Positions 1 to 64,000 are shown, counted from the stretch's first letter. The stretch is 64,000 bases of DNA from Deltaproteobacteria bacterium (GCA_033763315.1 JANRKS010000009.1:288001-352000); one strand, 5' to 3'. Program-made: numbers and translations. Notes: generated by a model not told the origin, from the sequence alone.

Positions 1-2490
1 AGGGCGGTACGCACCCGTGAGGCGGTTGCGTGGTTGCGGCGCGCCGAAATCAGACAACGCAGCCACAGCTTCTTGTCGCGTGTGTGTGGCAACTTCCGTG
101 TCAGCGGCGATCCGCGCAAGCACCTTGGCCGACGCCGGCGTGCCCGCACGAAAGTTGGCTTCCACGATGCGGCTCAAAATCACGTCGTCCTTGGGCAGCG
201 TGGGCAGCTCGCCTAACGCCGCCAACGCCCCGTTGGCATCTTCGATGGGGACGTCATTGATCGCGCGCGCCGCTTCTCGGGCCACGAGCACGTCCTTGTC
301 AGCAAGGAACGCGGCAACTTTCGGCGATTGCAAGCGTCGCAAAGCCAACGCCGCGCCCATGCGCGCAGGGGAAGAAGGGTTGCCCGCGAGCGCCGCCAAT
401 TCGTCTTCGGTCAATCCCGCTGCCAACGCCATCGTGCCTGCGTGTCGCAGGTAGGGATCTTGGTCGGCGTTCTTGCTCAACAAGGACAGCACCGGCTCTT
501 TGATGTTTTTCGCCTTCAGGCGAGCCAAGCTCTGGGCGGCAAAGAATTTCACGCGCGGGCTTGGGTCCGCAAGAGCGGTCACAAGGGCGTCAACGGATCC
601 GGGCGCCGGACTTTCGCCTAAAACCTTGGCGGCTTGTGCCCGCGTTTCGTTGTCGCCCGGGGTGGTGGGCCTGGCCTGCAACCGCGCCACCAAACTGGCT
701 TGAAGGGCGGCGGCCGTGACGCCCGTGCGCAGCTTTGTGCCGGGCGCCCCGCGGAGCAGTTGACCCAAGCCCCACACGCCGTGCAGCTGAGCCAACGGCG
801 GTTGCCCTGCTTGCGCGGCTGCGGCCAGCAGATCGTCACGCCCCAGGTTCGCCAAGGCAAATTGCGCTTCCATGCGCACGCGCACGTCAGCATGTGAGAG
901 CAAGCCCGCCAAGTTTTCCGGCGTGCGCTTGCTGTAATCACTCGCGATCAACGCCGAGACTTTCTCTCCCGCGGGAGCCGCCTCGGGCGTGAGATCGGTG
1001 AGCCGATGGATGCGGCCTTTGCCCAAGCCATCCCAACCCGAGATCCAGTCTGCAACATAAAGCGCGCCGTCGGGTCCGAAGTCCACGTCGGTGGCCAACA
1101 CGCCCCACATCAGTTTGCTCGGTGACACAAGCGTGAAGCCCGCGCCTTTCTCAGCCGTGGCAAACGCGTGAATGCCGCTGCTGTTGGCCTGCCCGCGGAA
1201 ATCGGCCAAGAAGAAATGTTGGTGCAAGTCTTTGAGGTGGCCGCTGCCCGGATGGTAGGTCAAACCCGAGGGACCGTTTGAGATGTTCTCGATGGGTGCA
1301 AGCAAGTAGGCGGCTTGCCCTTTCCATTGTGGGTACCAAAGCTTCTCAGTGTTCCATGGCCCGCGTGGTGTCGGTTCCGCGATCGCTTGGTATCCCACGC
1401 GCCAACCCGAATCGCCGCCTTCCACCAGGTAAACAAAGCGCGCCTTGTCGCCGCCGTCCGAATTGTTGTCCCCCGTGAACAGATTGCCGTGATCATCGAA
1501 GGCCAGCTCTTGCGGGTTACGTAGGCCTTCGGCGTAAAGTTCCAAACGGCTGCCATCAAGCTCTGACCGAAACACGCCGCCTCTATCAGGAATGGAGATC
1601 AGCTTGCCTTCGCGTGTGTGCACCGTGGCGCCACGATCGCCGATGGTCCAATACAGGCGGCCATCGGGCCCCACGCGCAGCCCGTGCATATCGTGCCCAA
1701 AGAAGGCGAAACGCACCCCGTATCCGGTGGACGTCTCTTCACGAGTGTCGGCGGCGCCGTCATTGTTTTTATCGGTCAACTTCCACAAGCTGGGAATGTT
1801 GGTGGCCCAAACTTCGCCGTGTCGAGCCAAAAGGCCCGCCAAAAGACCATCCACAGCCCGGTTGAAGCCGCCCGCAAAAATCGTGGATTGATCGGCGATG
1901 CCGTCGCCATCGGTGTCAACAACTTGCTTGATGATGTCTGACTCCTTGGTGAAGCGATCCATGTCGCCCACGAAGTAGGTGCGCATCATCAGTTCGCGAT
2001 CGGCCACGGTGCGCGACGCGAGCTCAACGTTCAACATTTCATCAGCAAACCCAGCAATGCGTTCTTTGCTCACCGATTGTCGAAAAGCGGCCGAAGGCCA
2101 TTTTTCGCGACCGCGGTTGTCCAGAACAGCCACGTGCGTGCGGAAGGCTTCGGCCACATACATGCGGCCTTGCTCATCAAACGCAAACGCCACCGGGTTC
2201 CTGAGCAGCGGTTCGGCCGCCCACAAGTTCGCGCGCACCGTCTTGGGCAGAACGAATTGTTTGGCGGCAAGCTCCGCCTCCTGGCGCGCTTCGGGCGAAG
2301 GCTTAATGACTTCAGGCGGGGGCGCAAAGGCTGCTTTGGACGCGGGCTTCGGCGCGGTTGCCGGCTTTGCTGCAGGGGCTGCGAAGGCCGCGGCACAAAC
2401 CATCGAAGGTATGACCACAAAGGTCATGGCCCACAGGGCGTGGCGCGTTTTTACAGAGGATGTCGAGGTCGCTGCTGAGTGAAAGGACAT
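1..2490 (-). CDS. PVC-type membrane-bound dehydrogenase / heme-binding beta-propeller protein with HEAT-like repeats (3' end runs off window)
   Basis: Manual translation from ATG at 2490 (absent from the ORF track, which fits a frame with no stop in the window): signal-like N-terminus, NLWAAEPLLRNPVAFAFDEQGRMYVAE, VDTDGDGIAD, GHDMHGLRVGPDGRLYWTIGDRG, GLRNPQELAFDDHGNLFTGDNNSDGGD, then Ala/Leu-rich helical repeats. Confidence 0.85.
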   Translation of the reverse strand, partial: MSFHSAATSTSSVKTRHALWAMTFVVIPSMVCAAAFAAPAAKPATAPKPASKAAFAPPPEVIKPSPEARQEAELAAKQFVLPKTVRANLWAAEPLLRNPVAFAFDEQGRMYVAEAFRTHVAVLDNRGREKWPSAAFRQSVSKERIAGFADEMLNVELASRTVADRELMMRTYFVGDMDRFTKESDIIKQVVDTDGDGIADQSTIFAGGFNRAVDGLLAGLLARHGEVWATNIPSLWKLTDKNNDGAADTREETSTGYGVRFAFFGHDMHGLRVGPDGRLYWTIGDRGATVHTREGKLISIPDRGGVFRSELDGSRLELYAEGLRNPQELAFDDHGNLFTGDNNSDGGDKARFVYLVEGGDSGWRVGYQAIAEPTPRGPWNTEKLWYPQWKGQAAYLLAPIENISNGPSGLTYHPGSGHLKDLHQHFFLADFRGQANSSGIHAFATAEKGAGFTLVSPSKLMWGVLATDVDFGPDGALYVADWISGWDGLGKGRIHRLTDLTPEAAPAGEKVSALIASDYSKRTPENLAGLLSHADVRVRMEAQFALANLGRDDLLAAAAQAGQPPLAQLHGVWGLGQLLRGAPGTKLRTGVTAAALQASLVARLQARPTTPGDNETRAQAAKVLGESPAPGSVDALVTALADPSPRVKFFAAQSLARLKAKNIKEPVLSLLSKNADQDPYLRHAGTMALAAGLTEDELAALAGNPSSPARMGAALALRRLQSPKVAAFLADKDVLVAREAARAINDVPIEDANGALAALGELPTLPKDDVILSRIVEANFRAGTPASAKVLARIAADTEVATHTRQEAVAALSDFGAPQPRNRLTGAYRP

Positions 2491-2587
2491 ATCCGCCGGT
2501 AAACTTAGTCGCTTCGTTGCCGGATCGGAAGTGTCTTGGGGGCAAGGACGTCGCCATGCCCCACCTTACGTGACCGTTCGCACGTGT

Positions 2588-4402
2588 TCACAGCACGGGA
2601 GGCAGCTGAAATGCTTCCCAGGCCGGGGTTGTGTTCAATGTGTCTGTGGGCTGGTTCCACAGATAGATCGCCGGGAAAGTTTTGAGGCCATCCTCTGTTT
2701 CCACCACCGCCGTGATGTAAAGCTGTGACACTTGCACCAAGCTGCCGGACGGCATGGCGGGGTTGGTGTACTTGCTTGGCACCGGAGCGATGTCTGCGCG
2801 GTTCGAGGAGAAGATGAGCCAATACACCGAGCCCGCGCCCGCGCCTTGCACCGAAGGCGACCAACGCGCCCAATGGTTGTTTACGCCAGGGCTTCTCTTG
2901 TTGGCGCAAGCGGGCGGATCGTTGGCAGCCAAACGAACGGATTGACCGAACTTGGTGGAGACAACGAACAACTCCGCGTTGGGGTTCGCGTACATTTTTT
3001 CGCCGGCCGGCACGCGGTTGTAGGCGATCAATTTGTCGTCAGGCGACCAGGCTGGGTAGTATTCCTCGAACTTAGGATCGGAAGCGCCCGCCACAGGTGT
3101 GGCCATGCCGCCCATTCGGTCGTTGTAGGGCACCACATACAAATCCGTCGCGCCTTTTTCTAAGCGACCGTCGAGGTTGCCTCCGTTGGTGGATGCGTAA
3201 GCGATGCGCGTTCCGTCGCGGCTCCAGTCGGGCGAAGCGGCGCCGTTCGTGTCGCCCATGCGTGGGATCACACCAAATTGCACGCCTCTCACGGTGAATT
3301 TCGGATCCATGGGCGCTGGCGCTTCCAGGTTGTACCAAACCAGTTCCGCCTTCTTTTGGTTGTCGGTGCTCCAAGGCACCATGGGATCTTGCAAGGCAGA
3401 CGAGACAACCATCACACGATCACCGGTTGCCCAGTGCTTGCCACTAAAGGTCATCATGCCGCCCCACGGGCGGTTCATGGCGGATAGCCCACCGCCCGAC
3501 ATTTCAGGCAATTGGTTGCCCGTGATGCCGGGCTTTACGCCCGCGATCACAGAGTTCCACGGCCAGTGATCGGTGAAGGCAACGTATTGGCCATCAGGCG
3601 TGGCGACGTGGCAGCCAATGCATCGCACGGTGCGTGGGTTGCCGCTTTGCTCGCGGCTCGGTTGTTTGATCTCGGGAATCTTCAGCGTCGAGACGGTGGA
3701 TTCATCGCCCACCGCAAAGCCGCGCAGCTCTGAATCGTTAACGGCGGTCAGATCTTCGGGCTTCTTGCCCACCTCGGCCGGCTTGGCGGCCCAAAACACC
3801 ATCGCGCCCGCCGCATCGACGGTGGCAATCTGAAACTTTGACTTGGAGGTGCCGCCGCTTGCCAGGCGCACCGATACCGTCACTGTGGCGCCGGGGCTGT
3901 GCGCAGCCAAGCTTTGCCACACCGCTTTCGGCATCGCCCACTGGCTGTTCTTTGTGTAAACGACCAGCTCGTTCTTTTGTTTGGGCGCGCTGAAGCGCAA
4001 TTGCACGGGCCCTGTGGCGCCCGTCCAGCGCACGCGTGGGCGCAGCCAGTTGTGCGGAAACAGCGAGCCGTCTTCGGGCTCCATGATGCAGGGGCCGCCG
4101 CCGTCACTGCCCGGGTCTTTGAACATGGCCTCCGTACCCTCGGCGCCGGTATCCACGATGGGCGCGGCGGGGAAGTCTTCGCACATGTCGTTTGCGCAGG
4201 GCAGGGGCGTCAGATCGCCGTTTTGCCCGCCGAAGTTCGCAAAGCCACCACCAGAGCCGCCTGTACGGCTGGCGCCGCTGCCGCCGGCGCCCGGGGTGCC
4301 GTCCACATCCGCCTGGGCACAACCCGCCAGGGCGGCCAGCGTCAGCCAGAAGAAAGGGGAAAAAGAGGTGCGTTTTGGGTCGCGGCGCATGCAATAAGCC
4401 AA
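2588..4402 (-). CDS. Myxobacterial lipoprotein with TolB/PD40-like beta-propeller and one CxxCH motif
   Basis: Lipobox LAALAGC, Gly-rich linker, PD40-like motifs (SPDWSRDGTRIAYAS, YPAWSPDDKLIAYNR), CIGCH; start may be ATG 4390. Confidence 0.75.
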   Translation of the reverse strand: MAYCMRRDPKRTSFSPFFWLTLAALAGCAQADVDGTPGAGGSGASRTGGSGGGFANFGGQNGDLTPLPCANDMCEDFPAAPIVDTGAEGTEAMFKDPGSDGGGPCIMEPEDGSLFPHNWLRPRVRWTGATGPVQLRFSAPKQKNELVVYTKNSQWAMPKAVWQSLAAHSPGATVTVSVRLASGGTSKSKFQIATVDAAGAMVFWAAKPAEVGKKPEDLTAVNDSELRGFAVGDESTVSTLKIPEIKQPSREQSGNPRTVRCIGCHVATPDGQYVAFTDHWPWNSVIAGVKPGITGNQLPEMSGGGLSAMNRPWGGMMTFSGKHWATGDRVMVVSSALQDPMVPWSTDNQKKAELVWYNLEAPAPMDPKFTVRGVQFGVIPRMGDTNGAASPDWSRDGTRIAYASTNGGNLDGRLEKGATDLYVVPYNDRMGGMATPVAGASDPKFEEYYPAWSPDDKLIAYNRVPAGEKMYANPNAELFVVSTKFGQSVRLAANDPPACANKRSPGVNNHWARWSPSVQGAGAGSVYWLIFSSNRADIAPVPSKYTNPAMPSGSLVQVSQLYITAVVETEDGLKTFPAIYLWNQPTDTLNTTPAWEAFQLPPVL

Positions 4403-4420
4403 GGTGAGGTCTCCCTTAGG

Positions 4421-4448
4421 AACAACGGTCCTAACCGTTAACGTTTGC
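4421..4448 (-). promoter_or_regulatory. Possible ECF-sigma promoter GCAAAC-N16-GTTGTT
   Basis: Same spacing and AAC...CC-GxTGTT core as the two motifs at 57760 and 61428; lies just upstream of the lipoprotein gene. Confidence 0.35.
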
Positions 4449-4556
4449 CCGCCCGTAACTGGGAAAGCCGCTCGGCATATCTGGGGCGCGCGCGTTGCGG
4501 ACCCCGGCTGATTTCGCTAGGTAAGCGCCCTCCCTTTCCCTAAATTCGGCCCCGAC

Positions 4557-5885
4557 ATGCTTGAACGATACTCACGCCCCGTTTTGCGCGACATCTGGTC
4601 TGACCTCAAACGCTACAACATCTGGTTGGAGGTGGAGCTTTCGGCTTGCCAAGCCATGGAGGAAGCGGGTTTGGTCCCTGTGGGTACCGCCAAAGAGGTG
4701 CGCAGCCGCGCTGCCGGCAAGCTGAGCCCGGCCGCGATCTTGGAGCACGAGGCGCGCACCAAACACGACGTCATCGCATTCTTGTCGCACGTGGAAGAAG
4801 TGGCGGGCGAGCCCGCGCGTTGGCTGCACCTGGGGATGACGAGTTCGGATGTGTTGGACGCGGCCTTGGCCGTGCAACTCAAAGAAGCGGGCACGGAGAT
4901 CGTGGCCGGCATCGATGAGCTGCGCGCCGCCTGCCGCGCCAAGGCCGAGGCCAACCGTAAGACCCCGATGATTGGTCGCTCCCACGGCATCCACGCCGAG
5001 CCGATCACGGCTGGTTTGGTGTTCGCGGGCTTTTACGCCGAACTCGGCCGCGCCCGCCAAGAGCTGGTGCGCGCCGTGGCCGAAGTGGCCGTGGGCAAAA
5101 TCGCGGGCGCGGTGGGCACCTACGCAAATCTCACCCCCGCCATCGAAGCGCAAGCGCTGGGGCGGCTGGGTCTGACGCCTGAAACGGTGCCCACGCAGAT
5201 CGTGGCGCGCGATAGGCATGCGGCGTTTTTCTCGGCGCTCTCACGTTTGGGCACGGCGGTTGAGCGCATCGCGATCACGGTTCGCCACTGGCAGCGCACG
5301 GAAGTGGGCGAGGCACTTGAGGCGTTCGGCAAGGGCCAAAAAGGCTCATCCGCGATGCCACACAAGAAGAACCCCATCTTGTCTGAAAATCTATGCGGCC
5401 TTGCCCGCATGCTGCGCAGCTATGAGCAAGCCGCGCGCGAGAACGTGGCTTTGTGGCACGAACGCGACATCTCGCATTCCTCGGTTGAACGCATGATCGG
5501 CCCCGACGCCACCACGCTGGCTGATTTCATGGTGAGGCGGGCGGCCTCGCTGGTGCAGGGCTTGGTCCTCAACCCCGAGCGCATGCTGCAGAACTTGAAC
5601 CTCACGGGTGGCCTCTATTTCAGCGAGGCCGTGATGTTGCAGCTTGTGCGTAAGGGCATGGCGCGCCAGGCGGCGTATGAACTTGTGCAGCGCAACGCCT
5701 TGATTGTGGCCGCGCGCATTGGCCTGCCGCACGCGCAAGGGCCATCGTTTCAAGACCTGCTGACACAAGATCCCGACATCTCGGCACGCCTGACCGCCGC
5801 TGAGATTGCACAAGCCTTCGATCTTAATCACCACTTGCGGCACGCTGACACCATCATCGATCGCGCCTTGTCAGACGCGTCTTAA
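4557..5885 (+). CDS. purB: Adenylosuccinate lyase
   Basis: MLERYSRP start, [26 protein letters not shown], signature [15 protein letters not shown]. Confidence 0.97.
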
Positions 5886-5897
5886 AAGGGCACCGCC

Positions 5898-6857
5898 ATG
5901 ATCGACGTTCCAACCATCGAGAAGCAGCTCACGAAGACTCTGCAGGGCACGGACTTCACAGAGCTGGGCGCGAAGTACGACGGTAAGGTGCGCGACTGTT
6001 ACATCAAAGACGGCAAGCGCATCATCGTTGTCAGTGATCGCATCAGCGCCTTCGATGTGGTGTTGGGCACGATTCCTTTTAAGGGCCAAGTGCTCAACGC
6101 GATGGCGCGGCACTGGTTCGAGCTGACGAAAGATCTGGTTCCCAACCACGTGTTGGCGGTGCCTGATCCGAACGTCATGGTGGCCAAGGAATGCGAGCTG
6201 CTGCAGGTCGAATTCGTGATGCGTGCGTATCTGACGGGTTCGACGAAAACGTCGATCTGGTACCACTACCAAAATGGCGCTCGGGAATTTTGTGGGCACA
6301 AGTTGCCTGAGGGCATGCGCAAGAACCAACCGCTGGCCAAGCCGTTGTTGACGCCTTCCACCAAGGCGGAGAAGGGCGGTCACGATGAGTCCGTGTCGCG
6401 CGACGAGCTGATCCGCCGGGGCGCGATCAGTGCCAAAGACTTCGACGCCGCAGCTGCCATGTGCGAAAAACTGTTTGCCTTCGGCCAAGCCGAGGCGGCA
6501 CGGCGCGGTTTGATCTTGGTTGATACAAAGTATGAAATCGGCCGCCTTCCCGATGGCAGCTTGTGCTTCATTGATGAGATCCACACACCCGATAGCTCGC
6601 GCTATTGGTTCGCAGATGACTTTCAAACGCGTTTCGATGTGGGGCAAGAGCCGCGCGGCCTCGATAAGGACTACGTGCGCAACAGCTTCGTGGCGAAGGG
6701 CTACCGCGGTGATGGCGCGCCACCCCCGTTGACCGACGACGTGCGGGTGGAAGCCGCCCGCCGCTACATCGCGTTGGCGGAGCTCATCACGGGCAAAACG
6801 TTTGAGCCAAATGTAGAAGAGCCCATCGCCCGCATTCGCCGCAACTTGGGTCTTTAA
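5898..6857 (+). CDS. purC: SAICAR synthase
   Basis: [52 protein letters not shown]. Confidence 0.96.
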
Positions 6858-6861
6858 AAGC

Positions 6862-7551
6862 ATGCGCCTCGCGGTCGTCGTGCCCGCGGGGCACAAAAGT
6901 GCCGAGCCCGAACCGTGGTCGTCGTTGGGTGCAACGAGCGTGCTCGTGGTTCATGAACAAATGCCCGCGCCTCTTGATGACATCGACGTGGTGGTGGTGC
7001 TGGACCATTTGCCCCACACGTTGGTGCCCGTGCTTGGCGCCTTCGTCAAGCGCGGCGGCCCCGTGTTGGGGATGGGCCCGGGCGTGCACGCCTTATGTAG
7101 CGCGGGGTTTTTGCCTGGGCGCCTGCGCGAGCCGGCGAACGACGTTCGTGCGCAAAGGCTTGCGTGCTGCGTGCGCACCGAAGGCCGCAGCACGCCGTTT
7201 TCGGCCGGCATTCCGGCAGGCCGCGTCTTGCAGGCGGCGTGGAGCTCAGCGCTTGTTTACGCCTGCGAATCGCCCATCGATCTCGAAGCCGGCGGCCAAG
7301 TGGTGTTCAGGCACTGCGATCCCTGGGGAGGGGTGGGGGACAAGCACAATCCCTTTGCCGCCACCGGCGCGATCGCGGGCATCAGCAACCGTGAGGGTCA
7401 CGTGGTGGGGGTGACCTGCCCGCTCGATTTCGAAACGCCGCCGTCGCCGTTGGTTGTGCAGATGTTTGCCTCAGCGGCGCTTTGGGTGGCACAAAAGCAG
7501 AGGGCCGGTGAGCCTTCTATGACCAAACCAAGCAAAGCGCGCAAAGGGTAG
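6862..7551 (+). CDS. purQ: PurQ-like (FGAM synthase glutaminase subunit) homolog lacking catalytic residues
   Basis: PurQ scaffold (GGPVLG..G...L..AG.LPG.L, GQVVFR, NP...IAGISN.EG.V.G) in a pur operon, but GICNG is GMGPG and MMPHPER is VTCPLDF. Confidence 0.7.
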   Translation: MRLAVVVPAGHKSAEPEPWSSLGATSVLVVHEQMPAPLDDIDVVVVLDHLPHTLVPVLGAFVKRGGPVLGMGPGVHALCSAGFLPGRLREPANDVRAQRLACCVRTEGRSTPFSAGIPAGRVLQAAWSSALVYACESPIDLEAGGQVVFRHCDPWGGVGDKHNPFAATGAIAGISNREGHVVGVTCPLDFETPPSPLVVQMFASAALWVAQKQRAGEPSMTKPSKARKG

Positions 7552-7561
7552 CCCCAAACCC

Positions 7562-9184
7562 ATGGCCAAAAGCACGTTGCGGGCATCAATGGGTGTCAGC
7601 GTCGCGGTGATGTCCTCGCGCGTGTTGGGCGTTGTGCGCGAATCTGTGTTTGCGGCGATGTTTGGCGCAGGAAAAGTCAGCGACGCGTACCTCGTTGCTT
7701 TTCGCATACCGAACCTGTTGCGCGACTTGTTTGCGGAAGGTGCGTTATCAAGCGCGTTCGTGCCAACGTTCACCAAGACCTTGCAGGCCGAAGGTAAAGA
7801 TCGGGCCTTTGCGCTCGGTAACTTGGTGATGACCGCGCTTCTGCTCGTCACTGGATTGCTCACTCTGTTCGGCGTGATCTTCGCAGCGCCCTTGGTTGAG
7901 CTCATCTCAACCCTTGGCCGCAACGTTGACAAAGGCGCTCTTACGATACGTCTGACCCAGATCATGATGCCAGTGATGGCACTCATCAGCGTCAGCGCGG
8001 TTTGGATGGGGATGCTTAACGCTCAAAGCCGCTTCGTGGCGCCTGCGTTCGCGCCCGCTTTATTCAACGTGGTGTCGATCTGCGGCGGACTTGTGCTGAT
8101 GGGGTTGGGGCTGCCGCCCGAACGGGGTGTCGTTTGGTTTGCGTCCATCACGGTGCTCTCGGCAACCGCGCAGGCGTTTTGCCAGTGGCCTGCCCTATGG
8201 CGCACGGGCTTTCGCCCGCGGTTGAATCTGCGTGGGGTGTTCGCACATCCAGGCGTTCGAAGCATCGCGCGCATCATGGGACCAGCGGTACTCGGGCTGG
8301 CGGCGGTGCAGATCAACATCTTCATCAACACACGTTTTGCGCAGTCTTTGGGCGACGGACCACAAACCTACCTGAACAACGCCTTTCGTTTGTTCTACCT
8401 GCCCGTGGGTCTGTTTGGCGTCGCCTTGGCCACGGTTACCACCACGCGGGTTTCTGAAGAAGCCGCGCGTGGCGATCGAAAGGCCCTACTCGCAAAAACC
8501 ACCGAATCGCTCCGGGGCGTGTGGATGTTGGGCAGCGCCAGCACCATTGGTCTCGTCGTATTGGCGGAGCCCGTGGTCACGTTGCTGTATCAACGTGGCC
8601 GCTTCACCTATGACAACACGTTGGCCACAGCCATCACCACCCAAGCCTTTATCTTGGGCGTGCTGCCCTACAGCCTCATGAAAAACCTGGCTCCCGCGTT
8701 TTATGCAATCGACCGCCCGCGCGTTCCGATGGTGGCGTCCATGACGGCCGTGATTGCCAACCTCATCTTTAACGCCTTAACGTACAAGCGGCTCGGCGCG
8801 CCGGGCCTCGCGTTGGGCACCACGCTTAGCGCGACGATCAATTATCTGGTGCTGCGCGTGTGCTACGCGCGCCTGATCGGCTCCCTGCGCACGCCTGGCT
8901 GGTGGCGCTTGGCGGCAGGTCTCGTGGTCGCCAATGCGGCGTTGGCAGGATTGGCTTTCGCGTTCGAGCACGCCGGCCTCACCGCCGTGCGGAGCTTGGG
9001 CTTTGCGGTGGGCCCGGGCGGCAAAGGCTTCGCCGGCGCTTGCGTGCTGCTCGCCAGCATCAGCATCGCCTTCGTGGCGTACACGCAGGTTTTAAAGTGG
9101 TGCAAGTATCCGGGGGCCGCTGAGCTTGCCGATATGCCGCGCAAGTTAATCGGACGCCTCACGCGGCGACGCACACGGGCTTAG
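7562..9184 (+). CDS. murJ: Lipid II flippase MurJ (MviN)
   Basis: SRVLGVVRE, AFRIPNLLRDLFAEGALSSAFVP, many TM segments. Confidence 0.95.
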   Translation: MAKSTLRASMGVSVAVMSSRVLGVVRESVFAAMFGAGKVSDAYLVAFRIPNLLRDLFAEGALSSAFVPTFTKTLQAEGKDRAFALGNLVMTALLLVTGLLTLFGVIFAAPLVELISTLGRNVDKGALTIRLTQIMMPVMALISVSAVWMGMLNAQSRFVAPAFAPALFNVVSICGGLVLMGLGLPPERGVVWFASITVLSATAQAFCQWPALWRTGFRPRLNLRGVFAHPGVRSIARIMGPAVLGLAAVQINIFINTRFAQSLGDGPQTYLNNAFRLFYLPVGLFGVALATVTTTRVSEEAARGDRKALLAKTTESLRGVWMLGSASTIGLVVLAEPVVTLLYQRGRFTYDNTLATAITTQAFILGVLPYSLMKNLAPAFYAIDRPRVPMVASMTAVIANLIFNALTYKRLGAPGLALGTTLSATINYLVLRVCYARLIGSLRTPGWWRLAAGLVVANAALAGLAFAFEHAGLTAVRSLGFAVGPGGKGFAGACVLLASISIAFVAYTQVLKWCKYPGAAELADMPRKLIGRLTRRRTRA

Positions 9185-10029
9185 CGCACGTCGTTCGACT
9201 GCCGGGCGTTCTCTAGATCCGGGAACACGTAGATCAATCGCCCGGCCTCGGTCACGTGCACGTCCACGTGCCGGCCGTCCACCAAGCTATCCAAAAGGTG
9301 CTCGGCGTCTTTTATGTCCATGTTCAACGAGGCGGCCACGTCTGCCACACTGAGCCTGCCTTCCCGCTGCCGGGCCAGTTGCAGAATTCGTTGGCGCTGC
9401 TGTTTTTCTTCAACTTCGCGCGCGGCCTCTTTCAAGCTGCCCGCGCGTCGCAGGGCCGTGACAGCTCCGGTGATCAGCAAAGCGCCCGGGGTGGCCACGA
9501 CCGCCGTGGCAGCCAAGCCGGCGTCGCCCATCATCGCCGCAATTGTGCCCATCGAGAACGGTATCGACATGACGCCCAAACCGATGCCGCGCGCGCGTGC
9601 TTTGCGGCTGCGCCGTTCCATCTCCACCGCGGCTGGCTGTTGCGGCATCAACGCCAATGATCCGCCGGTCAGCGGCATCACGGGCATCGCCGGAAGCAGT
9701 GCCATGCCTTGGCTGCCCATCGGCAACAGCGCCCGCGGTGCCGTGTCAGGCAGCAACTTCTTGCAGCTGGTGCAGATCAAGCGGTCGCGGCGCACAAAGA
9801 AAAATAGGATCGGCAACACGAAGTTGATCGGCAGCAAAGCCACCAGCTTTGCCACGTTCATCCCGCGTGAAAAATACTTCTGTGGCGGCAGCGTTTGGCC
9901 ACAGCGATAGCAGCTGAACGCCAACACTTTGGGCACCTGATCCGAAAGCGTGACCCGGATCTTGCCCCCGCAGCCCGAACAGAACCGCGCTCCTTCGGAA
10001 ACCTCCGCCGCACACTGAGGGCAACGCAT
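9181..10029 (-). CDS. Zinc-ribbon membrane protein with C-terminal winged-helix-like domain
   Basis: CPQC..FCSGCG ribbon; CYRC/CTSC pair flanking a hydrophobic hairpin; two TM segments; GRLSVADVAASLNM...IYVFPDL tail. Confidence 0.65.
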   Translation of the reverse strand: MRCPQCAAEVSEGARFCSGCGGKIRVTLSDQVPKVLAFSCYRCGQTLPPQKYFSRGMNVAKLVALLPINFVLPILFFFVRRDRLICTSCKKLLPDTAPRALLPMGSQGMALLPAMPVMPLTGGSLALMPQQPAAVEMERRSRKARARGIGLGVMSIPFSMGTIAAMMGDAGLAATAVVATPGALLITGAVTALRRAGSLKEAAREVEEKQQRQRILQLARQREGRLSVADVAASLNMDIKDAEHLLDSLVDGRHVDVHVTEAGRLIYVFPDLENARQSNDVR

Positions 10030-10076
10030 GAGTGGTGATCATAACAGGGAACCCAGGCGGGCCGCACCCGCGCCCC

Positions 10077-10112
10077 AAAAAACGAAGCCCCCGGACCTGG
10101 TGGTGCGGGGGC
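10077..10112 (-). terminator. Intrinsic terminator after the vWA lipoprotein gene
   Basis: Hairpin gcccccggacc-tggt-ggtgcgggggc followed shortly by T6 on the minus strand. Confidence 0.65.
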
Positions 10113-10133
10113 CTTGTTCAGCGTATGTGGTGT

Positions 10134-11588
10134 TTACGGGCAGCGAGGATCGTCTGCCAGCGCGCAGGACCGGCACTTGACCGACTGAATCGTTCCCTTC
10201 GCCGCTTCCTTACCGCCGCGGTCCACGATCACCCGGTAGTTGCCAGCCTTGCACATGTTGCCGTTCTCGCCGGGCGCCTGCAACTTCCAGCAAGGTGCTG
10301 GGCCTTTGCCGCATTCAGGCAGCACGGTGTCGTCGAAGGCACCCGTGTTGCTATCGGGCACGCGGTCAACAACCGAGCATTCAGCTTGGATCCCAGCCGT
10401 CTTGGTGTCTGTGTCGATCAGCTTTTCACTGATGCAACCTGGATCCAGACGAGCGGCGATGAGATCGCCCAAGCGCTTGAGCGCTGGGCTGTAGTCACTG
10501 TTGCAGATGCTCTCGATGGTGCCGTTGTCGCCAAAGGACTTCACAAACTGTGACACGCGCAAAGAGGGAGCGGCTGTTCCGTCTGCGCCGGAATTGCACA
10601 CTGGTTCGACGTCCAGAAGGTCCGGACCTTGCGGCTGCTTGGAGACCGTGAAGGCGTACTGTGTGCCTTCTTCCCTCGCCGGGATGCCCGTGATCGCCGA
10701 GACAATAATGCGATCGGGGAAGTTTGGCTTCAGGCTCAAGACGAAGTTCTTGATGTCGTCGACGGGGATGAGGCGACCCTTGGGGTTCGGGCTGCAGGTT
10801 GTGAGCGGCGACATGAAAGCCTTCCCCGGGACCGGCTCGCCATTGCAAAGGTGGCCGGCGATGTTGCACCGCAAAGAGCCGGTTTGCGTGTCTCCGAAGC
10901 TTTGGTCTGCAAACAAATCAGACGTGGGTGGAGCAGAGCAATCATCTTCGTCAGTAATTAAGACGATCGCCAAGAAGGCGTCTTTGCGCAAAAAGCCGGC
11001 GTTCTTTGGCGTCACGTTCTCCGCGAGTGCCACGCGCACCGACTGGAGCTGATGTTCAAAGCCACAGCCGCTTGTGCCCAAGTCGGCGATGCATGAAAAC
11101 ACATCTTCAAGCTTACCCATGAAGTTCTTTTGGGTATCGTTGTTCAGCGAAATGATGAAGTTGGCGTCGGCGTTCAGGCCGCAACCCGCTTTCGCTTGGA
11201 ACTCACCCTTGTCACCGCCGGGACGGTTGCAGGCCGGGTTCCCGGAGATGAAAACGTTGCCGGCGCCCACGTCGCTGGAAATGACCCCGATGTGAACGTT
11301 CGGCAAACCACCTGGGATCTGGCGAAGGGTTTCGATCAAGGTCGGAAAATTCTTCCGAAGCTTCGTTTGCTCCTCCTTCATCGAACCCGAGTTGTCGATC
11401 ATGAACAACAGGTCCAAATCGCGGATCGGATTCACGGCGTAGAAGCGGTCCGCTTGGCCTTCAGGCTCTGGCTTCGGGGCTTGAAACGGCGCTGAATTGC
11501 AAGCGCCAAGGGCTAACGCCCCAACAACAAACGCGGAGCCCAAAGCTTGCGCGCAGGGGAATGTGGGTCGACTTGAACGGCTGGTCAT
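10134..11588 (-). CDS. Cys-rich von Willebrand factor A (vWA) domain lipoprotein, myxobacterial type
   Basis: Lipobox ALALGAC, MIDAS motif DLLFMIDNSGSM, ITDEDDCS, many paired Cys; SD GGAGG upstream. Confidence 0.8.
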   Translation of the reverse strand: MTSRSSRPTFPCAQALGSAFVVGALALGACNSAPFQAPKPEPEGQADRFYAVNPIRDLDLLFMIDNSGSMKEEQTKLRKNFPTLIETLRQIPGGLPNVHIGVISSDVGAGNVFISGNPACNRPGGDKGEFQAKAGCGLNADANFIISLNNDTQKNFMGKLEDVFSCIADLGTSGCGFEHQLQSVRVALAENVTPKNAGFLRKDAFLAIVLITDEDDCSAPPTSDLFADQSFGDTQTGSLRCNIAGHLCNGEPVPGKAFMSPLTTCSPNPKGRLIPVDDIKNFVLSLKPNFPDRIIVSAITGIPAREEGTQYAFTVSKQPQGPDLLDVEPVCNSGADGTAAPSLRVSQFVKSFGDNGTIESICNSDYSPALKRLGDLIAARLDPGCISEKLIDTDTKTAGIQAECSVVDRVPDSNTGAFDDTVLPECGKGPAPCWKLQAPGENGNMCKAGNYRVIVDRGGKEAAKGTIQSVKCRSCALADDPRCP

Positions 11589-11627
11589 CACGGGTAATTC
11601 CTCCGGGGAGTGCACGGCCTACTCTAG

Positions 11628-11643
11628 AGCAAAGCGTGGGCCA
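11628..11643 (-). promoter_or_regulatory. Sigma-54 (-24/-12) promoter TGGCCCACGCTTTGCT
   Basis: GG-N10-GC with TGGC/TTGCT consensus, about 40 bp upstream of the vWA gene; AT-rich IHF-like tract at about 11665-11681. Confidence 0.6.
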
Positions 11644-11737
11644 TTAGGAAGCGGGTCGAAAGGATTAATTTTCAAGGCCTTACGGAGGCCTATGTCAATG
11701 CAGTTGTCTCACGGGTGCCAACCTTGTTGGCGGCGAG

Positions 11738-12772
11738 CTATTGAGCGGCAGCAGGTGGGCTCTCGGGCGCGCCTGGATTCGCGCCAACGCCTTCGGCATC
11801 GGGGTGTGCTCCAACGGCCGCGGGGTTTGCCTGTTTTGACGCCACAGTCTCGTTCTTCTTGTGCGGCTTTGCCATCACCAGCCAATCCGCGACGCGGGCG
11901 AAATCTCCAAACCGGGTCATCTTTGCCTCGGCGCCCAAAAACGCCATGGCTGTGCGGCGGCCGTCAATCTTGGCCGCGATGACCAAACAGTACCGCGCGA
12001 AATCATTGAAGCCGGTCTTCCCGCCCAGGATCTCGGCGTTGCGGCGCATGGCCGGCTTGTACGTGTTGACATACGGGATGGGCGGCTTGGACACGGGATG
12101 GGCGCTGTATTCCAAGCGGCCCAGGATCGGTGCGAGGGTGGGGTGCGCCAACGCCGTTTGCAGCATCAAGATGGTCTCGCGCGGCGTGGATACATTCTCC
12201 CGCGACAGGCCCGTGGGCTCGCGAAAGCGCGTGTGCTTAAGCCCCAACGCTTGCGCTTTCTTCGTCATCGCCTTTGCGAAATCCGCGGCGTTGAGCCCCA
12301 GCGAGCGGCCCATGGCGGAAATCGCGCGGTTGTCGGAGCCCATCAACCCGGCATGCAAAAGGTCCAAGTTCGACACCGTCATCCCCGTCAGCAGGCGGCT
12401 TTTCGCGCCACCCTTGGCAACGTCGGCGTCTGTTTGCGTGATCGTGGTCAGCTCATCGAGGATCAAGCCCTTGTCCATCGCCACCAGCACGGCCGCCAGC
12501 TTCGAAATGGAGGCAATCGGGCGCTCAACGTCACCGCTTTTGCTGTAGAGGTCGGTGCCGGTATCCATGTCGATGGCCAGCGCGCCCGCGGCTTGAACGT
12601 TTGGCAGGTTGCCTTTGAGCCAGGCCACGGGTCGTTCGCGCGCGATCTTGGGCGCTTTGGCGCGTCGACGCGGTTTTGCGGGCTTCTTCTTCGCCCACGC
12701 ATCGGTGGGCGCCAACAACAGCCCGCCAACGGTCGTGGCCATGGCCCAGGAAATTAAATCTCGGCGAAACAC
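11738..12772 (-). CDS. pbpG: D-alanyl-D-alanine endo/carboxypeptidase (peptidase S11, PBP7-like)
   Basis: SxxK (ASISKL), SxN (SDN) and KTG motifs; signal peptide followed by a basic linker. Confidence 0.85.
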   Translation of the reverse strand: MFRRDLISWAMATTVGGLLLAPTDAWAKKKPAKPRRRAKAPKIARERPVAWLKGNLPNVQAAGALAIDMDTGTDLYSKSGDVERPIASISKLAAVLVAMDKGLILDELTTITQTDADVAKGGAKSRLLTGMTVSNLDLLHAGLMGSDNRAISAMGRSLGLNAADFAKAMTKKAQALGLKHTRFREPTGLSRENVSTPRETILMLQTALAHPTLAPILGRLEYSAHPVSKPPIPYVNTYKPAMRRNAEILGGKTGFNDFARYCLVIAAKIDGRRTAMAFLGAEAKMTRFGDFARVADWLVMAKPHKKNETVASKQANPAAVGAHPDAEGVGANPGAPESPPAAAQ

Positions 12773-12916
12773 AACCGCCTTACCTTAGCGGCTCTGCCGG
12801 CCAAGGCCAATAAGTTGGTTAACCCCCGGGCCTCGCTGATGCACCTCGGGAGCCTGACGCCTCGCAACCGTTGGCCTCTTGGTCATCTGAGGAGGTCTGT
12901 ACTACGCTTGCTCAAG

Positions 12917-13114
12917 ATGCAACCCTTTCGCAACCTGTTGCCACCCGTCGGCGAACCAACCCCAGCCTCGCTCAGGATGTTGGAGTGCCTGGAAATGTAC
13001 GACGAGGGCGTGGAGCTGCAAACGTTGAACTTCCGCCGCAGGTTTCCGCATCTTTCCGATGCGCAAATTGACGAGCTTGTTCAGGATTGGCTTGAACGTC
13101 GTGAGGAGACTTGA
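12917..13114 (+). CDS. Small antitoxin-like partner of a nucleotidyltransferase toxin
   Basis: 65 aa, ..NFRRRFPHLSDAQIDELVQDWL.., overlapping the start of the downstream NTase-like ORF. Confidence 0.55.
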   Translation: MQPFRNLLPPVGEPTPASLRMLECLEMYDEGVELQTLNFRRRFPHLSDAQIDELVQDWLERREET

Positions 13115-13442
13115 AGCTCGCACGCGCGCTGCTTGTGACTTCATCTTTGCGACAACAGGCATTGAAGCCGAGATAGTCAGGAATGCGTCTGCAACGGAAG
13201 TGTTCGCGGATGTGCTCGTGCCCACGGCTACGGCCGAAGCGCTCTTGGCTATGAAGACCCTCGCTTCGACCCCCCAAAGACCACGAGATGCCGGTGACAT
13301 CCGTGCGATTGTTCTTGCCAACCCTGACTTCGACGAGGCGAAAGTCATCGAGTACTTAAGAACCATCGCGCAGCGGGGATGTGCCAGGGGCCAAGATCTT
13401 GAGGAGAAGTGGAGGCGTTTGCGACGTGAACTGGGCGTTTAG
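13101..13442 (+). pseudogene. Internally deleted AbiEii/AbiGii-like nucleotidyltransferase toxin
   Basis: Retains the C-terminal half (DFIFATTGIEAEIV, ALLAMK, RPRDAGDI) but lacks the N-terminal GG.A...RxTxDxD catalytic segment. Confidence 0.55.
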
Positions 13443-13473
13443 CCAAAGGTCCGAAGAATGTGACCGGGCCCGA

Positions 13474-14760
13474 TTAACCGACCAACAACAAGTGCAAATC
13501 GAGCAAGTTCGAGGTGCCGGGCCCCTTCACCAAAGCGCCAAGCGCTCCCAACACCGTGGCCGAATCGCTATTCGCCAAGGCCTGTTCCGGAGCCAGCCCA
13601 CGTGCCACAGCCAGGTTCCAAGTGTCGCCGTCCACCACCGCCCCCGAGGCATCCGCGCTGCCGTCGCGATCGTCGGTGCCCGCCGCCAAGAAAGCCACGC
13701 CTGCTTGCCCCGCGATGCCTCTGGCCACAAGCAAGGCCAAATGGGTGGCACGTCCGCCTTTGCCTGATCCAGTGACCACGATGGATGGCTCGCCGTTGCC
13801 GACGAATACGCGGGGTTTGCCTCCCGCCGACCGTTCACGCAAGGCGCGGTCCACATACGCCTGCGCCAACGCGTGCACGTCAGATTCAACGTTCTGCGAA
13901 AGCAGGCCGGCTAAAACCCCATGTGCTTCAACCGCCGCGCGCGCTTCTGTCACCACGATTTCGGGCCCGGCCAGAATCTCGTACGCCACGTGATTTAAAC
14001 GGCCGTCTTCGGGCTTGGGGGTCTCGGGCAGCAGGCCTTGCGCTCCTTTTCGCAGATGCTCAACCACAGCCGCCGGCGCATCAGGTGCCAGCCGCTGGAG
14101 CAGTGCCTGGGCTTGGGCGAACGTGGTGGGATCCGGCGAAAATGGACCCGAAGCGATGGTGGCGGGATCGTTGCCCACCACATCAGACAGCGACCAGACG
14201 TGGGTGCGCGCTTTGGTGGCCACGCCCAACTGGCCTCCCTTGAGACGTGACAGGTGCTTACGAACGGTGTTGAGTTCACCGATGGACGCGCCGTTGCGCG
14301 AAACAGCCTTCACGGCGGCACGCTTATCGTCCAACGTCAGCCCAACAGCGGGGGCGCACACCAACGAAGAGCCTCCCCCCGAAAGCAGAACCAGCAACTG
14401 ATCGTCCGCGTTGAGCCCTTGCACAAACGCGAACGCGGCTTCGCCCGCCGCGCGGGACCGCTCCGACGGGTTGGGGTGATCGCTCACCAAAGCCTGAACG
14501 CCGATGGGCAACTGCACTTTTTCCGGAAAACGGGTCGCCGGTGCGACGAGTAGCCCCTTGTTGATCCGCGGTGCTTCCGCAAACAACCCGTTGAACATCG
14601 GGAATGAAACTTTACCGATCGCCAACACGGCGGTGAACGAGTCGGTCAAGCTCTGTTGCAGCCGGCTGCTCACGAGCACGGCGCCGTCCACGCGAGTCGC
14701 CACCTCCACAAACACCTTTCGGAGCAAGCCAGGGCCTGACGTCGCGCCTGATGAAGTCAT
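13474..14760 (-). CDS. Glycerate 2-kinase (DUF4147/MOFRL, TtuD-like)
   Basis: AIGK, DHPNP, LLSGGGSSL, ELNTVRKHLSRLKGG, SDVVGND..IASGP, GTDDRDG, GTSNLLDL. Confidence 0.88.
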   Translation of the reverse strand: MTSSGATSGPGLLRKVFVEVATRVDGAVLVSSRLQQSLTDSFTAVLAIGKVSFPMFNGLFAEAPRINKGLLVAPATRFPEKVQLPIGVQALVSDHPNPSERSRAAGEAAFAFVQGLNADDQLLVLLSGGGSSLVCAPAVGLTLDDKRAAVKAVSRNGASIGELNTVRKHLSRLKGGQLGVATKARTHVWSLSDVVGNDPATIASGPFSPDPTTFAQAQALLQRLAPDAPAAVVEHLRKGAQGLLPETPKPEDGRLNHVAYEILAGPEIVVTEARAAVEAHGVLAGLLSQNVESDVHALAQAYVDRALRERSAGGKPRVFVGNGEPSIVVTGSGKGGRATHLALLVARGIAGQAGVAFLAAGTDDRDGSADASGAVVDGDTWNLAVARGLAPEQALANSDSATVLGALGALVKGPGTSNLLDLHLLLVG

Positions 14761-14833
14761 CCGCGAACGTTGGTGGATGTGGCCTACCAGGTCAAGACGC
14801 ATCCCTTGTCCGCGTCGAACCCGTAACTAGAGT

Positions 14834-14862
14834 TTGATCAAAGTAGCTACAGTAGCTACCGT
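14834..14862 (+). promoter_or_regulatory. Toxin-antitoxin promoter with tandem palindromic operators
   Basis: TTGATC-N17-TACCGT overlapped by two perfect GTAGCTAC palindromes (14843-14850, 14852-14859). Confidence 0.7.
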
Positions 14863-14868
14863 GAACGG

Positions 14869-15189
14869 ATGAAGGCCGTGGGAATCAAAAACCTCAAGAA
14901 CAACCTCAGCCGCTACCTTGATTTGGTTCGGGAAGGGGAAGTGGTTTACGTTACTGATCGCGACGAAATCATCGCAGAGATTCATCGGCCGGTGAGCCCC
15001 GCGACCGTGGTCTTCTCGCGCTGGGAGGCCTTCTTGAATGAGCAAGAGCGAACGGGTGGCGTCTTGCGCAGCACGCAGACGGGGCCCTCCCAGGTGCATA
15101 GCTTGACCGCGAGGCTGACAGACGCCGGTGGTGGCGTGAACCTCCAAGACGTGATGGATGAACTTCGCAGCGATAGGTTCGATGGATGA
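14869..15189 (+). CDS. Phd/YefM family antitoxin
   Basis: MKAVGIKNLKNNLSRYLDLVREGEVVYVTDRDEIIAEI is a typical Phd fold; ATGA overlap with the toxin gene. Confidence 0.88.
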   Translation: MKAVGIKNLKNNLSRYLDLVREGEVVYVTDRDEIIAEIHRPVSPATVVFSRWEAFLNEQERTGGVLRSTQTGPSQVHSLTARLTDAGGGVNLQDVMDELRSDRFDG

Positions 15190-15626
15190 GCCTTGTGTAT
15201 TTCGACTCAAGCGTTGTCCTTGCTTTTCTCCTCAACGAAAAGCGCGCAGCGCAAGGGCGCACCTTGTGGGCCGAAAACAAATCACGATGCTCTTCAATCC
15301 TGCTTGAAGCTGAGGTTTGGGTCGGCTTGCGACGACATCGTCATCGGTTAGGAAGCACCGTGGGGGATGAATGGCTCGACGTGAGGTTGCAGGTTTTCTC
15401 GGAACTGGTGAAAGAAGCTTCATTGGTGGTCTTCGACTCCAATGTCATCGCCGCGCTAAAGTCGGAAGCCATTTTCGCGGAATGCCGTTCGCCGGACGCA
15501 ATCCACTTAGCAACCGCGATGCGCGTTCGTTCCTATGCCGACGGGTCTTTGCGTCTCGCGACGTTCGACGAGCGTATGCTGCAAACTGCCCGACGATTAA
15601 AAATCGAGTGCATTGGTGATGCATAG
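15186..15626 (+). CDS. vapC: PIN-domain VapC toxin
   Basis: YFDSSVVL, EAE, DAIHLATA, ATFDERM acidic PIN residues. Confidence 0.88.
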   Translation: MSLVYFDSSVVLAFLLNEKRAAQGRTLWAENKSRCSSILLEAEVWVGLRRHRHRLGSTVGDEWLDVRLQVFSELVKEASLVVFDSNVIAALKSEAIFAECRSPDAIHLATAMRVRSYADGSLRLATFDERMLQTARRLKIECIGDA

Positions 15627-15680
15627 GGGACGCCACCAGCGGCGCTTGACCTCACCACGCGCATGCCGTTTGATGCGGCG

Positions 15681-16628
15681 ATGTCCAACCCCGTTGTGTG
15701 GTGCAACTTCAGCTTCAGCGAACCCGCACTGGCCCGGCTGCGGGATGGCTTGCGCGGTTACGAACTGATCACGGATGGCGATTCCGGGTCGTTGGCGCGG
15801 GCGCATTTCGCATTCGGGCAACCTCCGCCGCAGGGCTTGCAGACCAGTGAGGCCCTGCGTTTTGTGCAGCTCACGAGTGCTGGTTATACGGCATACGAGA
15901 ACAAGGAATTTCAGCAAGCTTTGAAGCAACGAGGCGTGCCATTGGCCAAGGCTTCGTGGGTCTATGATGAACCGTGCGCCGATCATGCGTTGGCCTTCAT
16001 GCTGTGTGCTGCACGGGCGTTGCCTTTGGCCCAGCAAGAGCAACGCGAAACCCGCGCTTGGTCAACCGCTCGGCTGCGCCAAAAATCTTTTCTGCTGCGT
16101 GACCAAAATGTTTTGATCGTCGGCTTCGGTTCGATCGGCCGCCGTTTGGCAGAACGCCTGGCGCCCTTTGGAGCCATCGTGCGCGGCGCGCGGCGCTCGC
16201 CGGGAAGCGACGAGCCTGTGCCGATGGTGTCTACCGACAACGCCGACTTCGCCTCATGGTTGGCCGCAGCGGATCACGTGGTGAATGTGCTGCCGCTCAA
16301 CACCGGCACGAACGCTTTCTTCAATGACAGCCGCTTTGGCACGATGAAAGCAGGCGCCTTGTTCTACAACATTGGCCGCGGGGGCACGGTGGACCAAGCG
16401 GCGCTGCAAACGGCTTTGCAAAGTGGTCGCCTGGCAGGTGCCTATCTCGACGTCACCGTACCCGAGCCGCTGCCGCCAACTCACCCTTTATGGCAGGCGC
16501 CCAACTGTTTCATCACGCCCCACACCGCGGGCGGCCACGCCAATGAACAAGAGCGACTGGTGGATCTCTTTCTCGGCAACCTTTCGCGGTTGGGCCGCGG
16601 CGAGCCGTTGATTGATCGGGTGTTCTAG
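15681..16628 (+). CDS. D-2-hydroxyacid dehydrogenase, NAD(P)-dependent
   Basis: IVGFGSIG Rossmann motif, NIGRG, LDVTVPEPLP, ITPHTAG; alternative start 15663. Confidence 0.9.
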   Translation: MSNPVVWCNFSFSEPALARLRDGLRGYELITDGDSGSLARAHFAFGQPPPQGLQTSEALRFVQLTSAGYTAYENKEFQQALKQRGVPLAKASWVYDEPCADHALAFMLCAARALPLAQQEQRETRAWSTARLRQKSFLLRDQNVLIVGFGSIGRRLAERLAPFGAIVRGARRSPGSDEPVPMVSTDNADFASWLAAADHVVNVLPLNTGTNAFFNDSRFGTMKAGALFYNIGRGGTVDQAALQTALQSGRLAGAYLDVTVPEPLPPTHPLWQAPNCFITPHTAGGHANEQERLVDLFLGNLSRLGRGEPLIDRVF

Positions 16629-17314
16629 GGCTTTGCAAGCCAAGGCTGGCAAAGCGGGCTCTGCAACCAAGCCATGACGGCAGTACAGGCGCGGGCGGCG
16701 GCGTCGGCGCCGTGGGCCCGCCACTCCTTGCCACCTTCGGGGCCAACTTTGTTGGCAACGCCCAAAACCGACGCCACGGGTACCGCGAGCCTTTGCGCCG
16801 CATGCACGACCGCGAAGGCTTCAAGGTTCTCTAAGCTGGCGCCCGATTCCCGGGCAAGCCTCCGCGCGCGGGCCGGGCCGCGGGTGATGGCCAGCGGGCA
16901 AACGGCGGTCGTGCGCGATAAATCGCCGGCCCGCGCCAAGCTGGCGGTCAACCGAGCGTCTGTCTTGAGGTGCGTTCGCATTGGCGGGGCCAGCTCGGCA
17001 ATCTTCGGCGCATCGCCGCAGTTAAGCAAAACCTCATCGAGAGCCAACGCATGGGGGGGCTTCCAGGGGTGCCCAGCAAAGACACCAGCTGTCCCCACCA
17101 AAATGGCCGCCGTGGGCCGCCCGCCGAGCGCGAGGGCCGCCCCAACGCCCGCTTCCACTAGGCCCACCCCCACGGTCGCCGTGCGCACCAGGTGGCGCAA
17201 GCCGGAGCGGTCTCGCTTCAAGAAGTTGTTCAAAACCGCCAACTCAGGAGCCCAGGCCGCCAACACCAACAAAGGCTCGGCGTCTTCATGGGCTCGTTTG
17301 CGGGGCAGGGGCAC
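16625..17314 (-). CDS. Nucleoside phosphorylase / futalosine hydrolase (MqnB)-like protein
   Basis: VGVGLVEAG, LVGTAGVF, ENLEAFAV, LGVANKVG match the PNP_UDP_1 fold; GTG start inferred. Confidence 0.65.
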   Translation of the reverse strand: MPLPRKRAHEDAEPLLVLAAWAPELAVLNNFLKRDRSGLRHLVRTATVGVGLVEAGVGAALALGGRPTAAILVGTAGVFAGHPWKPPHALALDEVLLNCGDAPKIAELAPPMRTHLKTDARLTASLARAGDLSRTTAVCPLAITRGPARARRLARESGASLENLEAFAVVHAAQRLAVPVASVLGVANKVGPEGGKEWRAHGADAAARACTAVMAWLQSPLCQPWLAKP

Positions 17315-17453
17315 GGCGCGATCTTTGCCGCGGTCTTGGTTCGTTGTCCATTTGCTCGCCGCCTGTGTTGCGCCTCGGCACCGCCCGAAAAGGGAATACG
17401 GCCCCGGCCACCTCGCCTGGCGCCGCTTGGTCATCCGGGTTTATACTTATGAC

Positions 17454-18104
17454 GTGGATGGAGGTTCGGAGAGCCAAGAGCTTCGGCTGCTGCGGGCGAA
17501 CTTTGCCGCCGCGCCCCGTTCCGATGCGTTCGTCGCACTGGCGCAACACCTCTGCGACGTAGGCCGTCCCGAAGAGGCCGAGCAGGTGTGCCGCAAGGCC
17601 TTGGCCGGCAGCGATCCTGCGCATCGGGGCCGCTTGGTGCTGGCGCGCGCGCTGGCTGACCGTGGGCGGGTCAAGGAAGCCCAGGACGTATTGGCGGAGC
17701 TGGCCAAACACCGAACGGACGATGCGGAGGTATGGGTTCAGTTAAGTGCCCTGGTCGTCCGTCGCGGCGAAAAGGCGAGGGCGCTGGCCTTGCTGGAGTA
17801 TGCGGAGACATTAGGCGCCACGGGCCCGGCGTTCGCGGCGGCACTCAGCCAAGCGCGGGGTGGCGCCGGCCCCCGCCACAACACGATGCCGCCGGCGATC
17901 CCCAAAGAAGCGCAGCGCCGCCGTTCCACGCCACCCCCTGACGACCGGCCTCGACCCGTGGCCGGCGAGCTTTTGATCCGCGTGCCCACGCCCCATGAGG
18001 CCACAATCCTTGTGCCACGCCGACGGCCCAACCCCGTGTGGTTGGTGGCCGGTGCCCTGTCGGCTTTGGCGATTGCCACCGCCTGGATGCTTTTGCACGG
18101 TTGA
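17454..18104 (+). CDS. Tetratricopeptide repeat protein with C-terminal TM anchor
   Basis: PRSDAFVALA..L...GRPEEAEQVC..GRLVLARAL TPR helices; start inferred at GTG 17454 inside ORF 16674..18104. Confidence 0.7.
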   Translation: MDGGSESQELRLLRANFAAAPRSDAFVALAQHLCDVGRPEEAEQVCRKALAGSDPAHRGRLVLARALADRGRVKEAQDVLAELAKHRTDDAEVWVQLSALVVRRGEKARALALLEYAETLGATGPAFAAALSQARGGAGPRHNTMPPAIPKEAQRRRSTPPPDDRPRPVAGELLIRVPTPHEATILVPRRRPNPVWLVAGALSALAIATAWMLLHG

Positions 18105-18138
18105 CGCCCCTGCCCTCATCCGGTTAGATCCGCGGCCC

Positions 18139-18714
18139 ATGGCCAACGTTTACGACACCTCCGAGATCCGCAAGGGTCTCAAAATCATGATGGACGGGAA
18201 CCCCTTCACGGTGGTCGAGTTCCAGTTCGTCAAGCCCGGCAAGGGCGCCGCGTTTACGCGCACCAAGATGAAGAACCTGCTCACGGGCAGCGTCATCGAA
18301 CGCAACCTGCGTTCGGGCGACCGCCTGGAAGCGGCCGACGTGGAGGTGAAGAACATGCAATACCTTTACGACGAAGGTGAGTTCTGCGTGTTCATGGACA
18401 ACACCAACTACGAGCAGGTGCAGATCTCGTTGGACCTCATCGGCGACGACAAAGGCTTTATGCCTTCGAACATCAACGTTGAAGTTTTGTTCTTTCAAGG
18501 CCGCGCCGTTGGCGTGACATTGCCCAATTTCATCGAACAAGAAGTTGTTGAAACCGAGCCCGGCGCGCGCGGCGACACCGCCACCAACGTCACGAAGGCC
18601 TCCAAGATCGCTTCGGGCGCCACGGTGAAGGTGCCGTTGTTCATCAATCAAGGCGATACCATTCGCGTCGACACACGCACGGGCGAATACCTTGATCGCG
18701 TGGGCCGCGCTTAG
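18139..18714 (+). CDS. efp: Elongation factor P
   Basis: FVKPGKGAAF, YLYDEG, PGARGDT, VPLFINQGD..RVDTRTGEY; ATG 18139. Confidence 0.97.
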   Translation: MANVYDTSEIRKGLKIMMDGNPFTVVEFQFVKPGKGAAFTRTKMKNLLTGSVIERNLRSGDRLEAADVEVKNMQYLYDEGEFCVFMDNTNYEQVQISLDLIGDDKGFMPSNINVEVLFFQGRAVGVTLPNFIEQEVVETEPGARGDTATNVTKASKIASGATVKVPLFINQGDTIRVDTRTGEYLDRVGRA

Positions 18715-19680
18715 TTGAGCACGCCCGCTTTGGCCGAGCCTCGGTTGGCCGCTCGTCGCCCTGCGCTGCAGACGAGGGCGGCCATCATCGAGGCGGTCCG
18801 CGCCTATTTTCGTTCCGAGGGTTTCCTTGAAGTGGAGACTCCGACCCGCGTCGTGAACCCAGGGCAAGAGCTGCACCTTGATGCGTTTTATGCCCAAGGC
18901 GGCCGGTACCTGATCACGTCGCCCGAACACCACATGAAACGTTTGGTGGGCGCGGGTTACGAGCGCGTGTTTGCCATATGCCGTTGTTTCCGCGTTGAAG
19001 AGCGCGGGCCGCACCACCAGCCCGAATTCACGATGGCCGAGTGGTATCGGGCGCACGCGCCGCTCGATAAAATCGCGGACGATTGCGAAGCGTTGCTCGC
19101 TTCAGCGGCCCAAGCGGCTGGCAAAACCGACCTGCCCAAGGCCATTCGCACCACAGTGTCGGCCTTGATGCAAGCGCACGCGGGGGTGGCGCTGCAGGGC
19201 GATGAAACAGCGGCCGCATTGGCGGCCAAAGTCAAAGCTGCTGGGCACGATCCACGCGGCGCTTCCACGTGGGACGAGATCTTTTTCCAGGTGTTCCTTG
19301 ATCACGTCGAGCCAGCTTTGCGCCACGGCCCACCCACGTTTGTGTTTGACTGGCCGTTGCCGTTGGCGGCGTTGGCCCGTCACAAGCCGGATGGGCCCTG
19401 GGCCGAACGGTTTGAGCTCTATGCCGCCGGTCTCGAGCTTGCCAACGCTTTCGGTGAACTCACGGATCCGATCGAACAGCGGAAGCGTTTTGTGTCCGAA
19501 GCTCACGAGCGCGGGCGTCGCGACAAGGTCGTGTATCCCCTCGACGAGAAATTGCTGGCGGGGCTCGTCACCATGCCACCCACTTCGGGTGTGGCCTTGG
19601 GCATCGACCGCCTCGTGATGTGGGCGTTGGGAACGGACGACATTCGTGACGTCGTCGCGTTCCCTGACGACGAGGTTTAG
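18715..19680 (+). CDS. epmA: EF-P lysine aminoacylase (EpmA/GenX)
   Basis: FLEVETP, YLITSPEHHMKRL, HQPEFTMAEWY, ERFELY..GLELANAFGELTD, SGVALGIDRL; adjacent to efp. Confidence 0.95.
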   Translation: MSTPALAEPRLAARRPALQTRAAIIEAVRAYFRSEGFLEVETPTRVVNPGQELHLDAFYAQGGRYLITSPEHHMKRLVGAGYERVFAICRCFRVEERGPHHQPEFTMAEWYRAHAPLDKIADDCEALLASAAQAAGKTDLPKAIRTTVSALMQAHAGVALQGDETAAALAAKVKAAGHDPRGASTWDEIFFQVFLDHVEPALRHGPPTFVFDWPLPLAALARHKPDGPWAERFELYAAGLELANAFGELTDPIEQRKRFVSEAHERGRRDKVVYPLDEKLLAGLVTMPPTSGVALGIDRLVMWALGTDDIRDVVAFPDDEV

Positions 19681-20087
19681 CTTTCGCGCACCCAGACGGT
19701 TTCGACGCCGTCGATGTGGGCCACCCACTTCGGGATGTCGCCGATGTGTCGTCCCGCCGGCAACAGTTGTGTGTAGCGGCTCAAAAAGCCCTTGGCCTTG
19801 CCGGGGTCAGCTTTGCTGCCCACCGCGAGACGCCGCACCACTTCGAACAACTCATCGTCCAAAACGGCGGGGTCCAAGTTGCTGGCCGAAGCGTCCAACC
19901 CCAATGCGGCCTCATAATCCGTAAGTGCACCGTCCAGGCGCCCCAAGTTTGCCAAAGCCAAGCCACGGTTGAACCAAGCCTCCGGCTCCTCAGCGTCATT
20001 TGTGATTTCCTGGCTGGCTTGGTCGATCGCTTCTTCATAGCGCTCTTCCGCCAACAGGCGTGTTGAAAACAGCTCTCCGTAGCTCAT
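19677..20087 (-). CDS. Short TPR protein
   Basis: PEAWFNRGLALANLGRLDGALTDYEAAL TPR motif. Confidence 0.75.
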   Translation of the reverse strand: MSYGELFSTRLLAEERYEEAIDQASQEITNDAEEPEAWFNRGLALANLGRLDGALTDYEAALGLDASASNLDPAVLDDELFEVVRRLAVGSKADPGKAKGFLSRYTQLLPAGRHIGDIPKWVAHIDGVETVWVRES

Positions 20088-20150
20088 GCGGCCGGCAGTG
20101 TAGATCAAATTCCGCCAGCGTCATCCGACGCGCTTGGCCAACCGCGTCGC

Positions 20151-20179
20151 TTGACCCTAGATCGGGGCTCTGCTATGGG
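20151..20179 (+). promoter_or_regulatory. Sigma-70-type promoter of yajC-secD-secF
   Basis: TTGACC-N17-TATGGG with TG extension. Confidence 0.5.
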
Positions 20180-20188
20180 TTTCGGCCC

Positions 20189-20551
20189 GTGACTTCATTT
20201 CTTATCGGCATCGGTCAGGCATCGTCGGCTCCTCCCGCAGGAGGCAACCCGATCATGTCTTTCCTTCCTCTGATTCTCATCTTCGGCGTCTTTTACTTTC
20301 TGATCATGCGCCCCCAGGCGAAGAAGCAGAAAGAGCACCAGCGCTTGCTGGGTGAGATCAAAAAAGGTGACGACGTCGTGACCACGGGTGGCATCATCGG
20401 CCGCGTGACTGGCGTCAAGGACACGGAACTTGTGATTCAGGTGCAAGAGGGCGTGCGTTTGCGCGTGCTTCGCAGCGCCGTGCAAGGCAAGTACACCGCG
20501 ACCGCGACCGTGTCCCCTGCGGCTGACGAAAAAGCCGCGCAAAAGTCCTAA
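20189..20551 (+). CDS. yajC: Preprotein translocase subunit YajC
   Basis: FYFLIMRPQAKKQKEHQ, KKGDDVVTTGGIIGRV; directly upstream of secD. Confidence 0.93.
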   Translation: MTSFLIGIGQASSAPPAGGNPIMSFLPLILIFGVFYFLIMRPQAKKQKEHQRLLGEIKKGDDVVTTGGIIGRVTGVKDTELVIQVQEGVRLRVLRSAVQGKYTATATVSPAADEKAAQKS

Positions 20552-20567
20552 CCCTCGAAGGCACACA

Positions 20568-22376
20568 ATGGAACGTTCTTGGTGGTGGAAGACCCTGCTG
20601 TTCGGCGCGGTCACAGTCCTCGCTTGTTTGTACCTGGCTCCCTCGCTGGCCCCCAGCTTCATCGCTGAGGAGAAGCTACCGGGGTTTGTGAAGAACAACT
20701 TTAAGCGCAAGCTGCAGTTGGGCTTGGATCTCCAGGGAGGCTTGCACCTCGTTTACTCCGTGAACCTGGACAAGGCCGTCGCCTCGAAGGTGGACCGGTT
20801 GTCGGGCGATCTCGAAGAACGTTTGGTCGAGAAGACGCAAAACGCGAAGGTGGACTTCAAGGTCACGCGCGAAGGCCGTGATGACATCCTGGTGACGTTC
20901 TCCAACCCTGCAGATCTCGCGAAGTTAGACGACGAGGTGATGAAGAACTACCGCACGTCGCTCGACGAAGTTGAGCGCGACGCCAGCAAAGGCATTGTGC
21001 GGTTTCGCATCGACCAAGATCAAGTGGCTGAGGTCGGCGACTACGCCCTTCGCCAAGGCATCGAAACGATTCGCGGTCGCGTCGATAAGTTCGGCGTGGC
21101 TGAACCCACGATCATCAAGCGCGGCACCGACATCGTCGTCGAGTTGCCTGGCTTGAAGACGGAAGACTTCGAGCGCATCAAGTCGGTCATCGGCAAAACG
21201 GCCCAGCTTGAGTTCAAAATTGTCGATGCCGGCAGCCCTTACATGCAAAAGGTTTCGGCGGCCATCCCACAAGACGGCAAGATCACGGTTGTCCCCGATG
21301 TGTGGCGCGACAAGAAGACCGGCGAGCAAAAGCAAGACATCTATTTGCAGTCGAAAGACCGCAAGGTGCTTGAGGCCTTCGTGGCCGGTTTGTCGGGCGA
21401 GTTGGCTGTGCCTGCCGACCGCGAGTTCGGTTACGAAGAAGTGGAAGGCGGCAACGGCGGCGACGGTAAGGTGAAAGCCCCCAATGAGTGGCGCACCTAT
21501 CTGCTTGAGAAGCGAGCCGCTGTCACGGGCGAATACTTGTCGTCGGCCGACTTGTCATGGGACGCGCAGACCAATCGCCCTGAAGTTTTGTTCGCGATGG
21601 ATCACCAGGGCGCTTCCTTGATGGAGCGTCTGACCACGGCGAACATCGGCCGAAAGATGGCCATCGTTCTTGACGACCGCATCAACAGCGCGCCCGTCAT
21701 CAACGACCGCATCGCCGGCCGCGGTGTCATTACCTTGGGTGGCTTTGGCGATCCTTTGAAAGTTCAACAAGAGGCCAAGGACTTGGTTGCCGTGCTCCGT
21801 TCGGGTGCCTTGCCGGCGCCGCTGACGAAGTCATTTGAAACGCAGGTCGGCGCCACGATGGGCAAAGACGTGGTCGACCGCGCTTTGTTGTCCATGTTGG
21901 TGGGTGCCATCGCGGTTGTGCTCTTTATGCTGGTTTACTACCGCGTGTCGGGTGTCATCGCGGTTATCGCCATGTTGCTCAACATGTTGTTCATGGTTGC
22001 CATCTTGGCGGGCTTTGAAGCGTCACTCACATTGCCAGGCATCGCTGGTTTGGTGCTGACGGTGGGCATGGCGGTGGACGCCAACATCATCATCTACGAA
22101 CGCATTCGCGAGGAATTGCGCCTGGGCAAAACGGCACGCACGGCCGTGGAAGCCGGTTTCTCCCGCGCGTTTTGGACGGTCTTCGACGCGCACGTCACGA
22201 ACTTCACCGCAGGCGTGGTGCTTTACTCATACGGCTCAGGTCCCATCCGGGGTTTCGCCGTCACGCTGCTGGTTGGCATCGCCTCGAACCTTTTCACGTC
22301 TGTGTGGATGTCCCGCTGGATGTTTGAGCTTCTGCTCGGCCGCCGCGGCACCGTGAAGACCACCCTCTCGATCTAG
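20568..22376 (+). CDS. secD: Protein translocase subunit SecD
   Basis: LGLDLQGG, RVDKFGVAEP, LRSGALPA, LTLPGIAG..GMAVDANIIIYERIREE. Confidence 0.97.
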   Translation: MERSWWWKTLLFGAVTVLACLYLAPSLAPSFIAEEKLPGFVKNNFKRKLQLGLDLQGGLHLVYSVNLDKAVASKVDRLSGDLEERLVEKTQNAKVDFKVTREGRDDILVTFSNPADLAKLDDEVMKNYRTSLDEVERDASKGIVRFRIDQDQVAEVGDYALRQGIETIRGRVDKFGVAEPTIIKRGTDIVVELPGLKTEDFERIKSVIGKTAQLEFKIVDAGSPYMQKVSAAIPQDGKITVVPDVWRDKKTGEQKQDIYLQSKDRKVLEAFVAGLSGELAVPADREFGYEEVEGGNGGDGKVKAPNEWRTYLLEKRAAVTGEYLSSADLSWDAQTNRPEVLFAMDHQGASLMERLTTANIGRKMAIVLDDRINSAPVINDRIAGRGVITLGGFGDPLKVQQEAKDLVAVLRSGALPAPLTKSFETQVGATMGKDVVDRALLSMLVGAIAVVLFMLVYYRVSGVIAVIAMLLNMLFMVAILAGFEASLTLPGIAGLVLTVGMAVDANIIIYERIREELRLGKTARTAVEAGFSRAFWTVFDAHVTNFTAGVVLYSYGSGPIRGFAVTLLVGIASNLFTSVWMSRWMFELLLGRRGTVKTTLSI

Positions 22377-22384
22377 GAACTCCC

Positions 22385-23623
22385 ATGGCCGCTCAGCAAA
22401 AGTTTTTCGAGGTCATCAAGCAAGGGACGAAGATCGAATTCGTCAGCAAGCAACGGCAGTTCATGGCCGTTTCGATCATCGCCACCTTGGTGTCGCTGAT
22501 CATGTTGCCGCTCAACGCCTACGTCATCAAAAGCCGCGGCAGCATGCTCAACTGGGGCGTCGATTTCCGGGGCGGCAGCGAACTGGTGGTCAAGTTCTCG
22601 AAGCCAACCGAATCGTCAGCCATTCGCGAAGCGATGGACGCGGGTGGTTTTCACGGCGCCGAGGTTGTTCGTTACGGCAGCGAATCTGATAACTCCTACA
22701 TGTTGCGCATCGGCTCTGTGTCAGTGCTTTCAGAGAGCCAGGCGAAGCGTACCGAGGCAGCGATGGCCAAGGTGGGCGACGCGAGCTTGAAGAAGTTCGA
22801 GTGGTCCGAAGGCGGCGACAAGGTTTATTTGCGGTTCGATCGTCCGTTGGACGCTGACGCCATCAAGCAAGCGCTGGCCACGGCAGGCACGCAGACCACA
22901 CAGGTGCAGCCGTTCGGTCGCAGCGAAGAAAACACCTTTGAGGCGACTTTGGTGGGCCTCGACTCCGAGGTGCGCAAGGCTCTCGACAACAAGCTGGGTG
23001 CCGGCGCTGTGGCTTCGATTCCTCAGGTGGCGTCGGTGGGTGCGAAGGCCGGTAAGCAACTGCAGGTGGACGGCATCCAAGCCGTCTTGGGCGCCATCTT
23101 GCTGATCGTGCTTTACACAGCGTTGCGCTTCGACTTCCGATATGGCCCGCCCACAATCATCGCGTTGTTGCACGACGCGATCATCACGGTCGGTGCCTTT
23201 GCTGTGACCTATAAGGAATTTTCGCTGACGACCTTGGCGGCCGTGCTCACCATCATCGGCTTTTCCATGAACGACACCATCGTGGTGTTCGACCGCATTC
23301 GTGAGGACGCTGCACGCTTTAAGGATCGCAAGTTCGATCGCGTGGTGAACCAGTCTGTGAACGAAACGCTGTCCCGCACCATTTTGACCAGCGCCACCTT
23401 GCTGTTCGTCACGTTGGCTATGAACATCTTGGGCACTGGCGTGGTGAAAGATTTCGCGTTCGCCATGAACGTGGGTGTCATCGTGGGCACCTACTCCTCG
23501 ATCTTCGTTGCCAGCACCGCGCTGATTTGGCTCGACGCCAAAGCGAAGGCGGCGCAAGGCAAAACGCCGAACCCCACGCGTCGCACGCGCCGTCGCGAAC
23601 CAGAGCCGGCCACCTCGGTTTAG
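22385..23623 (+). CDS. secF: Protein translocase subunit SecF
   Basis: GVDFRGG, ALLHD, GFSMNDTIVVFDRIRE, TLSRTILTS, GTYSSIFVA. Confidence 0.97.
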   Translation: MAAQQKFFEVIKQGTKIEFVSKQRQFMAVSIIATLVSLIMLPLNAYVIKSRGSMLNWGVDFRGGSELVVKFSKPTESSAIREAMDAGGFHGAEVVRYGSESDNSYMLRIGSVSVLSESQAKRTEAAMAKVGDASLKKFEWSEGGDKVYLRFDRPLDADAIKQALATAGTQTTQVQPFGRSEENTFEATLVGLDSEVRKALDNKLGAGAVASIPQVASVGAKAGKQLQVDGIQAVLGAILLIVLYTALRFDFRYGPPTIIALLHDAIITVGAFAVTYKEFSLTTLAAVLTIIGFSMNDTIVVFDRIREDAARFKDRKFDRVVNQSVNETLSRTILTSATLLFVTLAMNILGTGVVKDFAFAMNVGVIVGTYSSIFVASTALIWLDAKAKAAQGKTPNPTRRTRRREPEPATSV

Positions 23624-23645
23624 TCCAGCGGCCGTCGGAGGGCCA

Positions 23646-25382
23646 ATGGCACGTGGTTGGCACAGTCCCTCGATCGATGAGTCGTGTGCCTCAGCGTTGG
23701 CGCAGGCCTTAGGCGTGCGCCCGCTGACCGCACGGTTGCTGGTCCGGCGGGGCGTTTTGCAAGCCGATCACGGCCACCGTTTCTTGCAGCCGAAGTTGGC
23801 GGAGCTTCGTGCGCCCGCGGGCATTGCCGATTTGCAAAGCGGGATCGATCGCATGGCTCACGCCTTAGAGACAGGGCAGTTGATCGGCGTATTCGGCGAT
23901 TACGACGTTGATGGCGTCACTTCAGCCGCCGTGCTCACAAGCGCCTTGCGCGCCTTGGGGGCCCGGGTGCTTCCCCGCTGCGCCAGCCGGCACGCCGGTT
24001 ATGGCTTTGGCCTGGCGGCGGCCGAGGCATTTCTGGCGGCAGGTTGCGCCTTCGTGATCACAGCCGACTGTGGAACCAGCGATCACAAGTCGATCGCTTT
24101 TCTCAAGGAAAAGGGGATCGACGTGATGGTGATCGATCACCACCAGGTGCCCGAGGGCAAAAGCGCCGCCGTGGCCTTGATCAACCCGCACCGTGGCGAT
24201 GATCGTTTTGAGTTCAAGGGGCTCGCTTCTTGTGGCCTCGCGTTCTATCTGATGGCAGCGCTGCGTTCGCACCTGCGCAGCAAAAACCACGCAGCCGCGG
24301 CAGCTTGGGATCCGCGTGAGCTCTTGGATCTGGTGGCGATGGGCACCATAGCCGACGTGATGCCGTTGACCGACGAGAACCGCGTCTTGGTTTCGGCTGG
24401 CCTCAAGACACTGTCCGCGCGCACTCGTCCCGGTGTCGCCGCGTTGTTCAACGTAGCGGGCCTCCAGGATCCACGCCCCGTCACAGCCACGGACATCGGC
24501 TTTCGCTTGGCGCCACGTCTGAACGCCGCGGGACGTTTGGGTGACGCCCAGCTGGCCCTCGATCTGCTGCTAGCCGTGGATCCCGCGGAGGCCGAGCGGC
24601 TGGCCTTGCTGCTGGACGAGCAAAACCGCCAGAGGCAACAAATTCAAGAGACCGTGTTGTCTTCAGCACTGGCTCAAGTGGAGTCGATGATTGCGGCTGG
24701 CGGAGGCCGGGTGCCCTGGGCGATTGTGGTGGGCGACGAAGGTTGGCACCATGGCGTGGTGGGCATCGTCGCTGCCAAACTGGTCGATAAATACGCGCGC
24801 CCCACCATCGTCGTTGGGTTTCATGAGGGCAAAGGACGCGGTTCCGCGCGCACCGTGGCGGGGTTCAACCTTTACCAGGCCCTCGCGGCCAGCGCGCCGC
24901 ATTTGGAAGTGTATGGCGGCCACGCGGCGGCTGCGGGCATGACGGTGCTCCGCGACCGCTTCGAAGCGTTTCGTCAATCCTTCACGGCCCACGCCGAGCA
25001 ATGGTTCGGTTTGCGCCCGCCTCACAGCGCCGTTGAGGTGGATGCCGTCGTCTCATTGTCGGAACTTGATTTGGCCTGCGCCGAAGAGCTTGCGCGCTTG
25101 GGCCCGTTCGGTGCAGCGAACAGCGAGCCCATACTCGCCTTTGAGAATGTGACCATCGCCAACGCGCGGGTGGTGTCCGGCACGCACTTGCAGCTGACGC
25201 TTGGCCAAAACGGTGCGATGGCCGAAGCGATGGGCTTCAATATGGCGGACGTTGCACCGGTCGCCGGCCAGGTGATGGATGTGGTGGCGTGTTTCGAGAT
25301 CAATGATTTTCGCGGCACGCGCAGGCCGCGGCTGCGTGTGAAACACTTGTTGTCTGCCGCCCCAGTGGGTGAACCTTCATGA
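23646..25382 (+). CDS. recJ: ssDNA exonuclease RecJ
   Basis: GDYDVDG, TADCG, IDHH, GTIADV, PRLNAAGR, GSAR, GGHAAAAG. Confidence 0.96.
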   Translation: MARGWHSPSIDESCASALAQALGVRPLTARLLVRRGVLQADHGHRFLQPKLAELRAPAGIADLQSGIDRMAHALETGQLIGVFGDYDVDGVTSAAVLTSALRALGARVLPRCASRHAGYGFGLAAAEAFLAAGCAFVITADCGTSDHKSIAFLKEKGIDVMVIDHHQVPEGKSAAVALINPHRGDDRFEFKGLASCGLAFYLMAALRSHLRSKNHAAAAAWDPRELLDLVAMGTIADVMPLTDENRVLVSAGLKTLSARTRPGVAALFNVAGLQDPRPVTATDIGFRLAPRLNAAGRLGDAQLALDLLLAVDPAEAERLALLLDEQNRQRQQIQETVLSSALAQVESMIAAGGGRVPWAIVVGDEGWHHGVVGIVAAKLVDKYARPTIVVGFHEGKGRGSARTVAGFNLYQALAASAPHLEVYGGHAAAAGMTVLRDRFEAFRQSFTAHAEQWFGLRPPHSAVEVDAVVSLSELDLACAEELARLGPFGAANSEPILAFENVTIANARVVSGTHLQLTLGQNGAMAEAMGFNMADVAPVAGQVMDVVACFEINDFRGTRRPRLRVKHLLSAAPVGEPS

Positions 25383-25660
25383 ACGACGAACCCTCAGACC
25401 CCAGCGATCCGTCTTTGCAGGCGTCCAGGGAGGAAGAAGAAGAGCTGCGACGCATGCGGCAAGCGATAGCGCAAAGAGCCGATCGACGGCTTTGGGAATT
25501 GCTGCCCAAGCGCGCGTTGTTTCGTGCGTTCTGGTTGGTGCTGCTGCTGCTGCTGATTCTGTGGCTGCAGCGCAATTCAGGCCGCGTCACGCACTTCTTC
25601 CAACAAGTGTTTCCAACAACACCCCAGGGCCCCACGACGGCCCCAGGAACTGCTAAATAA
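25379..25660 (+). CDS. Small single-TM hypothetical protein
   Basis: ATGA-coupled to recJ; one Leu-rich TM helix. Confidence 0.6.
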   Translation: MNDEPSDPSDPSLQASREEEEELRRMRQAIAQRADRRLWELLPKRALFRAFWLVLLLLLILWLQRNSGRVTHFFQQVFPTTPQGPTTAPGTAK

Positions 25661-25684
25661 CCGCGTGGTTTTCGGGTTGACCCA

Positions 25685-26659
25685 ATGACATCTGTGGCAT
25701 CTCCGTTGGTGTGGGCGCTTTTCGCCGGGGTGATCCTTTCCATCCTGGCGGTGGATTTGGGCGTGTTCAACCGAACCGCGCACAAGGTCACGCTTAAGGC
25801 GGCCAGCATCTGGGTTCTGGTGTGGGTGGGCTTTGCGGTTGCCTTCAACGCCTTTGTTTTTTATCGCTTTGGCAGCACGCGTGGTCTGAACTTTCTGCAG
25901 GCCTATCTGCTTGAACAGGCGTTGTCGGTCGACAACGTGTTCGTTTTCATCTTGGTGTTCAGTTACTTTCGGGTTCCCGAGCAATACCAGCACCGCGTCT
26001 TGTTTTGGGGCGTGGTGGGCGCGGCCATCACCCGCGGCATCTTCGTCGTGGCGGGCGTGGCTTTGTTGTCACGCTTTCATTGGCTTATGTACGGCCTTGG
26101 CTTGTTCCTCGTCGTCACCGCCGTGAAGATGCTGCTGCAAAAAGATGAGGATCTGGACCCATCGAAGAATGCCGTGCTTCGGTTGTTCCGACGCTTGGTG
26201 CCGATGACCGAGACCTACGAAGGCGCCAAGTTCGTGGTCAGACGCCAAGGTCGACGCCTCGCCACGCCGCTGTTGGCTGTGCTCGTTGTGGTGGAAGCCA
26301 CCGACGTGATGTTCGCCGTAGATTCCATTCCTGCCGTGTTCGGCGTCACCCAAGATGTCTTCATCGTCTACACCTCGAACATCTTCGCCATTTTGGGACT
26401 GCGTTCGCTGTTCTTCTTGTTGGTTGGCTTGGTGGAGAAGCTTCACCTTCTTAAGCATGGCGTGGCGCTGATCTTGGCCTTCGTAGGCATGAAGATCTTG
26501 CTCGCCGGTGTGGTGCCTATTTCCGAAGGGTTATCGCTTGCCATCTTGGCGGGCATATTGATTCTGGCCACCATCGCAAGTTTCGTTTTCCCCGCCAAGG
26601 CAAAGCCCACCGCAGGCCCCACGGATGGCTCGGACACCCCCGCCTCCGGGCCGTCCTAA
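25685..26659 (+). CDS. terC: TerC/Alx family metal homeostasis membrane protein
   Basis: LSVDNVFVF, QHRVLFWG, DVMFAVDSIPA, SNIFAILGLRSL. Confidence 0.92.
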   Translation: MTSVASPLVWALFAGVILSILAVDLGVFNRTAHKVTLKAASIWVLVWVGFAVAFNAFVFYRFGSTRGLNFLQAYLLEQALSVDNVFVFILVFSYFRVPEQYQHRVLFWGVVGAAITRGIFVVAGVALLSRFHWLMYGLGLFLVVTAVKMLLQKDEDLDPSKNAVLRLFRRLVPMTETYEGAKFVVRRQGRRLATPLLAVLVVVEATDVMFAVDSIPAVFGVTQDVFIVYTSNIFAILGLRSLFFLLVGLVEKLHLLKHGVALILAFVGMKILLAGVVPISEGLSLAILAGILILATIASFVFPAKAKPTAGPTDGSDTPASGPS

Positions 26660-26886
26660 TTGCTCTTGTCGTCGTCGGGCCGTGCGTGCGGTGCGGCTCT
26701 CACTCGCATCTCTTCGGCCCCATCCAAATCTGTTTCCGATAGCGGTCGGCTGATGCGGTAGGTGCCATCTAGCCAGCTTGCCAAATCGATGCGTTTGCAG
26801 CGCTCGCCACAAAACGGACGGAAGGGGAGCTCACCTTCGAGCGGCAGCGGCTTTCGACATATAGGGCACACAGTGGCTCGGGCCAT
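26656..26886 (-). CDS. yacG: DNA gyrase inhibitor YacG
   Basis: CPIC...RPFCGERCKRIDLASW..GTYRI; SD GAAGGAGG upstream of ATG 26886. Confidence 0.9.
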   Translation of the reverse strand: MARATVCPICRKPLPLEGELPFRPFCGERCKRIDLASWLDGTYRISRPLSETDLDGAEEMRVRAAPHARPDDDKSN

Positions 26887-27016
26887 GGCCTTCCTCCTTC
26901 CATAAACAAAAGCAGGTGTGCGGCGCGAGTGCAAGGCACGGCGGTGGCTGCAGATCGAGGCAAAGGGTGGTCATCCAGCGCTTCGTTGCCTGCCGATTCA
27001 TGTTACGTTGTAACGG

Positions 27017-29785
27017 GTGAGGAGAGCCCTCTTGCTCGCAACGCTGGGTCTGGTCTCGGCATGCGCCCCGCGGGGACCGAGCGGGCCAGCCCTTGCGTCG
27101 ACATCCTTCGGCCAGCAAAGCACATCCCCAACCAGGGCAGGACCCATCTTGAAGTTTACGCTTGATAACGGATTGCAGGTTGTTCTCGAGGAAAATCGCA
27201 GCGCGCCTGTCGTCGCGATTCAAACCTGGGTGAAGGTGGGCGCCGCCGATGAACCCGACCGCCTGGCAGGCGTGTCGCACTTTCTGGAGCACATGCTCTT
27301 TAAAGGCACCAAGCGGCGCGGCGTGGGTCAGATCGCCCGCGAAATTGAGCAAGCGGGCGGCGAGATCAACGCGTGGACCAGCTTCGATGAAACCGTTTAT
27401 CACGTGGTGGTGGCCAGCGAGTTCTTGGAAGTGGGGCTCGACGTATTGTCCGACGCCGTGATGAATTCAAGCCTCGACGCCAAAGAGATGGGGCGCGAAC
27501 GCGGCGTGATCTTAGAAGAGGTCAAGCAAGGCCTCGATGATCCCGACCGGGGGGCCGCGCAGAAGATGTTCGCCGGCGCCTTTGCAGGCCACACCTATGC
27601 ACGTCCCGTGATCGGATCGCTCGAAACCGTCACCGCGATGACCCGCGATGAGATCTACGCGTATTACAAAGATCGCTACGTGGCCTCGAACATGGCTTTG
27701 GTGATCGTGGGCGATTTCGACGCCGAGAAGGTGAAGCCCAAAGTAGAAAAAGCGTTCGGCGGCCTTCGCAAGGTGGGCAAGTCTGCCGTTCCGCCGCGTC
27801 CCGCAATGCCAGCGGCCAAAGGGCAGCGCGTGGACGTATTGGCGCGCGACGTGAAGGAGGCACAGATCCTTGCCGCTTATCGCATTCCCGCGGTTCGTGA
27901 CGAAGACATTCCCGCGTTGGATTTGCTGTCTGTGGTTCTGGGGCAGGGAGAAAGCTCGCGCTTGAACCTGGAAGTTGTGCGCAACCGCCAGTTGGCGAAG
28001 TCAGCTTTCTCGTACGTCTTCGGAGCCCGTGACGGGGGCGTTCTGGTGGCGGGTGCCGTCACGGGATCGCCGCGCGTCGAAGAGGTCACGCAAGCGGTGC
28101 TTGATGAGGTGGCGAAGTTGTCGCGCTTGCCGCTTGGCCGCGCCGAGTTGGAAAAAGCCCGCACAATCCTCGAGAGCGATCGCGTCTACGACCGCGAGAC
28201 GGTGCAAGGGTATGCGCGCAAGCTCGGCTACTACGCAACCATCGTTGATGACGTTCACTATGAGTCTTGGTATCTGTCGCGCGTGCGTGGCCTCGGGCCC
28301 GAGGATCTGCGCAAAGTCGCGAACAAATACCTGCGCGCCGAACACATGACCTTGGTGGCGCAGGTGCCTGAGAAGGTGAAGCCCAAAGTGGCGACCGACG
28401 TCAAAGCCATCCGCGAACACCTGGCGAAGATCGCGCTTGGGGTTGAACAGCGTGCCGACAAACGCACCAAGGGCCAGGGCGCTGCCGCCAACTCACGCGA
28501 CAACGTGCTGGTGCAAACGCTGCCTGGGGGCGCCAAGTTGATCGTCATGCAGGACCCATCGGTGCCCATCGTCGCCATGCGTGCCATGTGGCTCGGCGGC
28601 TTGCGCTACGAGGACGAGAAGAACAACGGCATTTCAAACATGATTGGGCAGCTACTCACGCGGGGCACACGAACGCGTTCGGCCGAACAGATCATGACCG
28701 AGGTCGAAAGTCTGGCGGGCAGCCTTTCAGGTTACGCGGGACGCAACAGCGTTGGCGTGCAGGCTGAGTTTTTGTCGCGCAATTGGGAACAAGGTTCCGA
28801 ATTGTTTGCTGACTGCTTGCTGAACGCCGCGTTTCCTGAGGGTGAGATCGAAAAAGAGCGCAAGATCATCCTCGACGACATTCGCGCGCAAGACGACAAC
28901 CTGGGACATGCGGCCTTCCGTTTGTTTCATGCGCAGATGTGGCGTTCTCATCCCTATCGTCTGGATGTCATTGGCACGACTGATTCCGTGTCGGGCTTGT
29001 CACGCCGACGTTTGCTGATTCATTTCCGCAAGCACTACACGCCTTCCGCGTTGACGATCGCCATCGTGGGTGACGCCAGCCCAGCCGAGGTGGCGGCGCG
29101 TTTTTCCGAGCTATTCAGCAGCGCCGTGCAAGCCGAGCCTGAGGCACCGAAGATTGCACCTGAGCCTGAATCGGAGGGCCCCAAGCAATCGTTTCAGTTC
29201 CGAGAGAGAGAGCAGGCACACGTGATTCTAGGGTATCCAGGCACGTCGCTTGGGAACCCGGACCGGTTTGCGCTTGAAGTTCTCAGCTACGTTTTGGCCG
29301 GGCAGGGGGGGCGTTTGTTCGAAGAGCTGCGCGAGCGGCGTGGTTTGGTTTACCGCGTGAGCGCGTTTTCGCTTGAGGGCATCGACCCGGGTTACTTCGC
29401 GGTTTATTTGGCGGCAAGTCCAGACAAGCTTGATCTCGCTCTGCAAACCGTCCGCACCGAGCTTGCCAACGTGACTAGCGATGGCATCACAGCTGAAGAA
29501 TTGGATCGGGCTCAACGTTATCTCATCGGCACCCACGCCATTGGTTTGCAGCGCAAGGGCGCGTTGGCGGCGGCGCTCGCATTCCACGAGGCCTATGGCG
29601 AAGGGTGGAGCGCGTATAAGAAGTGGGCCGAGCGCGTTCATAAGGTCACGCTGGCCGAGGTCAAACGCGTCGCCAAGAAGTACTTGGTCAACGAGCGTGA
29701 AGTGTTGGCTGCCGTGAAGCCGAAGGACGTCGTGCCACCGGAGACAAAGGCCGCCTCGGCTGCAGGCCGGGCCGCGCGCAACTGA
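27017..29785 (+). CDS. M16 (insulinase/pitrilysin) zinc protease, lipoprotein, duplicated domain pair
   Basis: Lipobox LVSAC; HFLEHMLFKGT inverted zincin motif; NAWTSFD; second half lacks HxxEH. Confidence 0.92.
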   Translation: MRRALLLATLGLVSACAPRGPSGPALASTSFGQQSTSPTRAGPILKFTLDNGLQVVLEENRSAPVVAIQTWVKVGAADEPDRLAGVSHFLEHMLFKGTKRRGVGQIAREIEQAGGEINAWTSFDETVYHVVVASEFLEVGLDVLSDAVMNSSLDAKEMGRERGVILEEVKQGLDDPDRGAAQKMFAGAFAGHTYARPVIGSLETVTAMTRDEIYAYYKDRYVASNMALVIVGDFDAEKVKPKVEKAFGGLRKVGKSAVPPRPAMPAAKGQRVDVLARDVKEAQILAAYRIPAVRDEDIPALDLLSVVLGQGESSRLNLEVVRNRQLAKSAFSYVFGARDGGVLVAGAVTGSPRVEEVTQAVLDEVAKLSRLPLGRAELEKARTILESDRVYDRETVQGYARKLGYYATIVDDVHYESWYLSRVRGLGPEDLRKVANKYLRAEHMTLVAQVPEKVKPKVATDVKAIREHLAKIALGVEQRADKRTKGQGAAANSRDNVLVQTLPGGAKLIVMQDPSVPIVAMRAMWLGGLRYEDEKNNGISNMIGQLLTRGTRTRSAEQIMTEVESLAGSLSGYAGRNSVGVQAEFLSRNWEQGSELFADCLLNAAFPEGEIEKERKIILDDIRAQDDNLGHAAFRLFHAQMWRSHPYRLDVIGTTDSVSGLSRRRLLIHFRKHYTPSALTIAIVGDASPAEVAARFSELFSSAVQAEPEAPKIAPEPESEGPKQSFQFREREQAHVILGYPGTSLGNPDRFALEVLSYVLAGQGGRLFEELRERRGLVYRVSAFSLEGIDPGYFAVYLAASPDKLDLALQTVRTELANVTSDGITAEELDRAQRYLIGTHAIGLQRKGALAAALAFHEAYGEGWSAYKKWAERVHKVTLAEVKRVAKKYLVNEREVLAAVKPKDVVPPETKAASAAGRAARN

Positions 29786-29834
29786 CGCGTCCATTAACTG
29801 GCGTCGGGTGGGGTTCGCCCCTATGGTTCACACC

Positions 29835-30548
29835 ATGGGGTTTTTCGACGCCAGCCGGCGCAACCTCCTTACCAACCTCGTCCTCGTTTGCCCGCTGTTT
29901 GTGATCTACCAGCTGGGCGTTCTTTACACGCGTCCACTGCTCAACGGCGCCGACTTCGTCACCATCTTGCTGCTGCACAACCTGCAGTTATCAACCACCG
30001 GCTACCTTGCGTTCGTGTTCGGCGTGGCGGCCGCCTTGATGGTCGCCGTGCTGACGCTGGGCCGAAAGCAGAAGTTCGACAAGCGCGTTGTTCTGCCTGT
30101 GGTTCTGGAAAGCATGGTCTACGCGCTCACCATGGGCTCTCTGATCGTGTTCGTCATGACCGAGCTGATGGGGATCTCACCGCGCCTCGCAGGACCCGCG
30201 CCGCTGCCTGAACAATCGATCGTCACGCGTTTCATCATGTCTATCGGCGCGGGGCTTTACGAAGAGACCGTCTTTCGCCTTGGGCTCCTCACCCTCAGCG
30301 TCGTGATCGCGGAAAGGGTCCTGGGCCTGCGGCGGTGGATGGCTGTGTTGGGCGGGCTTTTGTTCTCCTCGTTGGCCTTTTCGGCCATGCACCACATTCC
30401 ACCCTACGGCGATCCGCTGTCGTTGGGCGTCTTCACCTTTCGCACGTTGGCTGGCATTTTCTTTGCGCTGTTGTTTTGGTATCGCGGCTTCGCCGTCGCC
30501 GTTTACACACACGCGCTCTACGATATTTACGTCCTGGTCGTTCGTTAG
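29835..30548 (+). CDS. CPBP (Abi/CAAX) family intramembrane glutamic protease
   Basis: GLYEETVFR, FSAMHH, HALYD motifs; multiple TM segments. Confidence 0.85.
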   Translation: MGFFDASRRNLLTNLVLVCPLFVIYQLGVLYTRPLLNGADFVTILLLHNLQLSTTGYLAFVFGVAAALMVAVLTLGRKQKFDKRVVLPVVLESMVYALTMGSLIVFVMTELMGISPRLAGPAPLPEQSIVTRFIMSIGAGLYEETVFRLGLLTLSVVIAERVLGLRRWMAVLGGLLFSSLAFSAMHHIPPYGDPLSLGVFTFRTLAGIFFALLFWYRGFAVAVYTHALYDIYVLVVR

Positions 30549-30573
30549 CGCGCGCCGCCGCTGCGGTGAGCAC

Positions 30574-30606
30574 AAAAGAAAACCCCAAGCCGTTGGGCTC
30601 GGGGTT
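30574..30606 (-). terminator. Intrinsic terminator between convergent genes
   Basis: aaccccaagcc-gttg-ggctcggggtt hairpin with TTTTCTTTT on the minus strand. Confidence 0.65.
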
Positions 30607-30631
30607 CGTCGAAGCACGTGGCACCCAGCGA

Positions 30632-32059
30632 TTACTTGCGCTTGGGAGCGGGTTTGGGCGCCGCTTTGGCAGCCGGCTTTGGAGCCGGTTTCGCGGCGGG
30701 TTTGGCAGGTGCCGCTTTGGCGGGCGGTTTTCCGGGGGGGGCTTTGACAGCCGCCGCGGCCTTCGCAGGCGCTGCCTTAGCGGCTGGCGCACTTTTCGCA
30801 GCAGCCGCCTTGGGGGCGGGTGTTGCCTTGGCCGTGGGTGCCGCCTTCGGGGGCGGCGCAGCCTTAGCGGCACCGGCCTTTGCTGCTCCTCCGGGCGCAG
30901 GCTTAGCTGCGGGGGTAGGGGCCTTCGTTGCTGGCTTCGCCTTAGCCTCCGCTGGCTTAGCGGCAGGGGCCTTTTCTGGCTTGGCGGGCGCCTTGGCAGG
31001 TTCCGCCTTTGCCGGAGTTTTTGTGGGCTTGGGGGCCTCAAGCGCTTTGCCGGCGGGCTTCTTCGCTTGAGGCGCATCGGCCTTGGCCGGCGCCTTTTTC
31101 GGCTCGGCCTTCACCTCCACCTTTGCCGGCTTGGGGGATTCGGCCTTCGTGGGCTTCGCCTTTTCGGGCTTGGCCTCTGCCTTTGGCGCCTCGACCTTTT
31201 TCGTTTCCGTCTTGCCCACAGGCTTGGCGACGGACGGCACGTCGGCGTCTGCCTTCGAAGCCTTCTTGGGCTCCGGCTTTTTTGCTTCAGGCTTCGCGGC
31301 GTCAGCCTTCTTGGGCTCGGCTTTGGGCGCTTCTGGCTTTTTGCCGTCGGCCTTCGCCTTCACTTCCGGTTTCGCCTCGGGCGCTTCGGCCTTCATTTCC
31401 GGCTTTTTGCCAACGGCAGGCGCCGCCTTGCCCGCTGCAGGTTTCGCCGCCACTGGCTCGGGATCAGCTTTGACGGCCTTGCCGTTCTTGCCAGCCTTCG
31501 CGTCTGGCTTGCTGTCCGCCTTCGAGTCATTTTTCGAGTCACTTCTCGAATCTTGCTTGGCCACGGCTTTCGCCTTCGCAGGCGCTTCGCTCGTGGGGGT
31601 GCCATCTCCGGTGGGCAGGCCTGGAATGTCGCCTCGGTTGTGCACCAAGATGCGACGTCCGTCTTTGAAGGTGATCTCCACCTTGCTGTTTGAGACCACC
31701 TCAGAGACGAAACCCACCCCAAACTTCGGGTGTTCGACCATGGCCTGTTCCGAGTACTCCTGCCGGAACTGGTATGGCTTCGCTGCGCTGGCCCGGTGCT
31801 TCGCGAAGAATTCTTCCCACGTGGGCTTCTTCATCAAAGCACGCTTGCGTGCCGAGACTGGCTCGGGCACGTCGTCCTCGCTTTCGCCCCGCGGTTTACG
31901 GAACGAGTGGACGTCTCCGCACACGTTGCACTGCACGCGGCGAATCTCGTCTTCGTACTTGGAGATTACGACATGCGTCGTGTCGGCCTTGCACTTTGTG
32001 CAGTACCCCTCGACGTCAGACCCGACCTCGTCGGCCTCGTCTTCGAACATCAAATCCAT
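30632..32059 (-). CDS. Zn-ribbon + Tudor-like domain protein with long Lys/Ala/Pro-rich histone-H1-like tail
   Basis: CTKC/CNVC; VEHPKFGVGFVSEV..KVEITF resembles UvrD/PcrA C-terminal Tudor; about 330 aa of AKPA/PAK/KPE low-complexity sequence. Confidence 0.75.
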   Translation of the reverse strand: MDLMFEDEADEVGSDVEGYCTKCKADTTHVVISKYEDEIRRVQCNVCGDVHSFRKPRGESEDDVPEPVSARKRALMKKPTWEEFFAKHRASAAKPYQFRQEYSEQAMVEHPKFGVGFVSEVVSNSKVEITFKDGRRILVHNRGDIPGLPTGDGTPTSEAPAKAKAVAKQDSRSDSKNDSKADSKPDAKAGKNGKAVKADPEPVAAKPAAGKAAPAVGKKPEMKAEAPEAKPEVKAKADGKKPEAPKAEPKKADAAKPEAKKPEPKKASKADADVPSVAKPVGKTETKKVEAPKAEAKPEKAKPTKAESPKPAKVEVKAEPKKAPAKADAPQAKKPAGKALEAPKPTKTPAKAEPAKAPAKPEKAPAAKPAEAKAKPATKAPTPAAKPAPGGAAKAGAAKAAPPPKAAPTAKATPAPKAAAAKSAPAAKAAPAKAAAAVKAPPGKPPAKAAPAKPAAKPAPKPAAKAAPKPAPKRK

Positions 32060-32399
32060 GCAATTGCCTCGATGTTCCCCTAACGACTTTCGCTCAGTAA
32101 CACAGCTCGAGTAACACGGCTAAGTGATAGCTGCAACAAATTGAAATCAGGGCAGTTGTTTTGATCCCACCCGCCTGCATTCGGTTACCGGGGTGACCCG
32201 GGCCTCACTTGGGCGGCACGCACGGTTACAGTAGCGTTAGGTCCCCGCTTTTGTCTATAAGTATCGAATATCCGGGCACAAATGAACGCACTGTTACGAG
32301 GCGACAACGGGCCAGCGCCAAAGCGCCCCCGGGCGCCGCGACGCCCGTTACGCCTCCGGTCCGTTACAAACGAATGTCACGTGTTTCGTAGGTCATTGA

Positions 32400-32419
32400 A
32401 ATCACAGAGGAATGTGATT
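32400..32419. promoter_or_regulatory. Perfect inverted repeat AATCACA-N6-TGTGATT upstream of glnB
   Basis: Seen directly in an AT-rich tract about 75 bp upstream of glnB. Confidence 0.45.
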
Positions 32420-32441
32420 AAACCCAATGTTTACTGTTTAG

Positions 32442-32831
<390 letters not shown>

Positions 32832-32889
32832 CAAGCCCCTCCTTTGCGCTCCGTTTCGGCGGGGTGTCAGTTGTGAGGTCGATAGAACT

Positions 32890-32944
32890 GCCGCAGGCGC
32901 GGGAGCCTTCACCGGAGGCGTCCGATACCTGCGGCTTTTTCTTT
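32890..32944 (+). terminator. Intrinsic terminator after glnB (long branched hairpin)
   Basis: GCCGCAGG...CCTGCGGC closing stem followed by TTTTTCTTT. Confidence 0.6.
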
Positions 32945-32971
32945 GTGCGCGAAATCCGGTGGCCATCGCTT

Positions 32972-33000
32972 TTGACCCCCGCGATGCCGGACACTATGTT
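32972..33000 (+). promoter_or_regulatory. Sigma-70-type promoter of psd
   Basis: TTGACC-N17-TATGTT, 11 nt before the ATG. Confidence 0.55.
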
Positions 33001-33011
33001 GACGGTGGCTT

Positions 33012-33881
33012 ATGACTTCGCTTCCTTTCAGAGATCGCCTCGCTCGCCACCTTTGGCGGCTCACCCCGCAACGGACGTTATCGGATTTCATCGGCTGGTG
33101 GGCGTCAGTGAACGTGCCCAAAGGTTTGCATAGCCGCGTGCTCGAAACCTTTGTCGCGAAATACAAGATCGACGTCAGCGAAGCTGAACTGCCGTTGTTG
33201 GCCTATCCTTCGGTCAACGAGTTCTTTACGCGCAAATTGAAGCCAGGGGTGCGACCCATCGATCCGGATCCGGCGTCGATCGTGTCTCCTGCCGATGGCA
33301 AGATTGTGGCCACCGGGTTGGTCTCCGCCACCGGTACCATTGAGGCGAAGAACATTGCGCTGACCACCGCGGCCCTCCTGACGGACGAAGCCTTGGCCAA
33401 GAAATTCGTGGGTGGCGCCTTCGCTGTCACCTATTTATCGCCGCGCGATTACCACCGCGTTCATACGCCTGCCGCTGGTTCCGTTCTATGCTGGCATCAC
33501 GTGCCCGGGCAGCTCTTTCCTGTCAACGAAGCGACGGTGCGACGTGAACCCGATTTGTTTGCTCGCAACGAACGCTTCGTGTCGGTGTTTGAAGGCGATG
33601 TCGGCACGTTCGCTGTTGTGATGGTGGCCGCCGTTGGCGTGGGACACGTGACAGCGGCGTATGACCCTGAGGTTCAAACCCACAAAAACGCACCTGCGGG
33701 GCAAGTGCTCACCAAAGTCTTTGCGACGCCCCCACACCTTGGCAAAGGCGATGAAGTTGGGATCTTTCACTTGGGCTCAACCGCAATTATCCTGTTTGAG
33801 CCCGGTCGGGTTATCCTAGAACCCACCGAGGCCGCGAAACCCATTCGAATGGGTGAGCGCGTAGGCCGCCTCGCTCGCTGA
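33012..33881 (+). CDS. psd: Phosphatidylserine decarboxylase proenzyme
   Basis: FFTRKLKPGVRP, SPADG, YLSPRDYHRVH, LFARNER, FHLGST autocleavage motif. Confidence 0.93.
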   Translation: MTSLPFRDRLARHLWRLTPQRTLSDFIGWWASVNVPKGLHSRVLETFVAKYKIDVSEAELPLLAYPSVNEFFTRKLKPGVRPIDPDPASIVSPADGKIVATGLVSATGTIEAKNIALTTAALLTDEALAKKFVGGAFAVTYLSPRDYHRVHTPAAGSVLCWHHVPGQLFPVNEATVRREPDLFARNERFVSVFEGDVGTFAVVMVAAVGVGHVTAAYDPEVQTHKNAPAGQVLTKVFATPPHLGKGDEVGIFHLGSTAIILFEPGRVILEPTEAAKPIRMGERVGRLAR

Positions 33882-33891
33882 ATACCACCGC

Positions 33892-35370
33892 ATGTCGAAA
33901 CTCGACAACACGACCCCAACCCCACTTCCTGTGGCAATTCACGATCAAAACGACGGTGCGGCAGCGATGGGAGAAATTCCGCGCGAAGCTGACAACACCG
34001 AGGAATGGGACGTGGGCGCTCCTCCGGGGCGCGAATTGGCCGTGGGCGAAACGCCTGTGGCGCACGATCACGTGGATACGTTGCCCACCGTCGATGTATC
34101 TGTGTTCTCTGTCGAGAACGCCGTTGGCTCATCGCCCGAAGGCCCCGAGCTTCCCCCTTTAGTTGAAACGCCCACGTCGCCTTTGCCGCTCGATGAAGCG
34201 GAAGACCTTGCCACGGGCGAAATCGAACTTGCAGAGGTTGATGATTTGGTTGAGGCCGCGCAAGCGCAGCAAGCAAATAGCGGTTCGATAACGCCGCCGC
34301 CCGTTCGTGAACCTGTGCGCCTGTCGGCCGAAAGCCGGCAAAACGTGGCCACGCCGATTGTGCCGCCGCCGCGGATCACTGCGTCTGTGGCGCCCGCATT
34401 CGCTCAAGCCATGGAAGAATCAGTGTCGGACGAGGTGGAATTGGTCGAGGACGCCGCAGCCTCGACGTCCATCACACCGCCACCTGTGCCCGCCACCGCA
34501 CCGCCTTCCCGAAGCCGCCCGGTGATGCCGCCTTTGCCGGTGGCGCCCGTGGTGCCGTCATCCGACCCGGCGTCCGAGACGTGGGCCGAGCCCTTGGCCG
34601 CACGCCCTCGGCGCAAGCGAACCAAGCCTTGGTACGAAGAAGTTTTCGACGAAGACTACCTGCGCACGCTGCCGTTCATGACGGCAGAACAAACGCTGCG
34701 AGAGGTGAATTTCATCAAGGCTTCACTCGAACCGCCTGAAGGCGGCGAGATTTTGGATGTGGCGTGCGGCTATGGCCGGCATTCGATCGAGCTGGCCCAG
34801 CGCGGACTCAAGGTGACTGGCATCGATCTGTCTTTGCCGTTGCTCATTCGCGCCGCCGATGAATCACAGCGCCGAGCGCTGTCGGTGAATTTCGTTCACG
34901 CGGACATGCGGGAGATGTCGTTCGACAACCAGTTCGACGGCGCGTGCTGCATGATGACCTCGTTCGGCTACTTCGACGAGGAGACGAACCTCAAGGTGGC
35001 GCAGGGCATTTTCAAGGGGTTGAAGCCGGGGGGCCGCCTGCTTATCGACGCCATCAACCGCGATTACATTGTGACTGACCTGCCCACCCGCGTGTGGTGG
35101 GAAGGGGACGGTTGCGTGGTGTTGGAGGAAGTCGACTTCAGCTTCAACACCAGCCGCATCTCCGTGCGGCGGTCCGTGGTGTTCCAGGACGGCCGCCAGA
35201 TTGAACAGGATATTTCGATTCGCGCCTACAGCTTGCACGAGCTGGGGCGGTTGTTTCGGCAAGCAGGCTTCCGTGTAACGGAAGTCTCGGGCAGTTTGGC
35301 GACCCGGGGGCACTTTTTTGGAGCCACCTCGCGCAACCTGCTGATGCTCTGCGAAAAGCCACGTCAGTAA
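33892..35370 (+). CDS. Class I SAM-dependent methyltransferase with long acidic Pro-rich disordered N-terminus
   Basis: ILDVACGYGRH, GIDLS, HADMR, TSFGYF in the C-terminal half. Confidence 0.85.
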   Translation: MSKLDNTTPTPLPVAIHDQNDGAAAMGEIPREADNTEEWDVGAPPGRELAVGETPVAHDHVDTLPTVDVSVFSVENAVGSSPEGPELPPLVETPTSPLPLDEAEDLATGEIELAEVDDLVEAAQAQQANSGSITPPPVREPVRLSAESRQNVATPIVPPPRITASVAPAFAQAMEESVSDEVELVEDAAASTSITPPPVPATAPPSRSRPVMPPLPVAPVVPSSDPASETWAEPLAARPRRKRTKPWYEEVFDEDYLRTLPFMTAEQTLREVNFIKASLEPPEGGEILDVACGYGRHSIELAQRGLKVTGIDLSLPLLIRAADESQRRALSVNFVHADMREMSFDNQFDGACCMMTSFGYFDEETNLKVAQGIFKGLKPGGRLLIDAINRDYIVTDLPTRVWWEGDGCVVLEEVDFSFNTSRISVRRSVVFQDGRQIEQDISIRAYSLHELGRLFRQAGFRVTEVSGSLATRGHFFGATSRNLLMLCEKPRQ

Positions 35371-35615
35371 GCGGACTTAGCTGCGTTGTTGCACGAATGG
35401 CACCTACGGGTATTGGTGTGCCTTACGTATTTTATCGACACGAATTCAGTGTCTTCTTGCTTACGAAGTCTAAATACCACAAGCCATGCGACCGATGATC
35501 TATTTCGAGCATCAGAAAAGGGCGGGGGGCGAGGCGGCGGGAATAATCTACGGTCGACGCGCGTAATATCAACGTGAAAGCAAAGAGCGCGAAGCTTAGC
35601 GAAAGGGTCGTCATC

Positions 35616-37253
35616 ATGGCGAAGACAAGCAGCTCGATGAGCAAGAAGTCCCGGGAACCCGGCAAGACATTGACGGGCCCGGCCAATACAACCTCGAACG
35701 CGGCCAGCCATCTGGCCAGCAAGTCGGTGACAGGTAAGCGCTCTGGTGAAGCTTCTGCGGGCAGCGAACCCGCTGTCCTTGGTATGGCCGCACCCACGGC
35801 AGGACGCAAGGGCGAGCTTGCGTCTTCGCGAGGAAAAACGCGCCGACGCCGCAAGGACGACCTTGTGTCAGCCCCTGTCGACGTTGAGGCCGCGGTTCCG
35901 GCCGAGGCTCTCGACGAGGACGCGATGTTGATGGACGTGGCGCCGGGCGGCGAGGCTGAGCCCGTGGAGGACTTTGGCCTGGAGCCGGCGTTGGAAGGTC
36001 CTTTGGGCGACTTGCCCGAGGCTGAACTGCAGCTGGCCGACGTCGAAGAGGCGCCGGTCAAGGCCAACAAAGACGACGAGGCGCAGAGCTTCTTGGCCAT
36101 GTACTTCAAGAACATGGCTGACCTGGACGTTCTGCGCCCAGAGCAGGAGTTCGATTCGGCGCGTGAGATTGAAGCGCTGGAGATTGAGCTTTGGACGATG
36201 CTGCTGTCGTACTTGCCCGGGGCCATGCATGTGGCGAGCGTTGTGGAACGCACGATGGGCAAGGCGTACGAGCCACTTGAGCAATACAAGGTGGCGTTCG
36301 CAAAACTGGGCGGCAAAGCGAAGCCTGCCGCTCGAAAGCAGTTCGACGGCGTGGTTGATGAAGTCTCGAGCAAACTGCGCGAGGTGGACATCGATCGCTT
36401 GTTTGTCGATGCCGTGATGGCGGAGATCCACAAAGCCCGTCGTGGCGTCACGGGTGACGGCGCGCCCGGTTTTGAGGCCACAAGCCCCGCCTTCAATGAA
36501 TTCGCAAACGCGGCGGTTGCAAAAACGGTGGCGATTAAGTCGGCGAAGAACGCGTTCGTGCGTGCAAACCTGCGGTTGGTTGTTTCAATTGCCCGCCGGT
36601 TTAACCATGGCCGCTTGCCTTTAGCCGACTTAATTCAAGAGGGCAACATCGGCTTGATGAAGGCCGTGGAGCGTTACGACTATCGTCGTGGCTTTCGCTT
36701 CTCGACCTACGCCAGCTGGTGGATTCGACACGCGATTAGCCGCGCCTTGGCTGACAAGGGGCGTGCCGTTCGTCTGCCGGTGCACATGATCGATGCGTAT
36801 CACCGCATCGCCAAGAGCGAGCGCGAACTGCAAAGCAAGCTTGAGCGACCGGCGACCAACGAAGAGCTGTCGGCGGCGACGGGGATCGAGCCCGACAAAT
36901 TGGAAAAGATGCGAGGGTTCCTCAACGAATCACCCGTGTCGCTTGATCGACCGATTTCAGATGAAGATGGCCGTAAGCTCATTGACATCCTGGTTTCGGA
37001 CGAAGATGAGGTCACGGCGCCCGAACAGATCATTGTGGGGGAAACCCACCGCGAGATGCTGAAGGTGTTGGGATCGCTCAAGCCCATCGAGGCGGACATT
37101 TTGCGCAAGCGCTTCGGCTTGATGAACGATAAGGAGCAGACGCTCAAAGAGATTGGTGATGAGTATCACTTGTCGCGCGAGCGTGTGCGCCAGCTGCAAG
37201 AGCAGGCCTTGGGCAAGATGCGCAAGGCCATGCAGAAAATCAACGCGGCGTAA
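35616..37253 (+). CDS. Sigma-70 family (RpoD/RpoS-like) alternative sigma factor
   Basis: Region 1.2 LAMYFKNM; region 2 [49 protein letters not shown]; region 4 TLKEIG...LSRERVRQ; alternative start 35574. Confidence 0.92.
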
Positions 37254-37338
37254 GCCACGGCACACGCCACACAAAAAGTGGTGGATCACACCCGCGCATC
37301 AGCCCCGATCGCCCAGCCAGATCGGGTAAGATGCGCGG

Positions 37339-38007
37339 GTGATTTTATTTGAAATCGTTAACGCTTTGGTGTCGGCGCGTCTCGCCGATCCGCTGCGCGC
37401 GTGGTGGCAAAGCGCAACCAAGGGGCCCGTGGAACGCTTGCGCTTCTTAGGCGCTTTTTCAGGCGCGGGCCGCCGGCTGGGACGCAGCGAGGTGGCAGGG
37501 GATCTGCCTGAGGTGCCGCGCCTGGCCGCGCATGGCTTGATCGTGGCGGGACGGCCGTGGGCAGAGTTGGGGCGAGTGGGCTTGTTGTTGGGACTACCGG
37601 GGCGGGTTGCGGATCAAGAGCTCATCGGCCTGGTGGAGGAAGCGTACCGCACCGGCGATCTGGAGGAAAAGCAGGCCGTGCTGCGCGCGTTGGCGTTCTT
37701 GCCGCAGCCCTCGTCGTATGTGGCCATTGCCGCGGAGGGGGCGCGATCCAACGCCATGTCGATCGTCGAAGCCATCACCTGCGACAACCCTTTTCCGGCG
37801 CAGCATTTTTCAACGGACGCGCTCAACCAAATGACGATGAAGGCGCTGTTCAACGGATTGCCCTTGCTGCGAATCGTGGGACTGCAGGGGCGCATGAACG
37901 ATGATCTGGTTCGTATGTCCCGCGACTATGGACGCGAGCGCCGGGCCGCGGGCCGCGCTATCTCAAACGACCTGGCCATGCTTGAACAAGGAAGCCTTTC
38001 GTCATGA
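37339..38007 (+). CDS. eboA: EboA domain protein
   Basis: GD..EK.AVLRAL..L, EG.RSN, AI.CDNPFP, NQM.MKALF, Y..ERRAAGR; upstream of TatD-like eboB. Confidence 0.85.
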   Translation: MILFEIVNALVSARLADPLRAWWQSATKGPVERLRFLGAFSGAGRRLGRSEVAGDLPEVPRLAAHGLIVAGRPWAELGRVGLLLGLPGRVADQELIGLVEEAYRTGDLEEKQAVLRALAFLPQPSSYVAIAAEGARSNAMSIVEAITCDNPFPAQHFSTDALNQMTMKALFNGLPLLRIVGLQGRMNDDLVRMSRDYGRERRAAGRAISNDLAMLEQGSLSS

Positions 38008-38897
38008 AACTTTTCGATCCGCACATTCACATGACCTCGCGCACCACCGACGACTATGAGGCCATGGCCAAGGCGGGCATCGCCGCCATCGTTGAGCCGG
38101 CGTTCTGGGTGGGGCAGCCGCGCACGCACGTGGGCACGTTTGAAGACTATTTTTTGTCGCTGCTGGGCTGGGAGCGGTTTCGTTCGCAGCAGTTTGGCAT
38201 TCGTCACTTTTGCACCATGGGCCTCAACCCCAAAGAAGCCAACGAGCCGCGCGTGTCGGGCGGCGTGATCGAGCTTTTGCACCGCTATCTTGAAAAGGAC
38301 GGCGTGGTGGCGGTGGGAGAGATCGGCTACGACGAGCAAAACGAGGTTGAACACCAGATCTTCAAAACGCAGATCGAACTGGCGCGCGAATACGAGTTGC
38401 CGATCCTCATTCATACGCCCCATCGTGATAAGAAGCGCGGCACTGAGCGCACGATTGAACTCGTCAAAGAGTTGAAGTTTCCGCCTGAGCTCACGCTCAT
38501 CGATCACAACAACGAAGAAACATTGCCGATGGTGCTTGAATCAGGATGTTGGGCCGGTCACTCGATCTATCCAAACACGAAGATGGATGAGACACGCATG
38601 GTGGCTTTGGTAAAGCAATACGGCGCGGATAAGATGATCGTTAACAGCGCCGCTGACTGGGGCGTAAGCGATCCGTTGAAGGTGCCGAAAACGGCGGCGG
38701 GAATGAAGGCGGCCGGTTTCGACGACGTCATCATTTCTAAGGTGCTGTGGGACAACCCGGTTCGCTTCTTTGCCCAAAGTGGCCGCTTGGATTTGGAAGA
38801 CGTGGGCAACGATTTGGTGGTGGATCAGCGCAACCTGTGGGAGGGCAATTCTGTGCTGCGCGGGCAAGCGCCGCGCGTGGATAAATCGAACGGCTAA
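38004..38897 (+). CDS. eboB: TatD family hydrolase EboB
   Basis: DPHIHMTSRTTDDYEAM, EPAFW.GQPRT, GWERFR, GLNPKEAN, HTPHRDK, SAADWG.SDPL. Confidence 0.9.
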   Translation: MKLFDPHIHMTSRTTDDYEAMAKAGIAAIVEPAFWVGQPRTHVGTFEDYFLSLLGWERFRSQQFGIRHFCTMGLNPKEANEPRVSGGVIELLHRYLEKDGVVAVGEIGYDEQNEVEHQIFKTQIELAREYELPILIHTPHRDKKRGTERTIELVKELKFPPELTLIDHNNEETLPMVLESGCWAGHSIYPNTKMDETRMVALVKQYGADKMIVNSAADWGVSDPLKVPKTAAGMKAAGFDDVIISKVLWDNPVRFFAQSGRLDLEDVGNDLVVDQRNLWEGNSVLRGQAPRVDKSNG

Positions 38898-38899
38898 TC

Positions 38900-40279
38900 A
38901 TGCAGCCGACGCTGGTGTTGAATGTTGTGGGCATGGCGCGGGCGTTGCTCGCGCACGCGCCAGCGCTGTCGGCGTTGGCTGCGCGTGGAGGGGTGCGCGA
39001 TCTGGCCACGATCACACCCGCGGTGACGTGTTCGGTGCAGTCCACTCTCTTGACGGGCGAGTTGCCGAGCCGCCACGGCATCGTGGGCAACGGCTGGTAC
39101 TTCCGCGATCTGGCGGAAGTGTGGTTGTGGCGGCAATCGAACCATCTGGTGCAAGGACCGAAGGTGTGGGACATCGCCAAGGCCCGCAACGCCGCGTTCA
39201 CCAGCGCCAATATGTTCTGGTGGTACAACATGTACAGCAGCGCCGATCTTTCCGTGACCCCGCGCCCACAGTACCCAGCCGACGGGCGCAAGCTGCCCGA
39301 CGCTTACAGCTGGCCACCTTCGTTGCGCGATGAACTCACGGACAAGTTCGGGATCTTTCCGCTCTTCAAATTCTGGGGGCCGGCCGCAGACATTCAATGT
39401 TCACAGTGGATCGCGCGCGCCTCGGCGTTTGTGCTGCAAAAGTACAGCCCAACCCTGACCTTCGTTTACTTGCCACACCTTGATTACGATCTGCAGAAAC
39501 TGGGGCCGAACCACCCCCGCATCCCTGCTTCGGTGGCCGCGGTGGATGCTTTGGCGGGCGAATTGATCGAACAAGCCGAACGGGCTGGCATGGCTGTGGT
39601 GGCGTTGTCGGAATACGGCATCACGGAGGTCAGCGGTGCGGTGATGATCAACCAGGCGTTGCGCCGCGCGGGACTTTTGGTTGTGCGCCCTGAGAAAATG
39701 GGTGAGCAGTTGGACGCTGGCGCGTCCGAGGCGTTCGCCGTTGTGGATCACCAAGTTGCACACGTGTATGTGAAGCGGCCCGAGCGTGTGGCGGAGGTGG
39801 CGGCTTTGCTGCGTGGGCTCGACGGGGTGGAGCGTGTTTGGTTGGGAGACGAAAAACGCACCCATGGATTGGACCACGAGCGCGCCGGCGACATCGTGGT
39901 GGTGAGCCGTGCCGATCGTTGGTTCGCCTATTATTTTTGGCTGGACGATGACAAAGCGCCTGACTACGCGCGCACGGTGGACATTCACCGCAAGCCCGGA
40001 TACGACCCGGTGGAACTGTTTCTGGATCCACAGCTAAGCGCACCAAAACTGAAGATCGGCATGACGCTGCTCAAGCGTAAGATCGGCTTTCGATCTTTGT
40101 TAAACGTCATCCCTCTGGATACCAGCTTGGTGAAGGGTTCACATGGCCGGGTCACAGACGATCCGGCAGCGGGGCCGTTGTTTATCTCGAACCGACCGGA
40201 CACGTTGCCCGCGGGCTCACAGCTTGCTGCCACCGATGTGCGTGATGTGCTTTTGCAGCATGTGTTCGGCGCGGCCTAG
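38900..40279 (+). CDS. eboF: Alkaline phosphatase / nucleotide pyrophosphatase family protein EboF
   Basis: PAVTCSVQ, GNGWYFRD, FWWYNMYS, YLPHLDY, APDYARTVDIHRKPGYDPVELF, VKGSHG. Confidence 0.88.
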   Translation: MQPTLVLNVVGMARALLAHAPALSALAARGGVRDLATITPAVTCSVQSTLLTGELPSRHGIVGNGWYFRDLAEVWLWRQSNHLVQGPKVWDIAKARNAAFTSANMFWWYNMYSSADLSVTPRPQYPADGRKLPDAYSWPPSLRDELTDKFGIFPLFKFWGPAADIQCSQWIARASAFVLQKYSPTLTFVYLPHLDYDLQKLGPNHPRIPASVAAVDALAGELIEQAERAGMAVVALSEYGITEVSGAVMINQALRRAGLLVVRPEKMGEQLDAGASEAFAVVDHQVAHVYVKRPERVAEVAALLRGLDGVERVWLGDEKRTHGLDHERAGDIVVVSRADRWFAYYFWLDDDKAPDYARTVDIHRKPGYDPVELFLDPQLSAPKLKIGMTLLKRKIGFRSLLNVIPLDTSLVKGSHGRVTDDPAAGPLFISNRPDTLPAGSQLAATDVRDVLLQHVFGAA

Positions 40280-41148
40280 GTGCCGGGCACGTGGCGCTGC
40301 CAAAAGCGTGTGAGTGCAAAGGCGGCGAAACAGGCGCCGACCGCCGCATAGTTGCGCGTGTCGCTCACGAACATGGCGTCCAACAAACTGATCGCCGCGA
40401 TCAAGGCAGGCACAGCTTTCGATGGGTTCGGTTTACCCTTGGCCCCCCAGCCAAGCGCGGGCGCGATGCCAGCACGAAGGGTGTACGCGAAATAAAGCGC
40501 ACCTGCGAGCAACCACGGTGGCGGCAAGAACGCACCCCATAACAAGCTTGGTATGAAAAAGGCAAGCGGCCACAATCGATAAACGCGGCCGCGCGTCTCG
40601 TGCTTTGCGATGTATGTGAGGCCGATGAGATGGCCGAGCAACAAGGCGGCGCCAACGTAGAGCTCTGTGGTGGGGTGTCCCGTCGCGAACCCGGCCACCA
40701 TATAGACGCCCACGCGGCACAGGCCCATCACCACAGGTCCAAATGGATTCGCTTTGTGATGAAGATCGTAATAGACGATGAGTCCAGCGAGGGCGAGAGC
40801 GGCAAGCGCCGCGAGCCAAGGCAACATGTGCAACGCCGCCGCTGCAGCGACCACCAGAACGCCGGCACCGAGTAGAGCAAATCCGATGGTGAAGACGGTG
40901 CGGGCAGAGACTTGCCCCGTCACGATGGGACGATCGGGGCGGTGCTCGCGATCCCAACGCGCGTCGAAGGCGTCATTCAAATACATGCCGCCGATGTATT
41001 GGGCGCTCATGGCGAACGACAGCAGCGCAAATAGCGTGAACGAAAACGGCGCTCCCGATAAGGCGAGGCCCGCGGCCACATTGGTCCACACGGTGGGCAC
41101 GTTCGACACGCGGCCAAGCTTGAGCGCCGTTTTAAGCGTGAGGCTCAT
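40276..41148 (-). CDS. eboC: UbiA family prenyltransferase EboC
   Basis: LGRVSNVPTVW, GMYLNDAFD...D...RPDRPI, YYDLHHK, MGLCR. Confidence 0.88.
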   Translation of the reverse strand: MSLTLKTALKLGRVSNVPTVWTNVAAGLALSGAPFSFTLFALLSFAMSAQYIGGMYLNDAFDARWDREHRPDRPIVTGQVSARTVFTIGFALLGAGVLVVAAAAALHMLPWLAALAALALAGLIVYYDLHHKANPFGPVVMGLCRVGVYMVAGFATGHPTTELYVGAALLLGHLIGLTYIAKHETRGRVYRLWPLAFFIPSLLWGAFLPPPWLLAGALYFAYTLRAGIAPALGWGAKGKPNPSKAVPALIAAISLLDAMFVSDTRNYAAVGACFAAFALTRFWQRHVPGT

Positions 41149-42413
41149 GGCGTGGGCTGGCCAAGCGCTTGCAACGTCCATTGCAATTCGCGCGCGATGG
41201 CCTCGTCAATCGCGAAGGTGCGCAGTTCGGCTGGCAGAACATCCCAGGTGTACGTCTCCACTTCCAGGTGCGGCGTGATTGGCTCCTTGGCGAGCAAAGC
41301 CAACAACTCCCGCAGGAAGTCGGAGGTGCTTTCAAAACGTGTGAAGCTATCGGAGAAACGATCGCTCCATACGGGCACGTGAAAGTGAATGCGCCACTCG
41401 TCCCCAATGTCGCCCAACCCTGCGGCGATCAGAGCATCGGGCAGATCGAGATGGCGCACCAACGCTTCGCCGCGGCGAACGACTGTTTGATGCAGGTACA
41501 CACCTTCAACGAAGGGTTGCAGAGCGGCCAACGCGCGCGGCGTGGGTCCGGGCAAGCGCAGGCCAGCACTGATCTGCACTTTAAATACGGGCACGCCGCT
41601 TTGGCGCAGCAGGGTGAGGGTTTCCTCTGGGTTTTCGTATTCAACGGCCGCGTGGCACGCGTCAAGGCAGATGCCAAGGTGGCGTCGCAAGGCTTCGGCG
41701 GCGGCAACGCGATCGAGCCCCGTCAGCTCAGCAAAACGGAGCGCGCTTTTTTCGCTGTACAAAAAGCGCTCGAAGAAGCCGACCATTTCGGCGGTGGTTT
41801 CGAACACACAATGCGGCTCTGGCTCGAGCGCGAGGCCAATGGTTGGCCCGCCATCGTTGCGGATCCCCACCAAGGTGGCGGCGGCCACCCGCAGGTTCTC
41901 GGCCATCGTGGCAAACGCGTGGCCATCGGCGGCGGCGCGGCCGCGGAAACAGCCGGGCACGGTGCTGATTGAACCATCAAGAGGGCCGATGCGGTTGCCC
42001 CACGGCGTGGACCGATCGGGCAACAACACCGCCAGCACGCCCGCCAGCTCCTGCGTGTAGTGAACGCGTTCGGGCTCCAACCAATCGGGGCGATAAACCG
42101 CTTCCTTTACCGGCTGGCCATGAAAGGGCCCATAGGGAAAGCCATTGAGCGTAAAGACGTAAAGCTCGTTCGCTTCCAAGTAAGACCGGAACTTGATCAA
42201 TTCATCCGGTGCCGCAACCAGCGCCTGGGTGGCTGCATGAGAGAGCCGCAGACCCACGCCCATCGGCTGCGTGGGACACGCGCGCTGTTTCACAGCTTTG
42301 ACGTGGCTGTCGACGTTGGCGAAAACTTCAGGCCACGATTCGCCCGGGTGGATGTTCGTGCAATAGGTAAGGTGCACGGGGCGCCCGCGGACGCTTTGGG
42401 CCTGCAGCTTCAT
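41145..42413 (-). CDS. eboE: Metabolite traffic protein EboE (TIM barrel)
   Basis: HLTYCTNIHPGESW, TLNGFPYG.FH..VKE.VY.PDW, LEPEP, YLHQ, WRIHFHVP, HLEVETYTW. Confidence 0.92.
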   Translation of the reverse strand: MKLQAQSVRGRPVHLTYCTNIHPGESWPEVFANVDSHVKAVKQRACPTQPMGVGLRLSHAATQALVAAPDELIKFRSYLEANELYVFTLNGFPYGPFHGQPVKEAVYRPDWLEPERVHYTQELAGVLAVLLPDRSTPWGNRIGPLDGSISTVPGCFRGRAAADGHAFATMAENLRVAAATLVGIRNDGGPTIGLALEPEPHCVFETTAEMVGFFERFLYSEKSALRFAELTGLDRVAAAEALRRHLGICLDACHAAVEYENPEETLTLLRQSGVPVFKVQISAGLRLPGPTPRALAALQPFVEGVYLHQTVVRRGEALVRHLDLPDALIAAGLGDIGDEWRIHFHVPVWSDRFSDSFTRFESTSDFLRELLALLAKEPITPHLEVETYTWDVLPAELRTFAIDEAIARELQWTLQALGQPTP

Positions 42414-42428
42414 GTATGCTTACTCTAC

Positions 42429-43658
42429 TCAAATTGCAGGCGGGAACGAAGATCGCTTTGTGTCAGTGACCGTGTGGTTCTCGTGCCAGCGCCGCACATC
42501 GACGATGGCCTGCTCCACCAGGGCGGCTTCTATGGTGTGCGTTTCTTCGCCTCGTCCCAGCGCGGTGAGCAGGGTGACAGTGAGCTCACCACCGAGGTGT
42601 TCGCGAAACTCTTCCAGCCCAGCCAACACCGCTAACTGCCCTTGCGCGGTGGTTTGCCCGAGCGCGGGGTGCCACGTGGGCAGTCCCACGGCGGCAATCA
42701 AATGCGCCACCCGATCGAACGCGGCTTCGGTGAGCTGGCCGCACAAAACGGAGTAACGCGTGTCGAGTAACATCCCCAACGCCACAGCCTCTCCGTGGCG
42801 TAATTCATGATGGGTGAGGCTTTCCAGCTTGTGCGCCGACCAATGCCCGAAGTCTAAGGGGCGGGCGCTGCCTTGTTCAAATGGGTCGCCGGCGGTGGCG
42901 ATGTGCCGCAGGTGCAGCTCGGCCGCCCGCCTCACCAGTTGCGCCAACGGCTCGGGATCGCCGGCGGCCAGTGCGGGCGCGTTGGATTCGAGCCAATGGA
43001 AGAATGTGACGTCGCGGATAAGCGCCACCTTGATTGCCTCGGCGTAACCCGCGATGCGCTCTCGCGCGGGCAGGCGGGCCAGCAGATCAAAATCATTAAT
43101 CACGGCGAATGGTGGGGCGAAGGTGCCCCAAAAATTCTTGGCGCCATACGCGTTGACGCCGTTCTTGACGCCCACACCCGAATCGTTTTGCCCCAGCACC
43201 GTGGTGGGCAGCCGCACCACGCGCAAACCCCGGTGCGTGATGGCTGCCGCATACCCGGCAACGTCCAACACGGCGCCGCCGCCGATCATGACCACAAACG
43301 ATTGCCGGTCGAGGTGGGCCTGGGCAAAGGCATCGAGCAAGGTTTTGAGAACCTGGGGATCGTTCTTGGCGATTTCGCCGCCGGGCACCATCAAAGGTGC
43401 GGCGACAAGATGAAGCGCGTGCGCGTGGGCCGAGAAGTACTGCGCGATGCGCTCTTGCATCTGGGGCCACGCCTGCTGGACGTGAGCATCAAGCACCACA
43501 AACACCTTGTGGCGCCGTTGCGGCTCCCGCTGGGCCAGCGTGTTCACCAACAGGGGGTTCAGCGACGAAAACACGTCGCGCGTGAATGCCACCGTGAACG
43601 AATACGGCACAACGAATTGCTGGCTGACGATGCCTTCTGCGCTGGTGGTCGTGGACAT
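42429..43658 (-). CDS. eboD: Sugar-phosphate cyclase / 3-dehydroquinate synthase-like EboD
   Basis: GGEIAKN, IGGGAVLD, QNDSGVGVKNG.N, HIA..GDPFE.GSARPLDFGHWSAHKLE, GLEEFREHLGG. Confidence 0.9.
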   Translation of the reverse strand: MSTTTSAEGIVSQQFVVPYSFTVAFTRDVFSSLNPLLVNTLAQREPQRRHKVFVVLDAHVQQAWPQMQERIAQYFSAHAHALHLVAAPLMVPGGEIAKNDPQVLKTLLDAFAQAHLDRQSFVVMIGGGAVLDVAGYAAAITHRGLRVVRLPTTVLGQNDSGVGVKNGVNAYGAKNFWGTFAPPFAVINDFDLLARLPARERIAGYAEAIKVALIRDVTFFHWLESNAPALAAGDPEPLAQLVRRAAELHLRHIATAGDPFEQGSARPLDFGHWSAHKLESLTHHELRHGEAVALGMLLDTRYSVLCGQLTEAAFDRVAHLIAAVGLPTWHPALGQTTAQGQLAVLAGLEEFREHLGGELTVTLLTALGRGEETHTIEAALVEQAIVDVRRWHENHTVTDTKRSSFPPAI

Positions 43659-43834
43659 GGGGCCGAACAGAGGAAAACGGCATGGCCCGTAAAGAGCCCA
43701 AAACGACGACTGACCTTAGCAGCCGCTTTGCTGTGCGACCACGAAAGCCGCTTGCCGCTGCCGAGGTCCCACACGCCGCGACGATTTCTGTGTGACCGGG
43801 CGCAACCTTTGGCGGCGGTTGCCGAAAACCACGC

Positions 43835-46291
43835 GTGCGGTTAGCTGTTCTGGTTTGTGGTTTTGTCTTCGGGGCGCTCGTGGGCGTGGCGGGCACCGTC
43901 GTGTGGTGGTGGGCCTGTGCGGCAGGTTTGGTGGCTTGCTGTGTCTGGTTCGGTCGTCGTCGCGTCTGGATCTTGGCGCTGGCGGCTCTGTTGGGGCTCG
44001 CGGGGCAGGGCTGGGCGGTGTGGCAGGTCGTGGCGGCTCGTGGCTTGGAAGCGGGTCTGAATGCCACGACGCCGGGCACGCCGCTGTGCGTGCAGGGGCG
44101 GGCGTTTAACGTGGGCGAAGCCACAGCGGAGGATGACGGTGGTGATCGGTTTGCGCCGTCGACACAACGATTTCGTGTGGATGGCCATGTGCCGAAGGCG
44201 GCGTGGGGCCAAGCACAGATCCAGCTCAACGTCTTCTGGGTTCGGGCCCCGGATGAAGGTTTGACCGTGGAAGAGGGGGACCAGGTGCAGGTGTGCGGGC
44301 TGTGGCAGCCGCCTTTTGGCTTTTTTAACCCGGGTGCCGGCCCCGGCTGGCCGCAGGTGGCACTCAAGGCGGCCGTAGGCTCGATCCGCGCCACGCGTGT
44401 GAGCGTGCGCTCGCATGCGTCGCGCCTATGGCCGTGGAGATTGGCGGCGCGTTTTCGGCAGGCGCTTTCACATTCGTTTGCGGCGTTGCCCCTAGATCGA
44501 GCGGCGTTCTTGCGCGCCACCGTTTTGGGCGAGCGCGCCGCTGTGTCGGCCGACGTGGAACTCGGTTTTAAAGCGGCGGGCGCCACGCACGCTCTTTCGG
44601 TGTCGGGGCTGCACTTGGCGGCCGTGGCGGCTTTGTTCTTTGTGGGGCTGCGTTGGCTGCTGTTGCGGTCGCTGCACGTTGCCACTGTGGTGAGGGTGCG
44701 TCCCTGGGCCGCGGCGTTGTCGATACCCGCGGTTTTGTTCTACACGTTGGTTACGGGCGAAGCGGTGGCCACGTGGCGCTCGGCGCTGATGGCCGCATGT
44801 TTGTTTGCAGCGTATGCGGTTCGGCGCGCCCCCGCGTTGTCTGCCAGCTTGGCGTTCGCGACGCTGGTGGTTGTGGCGCAATCGCCGTTTTGGCTGTTGG
44901 ACGTATCATTTCAACTCTCTGTGCTTTCCGTATGTGGGCTGGCGGCGTTCGCTGGTCGCCTTGGTCCGAAAGCCGCCGCCGAAGGGGGTTGGTGGCGCCG
45001 CGTTTGGGTGTGGTTTGGCAAGGCCATGGCGGCCACGATGGCTGCGGGGCTCGTCACGGCGCCATTGGTGGCATTTCACTTCGGGGAAGTGACGCCCGCG
45101 GCGCCCTTGGGAAACCTCATCCTTACGCCTTTGGTGGAACTGGTGGTGGTGCCGCTGGGGCTCCTGGGTGCCGCACTTGCCGCTGCGGTGCCTGCCTTGG
45201 CCAGGGTGATGTTGTGGCCCGCCAGCGTGGGCGCGGACGCCACGCTTTGGGTGGCGTCGCGGTTCGCGCACGGCGCGCCTGTGTGGCACGTCAATGCGTT
45301 GGGCGCGTGGGGCACAGCGGCCCTCACAATCGCAGCGGCCGCGATTCTGGGCGCTTGGATCGCCCAAACGAGTTTGCGGCGCAAGCTGCTCTTGATCGCC
45401 GGAGGCCTATGTTTGTTTGCCATGCTTGCGTGGGTGCAACGCTGGTGGCGACACCAGCACAGTCAGGAGATGCAGGTCACCTTCTTGGATGTGGGGCAGG
45501 GTGACGGCGCGGTTGTGCAAGGCCCGCATGGTTTTGTGGCCGTGGTTGACGGCGGCGGCTTGGGCGAAAGCTTCGACACGGGAGCAAGGTTGCTCACGCC
45601 CTACTTGCGCCGCCAAGGCATCAGCCACATCAACCTTGTGGTGCTGTCACACCCGCACCCTGACCACGCGTTGGGTTTATTTTCGGTGCTGCAGAATTTT
45701 GTGATCGACGAGCTGTGGATGCCAGCCAGCGGCGAAGGGCCCGCACATGATGGCGCCTTCATTCGCAACCTGCGGCAAACAGCGCAAGCGCGCGGCACGC
45801 GCGTGGTTGAGCCACATGGATTCACGCGCGATGGATTGAGCGTCGAACCATTTGGTCCGTGGGACGGCGATCATATTGCCGCGCCTGCTGGCTTATCAGT
45901 CAACGATGCGTCTTTGTCCGTTCGTTTCGCGTTTGCGGGGCACGCGATCTTCTTCGCGGGTGATCTGGAAGGACCGGGCGAGAACGAGCTGGCCGAAGGC
46001 GCACGCAGCTTGGGGCGGTGGCCACGCAGCGATGTGCTGAAGGTTCCCCATCACGGCAGCCGCACATCCTCTTCGCAGGAACTTTTCGACGCCGTCGGGC
46101 CAAGGCTTGCTGTGATCTCTGCCGGGCGCGGCAACCGCTTCGGGTTTCCGCACGCCGAGGTGCTGCGGCGTTACGAGCGGCACGCCGTGCCCATTCTGCG
46201 CACCGATCGCGACGGCGCGGTGCAACTGTCTTGGGGGAGGAAGGGGCCTGTGACAGCGACGTGCGTGCGGGGCCCTTGCCCCCCGCTGTGA
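43835..46291 (+). CDS. comEC: DNA internalization competence protein ComEC/Rec2
   Basis: AGATHALSVSGLH, SFQLS, LDVGQGD, SHPHPDH, KVPHHGS, NRFGFPH. Confidence 0.93.
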   Translation: MRLAVLVCGFVFGALVGVAGTVVWWWACAAGLVACCVWFGRRRVWILALAALLGLAGQGWAVWQVVAARGLEAGLNATTPGTPLCVQGRAFNVGEATAEDDGGDRFAPSTQRFRVDGHVPKAAWGQAQIQLNVFWVRAPDEGLTVEEGDQVQVCGLWQPPFGFFNPGAGPGWPQVALKAAVGSIRATRVSVRSHASRLWPWRLAARFRQALSHSFAALPLDRAAFLRATVLGERAAVSADVELGFKAAGATHALSVSGLHLAAVAALFFVGLRWLLLRSLHVATVVRVRPWAAALSIPAVLFYTLVTGEAVATWRSALMAACLFAAYAVRRAPALSASLAFATLVVVAQSPFWLLDVSFQLSVLSVCGLAAFAGRLGPKAAAEGGWWRRVWVWFGKAMAATMAAGLVTAPLVAFHFGEVTPAAPLGNLILTPLVELVVVPLGLLGAALAAAVPALARVMLWPASVGADATLWVASRFAHGAPVWHVNALGAWGTAALTIAAAAILGAWIAQTSLRRKLLLIAGGLCLFAMLAWVQRWWRHQHSQEMQVTFLDVGQGDGAVVQGPHGFVAVVDGGGLGESFDTGARLLTPYLRRQGISHINLVVLSHPHPDHALGLFSVLQNFVIDELWMPASGEGPAHDGAFIRNLRQTAQARGTRVVEPHGFTRDGLSVEPFGPWDGDHIAAPAGLSVNDASLSVRFAFAGHAIFFAGDLEGPGENELAEGARSLGRWPRSDVLKVPHHGSRTSSSQELFDAVGPRLAVISAGRGNRFGFPHAEVLRRYERHAVPILRTDRDGAVQLSWGRKGPVTATCVRGPCPPL

Positions 46292-46425
46292 GAAGCAAAT
46301 GCCTGATTTTGCTGGCGACCAGGAGCCGCTGATGCCGCTGCGGTGGCGCGGCTGGCGAACCGGCATCACACTTATAGAAGTAGCACTCGTTCAACATCGA
46401 CTTACAGCTGACACCGGAGGACTTC

Positions 46426-47007
46426 ATGCGTCGAGCGCGCAAGAGTAAATCACCTCGCCAATCGGTTCGATTGGAAAGCTGTGTAGCCGAAATCATGGGA
46501 ACGAGCCTGTTCACGCTGAGCCCCGACACGGCGGTGTCCGCAGCCTTGCGGCTGGCGTCCGACAAGCACGTGAGCCACTTTTTGGTGGTCGAGGACGGAG
46601 GGCTCACCGGAATCGTGTGCGATCGAGATTTGCACAACGCCGGCAAAGAAAAGCTGGTGGAGGATTGCATGACAACGCCCGTGCTGTGCATCGGCCCTGA
46701 AACCACGATCGAAGAAGCCACGGGCATCATGGAAGAGAACGCTGTGAGCTGCTTGCCGGTGGTCACCGGCACTTTCTTGGTGGGCATGGTCACGCGCGAT
46801 TCGTTGGGCGCGCTGGATCTTGAGGCCGACCGCGACGTGCTTTCACCTGAGCGCGCCGAAGAAGCGTTGGTGGCGGCCACGCCGTTAACATGCGTGGGCT
46901 GCGGTAGCCAACGTCATGTGGCACGCGATGTGCGATCGAATCTGATCCCCATGTGCCAAAAGTGTTTGGGCGGCGATGTGTGGGACGGACGGCGCAAGGC
47001 GAATTGA
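46426..47007 (+). CDS. CBS-pair protein with C-terminal CxxC...CxxC zinc ribbon
   Basis: Two CBS repeats (LTGIVCDRD, LVGMVTRD), then CVGC...CQKC; SD GGAGG. Confidence 0.8.
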   Translation: MRRARKSKSPRQSVRLESCVAEIMGTSLFTLSPDTAVSAALRLASDKHVSHFLVVEDGGLTGIVCDRDLHNAGKEKLVEDCMTTPVLCIGPETTIEEATGIMEENAVSCLPVVTGTFLVGMVTRDSLGALDLEADRDVLSPERAEEALVAATPLTCVGCGSQRHVARDVRSNLIPMCQKCLGGDVWDGRRKAN

Positions 47008-47031
47008 GCGGGACCGTTACGACGACGTCGC

Positions 47032-48303
47032 GTGCGTCAGCTACACTGGCGCAGGATTCCGCTGGTGCTTGCGCGCGTTCTTGAAACCATTCTGCAGCAC
47101 CGCCTGATTGAGGCCGGCCAACGCATTTTGGTGGGCCTTTCAGGCGGGCCGGATTCATGTGCACTGCTGCTGGCGCTGCAGAAACTGTCGCCACGGCTCG
47201 GGTTCGAAGTCCGCGCGCTGTGCGTGGATCACGGCTTGCGCGCGGAGTCTGCTGCGGAAGCCGCGCGCGTGGCCGCCATGAGCGCGTCTTGGGGCGTGCC
47301 GTGCGCGGTCGTGCGTGTCGACGTGGCGGCCTTGCGTACGGCGCACGTGTCTTGGCAGGACGCCGCCCGCCGCGCACGTTTGGCGGCGTTGGAAGCGGCC
47401 GCAGAGCAGGGGTGCGACGTGGTTGCCTTGGGCCACAGCGCTGACGATCAGGCCGAAACAGTGTTGTTCCGCATTGTGCGTGGCACTGGACTCCAAGGTT
47501 TGGCCGGAATTCCATACCGCCGAGGTGTGTTCATTCGGCCGTTGCTGGACATCCGCCGTTCTGAGATTGAGGCGTTCGTGGGCCAGCAGGGGGTGACGCC
47601 GGTGCGCGATCCCTCCAACGAAAACGTTCGCTACACGCGTTCGCGGGTGCGCCATGAGTGGATGCCATTGCTCGCGCGGGAAAACCCCCGGCTCGTCGAA
47701 GCTCTATTGGGGCTTGCGGCCGATGCGCAGGCGCTGCCGGGCCGCCCTGCGCCGGCAGGCGTGATCCCGCACGTCAGCCGGCGCGCCGCCAGGCAAATTC
47801 AACGGGCCAGCGCGCGGGGTGGCACGAGCGCCTTTGACGTGACCGGTGGGATCCTGGAAGTCACCTATGGGCGACGCAGTTTTCGCCCACGTTTGGCGCC
47901 TCCGGCCGCGCCGCCCGAGCCGCTTGTCGTGGCCGCGGTTAAGACCGACCTGCACTTCGTGTGGGGCGCGGGAGCCGTTAAGTTTAAAGTCGGCGATGCG
48001 CCTGCGGGTTCAGGCGTGGCCTTTGACCACGAAAAGATTGTATGGCCACTCACGGTAAGACCGTGGCGTGCTGGTGATCGCATGCACCCGCGCAAGGGCC
48101 GAGGCTCCCGCAAATTGCAGGACCTGTTGGTGGACGCGAAGGTGCCCCGCGGTATGCGCGGCCTTTTGCCGGTGCTCGTAGATGCCGATGACAACATCCT
48201 GTTTGTTCCACACCTTCGCGCCGCCCAAGCGGCCTCTCCCACCACCCAAACCAAGACATTCCTGGTCGTTGAGGCAGAAAACTTCGTGATCTCGCCTAAG
48301 TGA
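47032..48303 (+). CDS. tilS: tRNA(Ile)-lysidine synthase
   Basis: SGGPDS PP-loop, DHGLR, GHSADDQAET, RPLL, DPSN; start may be GTG 47065. Confidence 0.94.
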   Translation: MRQLHWRRIPLVLARVLETILQHRLIEAGQRILVGLSGGPDSCALLLALQKLSPRLGFEVRALCVDHGLRAESAAEAARVAAMSASWGVPCAVVRVDVAALRTAHVSWQDAARRARLAALEAAAEQGCDVVALGHSADDQAETVLFRIVRGTGLQGLAGIPYRRGVFIRPLLDIRRSEIEAFVGQQGVTPVRDPSNENVRYTRSRVRHEWMPLLARENPRLVEALLGLAADAQALPGRPAPAGVIPHVSRRAARQIQRASARGGTSAFDVTGGILEVTYGRRSFRPRLAPPAAPPEPLVVAAVKTDLHFVWGAGAVKFKVGDAPAGSGVAFDHEKIVWPLTVRPWRAGDRMHPRKGRGSRKLQDLLVDAKVPRGMRGLLPVLVDADDNILFVPHLRAAQAASPTTQTKTFLVVEAENFVISPK

Positions 48304-48320
48304 CTGGCAACCGCCCCGCG

Positions 48321-48349
48321 TTGACGGCATCGTATCGAAGAAGAATACT
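48321..48349 (+). promoter_or_regulatory. Sigma-70-type promoter of ftsH
   Basis: TTGACG-N17-AATACT; SD AAAGGA follows. Confidence 0.55.
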
Positions 48350-48376
48350 TGCCTGCTGTTCTAGAAAGGACTCTAA

Positions 48377-50305
<1,929 letters not shown>

Positions 50306-50317
50306 GCCGCTTCGCTG

Positions 50318-51145
50318 ATGTTTGCCGTTGACGGGCGTCTACGTTCAGGGGCCCCCACCATCGTGGGGGTGCTGAATGTGACGCCCGATTCTTTTTCCGA
50401 CGGCGGCCGCTTCGCCAACGTGGATGAGGCCATTGCGTGCGGCGTGGCGATGGTGGACGCCGGCGCCCATTGGATAGACGTGGGGGGCGAATCAACCCGA
50501 CCGGGCGCAGCGGTGGTGGATGGGGCCGATGAACTGGCGCGCGTGATTCCGGTGATCGAAGGGTTGGCCTCTCGCGTGGCGGGGAGAGCGCTGATCTCCA
50601 TCGACACGTACAAATCCACAACAGCAAGGGCGGCCCTGCAAGCCGGGGCGCGCGTGGTGAACGACATTTCGGCGGGCGTTCTCGATGCGGGGCTGCTGAG
50701 CGTTGCGGCCGCCTTCGATGCGCCCGTGGTCCTCGGGCACCTGCGCGGGCAACCGGCCACGATGATGGACCACGTTCATTTCGATGATGTGGTGGCCGAA
50801 GTGGTGGCGGAGCTGCAAGCGCGGGTCGAGGCGGCGCGCGCGGCTGGGTGCCACCACATTTGGGTGGATCCAGGCATTGGCTTTGGAAAGCGCCTGCCCC
50901 AAAATTTGGCGTTGCTGCGCCACCTGCGTGCGATGCGTGAAGCGCTGCAAGCGCCCATGATGGTGGGCGTGTCCCGCAAGCGATTCATCGGCGAGCTGAC
51001 GGGGCAAGCAGCCTCGGATCGCGGTTATGGCACCGCTGCGGCGTTGGCGTTGGCGGTGGACGCGGGCGTTGAGGCCCTGCGTGTGCACGACGTGGCGCCA
51101 GCGCGGGACGTGGTGGCCGTGGCCAGCGCGATTGCGCGGGCTTAA
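50318..51145 (+). CDS. folP: Dihydropteroate synthase
   Basis: LNVTPDSFSDGG, GGESTRPG, DPGIGFGK, SRKRF, RVHDV. Confidence 0.96.
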   Translation: MFAVDGRLRSGAPTIVGVLNVTPDSFSDGGRFANVDEAIACGVAMVDAGAHWIDVGGESTRPGAAVVDGADELARVIPVIEGLASRVAGRALISIDTYKSTTARAALQAGARVVNDISAGVLDAGLLSVAAAFDAPVVLGHLRGQPATMMDHVHFDDVVAEVVAELQARVEAARAAGCHHIWVDPGIGFGKRLPQNLALLRHLRAMREALQAPMMVGVSRKRFIGELTGQAASDRGYGTAAALALAVDAGVEALRVHDVAPARDVVAVASAIARA

Positions 51146-51224
51146 GCCGATCAGCCGCGAAATCGCACCATCACCGCCCGGCCCAGATGACGTGGCGGAC
51201 CCCTGCGGTTAACATCGGTCCCAG

Positions 51225-52592
51225 ATGTCTGACACGCGCAAATTGTTTGGAACCGACGGCATTCGCGGCAAAGCGAACCAGTACCCTATGACAGCCGAGG
51301 TGGCCTTGCGGCTGGGTATGGCGGTGGCTCATCACTTTAGGCACAAGGATCGCCGGGGCCGCATCGTGATTGGCAAAGACACGCGCCTTTCGGGCTACAT
51401 GCTTGAAAGCGCCTTGGAGGCGGGCATCGTGGCGGCGGGCGCGGATGTGATGCTTGTGGGGCCGTTGCCCACGCCAGGCATTGCGTTCGTAACGTCATCC
51501 ATGCGAGCTGACGCCGGCGTGGTGATCAGCGCTTCGCACAACCCTTACCAAGACAACGGCATCAAGCTGTTTGCCTCGGATGGCTTCAAGCTTCCCGACG
51601 AGGTGGAGGCCGAAGTCGAAGCTGTGATGGCGAAGATCGAAGCGGGCGATGAGGGCCACGCGGCTGGCGCAGACGAGATCGGAAAGGCCCTGCGCATTCA
51701 GGACGCCGAAGGCCGGTACATTCAATCGCTAAAGCAAGCGTTTCCCAAAGATCGCACCTTGGATGGCGTGCGTGTGGTGGTGGATTGTGCCAATGGCGCG
51801 GCCTACCAGGTGGCCCCACGTGTGTTCACGGAGCTGGGCGCCGACGTGATTGAACTTGGCACCAACCCTGACGGTCGCAACATCAACGAACGTTGTGGCG
51901 CTTTGTTTCCCGAAAACGCCGCCGCTGAAGTGCGACGCACGCGCGCAGAGATTGGCGTGTCACTTGATGGCGATGCCGATCGCTTGATCATGTCCGACGA
52001 ACGTGGGCAAGTGGTGGACGGTGATCAGATCTTGGCCATCTTGGGCCGGCACCTCAAAGCGAAGGGCAAACTGGCTGGCAATACAGTGGTGGCCACGGTG
52101 ATGTCGAACTTGGGCTTGGAGCGTGCCTTGGCCGATGTGGGCGCAAATCTGATGCGTGCGTCGGTGGGCGATCGTTATGTGGTGGAGGCGATGCGCGCTG
52201 GCAACTTCACGTTGGGTGGCGAGCAATCGGGACACATCCTTTCGCTTGAGCACGCGAGCACGGGCGATGGCACGATGGCCGCGTTGTTGGTGATGGCGGT
52301 GATGGCCGAGACAGGCAAGACGCTGGGCGAGCTGGCCAAGTGCATGACGCGTTTTCCGCAGGTGTTGGTGAATTTCCGCGTGCCGCAAAAGATACCCATC
52401 GAAGAGCTGCCTGAAGTGCAGAAAATCATCTCGGAAGTGGAGAAACAGTTGGGTAAAGAAGGGCGCGTGTTGGTGCGGTATTCCGGCACCGAGGCCAAGG
52501 CGCGCGTGATGATCGAAGGCACTGACGAGAACTTCATTGCCACACGCGCTGACGACATCGCGCGCGTGATGCAAAAAGCCCTGGTCATGTGA
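51225..52592 (+). CDS. glmM: Phosphoglucosamine mutase
   Basis: [44 protein letters not shown]. Confidence 0.97.
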
Positions 52593-52612
52593 ACGTGGCG
52601 AAGGAGCCCGGC

Positions 52613-54184
52613 ATGGCCAGCGTATTTACCGCCGCCCAAGCGCGGGCGTCAGATCAATTTGTGATGTCCACGTTGGGCTTGCCGGGCGTGGTGTTGATGG
52701 AAAATGCGGGGCGCGGGGTGGCGCGCGTGATTCGCCGGGCGCTGCTCAAGAAGAATCAGACGCTGGCAAACGCCAAAGTTGTTGTGGTGTGTGGTGCGGG
52801 GCAAAACGGTGGCGATGGCTTTGTGATCGCGCGGCACCTGCATCTGATGGGCGCGCGTGTGCAAGTTTATTTGGTGATGCCAGCGGCGAAGATCCAAGGC
52901 GACGCGGCGGTGAACCTGCGGGCATTGCAGGGCCTTGACGAGGTGCCGGTGGACGACGTGAGCGATGTGCTCGACGAAGAAGCCTGGTGGGATTGGCTCA
53001 ACGACGCGGACGTGTTGGTTGACGCGATCTTTGGTACTGGTTTGCGCGCGGACGTTACGGGTGTGCCTGCGGTGGCCATCGCGGCGATGAACGAAAGCCG
53101 CGCGCTGCGTGTGGCTGTGGACGTGCCGTCGGGGCTCAATGCCGACACGGGCCGGGTGCAGGGCGTGGCGGTCAACGCTGACGTCACGGCGACCATGGCC
53201 GTGCGCAAGCTAGGTTTGGTGGTGGATGCCGACGCGCCGGTGGGTGAGGTTGTGGTTGTGGGCCTTGGGGCCCCACCGCATGAGGATCCGGCCTTGGCGC
53301 CGTTTGTGCGTTGGGTGGAACCAGCTTTGGTGAAGGCCTGGCTGCCGGTGTTCGGTGCCGCCGCTCACAAGGGAACACGCGGGCACGTGCTGCTCGTTGC
53401 GGGCTCGGAAGGTAAAACCGGCGCCGCGGCTTTGTGCGGTCGTGCGGCGCTGCGTGCAGGTGCGGGCTTGGTGACTGTGGCCACAACGAAAGCCGCGCAG
53501 ACGGCGGTGGACGCGAAGGTGTGGGAAGTGATGTCAGCGGCATTTACGTCCGTTGATGACGCCACCCCCGACAGCTTCGATGTGGTGATGCGGTTGTCAT
53601 CAAAGATGAAGTCGATCGGCCTTGGCCCAGGTTTGCCCACCGGCCCGGGAACAGCGGCTTTCGTGCAGCGGATGGCGGTGCAATGCGCTTTGCCGATGGT
53701 CATCGATGCAGAAGCGTTGAATCACATCGCTGCCGACCCCGGCGTTTTGATGCAGGCACGTGGGCCCCGCGTATTGACACCGCATCCAGCCGAGATGGCG
53801 CGGCTGTTGGGCGTCACAACAACCGACGTGCAGGCCGATCGCGCGACGGCAGCACGAACGCTGGCGCAGAAAACGCAGGCGATCGTGGTGCTCAAAGGCG
53901 CACGCACCCTGGTTGCTTTGCCGAACGGAACTCTTTATGTGAACCCTGCGGCGTCGCCCGCGCTTGGCACCGCGGGCAGCGGCGACGTTTTGACGGGGGC
54001 AATCGCCGCGTTGTTGGCGCAAGGGCTCACGGCGGAGCAGGCAAGTGTGTGTGGTGTGTTCGTGCACGGCATGGCGGCCGATGACGCCTGTGCTCGCTTG
54101 GGTTTGCAGCACCTTTTGGCCGGCGAGCTGCCTGACGCGTTTGCGCGCGTGCAAGCCGCCCTGCAGTCGGTTCCTCAGATCTGA
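52613..54184 (+). CDS. nnr: Bifunctional NAD(P)HX epimerase/dehydratase
   Basis: LMENAGRG, GQNGGDG, DAIFGTG, DVPSG, HKGTRG, TPHPAEMARL, GTAGSGDVL; SD AAGGAG before ATG 52613. Confidence 0.93.
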   Translation: MASVFTAAQARASDQFVMSTLGLPGVVLMENAGRGVARVIRRALLKKNQTLANAKVVVVCGAGQNGGDGFVIARHLHLMGARVQVYLVMPAAKIQGDAAVNLRALQGLDEVPVDDVSDVLDEEAWWDWLNDADVLVDAIFGTGLRADVTGVPAVAIAAMNESRALRVAVDVPSGLNADTGRVQGVAVNADVTATMAVRKLGLVVDADAPVGEVVVVGLGAPPHEDPALAPFVRWVEPALVKAWLPVFGAAAHKGTRGHVLLVAGSEGKTGAAALCGRAALRAGAGLVTVATTKAAQTAVDAKVWEVMSAAFTSVDDATPDSFDVVMRLSSKMKSIGLGPGLPTGPGTAAFVQRMAVQCALPMVIDAEALNHIAADPGVLMQARGPRVLTPHPAEMARLLGVTTTDVQADRATAARTLAQKTQAIVVLKGARTLVALPNGTLYVNPAASPALGTAGSGDVLTGAIAALLAQGLTAEQASVCGVFVHGMAADDACARLGLQHLLAGELPDAFARVQAALQSVPQI

Positions 54185-56442
54185 ACGCCCAGCACGAATC
54201 CGGGGTACAAGCGGACGGTGGTGTCGCCGTCACGGTAAACCTTCTCAAGCACCCCGAGCCCGGCCTTGTAGTCCATCTTGTTCCAAGACGTTTCCACGTT
54301 GAATGTGGGGCCGAGGGTAAGCGCGAAGTGCTTCGCGACGGAATAACCCAAAACCGCGCGCAAAGTGCCAAGCGTGCTGTCGCGCTCGCCATAGTCGGAA
54401 CTGTTGCCCATCTGCGTGCCGACCACATCGAGATCCACCCACATCGGCCCGCCTGGTGGCGTGATGTGAAAACCAAGACCCAAGTGTGTGCTGTACGTTT
54501 GGCGATCATCGTCGCCCTTGGTGATGCCGCCGCCCAACACAGTGTAGAAGTGTCGCGCGCCGAGTTTCAGGCTCACGTTCGTGCGGCTCGTGTCGCTCGT
54601 ATAGAACGAGAGGCCGTGGTAGCCGTCCCTTACAAAAGGAATGATGCCCACCGAAGCGCCTTCCATAGAATTGGCAACATTCACAACGCCAATCTGCGTG
54701 CCTTTGACTTTTGAGGCCACGTTGACGACGCCAATTTGTGCACCCGTGACAGTGCCACCGATGTTAACCACGCCCATCTGGAGGCTGCCGTCAAGAACGC
54801 CTGCCAGGTTGACGACACCCGCTTGGAACCCCTTGAACTCACCGCGGTTGACGTTTATCACCGCCGGCGCAAAGCCCACGAACTTGCCGCTGTTGTAATT
54901 GATGACGGCCGCTTGCACGCCTTTGAAGTCACCCTCAGACCAATTGAACATCGCGGCCTGCACGCCCGTGAAAGCGCCATGCGATACGTTCAACAGCGCT
55001 CCCGTTTGCAAACCGTAAAAGCCACCCAAGGCCATGTTGACGCCAGATGAGAACTGCGCACCCCTGCCATAGCCGCGTGACAGGTTAAGTCCTGTGGCGA
55101 ATTGGGCGCCATGCATTTCGCCTTCAACGATGTTGCCGCCCAGCGATAGCTGCACCCCGCGCAGTTCGTCTGAATGGCCAAGCAGGCCCAAAACAAACCT
55201 GTGGCGCACCTTTTGTTCGGGATGCCCAGACAGACGCACGCCCGGGGCTGCGACCAGATCGAAAGCCACATCGCGCAGCGGCTGCGCTTCGGATTCACCA
55301 TCACCGCGTAAGGTCGCCACAAACGAAGTGGTGGGCGCAAAGTCGTTCTGTGCCAGCTGACGGCGCTTGCCTTTTTCGAGCGTCACGTTGGTTTCAAAAG
55401 GACGGCCATCGGCATCAAGCAGCACACGGTACGTGCCTGGGCCGAGGCCGAGTTCCACGGGATAAACAGGCTCTTTGCGCAACTCAACCAACAGGCGCCC
55501 GGCGGCGTCTCGCACGTAGATGCGTCCAGAGAGCGTTTCGTTGAGCACCAACGTGGCGTCGGTGGCGCGCAGATCCGTCATCACCAGATCGCCCGTGCCA
55601 GCGAGTTGAATGTCGTACGCAGCATGTTGAGCGCCCGCGTGGCTCTTTTCTGTGCGGCGCAGGGTTTCGTCGTAAGCGAACTGATACGCTTCACCCAACG
55701 TCACCTTGCCGTCGCGGCTGCTGTCGGCGGCGCCGCGCAAACCAGAAACCAAATAATGTGTGAAGAAGGCCGCTCCCACGCGGTCTGATTCTTGGGCCGA
55801 TTCATCGGCGGAGCTGGCCGTTAAGAACGCGTGGCCACGAGCGTCGCTGCTGACGTCTGCAAGGAACGGCGCGCGCATGGCGCCGCCCTTGAGGCGAATC
55901 ATGGCGCCCGACGAACATGAATCCAAAATGGCGATGCGTACGTCGGCGCCCAAATCTTGAATCCACTGGCGAAGCTCGCGGTACGTGATGCGGTCGCTGC
56001 CCAGCAACAGGCCCTCTTCGTCAGAGTGGCCCGAGTAATACACGAACAATTCTTTGCGCGTGCCGGGTGCCTGCGCTTCTTGCAAGCGTGTGCGCAGCTT
56101 ATCAAAGCCGATCTCCACACTGGTGCGGTTGGCGTTTGGCAACATGATGAGATCGCGCGGATCCAATCCGCCCAATTGCATGAGCACATCCGACATGGCC
56201 TTGGCGTCAGAGTTGGCAAAGCGCAATTGTGCGCGGCTGCCACCGCCATTGTTTGAGGAAGCGATGAGCGCGTACCGACGCAGGTGCGATGATGGTGCAT
56301 GCGCATCGGCAAGCGCCGCGCGATCGACGAGGCAAAGCAGCGCAACGACGATCGCAAAAGCCAGAAGCAGACGTGCGATGAACAGCGACAGCGCTTGCGA
56401 TGCAAAGGCGGGCGCGCGAACAACGGTGCGAGAAGGCATCAC
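54175..56442 (-). CDS. Exported caspase-family (peptidase C14) protease fused to GxQxGxxN repeats and probable C-terminal outer-membrane beta-barrel
   Basis: Signal/TM segment, LRFANSDA, YYSGHSD (His), ILDSCSSG (Cys), FTHYLVSGLRGAAD; about 12 repeats of 14-16 aa; amphipathic strands ending PGFVLGVQI. Confidence 0.85.
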   Translation of the reverse strand: MMPSRTVVRAPAFASQALSLFIARLLLAFAIVVALLCLVDRAALADAHAPSSHLRRYALIASSNNGGGSRAQLRFANSDAKAMSDVLMQLGGLDPRDLIMLPNANRTSVEIGFDKLRTRLQEAQAPGTRKELFVYYSGHSDEEGLLLGSDRITYRELRQWIQDLGADVRIAILDSCSSGAMIRLKGGAMRAPFLADVSSDARGHAFLTASSADESAQESDRVGAAFFTHYLVSGLRGAADSSRDGKVTLGEAYQFAYDETLRRTEKSHAGAQHAAYDIQLAGTGDLVMTDLRATDATLVLNETLSGRIYVRDAAGRLLVELRKEPVYPVELGLGPGTYRVLLDADGRPFETNVTLEKGKRRQLAQNDFAPTTSFVATLRGDGESEAQPLRDVAFDLVAAPGVRLSGHPEQKVRHRFVLGLLGHSDELRGVQLSLGGNIVEGEMHGAQFATGLNLSRGYGRGAQFSSGVNMALGGFYGLQTGALLNVSHGAFTGVQAAMFNWSEGDFKGVQAAVINYNSGKFVGFAPAVINVNRGEFKGFQAGVVNLAGVLDGSLQMGVVNIGGTVTGAQIGVVNVASKVKGTQIGVVNVANSMEGASVGIIPFVRDGYHGLSFYTSDTSRTNVSLKLGARHFYTVLGGGITKGDDDRQTYSTHLGLGFHITPPGGPMWVDLDVVGTQMGNSSDYGERDSTLGTLRAVLGYSVAKHFALTLGPTFNVETSWNKMDYKAGLGVLEKVYRDGDTTVRLYPGFVLGVQI
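54633..55170 (-). repeat. Tandem 14-16 aa GxQxG/AxxN coding repeats (beta-solenoid-like)
   Basis: e.g. GDFKGVQAAVINYN, GEFKGFQAGVVNLA, TVTGAQIGVVNVA, KVKGTQIGVVNVA. Confidence 0.8.
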
Positions 56443-57218
56443 TGTGGGTCCTTTTTGAAGGTCACTTGGAAGCTGGTGGTGTCGGCAGGCAACGCCGCGC
56501 CCGTTTGCAGCGCGGTTGTGATGGTTTGCGATTCAAACGGCGTGGGCGAAAGCACCAGCCAAAACCGTTCAAACCCTTTGGAGTTATCCAACTCGTAGGC
56601 GTTGGGAAGGCGGTTTTCACCGTTGGTTTGCAACGTGGGTGCGCGCCCAGGCACCGAAGGAAGATGCAGCGTGGTGGTGTTCGCTGCGTCGATGGACACG
56701 ATCACGCCATAAGGGGCTGCCGCGCCTTGGGCGTTGGGGGGGACCACGTAAGCCACTTGCAGCACGTCGCCTGGGTGAACAACATCTTGCGCGGTTAGGC
56801 GTTCAGGTGCGCCTTCGCGTTTGCGATAGACGACGAGGTGAGGCTTGGCGCCTTTGATGTTGATTGTTTCTTCGCCCACGTCAGTCACCAAGGTGGTGGT
56901 TGAGCGTGGCGCCACAGCGATGAGGACCAGTGCACCCACAGCGCCGAGCGCGAGGGCCGGTAAGACGAACGGGCGCCGCGCGGGCTTGTTCGTTTGTTGA
57001 CCGGATCGACGACGGATTTCGTTCGCCATCCAGTGCGGTGGGTGACGGGAGAAGATCTCGTCGTCTGACTTGGCCAAGTTTTCCATGGCTGCGGCGAGGC
57101 CGCCTGGTTGTTGTTCAAGTCGTTGCCGTAACTCTTCTGCCTGAGCTTGCGGCAATTCGCCTTTGGCCAGACGTTCAAGCAGATATTGCGGCACGGGCGT
57201 GTGTTGGCGGTTTGTCAT
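56439..57218 (-). CDS. Membrane anti-sigma-like protein (ActD-like, DUF4384-type periplasmic domain)
   Basis: LLERLAKGELP N-terminal helix bundle, single TM, IKG motif, PGDVLQVAY, VIVSID...TLHLP, AYELD...ERF; TAATG-coupled to the sigma gene. Confidence 0.75.
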   Translation of the reverse strand: MTNRQHTPVPQYLLERLAKGELPQAQAEELRQRLEQQPGGLAAAMENLAKSDDEIFSRHPPHWMANEIRRRSGQQTNKPARRPFVLPALALGAVGALVLIAVAPRSTTTLVTDVGEETINIKGAKPHLVVYRKREGAPERLTAQDVVHPGDVLQVAYVVPPNAQGAAAPYGVIVSIDAANTTTLHLPSVPGRAPTLQTNGENRLPNAYELDNSKGFERFWLVLSPTPFESQTITTALQTGAALPADTTSFQVTFKKDPQ

Positions 57219-57739
57219 TAATGCACCAAACTTGCGGGAAGGTCTGTGGCTGCCTCTTGTGGCAGACGTTCTTTGAGCACACGCAAACGCTTGCGCACAC
57301 CCGAAACGGAAAGCCCCACCTCCGCCGCCACCTCTTCCAAGGTCAATCGGTCCACGTAGTGCAAAACGGCGATGAGTTGCGTTGATGGAGGTGTGCCTGA
57401 AAACAGGCGCTGCAACACCCGGCGCCCCAGCGACAAGCTTTCACTGTCGCCGCCTTCGCCGAGCCCACTGATGTGGTGAAGCATCACGGTATCGGGATCG
57501 GTTTCGTGCTCGGGGTGCCGCTTCTCGGTCCGCAGCCGGTTGAGGCACACATTTGTGGCCGCTTTGAGCAGCAGCCCCGCGGGAGCTTCTTGGGTGAGTG
57601 TGTCTTGGCGACGCAGCATTACTACGAATGTGTCTTGCATGGCATCCAGGGCTTTCCCCTCGTCTTTGAGCAGGCGGCGACAGCGCCGCAGGACCATCGG
57701 TCCGAACTGCCTGTAGAGGTTTTCAACGTCGAGCGCCAT
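57218..57739 (-). CDS. ECF RNA polymerase sigma factor
   Basis: ATG 57739: LYRQFGPMVLRRCRRLL..ALDAMQDTF, ATNVCLNRLR, LTLEEVAAEVGLSVSGVRKRL. Confidence 0.9.
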   Translation of the reverse strand: MALDVENLYRQFGPMVLRRCRRLLKDEGKALDAMQDTFVVMLRRQDTLTQEAPAGLLLKAATNVCLNRLRTEKRHPEHETDPDTVMLHHISGLGEGGDSESLSLGRRVLQRLFSGTPPSTQLIAVLHYVDRLTLEEVAAEVGLSVSGVRKRLRVLKERLPQEAATDLPASLVH

Positions 57740-57759
57740 TGGTGGGGTTCTTAACCTGA

Positions 57760-57787
57760 AACACCGGCGCGGAAAGAAAGTGTTACC
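57760..57787 (-). promoter_or_regulatory. Putative autoregulatory ECF promoter GGTAAC-N16-GGTGTT
   Basis: GGTAACactttctttccgcgccGGTGTT, 20 nt before the sigma ATG; recurs at 61428-61455. Confidence 0.75.
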
Positions 57788-57834
57788 GCGAAGATCAAAA
57801 AAATTTTGGCTCCACTGGCCCGGCGCGCTACGCG

Positions 57835-58902
57835 TCACGGGAGGACTTGGATGCTCATCTGTCGCCAGCCGGTGCCGCCACGCAGGTCGCGGACCACCAT
57901 CCACAGTGACACCATGCCGCCGGTGGCAGCCGGGGGAACGTCGGGCGCTGTGAACACGTTGTCGAACGTCTTTGTGAGGGCCGCGGCGGTGCGGTCGGAG
58001 CCCAGGGCACCCGCTGTGGCAAACCACGAGACGACGGGCTGCTCCTTCGTTTCGATGATTTCAAGCCGGCTGTCCTGCAAGGCCGACTCGATGCTTTGGT
58101 AAGGCTCAAACGCGCCCTCTGAAAGGGTGGGCAGCAAGCGCACCTTCTCCTTGGCCCTCATAACCAACGCGCCATCAACGGGCGCAAACGGGAGGCCTGC
58201 TGTGCTTCCGCGGGCAACGGACACGGAGGTGATCTGCGGGTTCTGGTTGGGCGTGCGCGGACGCACGGCAAGGCAACCTGGTACCGGTGCGTTTGCCTCA
58301 CATACCCGAAAGCCGAAAGTGGTCGACAGCTCGGGGTTCCACTGGGATAGGTCCAACGCGTTTAATGTCACGCGCTTTTGCACCGTCACAGTTTGCGGCC
58401 CGGCGTTCACAGTCAACACGGCCGACGGCCACGCCCCGTTGCCCAAGCCCATGGCCGAAGCGTCGAGGTGATAAGTGAACAGCTCTGCGGGCCACGCGGA
58501 AGCAAACGGGGCCACATCTTGCGCGCCGATGCCTTTGTCGGCCGCGGGCGTGCTTGTGCCCGTCATCGCCTGCGCAAACAGGGCGTCCAGCATGGGCCGC
58601 AGGGGCTGGGGCGCTTGATCACGAAGCGCCGGAAAGTTCGTGCACGCTTCGGCAGAATCCACCGGGCAGAACCGCCACGCGAAGGTCGCAGGCGCACCGC
58701 CGCGTGGATCGTCCACCAAGGCGGTGAACGTCACTTGCGGCGCGCTCCAGCCGGCTGTGCGATCGAACAGCACCTCCGGAGGCTCAGCCGCCACGGCCAA
58801 CACGCGCAGGTCTTTGACTTCGGTGGGCTTGTCGCTGGGCTCACCGCAGGCAGCCACAAGCGTCGCGCTGGCTAAGAGTGAGAAAATAAGTGGGGTTTTC
58901 AT
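57835..58902 (-). CDS. Lipoprotein partner of the TonB-dependent receptor
   Basis: Lipobox LVAAC; VKDLRVLAVAAEPPE, NQNP, SWFATAG, WMVVRDLRGGTGW; TGATG-coupled to the receptor gene. Confidence 0.78.
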   Translation of the reverse strand: MKTPLIFSLLASATLVAACGEPSDKPTEVKDLRVLAVAAEPPEVLFDRTAGWSAPQVTFTALVDDPRGGAPATFAWRFCPVDSAEACTNFPALRDQAPQPLRPMLDALFAQAMTGTSTPAADKGIGAQDVAPFASAWPAELFTYHLDASAMGLGNGAWPSAVLTVNAGPQTVTVQKRVTLNALDLSQWNPELSTTFGFRVCEANAPVPGCLAVRPRTPNQNPQITSVSVARGSTAGLPFAPVDGALVMRAKEKVRLLPTLSEGAFEPYQSIESALQDSRLEIIETKEQPVVSWFATAGALGSDRTAAALTKTFDNVFTAPDVPPAATGGMVSLWMVVRDLRGGTGWRQMSIQVLP

Positions 58903-61397
58903 CAGATTTCACCTTTCACGCCCACGATGGGCAATACGGGCAGGCCACGAAGCTCGGTGCGCTCTGCATAACGGTAGTCGTATCCAACGGCCTCCACGGG
59001 ACGCCGGTTGTACGTGTTCATCACTTCCAAATAGCTGGTCAAGCTCCAGCCTTTGAAGTCCCAACGCTTGTCGAAGCGCAGGTCCAGGCGATGGAACGTA
59101 GGCAACCGTTCAGACGCACGCGCCACGGAGCCGTTTTGCACTTTATAGGTATCGCTATCAGCGTCGAAGTGGGAGCGGCCCTTCTCAAGTGGCGTTGTAG
59201 GGTTGCCAGATACGAGTTGGAAGCGGAAACCGAGTGACATCTTCCACGGCAATTGCCACGCGCCCACCGCCGTGAGGATGTGTGTTTGATCGAACGGCGA
59301 AAGATACGTGCTGGCCACTTTCGGCAGTTCATAAAGCCGGGCCGATCCTGGATCGACGCTGGCGTATTGGTTGATGCCGCCGAGCGTGGCCGTGCGATCT
59401 GTGCGCGTGGAGCGCGACAAGGTATACGCCACCCAGCCGTTGAAACGCCGGTGCTCGGCCGGGTTGCGCTTCACCATCAATTCAAGGCCATACGAATGCC
59501 CGCGGCCGTCGCTCTTGAACAGCACAGGCGTGGCCTTGCCATCTTTGTAGGTCACTTCATCTGTGGGCGAGGGCAGATTGGATCGCCACACATTGAACAC
59601 CTCGGCGCTTAGGTTCACGGCTTCGAGACTTCGTTCGGCGCCGCTCGTTATATGCACGGCTTTTTCAGCCGAAAGATTGGGCTGGCCAAAACCATCAACC
59701 ATCACGCCCGAAAAAAGATCGGGCAGTTTTTGGTAAACGCCGGCCGAGGCTTTCACCGATGTTTGCTCGTTGATTTGCCAGCGGCTCGCCAAGCGCGGCT
59801 GGAACGTGAAGCGTTCGGTGCTGTCGAAATCCAAGTGATCCACGCGCAAGCCAGGCGTCAAGGTCACATCGGGATGAGGGTTGACGACAAGCTCCGTCCA
59901 ATAGCCCTGGTGCAGATCTGTGTTGCCGTCCTTCCATGGGTCTTGTCGAGTGGGATCCACGATCAACGGCGATGGGTACGTGCGACCGAGGTTCGGCAGC
60001 TCGGTAATGAAGTCGGCGCTCCAATGGTAAAGCTGGCTGTCGATGCCGGCGCGCAACTTTATATAGGGGGAAAACGCATAGGTCGCAGTTTCTTTCCAGC
60101 TCAAGCTTGTGATCGTCACGCCCGAACGGTGTTGCGTATCGAGCTCTGCTGATTTGTCGCCGAAGTCCTGCTTCAGCAAGCCCGGCGTCAGCGCGGATTC
60201 AAGCGTTAGTTTGTTGCCAAAATACGTGTGCCGCACTTGCAAACGGTGAAATTGCACGCCGCCTGAGAGTGAGAAGTCAGCGTCTTCGGCTGATGTGGCA
60301 CGCACGACTTTAAGCGTGTCGCGGGCTCCAAAGGCAAAGATGTCCCAACGTTGGTGGGCGTCGTGGTGTTCAGCTTTGATCTGATAATCAAGGTAGGCGG
60401 GGGTCACGATGGTGGGGCTTTCACCGTCCTTGGCGGCCCCCTCAAGCAGTGCGGGCAAAAACGCATCCACGTAAGAACGGCGCCCGGCGAGCGCGAGCTT
60501 CCACGATCCCAGCGGCACGCACGTGAAGGCTTCTGCATCAATCGGATCGATCGAGGCCAGCGCGCGTGTGCGGTCGCAAGTTAACGGCTTGGTTTGCACA
60601 TCCACGATGCCCGCCGTGGCACGACCATACTGCGCGCCAAAGCCGCCTGGCATGAAGGTGATGCCACCTAAGAACTCAGCGTTGATCACCGACGTTAGGC
60701 CGCCGAAGTGATAAAGCAGCGGCACTTCAACACCATCGATGTACACGCCGCTATCAGCAGGGTTGGCCCCGCGCACGATTAACGCCCCACCAATCCCTCC
60801 GGGCGCGCGGTTCATACCGGGCAGGTTCTCGACCACGCGCACCGGATCGCCCATCGTCCCGGGCACCGTCTTGATTTCACTGTCCGTGAGCACGATCTCC
60901 GTGACTTCACGCTTGGGACGCGACGCTTTTGCCTTCACCTCGAACACCACCGCCTCGGCTTGTGTCAGGCGGTAGCGCACGGGCACGTCCACGTTGGCGT
61001 CGATTTGCACCTCACCGTCTTTCGGATCGTATTCACCGCTCATCACCAACACGCTGTGCGGGCCCGTACGCAAGGGACGCACCAACAGGTTGCCGTCGGC
61101 GTCGGTTTCACCGCGCGCGTCGCCGTCAATCATCACGGTTGCGCCGGGCACTGGCTCTCCCGTCTTCCCGTCAACGAGCGTCAGCCGCAAGCCGCCGTGC
61201 TGTTTGATCTGCACAGGCGGCGGTGGTGCCATTTCGGTTGGTGCGGCGGGCGTCGCCTCGGGCGGGGGCGAGGTTTCCGTGGGCGTGTCGGTTGGCCCTT
61301 CCGCTTGCGGCGGCGCGGGATCCTGTGCCAAGGCGGCGTGCGCCCAGGCAGGCAGGGCGAGCACGCAAGCGATCGTCAGTCTGATTGTCTTCTTCAT
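58902..61397 (-). CDS. TonB-dependent receptor with N-terminal carboxypeptidase-regulatory-like domain
   Basis: Signal peptide; plug motifs VPGTMGDPVRVVENLPG, IVRG, LYHFGG, PGGFGAQYGRATAG; barrel ending LDLRFDK...PIVGVKGEI. Confidence 0.92.
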   Translation of the reverse strand: MKKTIRLTIACVLALPAWAHAALAQDPAPPQAEGPTDTPTETSPPPEATPAAPTEMAPPPPVQIKQHGGLRLTLVDGKTGEPVPGATVMIDGDARGETDADGNLLVRPLRTGPHSVLVMSGEYDPKDGEVQIDANVDVPVRYRLTQAEAVVFEVKAKASRPKREVTEIVLTDSEIKTVPGTMGDPVRVVENLPGMNRAPGGIGGALIVRGANPADSGVYIDGVEVPLLYHFGGLTSVINAEFLGGITFMPGGFGAQYGRATAGIVDVQTKPLTCDRTRALASIDPIDAEAFTCVPLGSWKLALAGRRSYVDAFLPALLEGAAKDGESPTIVTPAYLDYQIKAEHHDAHQRWDIFAFGARDTLKVVRATSAEDADFSLSGGVQFHRLQVRHTYFGNKLTLESALTPGLLKQDFGDKSAELDTQHRSGVTITSLSWKETATYAFSPYIKLRAGIDSQLYHWSADFITELPNLGRTYPSPLIVDPTRQDPWKDGNTDLHQGYWTELVVNPHPDVTLTPGLRVDHLDFDSTERFTFQPRLASRWQINEQTSVKASAGVYQKLPDLFSGVMVDGFGQPNLSAEKAVHITSGAERSLEAVNLSAEVFNVWRSNLPSPTDEVTYKDGKATPVLFKSDGRGHSYGLELMVKRNPAEHRRFNGWVAYTLSRSTRTDRTATLGGINQYASVDPGSARLYELPKVASTYLSPFDQTHILTAVGAWQLPWKMSLGFRFQLVSGNPTTPLEKGRSHFDADSDTYKVQNGSVARASERLPTFHRLDLRFDKRWDFKGWSLTSYLEVMNTYNRRPVEAVGYDYRYAERTELRGLPVLPIVGVKGEI

Positions 61398-61427
61398 GGT
61401 CCGTCCGATGTGGGGATTCCTCCCAAG

Positions 61428-61455
61428 AACACCGGCGGATGAAAAAGCTGTTACC
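61428..61455 (-). promoter_or_regulatory. Putative ECF promoter GGTAAC-N16-GGTGTT
   Basis: GGTAACagctttttcatccgccGGTGTT, 30 nt before the receptor ATG. Confidence 0.75.
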
Positions 61456-61530
61456 TAGAACTCAACGCCGTTAGAAGGTGCTGCCGACCCCGGAATAGGG
61501 GTTGCGTCCGGTGCTGGCTGAAGGGCGATG

Positions 61531-62013
61531 TCATGGAACGGACGTCTCTTCGAGGGCCGCCAGCAACCGCAGCAGCGTTGCATGCATGTGCTTCGCATCG
61601 GCGGTCCCAATCACGTTGCCTAGCTGCGCTTCAAGCTCGCCCAACATGGCCAAACCCATGAGCAGCCCCTTTTTCCCGCGTGCCGAAAACATCACCAACC
61701 GCGCGCGGCCATCGGCCGGATCCGCCACTTGCTCAAGCAGGCCCATTTCCACCAGCTCCTCCACCAATTGCCCCACGGCCTGCTTGCTGATACCCACACG
61801 TTCCGCCAAGACACCGGGCCGCGTTCCTTGCAGATCAATATGGGGGAACAAAGCTGTGTGTGAGGGCCGCACGTGTTGTTTGGTCCGTTTTTGCAAAAGT
61901 GCCAGCGCGCGCTCGTTGAGTAGACGCGCACACTTGAACAGCACCTGCGCCCAAGAAGCATTCTTGGCGACGGCAAGCGCGGCGGCAAACTCATCGGAAG
62001 GGGGGGCTGGCAT
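61531..62013 (-). CDS. MarR family transcriptional regulator
   Basis: LAERVGISKQAVGQLVEELVEMGLL..DPADGRARLV.FSARG; ATG 62013 (alternative TTG 62022). Confidence 0.9.
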   Translation of the reverse strand: MPAPPSDEFAAALAVAKNASWAQVLFKCARLLNERALALLQKRTKQHVRPSHTALFPHIDLQGTRPGVLAERVGISKQAVGQLVEELVEMGLLEQVADPADGRARLVMFSARGKKGLLMGLAMLGELEAQLGNVIGTADAKHMHATLLRLLAALEETSVP

Positions 62014-62022
62014 ATGGTCCAA

Positions 62023-62064
62023 TAGTAAAGTGCACTTGACTAATTCGTCAAGTTTGCTTTACTA
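62023..62064. promoter_or_regulatory. Palindromic MarR operator overlapping divergent promoters
   Basis: TAGTAAAG-tgc-ACTTGAC-taattc-GTCAAGT-ttg-CTTTACTA fills most of the intergenic gap; TTGAC on both strands. Confidence 0.75.
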
Positions 62065-62069
62065 AACCC

Positions 62070-62759
62070 ATGCCTGCCACAACGCTTACGGAAATCGCAG
62101 ACGGTTTATGGGGCTTGGAGGATGAGTTGAGCCTGCCTGGTGGCGCGAAGCTGCCCGTCAGAGCCACCGTGGCCGCGCTGGGCGATGGCGGCCTCGCGAT
62201 CTACAGCCCCGTTGCGATGGCCGAACAGGCCGCCGCAGCGGTGGCAAAGCTGGGCCGTCTTCAATATGTGATCGCCCCTTCAGGCCTGCACCACCTTTAC
62301 GTGGCACCCACGCTCGCCAAGTTCCCCGAAGCCAAACTCTATGCATCGCCGGTGGTGGCGAAAAAACGCAAAGGCCTTCGCTTCGATGGCGTGCTGACCG
62401 ATGGGCTGCCGCCAGGGCTGGCCGCGGTGTTTTCCGCGCTGACGATCGAAGGCGCCCCTGCGGTTCAAGAAACGGTGATGGTGCACAATCCCACCGGTTC
62501 GCTGCTCGTTACGGATCTGTTATTCAACATCACGCACCCTCGCGGTTGGATGTCGAAGTTTGTTCTCGGCTGCACGGGCACCAACGGGCGCCTGGCGCAG
62601 AGCCGACTTTGGCAGTTTTACGGCAAAGACAAAGCAGCGCTGAAAACCAGCACGCAAAAGATGCTGGATCTGTCGTGGGACCGTCTGATTCCGTGCCACG
62701 GTGAAGTGTTGGCCACCGGCGCGAAGAACGCCGTGACCGCGGCTCTGCGCTGGAAGTGA
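62070..62759 (+). CDS. DUF4336 family (metallo-beta-lactamase-like) protein
   Basis: GGLAIYSP, IAPSGLHHLY, E..MVH...SLLVTDL.FN, WDRLIPCHG. Confidence 0.8.
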   Translation: MPATTLTEIADGLWGLEDELSLPGGAKLPVRATVAALGDGGLAIYSPVAMAEQAAAAVAKLGRLQYVIAPSGLHHLYVAPTLAKFPEAKLYASPVVAKKRKGLRFDGVLTDGLPPGLAAVFSALTIEGAPAVQETVMVHNPTGSLLVTDLLFNITHPRGWMSKFVLGCTGTNGRLAQSRLWQFYGKDKAALKTSTQKMLDLSWDRLIPCHGEVLATGAKNAVTAALRWK

Positions 62760-62763
62760 AGCT

Positions 62764-64000
62764 TTACGGGCGCGTCCAATTCGGAAACGGCAAACCTTGT
62801 TCGCGGTTGTACCCGCGCACGTAAGACACGATCGTGTTTTGTTCATCCACCAAGATGAACGTGGGGGTGGCGCTAATCCCGTACGTCACGAAGGTTGTGC
62901 GCCCTAGATCGCTGGCCACGTTATCCGGGAAGGGTTGTTTGCGCTTGGCGAAGAACGCGTCGAGCGTGCTGCGATCTTCATCCGTCACCGCCAGGATTGG
63001 GATCTTGCGGGCCGTGGAGAACTGCATTAGCTCGGGCACGGCCGCTTTGCACGGCCCACACCACGTGGCCCAGTAAAACAGCACATAGGGCCCCTGCGCC
63101 AGCTTGGCGGGCGCTTGGCCGCGGTAACTTTCGAGCGGAATCAATGATTGCGCGTGTTCGCCTTCTTTGGGCCGCGTGGGCAGCTTCGGCAATTCGGAAG
63201 GGTAGGGCGATAGCGTGATGTTCACGACGCGGCTTTTGCCATCGCGCACGATGACCAGCGGCAACGGCTGCAAGGTCGGGGAGAGCATTGTCCAACTGCG
63301 CACCTGGTTGTTGTCGGCGAACGGCGCGCCCGGCGGTCCCAGCACCACGTCGGAGGCGCGCAGCCCGGCTTTTGCCGCGGGCGAATTGGGGAACACGCGG
63401 CGGATCAAAGAAGCGCCCGAAGGCAGTTTCAAACGCGCGGCCAACTTATCGGCGGGTGGTTGAAACTCAATGCCCAACCATGCGGGAAAAACGGCCTGGG
63501 CTTGTGTGAGGTCGTCTTCGTATGAAGGCAACGTTGGCGCGGCCTTCTCGCCACCGCCTTCGTCGGCGCGCAGCCCCAGCCCGAACTGCTCACACTGCGT
63601 AAGCAGCGCCAAAGCCTTCTTCTGCGCCTCTGTGCCAGCCGTCTCCACCAACACGCGGCCCGCGATGTTGGCCAACACCATGCGCATGCGCAGCATCGCC
63701 GCCAAGCGGACCTCCATGCGGTAAGAAACTTCGTTCACTGTGTCCAATCGGTTGGCCACCAGCATCAGCCGTTTGTGGCGTTCGGCCTGTTGTTCAGTGA
63801 AGGGCACAAGCTCGGCCAGGAGCGCCGACGCCAAAGCGCGGCGTTCGCTTTGTGGCAGCACGTTGATCGCGCGCGGTTGCAAGCGTGCGTTCCACAGCGG
63901 CTTGCTCTTGAGGAAGTCGTGCAGGTTGCCGTTCGTGATGTCGGAAAGTGCGTCGTCCCAAAGTTTGCCATGCCGCTCAAGTTGCTCTTGCGCCTCTTGC
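62764..64000 (-). CDS. PDZ + TlpA/thioredoxin fusion protein (5' end beyond window)
   Basis: Frame stays open to the window edge; WLGIEF..VFPNSPAAKAGLRASDVV PDZ; FYWATWCGPC and ISATPTFILVD thioredoxin fold. Confidence 0.8.
   Translation of the reverse strand, partial: QEAQEQLERHGKLWDDALSDITNGNLHDFLKSKPLWNARLQPRAINVLPQSERRALASALLAELVPFTEQQAERHKRLMLVANRLDTVNEVSYRMEVRLAAMLRMRMVLANIAGRVLVETAGTEAQKKALALLTQCEQFGLGLRADEGGGEKAAPTLPSYEDDLTQAQAVFPAWLGIEFQPPADKLAARLKLPSGASLIRRVFPNSPAAKAGLRASDVVLGPPGAPFADNNQVRSWTMLSPTLQPLPLVIVRDGKSRVVNITLSPYPSELPKLPTRPKEGEHAQSLIPLESYRGQAPAKLAQGPYVLFYWATWCGPCKAAVPELMQFSTARKIPILAVTDEDRSTLDAFFAKRKQPFPDNVASDLGRTTFVTYGISATPTFILVDEQNTIVSYVRGYNREQGLPFPNWTRP

Follow-up and report, generated by a model that had tools for sequence, protein, structure and literature searches.

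A conserved sigma factor, anti-sigma and caspase module of the Myxococcota, with an envelope-tethered caspase as candidate site-1 protease

An ECF sigma factor, a single-pass anti-sigma-like protein and an exported caspase are encoded by a strongly conserved three-gene unit, which sequence comparison points to as a member of a widespread signalling module of the Myxococcota. In our preferred model, to which we assign a probability of about 0.5, the tethered caspase acts as a site-1 protease that switches the sigma factor by cutting the anti-sigma, and a neighbouring operon for a TonB-dependent receptor (TBDR) and a lipoprotein is the local regulon. The unit lies in a 64,000-nucleotide stretch of DNA from a Deltaproteobacteria bacterium, the whole of which is referred to here as the window.

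All five genes are carried by the minus strand and fall into two blocks coupled by overlaps (Table 1). In one block, the lipoprotein start overlaps the TBDR stop at a TGATG junction (58902); in the other, sigma and anti-sigma genes meet at TAATG (57218), and anti-sigma and caspase genes at GTGATG (56442/56439). The first-pass annotation had described this arrangement, with one promoter-like motif ahead of both blocks, and its observation was confirmed as described; its interpretation as a whole was partly supported. The export signal, lipobox and single transmembrane (TM) helix discussed below were all read from the sequence together with models.

Table 1. Features of the five-gene region, in window coordinates
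Feature	Position	Strand	Basis or detail
TBDR-like outer-membrane protein, 831 aa	58902..61397	-	Pfam
Lipoprotein, 355 aa	57835..58902	-	lipobox LVAAC
ECF sigma factor, 173 aa	57218..57739	-	ATG at 57739; Sigma70_r2, TIGR02937
Single-pass anti-sigma-like protein, 259 aa	56439..57218	-	model; weak fold and DUF4384 matches
Exported C14 caspase, 755 aa	54175..56442	-	Pfam, NCBIfam, model, fold matches
Lys122-Gly123 codons, putative point of the site-1 cut in the anti-sigma, within its juxtamembrane linker on the periplasmic side	56850..56855	-	orthologue alignment
Arg183-Leu-Lys185-Gly-Gly187 codons, candidate autoprocessing site in caspase loop	55882..55896	-	orthologue alignment
ECF-type promoter motif copy 1, GGTAACA-N12-GCCGGTGTT	61428..61455	-	30 nt upstream of TBDR start codon
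ECF-type promoter motif copy 2, GGTAACA-N12-GCCGGTGTT	57760..57787	-	20 nt upstream of sigma start codon

The suggestion that the triad recurs in other myxobacteria was borne out by a neighbourhood survey of the anti-sigma family at 120 loci in other genomes of this phylum, comprising the 60 top-scoring loci (each from a different genome) and 60 lower-scoring loci of paralogue type. A caspase gene adjoins the anti-sigma homologue in 119/120 (60/60 and 59/60, respectively), and the order sigma>anti-sigma>caspase is kept on one strand in 58 of the 60 top-scoring loci, where every other flanking family was seen at 7/60 or fewer. At least eight more triads are present in the same genome. Exceptions were also seen, among them two anti-sigma homologues with no caspase nearby (L107 and L146) and one caspase with neither sigma nor anti-sigma nearby (L144). 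The sigma-metacaspase operon itself has been known since 2012, when Asplund-Samuelsson et al. (PMC3501461) placed four of the five M. xanthus metacaspases in operons with sigma-70-family factors and found the arrangement also in Anaeromyxobacter, Haliangium, Sorangium, Ralstonia and Fibrobacter. Those operons are of the same kind as the one here; in that survey's account of them, the metacaspases were framed as cell-death enzymes, and neither an anti-sigma partner nor a promoter, regulon, topology or mechanism was given.

The sigma factor has sigma-2 and sigma-4 regions only and, at 173 aa, lies within the range of about 170-200 aa that goes with this architecture in the ECF class (group IV). 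It matched Sigma70_r2 (Pfam; E 8.4e-10) and TIGR02937 (NCBIfam; 56.6 bits, cut-off 42.9), and Sigma70_r4_2 slightly below the cut-off (E 2.5e-5; 24.3 bits against 25.7). In class I (ASD/ZAS) transmembrane anti-sigma factors, the gene follows that of the sigma factor and the product joins an N-terminal helical domain to a single TM helix. Here the gene at +1 after the sigma gene encodes a protein modelled with a cytoplasmic N-domain of four helices (residues 11-75), a TM segment (about 84-104) preceded by basic residues, a disordered linker (106-121) and, beyond the membrane, a periplasmic beta-sandwich (127-224). A PDB sequence search with this protein gave no match, and its fold matches were weak, both to RslA (Z 5.2; 62 residues aligned) and RsiW (Z 5.0; 69 aligned) and to Ig/macroglobulin domains (Z up to 6.8). 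The family is large, with 6830 representatives at E<=1e-3. The protein had been proposed to be a single-TM anti-sigma with a DUF4384-like domain; sequence and model agree on the one TM, but the likeness to DUF4384 (PF14326) is weak and below threshold (12.6 bits, E 0.15, against a gathering cut-off of 27). Weak matches to DUF4384 were found for 8 of 15 homologues (best E 0.0029), and a homologous paralogue in the same genome (C28) exceeds the cut-off at 31.7 bits. We regard the anti-sigma as a probable distant relative of DUF4384, not a scored member. The zf-HC2 motif H-x3-C-x2-C was also considered and rejected, the N-domain containing no Cys; paralogues in the same genome have HxxxCxxC and match zf-HC2 weakly (best E 6.3e-4), and zf-HC2 is present in 47-52% of members of the Atlas neighbour clusters. 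Since anti-sigma domains without zinc are known, the missing motif is compatible with anti-sigma function.

The caspase comprises, in order, a signal helix (14-45), a caspase domain (54-265), a beta-sandwich (287-363), a beta-helix (390-604) and an eight-stranded barrel (608-754), in a model with a pLDDT of 83.8. It belongs to Peptidase_C14 (PF00656; 32.5 bits, cut-off 21.4) and has the caspase-hemoglobinase fold, matching Arabidopsis metacaspase 4 (Z 16.3; 201 residues aligned) and caspase-9 (Z 15.4), with MALT1 as the top Foldseek match (E 1.4e-3). The export signal and intact His-Cys dyad claimed at first pass were both upheld: the former is the N-terminal signal-like helix evident in sequence and model, and the latter consists of His139 (Y-S-G-H139) and Cys176 (D-S-C176), invariant in 38/38 aligned orthologues. 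The beta-helix is best matched by 3p4g (Z 18.6) and resembles passengers of autotransporters and TPS proteins (Z 14-16). Pfam gave no Autotransporter match for the protein; a classical (type Va) autotransporter exports its passenger to the surface through a 12-stranded C-terminal translocator barrel. In the model, residues 604-755 match eight-stranded outer-membrane barrels (OprF N-domain, Z 14.6; NspA, 13.6; OmpW, 12.9). Because the caspase domain is modelled on a beta-helix stalk that ends in an OmpA-like barrel, the enzyme probably faces the periplasm, on a tether that hangs from the inner side of the outer membrane. The proposed outer-membrane anchor is in this way supported by the model, as is a periplasm-facing position of both the caspase and the anti-sigma C-domain; for a surface ligand as the trigger we found no support, the anchor being a small eight-stranded barrel. 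Distance counts against an action of the one on the other: with the caspase on the outer membrane and the anti-sigma domain held some 17 residues away from the inner membrane, the two would have to come together across the periplasm.

An R-x-K-G motif common to the anti-sigma linker and a caspase loop provides new support that fits the idea of a site-1 cut by the caspase. In the linker, K and G are each found in 57/57 orthologues and R at P3 in 44/57; in the loop, 7-11 residues past the catalytic Cys, R183, K185, G186 and G187 are each present in 38/38. Both motifs lie in low-confidence and probably flexible segments of the models, Lys122-Gly123 bordering a stretch with pLDDT <50 and the caspase motif within a loop (178-211) with pLDDT <50. 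Across 67 anti-sigma/caspase pairs, paralogues included, P1 is K or R in 65/67 anti-sigmas and 67/67 caspases. A putative P1 specificity for Arg/Lys is suggested by the conserved K-G sites and by the Asp of the D-x-C motif, a residue that helps to form the S1 pocket of metacaspases. Covariation at P3 is weak (R/non-R table 42/4/14/7; Fisher p 0.028, uncorrected for relatedness); four anti-sigmas with R at P1 pair with caspases having K, and in the present anti-sigma P3 is Asn, whereas the caspase loop has Arg. The K-G pair may also be kept for structural reasons, as it leads into the first beta-strand.

The 28-nt motif GGTAACA-N12-GCCGGTGTT matches twice in the window, against 0.03 expected per 64,000 nt. 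These are the only exact copies in the 7,633,441-base genome; the six genomic sites with two mismatches are not above the 11 of a reversed control. In 48/60 orthologous loci, a related pattern, GT[GA]AC-N14-16-[CGT]GGTGT, is found within the 200 nt that precede the sigma gene; it was counted 75 times over 824,700 bases, against three for the reversed control. The triad, here and in those 48 loci, carries a conserved predicted ECF promoter, GTRACA-N14-CGGTGTT, ahead of the sigma gene, as expected of ECF autoregulation, for which promoters of the GGAAC-like -35 / CGT-like -10 type are characteristic, and motif copy 2 is presumed to be the autoregulatory promoter. Where the caspase gene is divergent and thus separate from the sigma operon (L036 and L041), it has its own motif copy, and the caspase would therefore belong to the regulon in any case. 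Further genes preceded by the motif encode envelope proteins, namely TBDR, ExbB, TSP3-repeat, DUF4097 and DUF2807 proteins.

These results suggest a model whereby the co-transcribed triad genes provide an ECF sigma factor, a single-pass anti-sigma and an exported C14 (metacaspase-type) protease with its His-Cys dyad intact. An envelope signal would activate the tethered caspase, probably via autoprocessing at its own T/I-R-x-K-G-G loop. The caspase would then make the site-1 cut in the anti-sigma after Lys122, at the matching R/x-x-K-G site of the juxtamembrane linker, and an M50 site-2 protease would remove the stub. The freed sigma factor would induce its own operon, including more caspase, as well as the TBDR-lipoprotein operon. 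Possible, if on the unlikely side, is that the caspase is an induced effector and not the trigger, with sigma and anti-sigma sensing envelope stress by another route, whether through another site-1 protease or through a ligand bound directly by the DUF4384-like domain. The caspase would then process further proteins of the periplasm or outer membrane, with envelope remodelling and cell death as examples of its role. Indeed, co-transcription in the sigma factor's own operon fits an output equally well, and the envelope character of the remaining motif-preceded genes and the weak covariation both agree with such a role. However, an effector has no need to adjoin one anti-sigma family in 119/120 loci while other neighbours vary, and its role would leave the R-x-K-G match in the anti-sigma linker unexplained.

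We consider it improbable that the periplasmic domain of the anti-sigma binds the caspase uncut, as docking site, pseudo-substrate or inhibitor, with signalling by sequestration or partner switching or with the anti-sigma reporting the state of the caspase. In the literature, DUF4384 is a frequent fusion partner of protease domains (10.1101/2022.08.17.504292), and the substrate-like motif could serve as a pseudo-substrate. The periplasmic domain is also weakly like macroglobulin-type domains (Z 5.3-5.8), but Z scores this low indicate nothing beyond a common sandwich. Since the catalytic dyad is invariant, caspase activity appears to be under selection, which counts against binding alone. Moreover, release of membrane-bound ECF anti-sigmas is normally by proteolysis, as in RseA- and RsiW-type systems.

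Cleavage of the anti-sigma by the tethered caspase, the model we prefer, would follow the logic of RseA/DegS/RseP, in which a single-pass anti-sigma receives a periplasmic site-1 cut and is then processed by an M50 site-2 protease; M50 site-2 protease genes were found in the genome. A DegS-type site-1 enzyme is an inner-membrane PDZ serine protease, whereas the candidate here, a cysteine protease of the caspase fold, has its predicted anchor in the outer membrane. The first-pass annotation knew of no mechanism for the triad, and in this it had overlooked close precedents in Craspase (Csx29/Csx30/RpoE), DdvA and the Haliangium PCaspase. In type III-E Craspase, which includes Csx31, Csx29 (TPR-CHAT) cleaves the RpoE-binding Csx30, and some Csx30 C-terminal domains are DUF4384 (10.1101/2022.08.17.504292). 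As there, a caspase-fold protease is here paired with the partner of an ECF-type sigma factor, and its cleavage would be analogous; Craspase, however, is described as cytoplasmic and RNA-guided, with a CHAT protease bearing TPR repeats, and not as a separate exported C14 enzyme with putative periplasmic action on a transmembrane anti-sigma. The five-gene region showed no link to CRISPR. In M. xanthus, the DdvS/DdvA system shares a transmembrane ECF anti-sigma and a periplasmic caspase-fold His-Cys module, a CHAT domain for which autoproteolysis before RseP is proposed (PMC11506125). In DdvA, TPR-CHAT is fused to the anti-sigma in a protein of about 900 residues that acts within a dimer (PMC11506125), whereas in the present triad a gene of its own encodes the protease, a C14 protein probably tethered to the outer membrane, and the anti-sigma, at 259 aa, has a small beta-sandwich. 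A suspected DdvA-type fusion in paralogue L145 resolved into two genes. The Haliangium ochraceum PCaspase is likewise a myxobacterial Peptidase_C14 enzyme encoded with a sigma factor, and it cleaves the putative sigma factor PCc-sigma in vitro; unlike the present enzyme, it is reported as cytoplasmic, SAVED-CHAT-activated (type III-B/CBASS) and active on many substrates, in a system described without a membrane anti-sigma (10.1101/2023.06.23.546230).

The receptor of the neighbouring operon has a signal peptide, a Pro-rich linker, a CarboxypepD_reg domain (71-144; E 1.1e-7), a plug (170-263; E 7e-8) and a barrel (372-787; E 1.5e-20). What defines a TonB-dependent receptor is a plug ahead of a 22-stranded barrel, and both domains scored above their Pfam cut-offs (Plug, 33.4 bits against 23.9; TonB_dep_Rec_b-barrel, 74.9 against 27); NCBIfam matches were all under cut-off. 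The lipoprotein has no family in Pfam or NCBIfam; in the Atlas it falls into Myxococcota-dominated clusters of hypothetical proteins, with weak Ig-like structural neighbours. As in the Fec system, a TBDR operon would be the output. FecIRA-type cell-surface signalling, with the TBDR sensing ligand and signalling to the anti-sigma, is very unlikely here even though the TBDR operon is next to the sigma and anti-sigma genes and has their promoter motif: the receptor has CarboxypepD_reg at its N-terminus and no STN (FecA-type signalling) domain (Pfam, E up to 0.1), the anti-sigma gave no FecR match (Pfam, E up to 0.1; up to 1 for its family), the receptor is missing at 57/60 orthologous loci, and the same genome has paralogous TBDR-lipoprotein pairs at other sites, away from triads. 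With a homologue of the pair nearby in only 3/60 loci, its proposed place in the system does not hold in general. In this lineage, the claim that the same sigma factor controls the operon is supported: the operon is preceded by a second copy of the sigma factor's predicted promoter motif and would therefore form a local regulon. Indeed, a close metagenomic relative (L147/L149; 69% DNA identity) keeps both motif copies and the five-gene order, its TBDR likewise being preceded by the motif. Thus, the outer-membrane transporter operon appears to be under the control of this module, and the TBDR/lipoprotein pair appears to be a lineage-specific target of it.

The five genes of the region all lie on the minus strand and encode a TonB-dependent-receptor-like protein (TBDR), a lipoprotein, an ECF sigma factor, a single-pass putative anti-sigma and an exported Peptidase_C14 protein, here called the caspase. 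The overlapping junctions by which the first-pass annotation had seen them as coupled (TGATG, TAATG and GTGATG) are indeed present, the sigma gene is separated from the lipoprotein gene by 95 nt, and the observation of the five genes as a whole was confirmed. The TBDR has a linker of low complexity, rich in proline, at residues ~25-62, where it joins the signal peptide to the CarboxypepD_reg domain, and the caspase protein also matched the LA_2272 surface repeats (NCBIfam). At the edges of the region, a MarR-family regulator gene lies directly upstream of the TBDR gene and ends ~75 nt ahead of the promoter motif, with similarity to a metagenomic relative (L147) reaching into it, and a YjeF-type gene is convergent with the caspase gene, their ends overlapping by 10 bases.

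Features of the region and of related loci (plain coordinates are window positions; C, contigs of the window's own genome; L, homologous loci; aa, residues of the protein)
Feature	Position	Strand	Remarks
MarR-family regulator gene	61531-62022	-	MarR_2 E 1.5e-10
Motif copy before TBDR	61428-61455
TBDR, 831 aa	61397..58902	-	CarboxypepD_reg, plug, barrel (Pfam)
Lipoprotein, 355 aa	58902..57835	-	no match to any Pfam or NCBIfam family
Motif copy before sigma	57760-57787
ECF sigma factor, 173 aa	57739..57218	-	TIGR02937, 56.6 bits (cut-off 42.9)
Anti-sigma, 259 aa	57218..56439	-	single-pass
Caspase, 755 aa	56442..54175	-	Peptidase_C14 (Pfam), 32.5 bits (cut-off 21.4)
Overlap with YjeF-type NAD(P)H-hydrate epimerase/dehydratase gene	54175-54184
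Anti-sigma, four N-terminal helices	aa 11-75		model
Anti-sigma, hydrophobic segment	aa ~84-104		poorly modelled, basic residues before it
Anti-sigma, disordered linker	aa 106-121		model
Anti-sigma, beta-sandwich	aa 127-224		model
Caspase, hydrophobic helix	aa 14-45		N-terminal, followed by A-L-A; read as signal peptide
Caspase, caspase domain	aa 54-265		model
Caspase, beta-sandwich	aa 287-363		model
Caspase, beta-helix	aa 390-604		model
Caspase, C-terminal barrel	aa 608-754		model
Further triad	C28:170990-174060
Further triad	C24:195558-198670
Further triad	C11:46973-49844
Further triad	C7:40761-43875
Further triad	C20:3-2952
Further triad	C28:75387-78306
Further triad	C2:306397-308833
Further triad	C22:27938-30276
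TBDR-lipoprotein paralogue pair	C32:358228-362090	-	away from triads
TBDR-lipoprotein paralogue pair	C11:81696-85612	+	away from triads
TBDR homologue	L009:11795-14212	+	TonB_C, E 6.7e-13
Thrombospondin type 3 repeat protein	L018:6709-7362		motif copy ahead
Thrombospondin type 3 repeat protein	L030:11067-11831		motif copy ahead
Thrombospondin type 3 repeat protein	L031:3981-4379		motif copy ahead
Anchor-like gene	L037:11119-12291	+	own motif copy
Anchor-like gene	L041:6666-7964	-	own motif copy

The sigma, anti-sigma and caspase genes had been claimed to form a unit. A family profile built from 15 homologues of the anti-sigma retrieved 6830 cluster representatives at E<=1e-3, with 2144 of them at E<=1e-30. 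Of 401 genomes sampled from the window's phylum, 131 contained a match. The 60 highest-scoring matches, no two from one genome, were taken with ~8 kb of flank on either side and searched with the window's five proteins. A caspase was adjacent to the anti-sigma in every one of these loci and a sigma factor in 59, the exception (L035) being a locus where it was missed though the promoter motif sits upstream. The one-strand order sigma, anti-sigma, caspase was seen in 58 loci, while in L036 and L041 the caspase gene is divergent and carries its own motif copy; the long C-terminal part of the caspase was found in 50. A caspase also lay directly downstream in 59 of a further 60 matches, which scored lower and were of the paralogue type. 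No other family occurred in the flanks of more than 7 of the first 60 loci, a ceiling that is approximate because the flanking gene set was passed through a crude GC3 filter that lost true genes and retained just 42 of the 60 caspases. Given the adjacency of the caspase in both sets, the three genes constitute a genuine, conserved signalling module.

The window's own genome contains at least eight more triads, every one with Peptidase_C14. Their caspases are shorter, at ~510-590 aa, and have no beta-helix and barrel part, and most of their anti-sigmas retain an HxxxCxxC zinc motif. The same genome also has exceptions, namely one sigma/anti-sigma pair that lacks a caspase (L146) and one caspase that lacks both partners (L144). 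An apparent anti-sigma-caspase fusion in another paralogue (L145) was rejected, since it consists of two ordinary genes.

The structure model of the anti-sigma (pLDDT 81.8) gave weak fold matches for the N-terminal part, to RslA (Z 5.2) and RsiW (Z 5.0), and Ig/macroglobulin-type matches for the beta-sandwich (Z up to 6.8); a search of the PDB with the family profile returned nothing useful. The window's protein has no zinc motif. Its description as DUF4384-like is reasonable as a statement of likeness, in that one paralogue from the same genome scores above the DUF4384 cut-off and zf-HC2 and DUF4384 occur in a third to half of the members of neighbouring Atlas clusters, but the window's protein is not itself a scored member. 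The name 'ActD-like' traces to one NCBI metagenome record, and literature searches found no link to the M. xanthus act operon.

The caspase was modelled with a mean pLDDT of 83.8, and its best Foldseek match was to the caspase-Ig3 part of MALT1 (E 1.4e-3). Fold searches with separate segments matched residues 52-297 to Arabidopsis metacaspase 4 (Z 16.3) and caspase-9 (Z 15.4), residues 389-634 to a beta-helical antifreeze protein (Z 18.6) and the HMW1 secretion domain (Z 15.8), and residues 604-755 to eight-stranded outer-membrane barrels, namely the OprF N-domain (Z 14.6), NspA, OmpW and the OmpA transmembrane domain. His139 and Cys176 are invariant in all 38 caspases compared. Since both ends of OmpA-type eight-stranded barrels are periplasmic, the model suggests that the caspase is most likely periplasmic and hung from the outer membrane by a stalk. 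In L037 and L041, separate genes similar to the caspase protein's C-terminal repeats and barrel (phmmer E ~1e-21) adjoin the triad, each behind its own motif copy; thus, the anchor module can also exist as a protein of its own.

K122 and G123 are the sole invariant residues in the linker of 57 orthologous anti-sigmas, with Arg at position -2 in 44 of them. Similarly, a loop 7-11 residues past the catalytic Cys reads T/I-R-x-K-G-G in the 38 caspases; R183, K185, G186 and G187 are invariant in it, and its pLDDT is below 50. The two proteins therefore have an R-x-K-G pattern in common, in flexible segments exposed to the periplasm. Caspases carry their intersubunit processing site in the loop just past the catalytic Cys, and metacaspases cleave after Arg or Lys. 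The K-G pair could instead be kept for structural reasons. The best-supported mechanism, which we put at about even odds, is that the caspase acts as site-1 protease. The caspase would then cut the anti-sigma after K122 and leave ~17 periplasmic residues, a stub that would be a plausible substrate for M50 site-2 proteases, which are encoded in the genome. Covariation of the motif between partners is striking by eye in eight same-genome triads but weak over 67 pairs including paralogues (P3 table 42/4/14/7; Fisher p 0.028, uncorrected for relatedness), and the case for a site-1 step is therefore not rested on it. All 67 caspases of these pairs, and 65 of the 67 anti-sigmas, have K or R at P1; P3 is Asn in the window's own anti-sigma.

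The motif GGTAACA-N12-GCCGGTGTT occurs twice in the window (0.03 expected), and the 7.6-Mb genome has no further exact copy. Allowing two mismatches gave 6 sites genome-wide, no excess over the reversed control (11). A search of 54000-61700 turned up no promoter of the sigma-70 type, and its 8 terminator-like sites were no more than chance would give (9.3 expected). Of the 60 orthologous loci, 48 have the pattern GT[GA]AC-N14-16-[CGT]GGTGT no more than 200 nt ahead of the sigma gene, with near-variants seen by eye in several of the others, and 824,700 bases held 75 sites compared with 3 for the reversed pattern. The motif presumably acts as a promoter. A further 27 sites stand ahead of envelope genes that differ from lineage to lineage: a TBDR with a TonB_C domain (L009), ExbB adjoining a TBDR (L021), small bacterial thrombospondin type 3 repeat (TSP3) proteins (L018, L030, L031), DUF4097 (L010) and DUF2807 (L045) proteins, and several proteins without a family. 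Thrombospondin type 3 repeats usually bind calcium. From this placement, before its own gene and before varied envelope genes, the sigma factor seems to be autoregulatory and to control a small regulon of envelope genes that varies.

The receptor operon had been proposed as a target of this sigma factor, with a surface ligand as the trigger that activates the caspase. Just 3 of the 60 orthologous loci have a TBDR homologue near the triad, placed downstream in L009, upstream in L062 and on the other strand in L021, and just 2 have the lipoprotein. The homologue in L009, from the genome of a relative (G385), follows the caspase gene, has a separate motif copy ahead of it, and carries a TonB_C domain where the window's receptor has CarboxypepD_reg. 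Paralogous TBDR-lipoprotein pairs also occur away from triads in the window's own genome, and the pair is a recurrent two-gene unit. A single-protein scan of metagenomes gave no relatives; a tighter alignment found L147 and L149, counted as one population because they share 98.6% identity. This relative shares 69% identity with the window across the region, has the same order of TBDR, lipoprotein, sigma and anti-sigma, and carries GTAACA-N14-CGGTGTT before both the TBDR and the sigma gene. With motif copies and gene order so shared, the operon is borne out as a local target: judged from sequence, the receptor pair is a lineage-specific target of the sigma factor and the link is real in this lineage. 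Neither a surface ligand as trigger nor receptor-based sensing was supported.

Bacterial C14 caspase homologues are abundant, and we know of a substrate or role for almost none; to our knowledge, the release of ECF anti-sigmas is understood for just a few protease types. Literature searches found no study on a separate, outer-membrane-tethered C14 type or its promoter. A 2012 survey reports operons that combine a metacaspase with a sigma-70-family factor for four of the five metacaspases of M. xanthus, and likewise in other Deltaproteobacteria, Ralstonia and Fibrobacter (PMC3501461). Csx29 is described as cleaving Csx30, an RpoE-binding protein, with some Csx30 C-domains being DUF4384 (bioRxiv 10.1101/2022.08.17.504292), and a Haliangium PCaspase as cleaving a putative sigma factor (bioRxiv 10.1101/2023.06.23.546230). 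In the anti-sigma DdvA, which has a TPR-CHAT module fused to it in the periplasm, self-cleavage ahead of RseP is proposed (PMC11506125). The portion consulted of an ECF reclassification supplement lists DUF4384 anti-sigmas under ECF25 and mentions no caspase there (PMC7826278).

A wider reading, which we regard as rather improbable, is that the system forms a trans-envelope proteolytic ruler. The rigid beta-helix stalk and OmpA-like barrel would fix the caspase at a set distance below the outer membrane, such that the R-x-K-G linker of the anti-sigma would be reached and cut only if envelope geometry or outer-membrane integrity changes, and some ten paralogous caspase switches per cell would each have their own promoter and envelope regulon. 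If so, caspase-fold proteases would be a general site-1 class for ECF signalling in Myxococcota. Should the module work as we infer, K122-G123 would give a bacterial metacaspase a defined substrate site that can be tested, and the system would be a second example of caspase-fold control of a sigma factor, neither fused nor linked to CRISPR. It would also explain the many caspase genes beside sigma factors in myxobacterial genomes. The finding offers a concrete candidate cleavage site and, in the two promoters with their unique motif, what would be a ready-made, self-contained reporter.
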